Positions 1 through 11,018 of a stretch of 11,018 bases of DNA are shown here, one piece after another. The notes under the pieces are model-generated. The model made no database searches, had not been told where the DNA came from, and saw only the letters and a program-made list of their open reading frames with translations. Position numbers and translations under genes: made by a program. The first letter of the stretch is position 1. Each line of letters starts with the position of its first letter. Source of the stretch: an uncultured bacterium (lineage in GTDB: Bacteria > SAR324 > NAC60-12); the NCBI GenBank assembly GCA_964010765.1, contig CAXGMD010000089.1:1-11018 (forward strand), written 5' to 3'.

Positions 1-370
1 CTGATTTGGGTAACTTTAGTACGGTCCGAGGCCCTTCCATCACATTCTGCAATACTGTCATATGGGGAAAAAGGTTGAAATGCTGGAAGACCATGCCAAT
101 TTTTGCACGGATCGGAATTAAGTCTCTTTCCTGATACAGTACCTGCCCGTTCTGTCGACTACCAATTAGCTCACCCCTTAAGCGGACCTCCCCAGAACTG
201 GGAATCTCCAAGAAATTCAAGCAGCGCAACAATGTAGACTTGCCAGAACCAGAAGCTCCAATAATAGCTAGACTCTCACCTTTATTGATTTGCAGATCAA
301 TCCCTCGAAGCACATGGTTCTCACCAAAATGCTTCTTCAAATTGCGACAGGACAGGATCTCTAGACTCAT
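1..370 (-). CDS. Polar amino acid ABC transporter ATP-binding protein (GlnQ/HisP family), 5' part only, truncated by the window edge
   Basis: Not in the ORF track. Manual translation from ATG (cat at 368-370) gives MSLEILSCRNLKKHFGENHVLRGIDLQINKGESLAIIGASGSGKSTLLRCLNFLEIPSSGEV...IGMVFQHFNLFPHMTVLQNVMEGP, with Walker A GASGSGKS and the family Q-loop GMVFQHFNLFPH. Open to position 1; starts 1 nt after the permease stop. Confidence 0.95.
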   Translation of the reverse strand, partial: MSLEILSCRNLKKHFGENHVLRGIDLQINKGESLAIIGASGSGKSTLLRCLNFLEIPSSGEVRLRGELIGSRQNGQVLYQERDLIPIRAKIGMVFQHFNLFPHMTVLQNVMEGPRTVLKLPKS

Positions 371-371
371 T

Positions 372-1031
372 TTACTTACGGAATCGATTTTCAAGGTGAT
401 AGACTAGGAACGCAAATGGAGAGATCACTACAAAAAAGATAAGCGCAACAACAGTATACGACTCAATGGGATTGAAGTGATAGGTGGAGATAGCCTTTGC
501 TTGGTGCATCAACTCCCCAAAAGCGATCACCGATGCCAATGAGGTCATCTTCATCAACTCCACAACTCGATTCATGAAAGCCGGAATCATCCGTACCACT
601 GCCTGAGGCAGAATAATTCGCCAGACTTGCTCACGATAAGTCATACCCAGGGCTTTGCCAGCTTCCCACTGACCTCGATGAATGGACTGAATTCCCCCTC
701 GGAAGATTTCTGCACAGAAAGCTGTGGTGTTCAAACCCAATCCCAGCGCTGCTGCTGCGAACGCATCAATATCAAATGGCGAGATGATTGGGAAAGCAAA
801 GTAGAACCACATGATCTGGACGAGTGCCGGGGTATTGCGAAAGATTTCCACAAAGACACTCGCCGGAAAGTTGACCCAGCGATTATGGGAATAACGTCCC
901 AATCCAACAAAAAAACCAAAAAATAGGCCAGTTATCAGAGTAAGTAGACCCAGCTTCAACGTATTGAGTAAGCCCTGTGATAGCAGTGGCCAACTAGCAA
1001 ATACGGTCTGGAAGTCCCAAACATGATCCAT
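372..1031 (-). CDS. Polar amino acid ABC transporter permease (HisM/GlnP family)
   Basis: 219 aa hydrophobic protein with GLLNTL, EIFRNTP, the EAA loop AEIFRGGIQSIHRGQWEAGKALGM and ILPQA..RMIP / MKMTSLASVI motifs. Its start overlaps the upstream stop (TGATG). Confidence 0.95.
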   Translation of the reverse strand: MDHVWDFQTVFASWPLLSQGLLNTLKLGLLTLITGLFFGFFVGLGRYSHNRWVNFPASVFVEIFRNTPALVQIMWFYFAFPIISPFDIDAFAAAALGLGLNTTAFCAEIFRGGIQSIHRGQWEAGKALGMTYREQVWRIILPQAVVRMIPAFMNRVVELMKMTSLASVIAFGELMHQAKAISTYHFNPIESYTVVALIFFVVISPFAFLVYHLENRFRK

Positions 1032-1711
1032 CAGTGCACTGTGCCTTCGCCAGTCTTGCCCAGCTGACGCTCAATGTGCTTGACCAGCAGAGAGGTGGGA
1101 AACAAAACAATGAAATAGAGTCCGGCCGCCACTGTGAAGACCTCTAATGGTCGATAGGTTGACTGAGCAATGTTATTCGCCTGATAAAGGAGATCTGCAT
1201 AAGATACCGTGGCAACCAACGTCGTAGTCTTCATCAATTCAATCACACGTTCCAAAAACGCAGGGATCATACGTTTGACTGCCTGGGGGAGAATGATTCT
1301 GCGCATCGACTCCAGATAGCTCATTCCGATAGCCCGGGCTGCTTCCCACTGTCCACTTTCAATGGAAACAATTCCACCACGGAACACTTCAGCAAAAAAA
1401 GCAGAGGATTGAATTGAGAAGGTCACCAAAGAAGCTCGAAAGGGATCCATCTCAATACCGGAGAGCATCGGCAAGGCAAAGAAAAACCAAAACAACTGAA
1501 CGATCGGTGGTGTGGTTCGAAAGAACTCAATCAGTACCCCCACAGAGACCCTGAGCCACTTGTATGTACTCAACCGAAGAATTGCTGCAAGCAGACCGAG
1601 TGGAATCCCAAATAGAAGTGCCCCACCGGTGATCTTCAATGTGTTCAGCAGACCTGCTAGTAACAGATCCAACTGGTTGAAAACTACTCCAAACTCCCAA
1701 ACATAGTCCAT
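1031..1711 (-). CDS. Polar amino acid ABC transporter permease (HisM/GlnP family)
   Basis: GLLNTL, EFFRTTP, EAA loop AEVFRGGIVSIESGQWEAARAIGM, ILPQAVKRMIP. Start placed at ATG 1711 rather than GTG 1720 because MDYVWEF aligns with MDHVWDF of the paralogue and AGGTG lies 6 nt upstream. Confidence 0.93.
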   Translation of the reverse strand: MDYVWEFGVVFNQLDLLLAGLLNTLKITGGALLFGIPLGLLAAILRLSTYKWLRVSVGVLIEFFRTTPPIVQLFWFFFALPMLSGIEMDPFRASLVTFSIQSSAFFAEVFRGGIVSIESGQWEAARAIGMSYLESMRRIILPQAVKRMIPAFLERVIELMKTTTLVATVSYADLLYQANNIAQSTYRPLEVFTVAAGLYFIVLFPTSLLVKHIERQLGKTGEGTVH

Positions 1712-1953
1712 CAACAACACCTAAGATCAACAGATAAAGCTTCCCAAGAATGTGCTCACTTTAGAAAGTGAACTTCGCACAGCAGCCGGCAGATCGCAAC
1801 CAGAAAGCTTCAACAAGGCCTGCCACTTTTACTAGGGAAAATCCCTACGAGAAGCGGCATACTCAATCCTATTAATTAAAAAATATCAATAGTTTCGTTT
1901 GTTAACATGAGGAGTACCTGCTTCTTTCAGGAAGAAAATAAATTAACTTGAAA

Positions 1954-2030
1954 TTTGGTATTACAAAAATGATATTCCCTAAATTTTCTAATCTTGTTTG
2001 ACAAAAATTTATTTTTGGTAACTCAAAAAT
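1954..2030. promoter_or_regulatory. Three candidate FadR/GntR operator sites in the divergent promoter region, one overlapping a TTGACA hexamer
   Basis: TTTGGTATTACAAAAAT (1954-1970), TCTTGTTTGACAAAAAT (1992-2008), TTTGGTAACTCAAAAAT (2014-2030). The first two fit the FadR-subfamily TnGT-N3-ACnA dyad; the third sits in the inverted repeat ATTTTTG-N6-CAAAAAT (2011-2030). TTGACA is at 1998-2003, but I found no convincing -10 at 17 bp. Confidence 0.6.
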
Positions 2031-2122
2031 CAGTAGTAAATGATATATTCTTGAGGATAAACACCAAGGTTTGTATGAATCAGTCAGTGCGTGTCAAACG
2101 AAAATTAAAGGCTTAAAGGAGA

Positions 2123-2818
2123 ATGGAATCAGAGAGAACGTCAGAGGTAGTAGCAGATTCACTGATTAAGGAGATCAAAGGAAACTACCTCGCGATTGGT
2201 GCGACCCTCCCAACAGAGCGGGAACTTTGTGATCGTTTTAGTGCGTCTCGTCCCACCATTCGGGAAGCTCTGCGTATCATGGAATTCAAGGGATACCTAC
2301 GACAAGCTTCCAATAAACGCCCTGTCGCTGAAAAACCGACCATTCAGAAAATTCTGAAGTACACCGCCGAAAACTTGAAAGAGATTCTTGATGATACCGA
2401 CAGCCAAGCCTACCTGGAGCAAATGCGCCAATTCATTGAGGTGGGAGCCCTACGAACTGTTATTGAAAGTTCCTCCGAGGTGAACCTGGCTCGCATTCAT
2501 AAGGCCCTGGTTGAGTGCCATCATGCAATTGGTAATCAGAAGACTTTTGCAGAAGCCGATATTGCGTTTCACCGAGCGATTGTCAAAGTGGTGGACAATC
2601 CCATCATGCTGAACCTACACGATATGTTCATTCGTAATTTATTATTCAGCCGACCGCCTGTCAGTAACCAGAATGAACACGACACAATGGTTTATCAGGA
2701 GCACAAAAGCATTTATGAAGCGATCCTCAGGAAAGACGCAGAGGCCGCAATGGTGGTTATGAACCAGCATCTCCATCGTTCCTATAAAATCCGACTTCAA
2801 GTTCCATCGGTTGAATAA
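2123..2818 (+). CDS. GntR family, FadR subfamily transcriptional regulator (wHTH + FCD domain)
   Basis: N-terminal LPTERELCDRFSASRPTIREALRIMEFKGYL wHTH; C-terminal ADIAFHRAIV..DNP and EHKSIYEAILRKDAEAA..M.QHL typical of the FCD domain. Start codon uncertain (see findings). Confidence 0.95.
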   Translation: MESERTSEVVADSLIKEIKGNYLAIGATLPTERELCDRFSASRPTIREALRIMEFKGYLRQASNKRPVAEKPTIQKILKYTAENLKEILDDTDSQAYLEQMRQFIEVGALRTVIESSSEVNLARIHKALVECHHAIGNQKTFAEADIAFHRAIVKVVDNPIMLNLHDMFIRNLLFSRPPVSNQNEHDTMVYQEHKSIYEAILRKDAEAAMVVMNQHLHRSYKIRLQVPSVE

Positions 2819-2820
2819 GG

Positions 2821-3576
2821 ATGAGGGCTATTTCTGAAGAGCAAATCGAGTCATTCAAAGCAGATGGGTATCTTCACTTACCTCGCTATTTGGAAGAATC
2901 AGCGCTCGACGCTACCAAGCAGGCGCTCAAGAAGGTGATGGATAAGATCAACACCTTTCGCAGTGAAGAAATCTATTATGAGGACAAGGCAGACCCAACC
3001 TCACTGAAGCAAATCCAGCATCTGGAAAACAAGGAAGAGTTCTTTCAGCAATTGATTTCCGTAGGAACAGTCTATGAGCTAGCCCAAGAGCTTCTCCAAG
3101 AAGAGCCGATTCCAAAAAATATTCAGTATTTCAACAAACCACCAAAGCACAGTTCGGCCACTCCTGCACATCAAGATGGCTATTATTTCATGCTCAACCC
3201 TTGTCGGGCTCTGACCATGTGGCTGGCTCTGGAGGAAGTAGATGAATCAAATGGCTGTATCAGTTATGTGAGGTCATCTCACCGGCTTGGAGTGAGGAAG
3301 CATCAGCGTACCAAAACCTTGGGATTCAGCCAGGGAATTGCTGACTTCCCCAGTCCTGAAGACCAAGCCCAACTAGTGAAAATCAAAGCTCAACCGGGCG
3401 ATTTACTAGTACACGACGCCATGACGATTCATTCAGCGGACAAGAATCGGTCTACCCGTACCAGGAAAGCCATCGGATTCATCTACTACGCAGCGAGTGC
3501 GAAAGTGGATGAGGTAGCCCATGCTGCCTATCAACAACAACTCGCCAATGACCTCCGCGAGGAGAACAAGATCTGA
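2821..3576 (+). CDS. Phytanoyl-CoA dioxygenase (PhyH) family Fe(II)/2-oxoglutarate-dependent oxygenase, copy 1
   Basis: FKADGYL start, FNKPP, TPAHQD (HxD), LTMWLALEEVDESNGC, SH, PGDLLVH..TIHSADKNRS (distal His), RKA (2OG-binding Arg). Confidence 0.92.
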   Translation: MRAISEEQIESFKADGYLHLPRYLEESALDATKQALKKVMDKINTFRSEEIYYEDKADPTSLKQIQHLENKEEFFQQLISVGTVYELAQELLQEEPIPKNIQYFNKPPKHSSATPAHQDGYYFMLNPCRALTMWLALEEVDESNGCISYVRSSHRLGVRKHQRTKTLGFSQGIADFPSPEDQAQLVKIKAQPGDLLVHDAMTIHSADKNRSTRTRKAIGFIYYAASAKVDEVAHAAYQQQLANDLREENKI

Positions 3577-3634
3577 GATTCTTCCAATGACCTTAAAGAT
3601 CAATCATCCATCCTTCTTTTGAAAAGAGCCCCTT

Positions 3635-4417
3635 ATGAGAAAAAGCAAAACTCTCGCGAAGTGGAAGAATCAACAGCCTGCCAAATTTTGTGCACTGCAG
3701 CACTACGTGCCTTCATTCTTGAAACATGCTGCCGTTTTTGGCTATGACTGCATCTGGCTAGATCTGGAGCACCGTGCTTTCGATGATCGTGAGGTGCAGT
3801 CACTACTTACCATGAGCCATTTGCATGATATTGATGTGATGGTGCGACCCAGCACGCTGGAGAAAAGTAAGTTGTACCGCTATCTGGAGGATGGGGCCGC
3901 AGGGCTAATGATTCCCCACGTTTCTGACGCAGAAAAAGCGCAAAATCTGGTCAATGCTGTAAAATTCCCCCCACTGGGTGATCGTGGGATTGATGGAGCC
4001 GGCTTGGACTGTGGATTCATGGTAGATTTTCATGAACAAGAAAATTTCGACTATACCAATCTGGTCAACCAAGAGACTTTTTTAGTGGTTCAGATTGAAA
4101 CTCCAGCTGCAGTCGAAAACATCGATACGATCGCTTCTGTCAAGGGTGTGGATGCTCTCTTCATCGGTATTGGAGATCTGGGTCTACGCTACAAACACAT
4201 GGAGAATCCGAACACCCTGGACGAAGTTGACATCATCATCAGTAAGGCTGCAAAAAAATATGGTATCCATTGGGGTCGTCCTATCCGTAACGAAGAAGAC
4301 GCCAAGAGAGCTCTGGCGTTAGGTTGCCAGATCTTCCCATTTGCTGGAGATTTTGAACTGATCATGGACGGGCTGCGTAGTCGAGCAAAGCAACTTGGTC
4401 AGATTTTTGGTGAGTAG
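3635..4417 (+). CDS. HpcH/HpaI-family class II pyruvate aldolase (GarL/RhmA-like)
   Basis: GYDCIWLDLEH, MVRP (catalytic Arg), GLMIPHV, KFPPLGDRG, VVQIET (metal-binding Glu), GVDALFIGIGDL (metal-binding Asp). Confidence 0.92.
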   Translation: MRKSKTLAKWKNQQPAKFCALQHYVPSFLKHAAVFGYDCIWLDLEHRAFDDREVQSLLTMSHLHDIDVMVRPSTLEKSKLYRYLEDGAAGLMIPHVSDAEKAQNLVNAVKFPPLGDRGIDGAGLDCGFMVDFHEQENFDYTNLVNQETFLVVQIETPAAVENIDTIASVKGVDALFIGIGDLGLRYKHMENPNTLDEVDIIISKAAKKYGIHWGRPIRNEEDAKRALALGCQIFPFAGDFELIMDGLRSRAKQLGQIFGE

Positions 4418-4511
4418 CTTAGTTCTGGATAAAATATTTCTAACATTATCCCTGCTCAAAATATGGCTCTGACATCAAACAAGTAAACAGAACCATACTG
4501 CGCTAAATAAA

Positions 4512-5381
4512 ATGACCCAACTCATCATTGGTACAGCCCAATTCGGTATGAACTACGGTATTGCCAATTCAACAGGTCAACCAAGTGAGAAAACAATTAG
4601 AGAAATCATTGAATGTGCAACAACAAATGAAATTCTCTACTATGATACAGCGATTTCTTATGGGAGTAGTGAAGAAGTCTTAGGAAAGATTTTTGGTGAG
4701 TTGGGAATTCATCAGCAAGTTAAGGTCTTTACCAAAATTCCAAAACGAACAAAAACAGATTCACAAGCATCAATTGATGATTCTGTAAAAAAATCAATTA
4801 ACAGGCTAAAAACAGATCATTTATTTGGCCTTCTACTACACAATGAATCAGATTATTTGTATTTGGAAGAATTGAGAAAAATCAAAGAAGCAGGTCTTTG
4901 CAAGCACATTGGGTTATCCACTGGACATGATCCTTCATTCAATAGTGAAATCTTGAAAAACGAGAATTTAGGGTTGCTTCAAATACCAGCGAATCTTTTG
5001 GATCGTAGAAATCTTGTTCCAAATATTCTGGATAACACTGCAGAAAAGCAAATCATTGTTCGGAGCATTTATCTACAGGGACTATTTTCAATTATGCCGC
5101 AGGTTCTCTCTGTATTTCATAGACCGTTGAGATCCTTACTTGAGCAACTCAATCAGATTGCTCAAAATTTTGGAATGGGTATTCATGAATTAGCCCTGCG
5201 ATATATTCTATCTTACTTACCAAGTTATGTCGTTCTTGGTGCGGAATCACTCCTGCAGTTTCAGAACAATTTAGCTTGGTTCAAGCGAGGTCCCTTAGAT
5301 AGAGATATACTAAAAAGAATCAACGCAGTCTCATACGATTTGGATTTTCAGCTAATCACCCCACATCTGTGGCCCAAGTGA
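4512..5381 (+). CDS. Aldo/keto reductase
   Basis: IGTAQFGMNYG, YYDTAISYGSSE (Asp/Tyr), VFTK (Lys), LLLH (His) tetrad; HIGLS, LQIPANLLD, RSIYLQG, LALRYILS, VVLG. Confidence 0.92.
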   Translation: MTQLIIGTAQFGMNYGIANSTGQPSEKTIREIIECATTNEILYYDTAISYGSSEEVLGKIFGELGIHQQVKVFTKIPKRTKTDSQASIDDSVKKSINRLKTDHLFGLLLHNESDYLYLEELRKIKEAGLCKHIGLSTGHDPSFNSEILKNENLGLLQIPANLLDRRNLVPNILDNTAEKQIIVRSIYLQGLFSIMPQVLSVFHRPLRSLLEQLNQIAQNFGMGIHELALRYILSYLPSYVVLGAESLLQFQNNLAWFKRGPLDRDILKRINAVSYDLDFQLITPHLWPK

Positions 5382-5388
5382 GAGCACT

Positions 5389-6162
5389 ATGAGTTTAGAT
5401 ATTGCTCAACTCAAAGAATCATTTCAACAAAACGGTTATGTTGTCGTTCCAAATTTTTTGGACACTAATGAACTAAAAACTGTGCAAATAAACCTTGAAA
5501 GGCTGATCGAAATCACTCATCAAAAACGTAATTATGAGCATGCGTTTTATGCCAACAAGCATGACAAAAGCTCGCTGAAGCAACTCCATCGCATTGAAGA
5601 AGATGATTTTTTCAAAAGCTATTCAACCAACTCGAAGTGGAGTTCCTTAGCTAGTACTTTACTAAATGAGAAAGTTGAACCTGCATTGGCGTTGGAGTGG
5701 TTCAACAAACCACCCAATTATTTTCACGAGACACCACCTCATCAGGATAATTTTTATTTTTGTTTTGAGCCTCCTCAGGCACTCACAATCTGGTTGGCCC
5801 TAGACCATGCAGACCAACGGACCGGATGCTTGCACTTCATTCCAGGCTCTCATTTACAGGGTATCCGACCCCATCGGCTCTCGAACAATCTAGGATTCTC
5901 CCAAACGATTGTGGATTTCACCGAAAAAGATCAACGAACTGGAGTTGCCATCACTGCAAATCCTGGAGATGCCGTTATTCATCACGCAGAGACGATCCAT
6001 TGGGCCGGCAGTAACCAAACCACAGACCGAAACCGAGCTGCTCTAGCGATGGTGTTTAAATCCAGCACTTGTCAGCGCAATCAGCAAAGATTTGAGGCCT
6101 ATCAACAAAGTGCAAAACCATTCATTCAACAAGAGCTTCGTTTGGCAGAGGTTGTTGAATGA
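5389..6162 (+). CDS. PhyH family Fe(II)/2-oxoglutarate-dependent oxygenase, copy 2
   Basis: FQQNGYVVVPNFL, FNKPP, TPPHQD, LTIWLALDHAD..TGCLHFIPGSH, PGDAVIHH.ETIHWAGSNQT, RAA. Confidence 0.92.
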   Translation: MSLDIAQLKESFQQNGYVVVPNFLDTNELKTVQINLERLIEITHQKRNYEHAFYANKHDKSSLKQLHRIEEDDFFKSYSTNSKWSSLASTLLNEKVEPALALEWFNKPPNYFHETPPHQDNFYFCFEPPQALTIWLALDHADQRTGCLHFIPGSHLQGIRPHRLSNNLGFSQTIVDFTEKDQRTGVAITANPGDAVIHHAETIHWAGSNQTTDRNRAALAMVFKSSTCQRNQQRFEAYQQSAKPFIQQELRLAEVVE

Positions 6163-6968
6163 GCAGCATCCAAAATGGAAGCAAAACCATCCAACAATTG
6201 TTTGATCTCACCGATACCGTGAGCTTGGTGACTGGTGCCTGTGGCCACTTGGGGAAAGCTCTTGCGCAGGGCTTGGCCGAAGCTGGTTCGAGTGTGGTGG
6301 TCAGTAGTCGTGAGGAGGATAAAGCTGTTCAATTTGCTCAGCAATTGCCAAGACCAGTGCAGCAGACTCACTTGGGAATTCAGTTGGATCAATTGGATGA
6401 GACTTCCCGTCAGGCTGGGGTTCAAAGAGTTCAAGCAGAATACGGAAGGATTGATACGTTGATCAACAACGGTCACTTCCCACTTTCTGCCGACCTGAAT
6501 TCAGTCACAGAAGAAGAATTCAAGGTTCAATTGTCCAATGCTTCAGCCTACTTTTTCCTGGCAAAGGCTATCTGTGATTTGGCGGTTGCCCAACAACGGC
6601 AGGCTTCGATCATTATGCTGGGTTCCATGTATGGTTCCGTGGGGTCGTATCCTGATGCGTATGAGGGTGTTTCTCCAGCTAGTCCTGTGGCCTATCACAC
6701 CTTGAAAGGAGGCATTCTGCAGATGACGCGACACTTGGCAGTCTATTGGGCTTCCAAGGGAGTTCGGGTCAACAGTCTGAGCCCTGGTCCATTTCCAGCT
6801 CCCAGTGCTCCCAGGGGGATGGTGCAGCGCCTTGAAAAGAAAAGCCCAATGAAACGTATGGGTAAACCAGATGAATTGAAAGGAGCTGTTGTGTTTCTGG
6901 CTAGTCAAGCCAGCAGTTACATGACCGGACAAAATCTTGTCATCGATGGAGGCTGGACCGCATGGTAG
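6159..6968 (+). CDS. Short-chain dehydrogenase/reductase (SDR)
   Basis: LVTGACGHLG Rossmann motif, GRIDTLINN, GSMYG (Ser), YHTLK (YxxxK), GVRVNSLSPG, PMKRMG.PDEL, SYMTGQNLVIDGGWTAW. ATGA overlap with the upstream gene. Confidence 0.95.
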   Translation: MSSIQNGSKTIQQLFDLTDTVSLVTGACGHLGKALAQGLAEAGSSVVVSSREEDKAVQFAQQLPRPVQQTHLGIQLDQLDETSRQAGVQRVQAEYGRIDTLINNGHFPLSADLNSVTEEEFKVQLSNASAYFFLAKAICDLAVAQQRQASIIMLGSMYGSVGSYPDAYEGVSPASPVAYHTLKGGILQMTRHLAVYWASKGVRVNSLSPGPFPAPSAPRGMVQRLEKKSPMKRMGKPDELKGAVVFLASQASSYMTGQNLVIDGGWTAW

Positions 6969-9289
6969 CGCTTTCTACAGCACAACATCAGCTATTGGAT
7001 CCGAGTCAACATGTATTCACTGCCACAGACCAGCAGGTTGTGCAGACACTCTCTGATTTTTTGCCGAATCGCATCATTGATATCCACACGCACTTGTACA
7101 GCCTGACTGATTCACAAAAAACACCCACAACCGTCGAAGCAGATGGCGTGACGCTTCGCTCAACCATGAGTCATTGGCTGGAGCAGCGAGTAGAGCAGTA
7201 CCTTTCTTTTCCATTTCCGCTGAAAGACCTGCCTTTTGCTGCAGCCAATGAACACATTTTTCAGGAATCGCATAAGCACGATTTTGTTCATGGATTGATG
7301 ATCATTAGACCAACTGATGATCCAGATCAAGTACGTGAAACTGTACAGCAGCATTCCTTCCGTGGCTTCAAGTGCTACCACCACTACGCCTCTCGCAGCG
7401 ATACCTTTGATGCAGACATCGAAGAGTTCCTACCTGACTGGGCCTGGGAGATCGCTGATCAACAGAATCTGATCATCATGCTGCACCTGGTGAAAGCGCA
7501 GGCGCTGAGTGATCCAAACAACCTGAGCTACTTACACGATCGGCTATCTCGCTTCAAGAATGCCAAATTGGTTCTGGCTCACTGTGCCCGGGGATTTGCT
7601 GCCAAGAATACAATAGAGGGACTGAACGCAGTACGACAGTTTGAGAACGTCTTTTTTGATAGCTCTGCGGTCTGTGAACCAACCTCCATGGAAGCGATCA
7701 TCCGCGCAACCGGCATCACTCGGCTGATGTACGGCTCGGATTATCCTGTTTCCCAAATGCGAGGAAAAGCTATCAGCCTCGCCAATGGCTTCAGGTGGTT
7801 GAACCAAAATTCGTCAACTGGTCAGGATTCTTCTTTTGGAGAATTCACGCTGGTGGGCATTGAGTCCTTGCTAGCAATGCAGGTTGCCGCGCAGCTATGC
7901 TCGCTAAAAGATTCCGATCTAGAATATATCTTTTACAAAAATGCCTCCCACCTGTTAGGTTTAGGCGCGTCCTATGAGAGCAAACACAACCTGGAGCAAT
8001 ATGAATTGGCAAAAACTATGATTCCTGGAGGTACTCAACTGCTCAGCAAAAAACCTGAGTTGATGGCACCCAGCTACTGGCCTGCCTACTACACCCAGGC
8101 AACAGGTTGTGAGATAATTGATGAGAGTGGAAACCGTTTTCTTGACATGGCTTCCAACGCGGTGCTCTCCTGCCTACTTGGATACGCTGATGCTGATGTG
8201 AACAACGCTGTGCTACGCCGAGTTCAATTGGGTTCCATGTCTTCCTTGTCCAACTATGATGAAGTTCGGTTGGCAGAGCGCCTGCTGGAGATTCATCCTT
8301 GGGCTCAAATGGTCCGCTATGCTCGAACTGGTGGGGAAGCAATGACAATGGCTGTACGGATTGCCCGGGCTGTCACAGGTCGAGACAAGGTGGCGATTTG
8401 CGGCTACCACGGTTGGCATGACTGGTATCTAGCCGTCAATTTGGAGGATGGTCCGAATGGCTTACAAGACCATCTGCTGCCTGGATTGGATCCACTGGGA
8501 GTCCCTGCCGGTTTGAAAGGCACAGCGCTCCCGTTTCGTTACAACCAGCTAGCCGAACTAGAAGAAATCTTCGCTCATCACCAATTGGCTGCGGTTGTGA
8601 TGGAAACGACTCGCGGAGTTGAACCTGAAAACCAATTCCTAGAAAAAGTCCGCCAGTTAGCCACACAACATGGAACCAAGCTGATTTTTGACGAGATTTC
8701 GATCGGCTGGCGGCTTTGCTTGGGAGGGGCTCATCTGAAATACCACGTAACACCTGATCTTGCGGTGTTTGCCAAGGCCTTGAGCAACGGCTATCCCATG
8801 GGCGCAGTGATTGGACAAACCGCTGAGATGAAATTTTTTGAGCGTACCTTCATCTCCAGCGCCTATTGGTCTGAATCTATTGGGCCTACTGCCGCACTGG
8901 CTGCTGTGGAAAAGATGATGAGCTTGGATGTGCCAGCACACCTGCAACGGATTGGTGGATGCTTCATGAAACGCTGGTTGGAGCTGGGACAGTCCTGCCA
9001 GCTACCAACTTTTTTCAAGGGACGCCCAGAGTTGGTGCAACTTGGCTTTGAGCATGAACAGGCCAACCGCATCATGACCCTGTTCACTCGCTTGATGCTG
9101 CAGCAGGGGATCATGGCTGGATCTAGTTTCAATCCTACCTTTGCCCATCAAGATCGACACCTAGATCACTACTTTGAGAAAGCAGAAATCTGCTTTGACC
9201 AAATCAATCAGCAGTTGAAGTCAGGGCAGTTTTATAATCAGGATGCGTTCGAAACCAAGCAAACGGGTTTTGCCCGATTGGTCAATTGA
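6962..9289 (+). CDS. Fusion protein: amidohydrolase_2-type TIM-barrel domain (aa ~35-334) + class III PLP-dependent aminotransferase (GSA aminomutase-like, aa ~340-775)
   Basis: N-half: IIDIHTH (HxH), GFKCY, IMLH, LVLAH, FFDSS, LMYGSDYP, IFYKNA..LLG. C-half: IPGGTQLLSK, DESGNRFLD, LLGYAD, RTGGEAM, CGYHGWHDW, LIFDEI (D577), VFAKALSNGYP (PLP Lys605). GGAGG at 6948-6952; 7-nt overlap with the SDR. Confidence 0.9.
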   Translation: MVALSTAQHQLLDPSQHVFTATDQQVVQTLSDFLPNRIIDIHTHLYSLTDSQKTPTTVEADGVTLRSTMSHWLEQRVEQYLSFPFPLKDLPFAAANEHIFQESHKHDFVHGLMIIRPTDDPDQVRETVQQHSFRGFKCYHHYASRSDTFDADIEEFLPDWAWEIADQQNLIIMLHLVKAQALSDPNNLSYLHDRLSRFKNAKLVLAHCARGFAAKNTIEGLNAVRQFENVFFDSSAVCEPTSMEAIIRATGITRLMYGSDYPVSQMRGKAISLANGFRWLNQNSSTGQDSSFGEFTLVGIESLLAMQVAAQLCSLKDSDLEYIFYKNASHLLGLGASYESKHNLEQYELAKTMIPGGTQLLSKKPELMAPSYWPAYYTQATGCEIIDESGNRFLDMASNAVLSCLLGYADADVNNAVLRRVQLGSMSSLSNYDEVRLAERLLEIHPWAQMVRYARTGGEAMTMAVRIARAVTGRDKVAICGYHGWHDWYLAVNLEDGPNGLQDHLLPGLDPLGVPAGLKGTALPFRYNQLAELEEIFAHHQLAAVVMETTRGVEPENQFLEKVRQLATQHGTKLIFDEISIGWRLCLGGAHLKYHVTPDLAVFAKALSNGYPMGAVIGQTAEMKFFERTFISSAYWSESIGPTAALAAVEKMMSLDVPAHLQRIGGCFMKRWLELGQSCQLPTFFKGRPELVQLGFEHEQANRIMTLFTRLMLQQGIMAGSSFNPTFAHQDRHLDHYFEKAEICFDQINQQLKSGQFYNQDAFETKQTGFARLVN

Positions 9290-9385
9290 TAGACCTCCAA
9301 TCAACAACGCAACGAAAAGGAGTTGCCTATGAAGCATTGATTTCTTGATGATTTTTTTACTGTTAATTTTCAAGCGAGGTAACCG

Positions 9386-10999
9386 ATGAAAATCCGATTT
9401 CTTCTACCACTCGTCGTCACGCTTTGTTTTGCTACTCAGCTATTGGCGATGCCCAAGAACAGCAATCCACTCTCAGACTCACGGGTCCGTCAAGCGATTG
9501 CCTATGCGATTGACATGGACACCATTCAGGAGACCTTGCTCGAAGGCAAGGCCATCGTTGCAGATAGCCACATCCCGAACGGCCCCTTCAAAAAGCCTGG
9601 TCTACCCAAGTATTCCTATGATCCGGACAAGGCGCGCCAGTTGCTGAAAGAAGCCAACTGGAATTCGAGCCAGGAACTCGACATGGTCTACTACTACAGT
9701 GATCAGTTAACAGTCGACTTGATGACCGCTATTCAAGCCTATCTGAGTGATGTCGGTGTCAAGATGAACTTCCGTAAACTGGAAGGAGACGTTGGTGCCC
9801 AGCTTTGGACTGCACCAAAGGATCCGCAGAATGGCCCCTCTGCCGTGAAGTGGGATCTAGCCTATGGAGCCCATGGACCACTGGCACTACAAGAGTATTT
9901 CAGCCGTTACAAGACCGGAGATATGTCCATCTCACCAGCAGATGCCAAGGTAGACAGCATGATTGATGTGCTGACCAGTACCGCAGACATCGCTGCTCAA
10001 AAAAAGATCTTCTTCGAGATGGAAGATTACATGCAGACGGAACTCTTCACGCTTCCTCTCTACTATCAGCAAGCTTTCATCTATGAGAGCAATAAGCTGA
10101 ATCGCAACGGTGGAATCTACGGCAATCCACAGTACAACTATGATTGGGATGTCACCAAATGGACCGTAGAGCCCGACGCCAACGGCAAAATGGTGATGAA
10201 CACCAATACTGGCCCAATGGAATTTTTTGAGCATCCCTGGTTCAATCCAGGCCTGTTCATCACGAACAAGGTGCTGTTTGATCGGCTAATCAGCTGCGAT
10301 GGTGGATTGGCACCAACCCGGCCAAAAATGGCCAAGTACTACAACCTGAGCAAAGACGCCAAGACTCTGACATTTGAGCTGAAGAATGGCCTCCAGTGGC
10401 ACGATGGTTCAGCAATCACTGCTGAAGAGATCAAGTGGAACATTGAGTTGGCTCTCAAAGTCCCCAACATCATGCCGATCTTCAAGACAACTTTCAGTTA
10501 TCTGGAAGGTGCAGAAGCTTTCATGAATGGCTCTGCATCCAGCGTTTCCGGAATCGCTATCAGTGGCAACAAGATCACCTTGTCTTTTGCTCAAGTGGAT
10601 CCAAATGTTCTACTGACTTTCACTCAGTGGGCTCCTTTGCCGCGCAAGTATCTAGAAGATGTTGATCCTGCCAAGTTCCAGCAGCACCCTTTCTGGCAAA
10701 ACCCCGTAGGCTCTGGTCCCTACAAAGTCCAGGAAGTCAAAATGAACGACTACCTGATCATGGTTCCATTTGAGAACTTCCACGAAGGTGTTGCCCGTAT
10801 TGATGAGATCGTCGCCTATCCCAGCAAGGATAACGATGCTAATCTCGTCAAGAACGCCTCGGCCGGATCCCTTGACTATGGGTTCACCAAGAACGTGGCT
10901 GACGTCAAAGCCTTGGAAGAGATGGACCACATGCGTGTCATTCCGGCAGACATCCCGTATACACGGATGGTCTGGTTCAACAAGTACGCGAAAAACTAA
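9386..10999 (+). CDS. ABC transporter substrate-binding protein, family 5 (DppA/OppA-like), apparently circularly permuted
   Basis: GAGGT RBS; Sec-type signal peptide MKIRFLLPLVVTLCFATQLLA; PLSDSRVRQAIAYAID, YDPDKARQLLKEA, LFDRL, SKDAKTLTFELKNGLQWHDGSAITAEEI, PVGSGPYKV. All are family-5 motifs but in swapped order. TAA at 10997-10999. Confidence 0.9.
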   Translation: MKIRFLLPLVVTLCFATQLLAMPKNSNPLSDSRVRQAIAYAIDMDTIQETLLEGKAIVADSHIPNGPFKKPGLPKYSYDPDKARQLLKEANWNSSQELDMVYYYSDQLTVDLMTAIQAYLSDVGVKMNFRKLEGDVGAQLWTAPKDPQNGPSAVKWDLAYGAHGPLALQEYFSRYKTGDMSISPADAKVDSMIDVLTSTADIAAQKKIFFEMEDYMQTELFTLPLYYQQAFIYESNKLNRNGGIYGNPQYNYDWDVTKWTVEPDANGKMVMNTNTGPMEFFEHPWFNPGLFITNKVLFDRLISCDGGLAPTRPKMAKYYNLSKDAKTLTFELKNGLQWHDGSAITAEEIKWNIELALKVPNIMPIFKTTFSYLEGAEAFMNGSASSVSGIAISGNKITLSFAQVDPNVLLTFTQWAPLPRKYLEDVDPAKFQQHPFWQNPVGSGPYKVQEVKMNDYLIMVPFENFHEGVARIDEIVAYPSKDNDANLVKNASAGSLDYGFTKNVADVKALEEMDHMRVIPADIPYTRMVWFNKYAKN

Positions 11000-11018
11000 G
11001 CCTCTCAACCAACCCAAC

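Follow-up and report, generated by a model that had tools for sequence, protein, structure and literature searches.

A naturally circularly permuted family-5 solute-binding protein with a predicted sugar-acid ligand

Family-5 binding proteins are among the commonest components of bacterial transporters, and the way they are classified, modelled and annotated presupposes a single chain order. The window (the whole stretch of 11,018 nucleotides from an uncultured SAR324 bacterium that was analysed here) holds an open reading frame at 9386-10999 on the forward strand whose 537-residue product appears to depart from that assumption. The initial annotation read it as a natural circular permutant, with the second half of a canonical family-5 protein placed ahead of the first. 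Is this order genuine, what might such a receptor bind, and how could the order have arisen?

The family profile itself reveals the exchange. Pfam PF00496 (SBP_bac_5) matches the protein with 199.9 bits against a cut-off of 32.4, but the chain is not collinear with the profile: residues 17-138 correspond to profile positions 201-328, and residues 312-533 to positions 3-208. These are the two non-collinear matches that the initial annotation expected. When the halves are scanned separately, residues 1-268 again match positions 201-328 and residues 269-537 positions 3-208 of the 368-position profile, with 96.9 and 110.2 bits. Because each half alone reaches significance (E 1.8e-27 and 1.6e-31), the inverted match is not due to chance. 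Sequence matches to solved structures follow the same pattern. Specifically, query residues 294-476 and 21-133 match residues 40-219 and 275-386 of 8upi, query residues 292-532 and 30-261 match 34-253 and 260-496 of 8efz, and query residues 25-100 match 272-348 of Escherichia coli DppA (1dpe). In 31 of 34 rows a canonical-order sister protein, taken as a control, matches the same PDB chains collinearly and in one piece; no separately significant stretch is listed for the other three (1uqw, 1xoc and 6tfq). NCBIfam assigns the permuted protein to no specific family, and its best match is Opp4A (155.5 bits, cut-off 650).

An alignment with two canonical-order relatives, L018 and L019 (alignment A1), accounts for the whole chain. 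Both relatives align to both halves of the window protein, whose C-terminus and mature N-terminus flank one loop of the relatives; segment A (22-261) precedes segment B (262-537) in the window protein, and B (32-302) precedes A (307-543) in L019. The same segments are present, the old termini are joined and the new termini lie at one internal site, which is what defines a circular permutant. Nothing is lost or duplicated, just as had been proposed. We conclude that the gene almost certainly encodes a genuine, naturally circularly permuted binding protein of family 5 (cluster C, DppA/OppA/NikA-type).

Structure models agree with this conclusion. The AF2 model of the window protein (pLDDT 90.9, pTM 0.85) aligns by VIA to only one half of the solved chain in all 50 rows listed, over 194-259 residues with Z scores of 18.8-21.6, and it does so by pairing either model residues 24-249 with the C-half of the chain or residues 239/260-527 with the N-half. 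For example, residues 24-247 superpose on 275-492 of 7kz8 (Z 21.4, rmsd 2.4, 196 aligned) and on 300-523 of DppA (8z1z_F, Z 20.8), and residues 260-526 superpose on 1-241 of NikZ (4oet, Z 21.6, rmsd 2.7, 237 aligned). The 48 rows listed by Foldseek align 233-307 columns with TMq 0.31-0.38. Among the Foldseek and VIA matches listed, no PDB chain aligns across both halves, and no solved structure with the permuted order was found there. In the control, the canonical sister model (pLDDT 79.6) is aligned from one end to the other in all 50 rows, over 443-482 residues with Z 27.3-30.6. Thus, as the initial annotation had anticipated, each half superposes on the opposite half of solved family-5 proteins with Z of about 21, and both lobes of the bilobed fold are present in the predicted structure.

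The site of the cut is also close to where it had been placed, near the inter-lobe hinge. It maps to approximately mature residues 262-271 of DppA, which by the domain boundaries of DppA would be the first inter-lobe hinge segment. After cleavage of the signal peptide, the chain would therefore start in the first hinge loop of canonical proteins, run through lobe II and the segment returning to lobe I, pass through a seven-residue linker fusing the ancestral termini, and then build lobe I, ending on the other side of the same hinge loop with the fold kept. Judging from the alignments and the topology of DppA, the chain would pass between the lobes once rather than twice, and both termini would lie at the hinge. 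The linker has the consensus xPDxxGK in the main permuted group; in alignment A1 canonical relatives end just before it and begin, after a lipobox and tether, just after it. Collinear, lobe-I-first order with two hinge crossovers is a habit of the family and not part of its definition.

The ribosome-binding site, signal peptide and stop codon claimed for the gene correspond to GAGG six nucleotides before the ATG, a basic n-region with hydrophobic core as judged by eye, and TAA. The frame, its coordinates and the motif positions given initially are likewise correct, with EPDANGK at residues 262-268, WHDG beginning at residue 338 and PVGSGPYKV at residue 440. At the predicted signal peptide the AF2 model has an isolated helix (residues 6-20, pLDDT 45-52). 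Among homologues the signal region is variable, and some have a lipobox instead.

Table 1. Features of the permuted gene and its surroundings (positions are those of the window unless a contig is named)
Feature	Position	Strand	Remarks
GntR/FCD regulator	2123-2818	+	Pfam
PhyH dioxygenase	2821-3576	+	Pfam
HpcH/HpaI-type aldolase	3635-4417	+	Pfam
Aldo/keto reductase	4512-5381	+	Pfam
Second PhyH	5389-6162	+	Pfam
SDR	6159-6968	+	Pfam
Amidohydro_2 + class-III aminotransferase fusion	6962-9289	+	Pfam
SD-like GAGG	9376-9379	+	6 nt upstream of ATG; read from the sequence
Predicted signal peptide, aa 1-21	9386-9448	+	Sec type; cleavage presumably after LLA
Canonical second half, aa 22-261	9449-10168	+	Lobe II, then C-terminal segment returning to lobe I
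Linker EPDANGK, aa 262-268	10169-10189	+	Joins ancestral C-terminus to ancestral mature N-terminus (alignment A1)
Canonical first half, aa 269-537	10190-10996	+	Lobe I and its extra domain; ends at severed hinge loop
Stop codon TAA	10997-10999	+	
Contig end	10964-11018		Last 55 nt identical to first 55 nt of contig C130 (exact suffix-prefix overlap)
dppB	C130:92-1048		Directly continues the operon

The permuted form is real, conserved and widespread. All 120 of the best homologues listed share the permuted order, as the check proposed at the outset called for, and for 119 of these 120 a single alignment takes in at least 95% of the query (identity 56-99%). Their hosts include SAR324, Neomarinimicrobiota, KSB3, Spirochaeta, Devosiaceae, Rhizobiales, Granulosicoccus and others, and their sources include the finished chromosome of Devosia rhodophyticola and contigs of up to 5.4 Mb. 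The 537-codon frame is intact in six near relatives, and dN/dS is 0.019-0.044 in six of six orthologue pairs and low in both halves. Positions 10169-10189 are spanned without joints or indels by contigs from four of four sequencing runs (three RNA-library runs from three studies and one DNA run), so the chimeric join near 10170 that the initial annotation wished to see checked does not appear in independent assemblies. RNA-library contigs cover the gene in three of three runs, and these contigs show neither transcription, strand nor level. Although this draft genome is in 266 contigs and the gene stops 19 nt short of a contig end, an artefact of assembly or gene calling, through a chimeric join near nt 10170 or the merging of two partial genes, is effectively ruled out by the order of homologues from independent assemblies, the dN/dS values, the bridging contigs and the plain 55-nt overlap with C130. 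The natural permutant first proposed from the letters of the sequence is thereby supported by profile matches, model superpositions, homologue order and bridging contigs together.

How does this protein relate to known systems? Canonical cluster C proteins, such as E. coli DppA (1DPP/1DPE, 8Z1Z), Campylobacter jejuni NikZ (4OET), Listeria monocytogenes CtaP (5ISU), Mesorhizobium 8UPI, OppA and NikA, share its fold elements (each half Z 19-21.6, rmsd 2.2-3.4 Å), its Pfam family, its DppBCDF-type operon partners and presumably its Venus-flytrap mechanism. The window protein differs in having the second half first, in the replacement of one of two hinge connections by free termini, in the fusion of the old termini by a seven-residue linker and in a ligand that is probably a sugar acid. 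A precedent in terms of chain order is TpMglB-2 (Tp0684) of Treponema pallidum, the founder of the 'Type Ic / Cluster Bc' circularly permuted sugar-binding proteins (PMC4990184). It too is a natural, family-wide permutation of an ABC binding protein with ligand binding retained, but it belongs to structural cluster B, is MglB-like, and has only some 70-100 residues of one lobe moved. Its rearrangement introduces a fourth crossover at the hinge (PMC4990184); the present one would take a crossover away. No description of a permuted family-5 protein was found in the literature outside subscription journals.

The binding-protein gene is the first of a dppBCDF-type operon that continues on contig C130. 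C130 encodes a DppB-like permease with 99% identity to its counterpart at the related locus L009, where genes for two BPD_transp_1 permeases and two ABC_tran+oligo_HPY ATPases come after that of the binding protein. The window protein is very probably the receptor of this adjacent importer. To judge from the operon structure, it would be exported to the periplasm, close on its ligand in the manner of a Venus flytrap and deliver it to the DppBCDF-type permeases and ATPases encoded downstream. The genes upstream (2123-9289) presumably form one catabolic cluster with it, as suggested by shared strand, tight spacing and conservation at L009 and L013. NCBIfam names for the upstream enzymes are weak, with no specific name for any. 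The window operon, like that of L009, has no NanA-like gene and holds HpcH-type and RraA-like aldolases; two PhyH genes, the amidohydrolase-aminotransferase fusion and a second amidohydrolase are also present. By Pfam, the window cluster contains no peptidase gene.

The genes that accompany the transporters of the permuted family point to a class of ligand. Of 11 permuted loci, 8 (L016, L017, L020, L028, L031, L032, L033 and L035) have a NanA-like gene next to the transporter, meaning a DHDPS-family gene for which N-acetylneuraminate lyase is the best NCBIfam match. In four of them the score reaches the curated cut-off (281 bits; L016 307.5, L028 298.3, L033 291.9 and L035 346.8), and five of the nine NanA-like neighbours fall below it. 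N-acylglucosamine 2-epimerase (AGE) genes occur in L016, L028 and L033, NanE in L031 and L013, a ROK kinase in L033 and YhcH in L032, and the regulators in the loci are of GntR/FCD, AraC or RpiR sugar-acid types. The canonical L018 locus similarly has an RpiR regulator, a NanA-like gene, two AXE1 genes, NanE and ROK. The flank read at canonical L019 has no nan gene, and that of L034, with only a transposase and unnamed ORFs, provides no context. Because NanA-like genes sit beside the transporters of 8 of 11 permuted loci and of a canonical sister locus, we predict a sialic-acid-type ligand: the family reasonably likely binds N-acetylneuraminic acid or a related nonulosonic or keto-deoxy sugar acid, and not a peptide. 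The non-peptide ligand suggested in the initial annotation is therefore backed by the nan-type neighbours, but the permutation does not entail it, since the canonical sister clade sits in the same kind of cluster.

To our knowledge, SatA of Haemophilus ducreyi is the one characterised family-5 sialic-acid binder. It (5Z99/5ZA4/5YYB) is the binding protein of the ST3 SatABCD sialic-acid ABC transporter (PMC8461474, PMC10017367), and it belongs to an importer encoded in nan clusters, a setting that recurs among relatives of the window protein. In SatA-type proteins a conserved His-Ser pair and an Arg bind Neu5Ac (PMC10017367). SatA differs in having canonical order, and its sequence match to the window protein is weak (33.6-33.7 bits for 5z99, 5yyb and 5za4, E 1.9e-7, query 25-91 only, versus 81.6 bits for 8upi). 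SatA chains are absent from the sequence matches of the canonical sister at E <= 1e-10, and they superpose on the canonical sister model like other family-5 chains (Z 27.4-28.1). In the portions of the ST3 literature available, that transporter is described as actinobacterial and Pasteurellaceae, with no mention of the permuted or sister clade from Clostridia, SAR324, Alphaproteobacteria, spirochaetes and KSB3 (PMC8461474, PMC10017367).

Might the protein instead be an ordinary di- or oligopeptide binder of a Dpp/Opp system, with an odd chain order and coincidental nan-type neighbours? Its relatives are named 'peptide/nickel transport system substrate-binding protein', the importer genes encode Opp/Dpp-type permeases and ATPases with oligo_HPY domains, and the best PDB sequence match, 8upi, is a peptide-transporter protein bound to aminoserine. 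Regardless, such a function is improbable, given that NanA-like genes, together with NanE, ROK, YhcH or AGE, recur at one locus of the canonical sister clade and at 8 of the 11 permuted ones, that the regulators are of sugar-acid types, and that the window cluster lacks a peptidase gene. In addition, two DppA residues reported to clamp the termini of peptides, R383 and D436 (PMC12136057), are not conserved: the R383 column is Tyr in 19 of 21 permuted rows and the D436 column a gap in 21 of 21, an observation that is tentative because the alignment to DppA is at about 20% identity and the columns are uncertain.

A further question is whether the window protein shares the ligand of its relatives. 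The window substrate may differ from Neu5Ac because the window operon lacks a NanA-like gene and carries other enzymes, and the case for a sialic-acid-type ligand of the window protein itself is evenly balanced. One quite conceivable alternative, to which we give rather less than even weight, is that the protein of this SAR324 genus binds another amino or keto sugar acid, such as a different nonulosonic acid or a modified derivative, which would be degraded by PhyH dioxygenases, HpcH/RraA-type aldolases, reductases and the amidohydrolase-aminotransferase fusion. In line with this, the window and L009 have an HpcH-type aldolase where L013 has a divergent DHDPS-family gene (best match dapA, 53.7 bits); HpcH, SDR, RraA-like and class-III aminotransferase genes recur beside the Devosia copies, along with a NanA-like gene; and NanE lies downstream in L013 (272 bits, cut-off 189). 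Against it, the copies of genus g9 (L016 and L028), with which the window protein shares 67-68% identity, sit between a nanA gene above the cut-off and AGE, and no window cluster enzyme has a specific name. At 67-68% identity the ligand is often the same. The best overall explanation of the permuted gene, which we hold with considerable confidence, is a functional permuted family-5 importer receptor, probably with a sugar-acid ligand.

The origin of the order is best approached through its canonical relatives. The closest are clostridial lipoproteins, 44-47% identical over both halves (L018 44%, L019 47%), with members in Clostridium sp. SGI.024, C. septicum, C. beijerinckii, Sarcina and Hungatella hathewayi (L018, L019, P0290-P0393); the relatives of L019 are canonical in 120 of 120 listed. 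In trees they are sister to the permuted clade. Their gene is likewise the first in a five-gene transporter operon, and the Sarcina copy lies within a nan-type cluster, but they have canonical order, an intact hinge loop and a lipoprotein tether rather than a plain signal peptide. In alignment A1 the new termini fall at their hinge loop, and the seven-residue linker stands where their old termini lie. The permuted order probably stems from a canonical ancestor shared with this clade, and the simplest route would be tandem duplication followed by loss of the outer halves. The 1.5x or 2x intermediates that the initial annotation recommended seeking did not turn up: a search for longer proteins gave two matches among 7996 candidates scored, both with unrelated architectures, a result that counts weakly against their existence. 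The 150 best representatives include two long proteins (919 and 929 aa), and both have canonical order preceded by an N-terminal extension. A search of Clostridia for the permuted group known from gut metagenomes found, at E <= 1e-60 and with only three candidates scored per genome, one of 400 sampled genomes, which is the centre genome itself.

The trees favour one origin of the permuted order, with one canonical sequence, P0126, nested in the permuted clade. The order may nevertheless have changed more than once, either by permutation and then reversion in the P0126 lineage or by two independent permutations at the same loop, and we regard this as a strong contender that falls a little short of an even chance. 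In the 46-row tree, P0126 lies within a nine-row set of which eight are permuted (support 99/97), and none of 200 bootstrap trees requires only a single order change. The AU test rejects all permuted rows as one clade (p 0.032, and p 0.0225 for an earlier 41-row tree), and P0126 is closer to permuted L033 (46% identity) than to the best canonical sequence (44%). The linker of the gut-metagenome group (P0125, P0130, L031 and L032) is also about three residues shorter than that of the main group. Against multiple changes, P0126 is a singleton cluster on a long branch (1.24), and the permuted rows form one clade once it is dropped (SH-aLRT 92, quick tree); the p values are marginal, and the AU test shares the long-branch pull of the model. 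Trees of each half alone are weakly supported and mutually inconsistent (four and two changes), and no conclusions are drawn from them. The first 65-row and 41-row trees had pointed to two distinct groups of permuted sequences, but two independent origins were abandoned as the leading reading when the groups merged after five metagenome sequences were added and P0126 was removed.

The existence of a widespread and strongly conserved subfamily with one hinge strand cut suggests that the Venus-flytrap mechanism does not need a double-stranded hinge. Engineered permutations are already in use for biosensor design, and the canonical sister proteins, with about 45% identity and the same gene context, offer matched natural pairs for studies of dynamics and for such design. 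SAR324 are abundant bacteria of the deep ocean. Because the permuted proteins carry 'peptide/nickel' labels and split domain matches, their likely role is invisible in current annotation; the prediction is that they help SAR324 and other marine bacteria to take up sugar acids resembling sialic acid. Eight sialic-acid transporter families are recognised so far (PMC8461474), and, if the ligand prediction is true, this would be a further family beside them. A bolder reading, which we put forward as speculative and rather unlikely in full, is that the clade is an unrecognised sialic-acid (nonulosonic-acid) ABC importer family of marine SAR324, Devosiaceae, spirochaetes and gut Clostridia, whose binding protein was rotated at the hinge and rotated back in at least one lineage. 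If rotation and back-rotation are both true, the family-5 fold would work with one or two hinge strands and switch between them in nature, and permuted and canonical orthologues with the same ligand would constitute a natural experiment on the part that the topology of the hinge plays in how Venus-flytrap proteins open and close.

The binding protein at the end of the window was read in the initial annotation as a circularly permuted family-5 protein, in which the canonical second half comes first. This reading is borne out by non-collinear Pfam halves, by sequence pairings with PDB chains and by structural alignments that take in one half only. Specifically, Pfam SBP_bac_5 matches the protein with 199.9 bits in two stretches. 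When its halves are scanned singly, the hit of aa 1-268 covers positions 201-328 of the 368-position profile, and that of aa 269-537 covers positions 3-208. NCBIfam gives the same non-collinear pattern, and no specific family for the protein emerges from that search. Alignments to PDB sequences are crossed, the first part of the query matching the latter part of the chain and vice versa, as seen with 8upi (query 294-476 to 40-219, query 21-133 to 275-386), 8efz (query 292-532 to 34-253, query 30-261 to 260-496) and E. coli DppA (query 25-100 to 272-348). The landmarks lie exactly where they had been placed: the linker EPDANGK at aa 262-268, WHDG at aa 338 and PVGSGPYKV at aa 440. A GAGG motif, read from the sequence, stands 6 nt 5′ of the ATG, and the N-terminus of the protein resembles a Sec signal peptide.

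Confidence is high (pLDDT 90.9, pTM 0.85) for an AlphaFold2 model that draws on 40 homologues of the same order. Its halves superpose on opposite halves of solved family-5 chains, a comparison proposed together with the permutation itself. Foldseek returns family-5 chains only, with 233-307 columns aligned and TMq values of 0.31-0.38 in the 48 rows listed. In the VIA comparison, the model aligns with one half only in 50 of 50 entries listed; for example, residues 260-526 align with 1-241 of NikZ (4oet; Z 21.6, rmsd 2.7, 237 residues), residues 24-247 with 275-492 of 7kz8 (Z 21.4) and residues 25-247 with 300-523 of DppA (8z1z_F; Z 20.8). This half-only coverage reflects chain order rather than lobe orientation, because a control model of the canonical-order Clostridium sp. 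protein from locus L019 (pLDDT 79.6) aligns with the same chains from one end to the other in all 50 rows listed (443-482 residues, Z 27.3-30.6). At the sequence level, 31 of 34 rows show the L019 protein matched to these chains by one collinear stretch, and no separately significant stretch is given for the other three. From the alignments and the domain boundaries of DppA, we infer that the termini of the window protein are adjacent at the hinge and that it has one inter-lobe crossover instead of two.

The anatomy of the permutation can be read from its clostridial canonical-order sisters, the Sarcina (L018) and Clostridium sp. (L019) proteins, which share 44% and 47% identity with the window protein. 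Their hinge loop connects the strand that closes the first half to the helix at the start of the second, and both the C-terminus and the post-signal-peptide start of the window protein map onto it. Conversely, the window linker joins what in the sisters are the C-terminus and the mature N-terminus that follows the lipoprotein tether. Relatives of the L019 protein are canonical in all 120 cases listed (C. septicum, C. beijerinckii, C. carnis, Hungatella hathewayi and others). The order is permuted in 12 of the best 150 representatives at 50% identity, drawn from 1.84 billion proteins, and in 5 of the 110 among them with a length of at least 480 aa; a further 111 are canonical and 27 partial.

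The permuted order is no assembly artefact, as had been argued at the outset; homologues, selection on the reading frame, bridging contigs and a plain contig overlap all speak to this. A search for homologues of the same order, proposed as a check, found it in every one of the best 120 of 1580 significant homologues, as judged by a script that places both halves. These 120 are 56-99% identical to the window protein, and in 119 a single local alignment takes in at least 95% of the query. Their lineages include Neomarinimicrobiota, KSB3/Vecturithrix, Spirochaeta isovalerica, Paradevosia, Maritalea, Marinovum, Granulosicoccus and Rhizobiales, and one source is the finished chromosome of Devosia rhodophyticola. 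Six close orthologues keep intact 537-codon frames with dN/dS of 0.019-0.044 in both halves, dS being saturated in the two most distant. Of 23 public runs listed, 19 contain the stretch: 13 are DNA runs from 7 studies and carry a flag as possible sources, and the other 6 are RNA libraries from 6 studies. Contigs from three RNA-library runs (three studies) and one DNA run bridge the linker without joints or indels, RNA-library contigs being no proof of transcription. The window is a complete contig of 11,018 bp in a draft genome of 266 contigs, and its end overlaps a second contig (C130) by exactly 55 nt; there, a DppB-like permease begins at base 92 and is 99% identical to that of L009, a close relative's locus. 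MAGs of close relatives carry the label SAR324 or 'Deltaproteobacteria'. A search of 88 genomes of the window's phylum gave matches at E <= 1e-100 in 10 (6 of the 35 of high quality), all in 2 of 43 genera, a patchy distribution that fits an accessory, transferable operon.

For trees, all proteins were rotated into one order by script. In the main tree (46 rows, careful search, site-heterogeneous model, more distant canonical representatives as outgroup), a canonical Lachnospiraceae protein (P0127) is basal, followed by the clostridial canonical clade (100/100). The clade holding all 26 permuted rows (90/87) also includes one canonical protein, P0126, which sits within a nine-row subset (99/97). 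This metagenome protein is a canonical-order lipoprotein of 557 aa, a singleton on a long branch, and its best identity is 46%, to the permuted protein of locus L033. The AU test rejects a single permuted clade at p 0.032 (0.0225 with an earlier 41-row set); in a quick tree that leaves P0126 out, the permuted rows come together as one clade (SH-aLRT 92). The two halves, treed separately, conflict with each other. P0126 may have reverted to canonical order, or its position may be an artefact of its long branch. Most likely, the permuted order arose once, from a canonical ancestor; a second order change, by reversion within the permuted clade, is tentatively suggested. The permutation would have arisen by duplication and then trimming; no duplicated intermediate was seen in the homologue search, and this route therefore stays a textbook inference rather than a finding.

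The neighbouring genes point, as far as sequence can predict, to sialic-acid-type substrates for the permuted family. In the 99%-identical L009, the binding-protein gene is followed by two BPD_transp_1 permeases, two ABC_tran+oligo_HPY ATPases, an RraA-like aldolase and an Amidohydro_2 protein, and the five-gene transporter layout is common to L009, L016-L019, L031-L033 and L035. Of 11 permuted loci studied, 8 carry next to the transporter a DHDPS-family gene with N-acetylneuraminate lyase as its best NCBIfam match, near-copies of the window or short loci (L010-L012, L014, L015) being left out of the count. The curated cut-off is 281 bits; four of these genes exceed it (L016, 307.5; L028, 298.3; L033, 291.9; L035, 346.8) and four fall short of it (L017, 258.9; L020, 261.9; L031, 243.3; L032, 225.5). 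The loci lacking such a lyase are the window/L009, L013, with a divergent DHDPS gene, and L034, with no context. Other neighbours are NanE (L031; L013, 272 bits against a cut-off of 189), a ROK kinase (L033), YhcH (L032) and N-acylglucosamine 2-epimerase (L016, L028, L033; 385-386 bits in the latter two, under the cut-off of 600). The columns of the peptide-clamping residues R383 and D436 of DppA (PMC12136057) hold Tyr or a gap in the permuted proteins in a low-identity alignment.

The window's own cluster encodes a GntR/FCD regulator, two PhyH dioxygenases, an HpcH-type aldolase, an aldo/keto reductase, an SDR and an Amidohydro_2-aminotransferase fusion. It is unlike nan-type loci, and therefore the substrate of the window protein may be a related acid rather than Neu5Ac.

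Features of the window and of homologous loci
Locus	Coordinates	Strand	Feature
Window	2-1720	-	Three ORFs, by eye a polar-amino-acid-type ABC transporter (ATPase, two permeases)
Window	2821-3576		PhyH-family dioxygenase
Window	3635-4417		HpcH/HpaI-type class II aldolase, as in L009
Window	5389-6162		PhyH-family dioxygenase, paralogue
Window	6962-9289		775-aa fusion, Amidohydro_2 (aa 104-334) and class-III aminotransferase (aa 374-740); kept in L009, L013
Window	9386-10999	+	Permuted binding protein, 537 aa
L013	3855-4760		Divergent DHDPS-family class I gene
L018, Sarcina	8241-20201		RpiR, canonical binding protein, four transporter genes, NanA-like, two AXE1 esterases, NanE, ROK
L020, Devosia algicola (NZ_CP118246.1)	9965-11619		Broken permuted gene, 17 stops when read through
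L020	9965-10402; 10597-11619		Two ORFs, each matching SBP_bac_5
L031; L032, gut metagenomes	6121-7866; 3924-5717		Fumarate-reductase-like flavoprotein (FAD_binding_2, Succ_DH_flav_C) beside a GntR regulator
L034, metagenome contig	260-1612		DDE transposase, ~1.3 kb upstream of the permuted gene

Several neighbours merit separate mention. The two window dioxygenases share one sugar-acid-type cluster, and one of them faintly matches methylphosphonate hydroxylase (43.7 bits, cut-off 500). NCBIfam matches of the fusion are weak and glutamate-1-semialdehyde-aminomutase-like (205.9 bits against a cut-off of 486). In L013, an 89%-identical relative with an otherwise similar cluster, the DHDPS-family gene takes the aldolase's position, which looks like non-orthologous replacement. 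An SBP_bac_3 gene lies past the far end of the L009 cluster. The broken L020 gene is probably a recent pseudogene; its transporter, NanA-like and catabolic neighbours appear intact. The L034 transposase is compatible with operon mobility, and the L031/L032 flavoprotein gene is divergent from the permuted transporter operon.

By sequence and fold, the window protein belongs to PF00496 and structural cluster C, yet its halves stand in an order that departs from the one universal in the family. Among transporter binding proteins, the closest known case of a natural permutation is T. pallidum TpMglB-2 ('Cluster Bc'; PMC4990184). Its structural cluster is a different one, and its permutation adds a crossover, whereas that of the window protein would remove one. 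H. ducreyi SatA, of the ST3 transporter, is the one family-5 protein characterised as a sialic-acid binder, and it matches the window protein distantly (33.7 bits); ST3 is described as actinobacterial and Pasteurellaceae in the accessible portions of PMC8461474 and PMC10017367. The families named in those portions do not include the clostridial L018-type transporter (P0290-P0393 being relatives of its binding protein), whose Sarcina locus forms a full nan-type cluster and carries a NanA-like gene scoring 271.7 bits, and this canonical-order system may be an unrecognised sialic-acid transporter family. A permuted family-5 protein is undescribed in the full-text literature searched, which leaves most subscription journals outside its coverage.

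Together, sequence, model and homologue evidence support the interpretation as a natural circular permutant, and a conserved and widespread hinge-cut permutant of the family-5 fold is confirmed. It is a variant within family-5, not something categorically new. The permuted family probably serves the uptake of sialic-acid-like sugar acids, and its proteins are easily tested and of interest to specialists in protein topology and in transporters.
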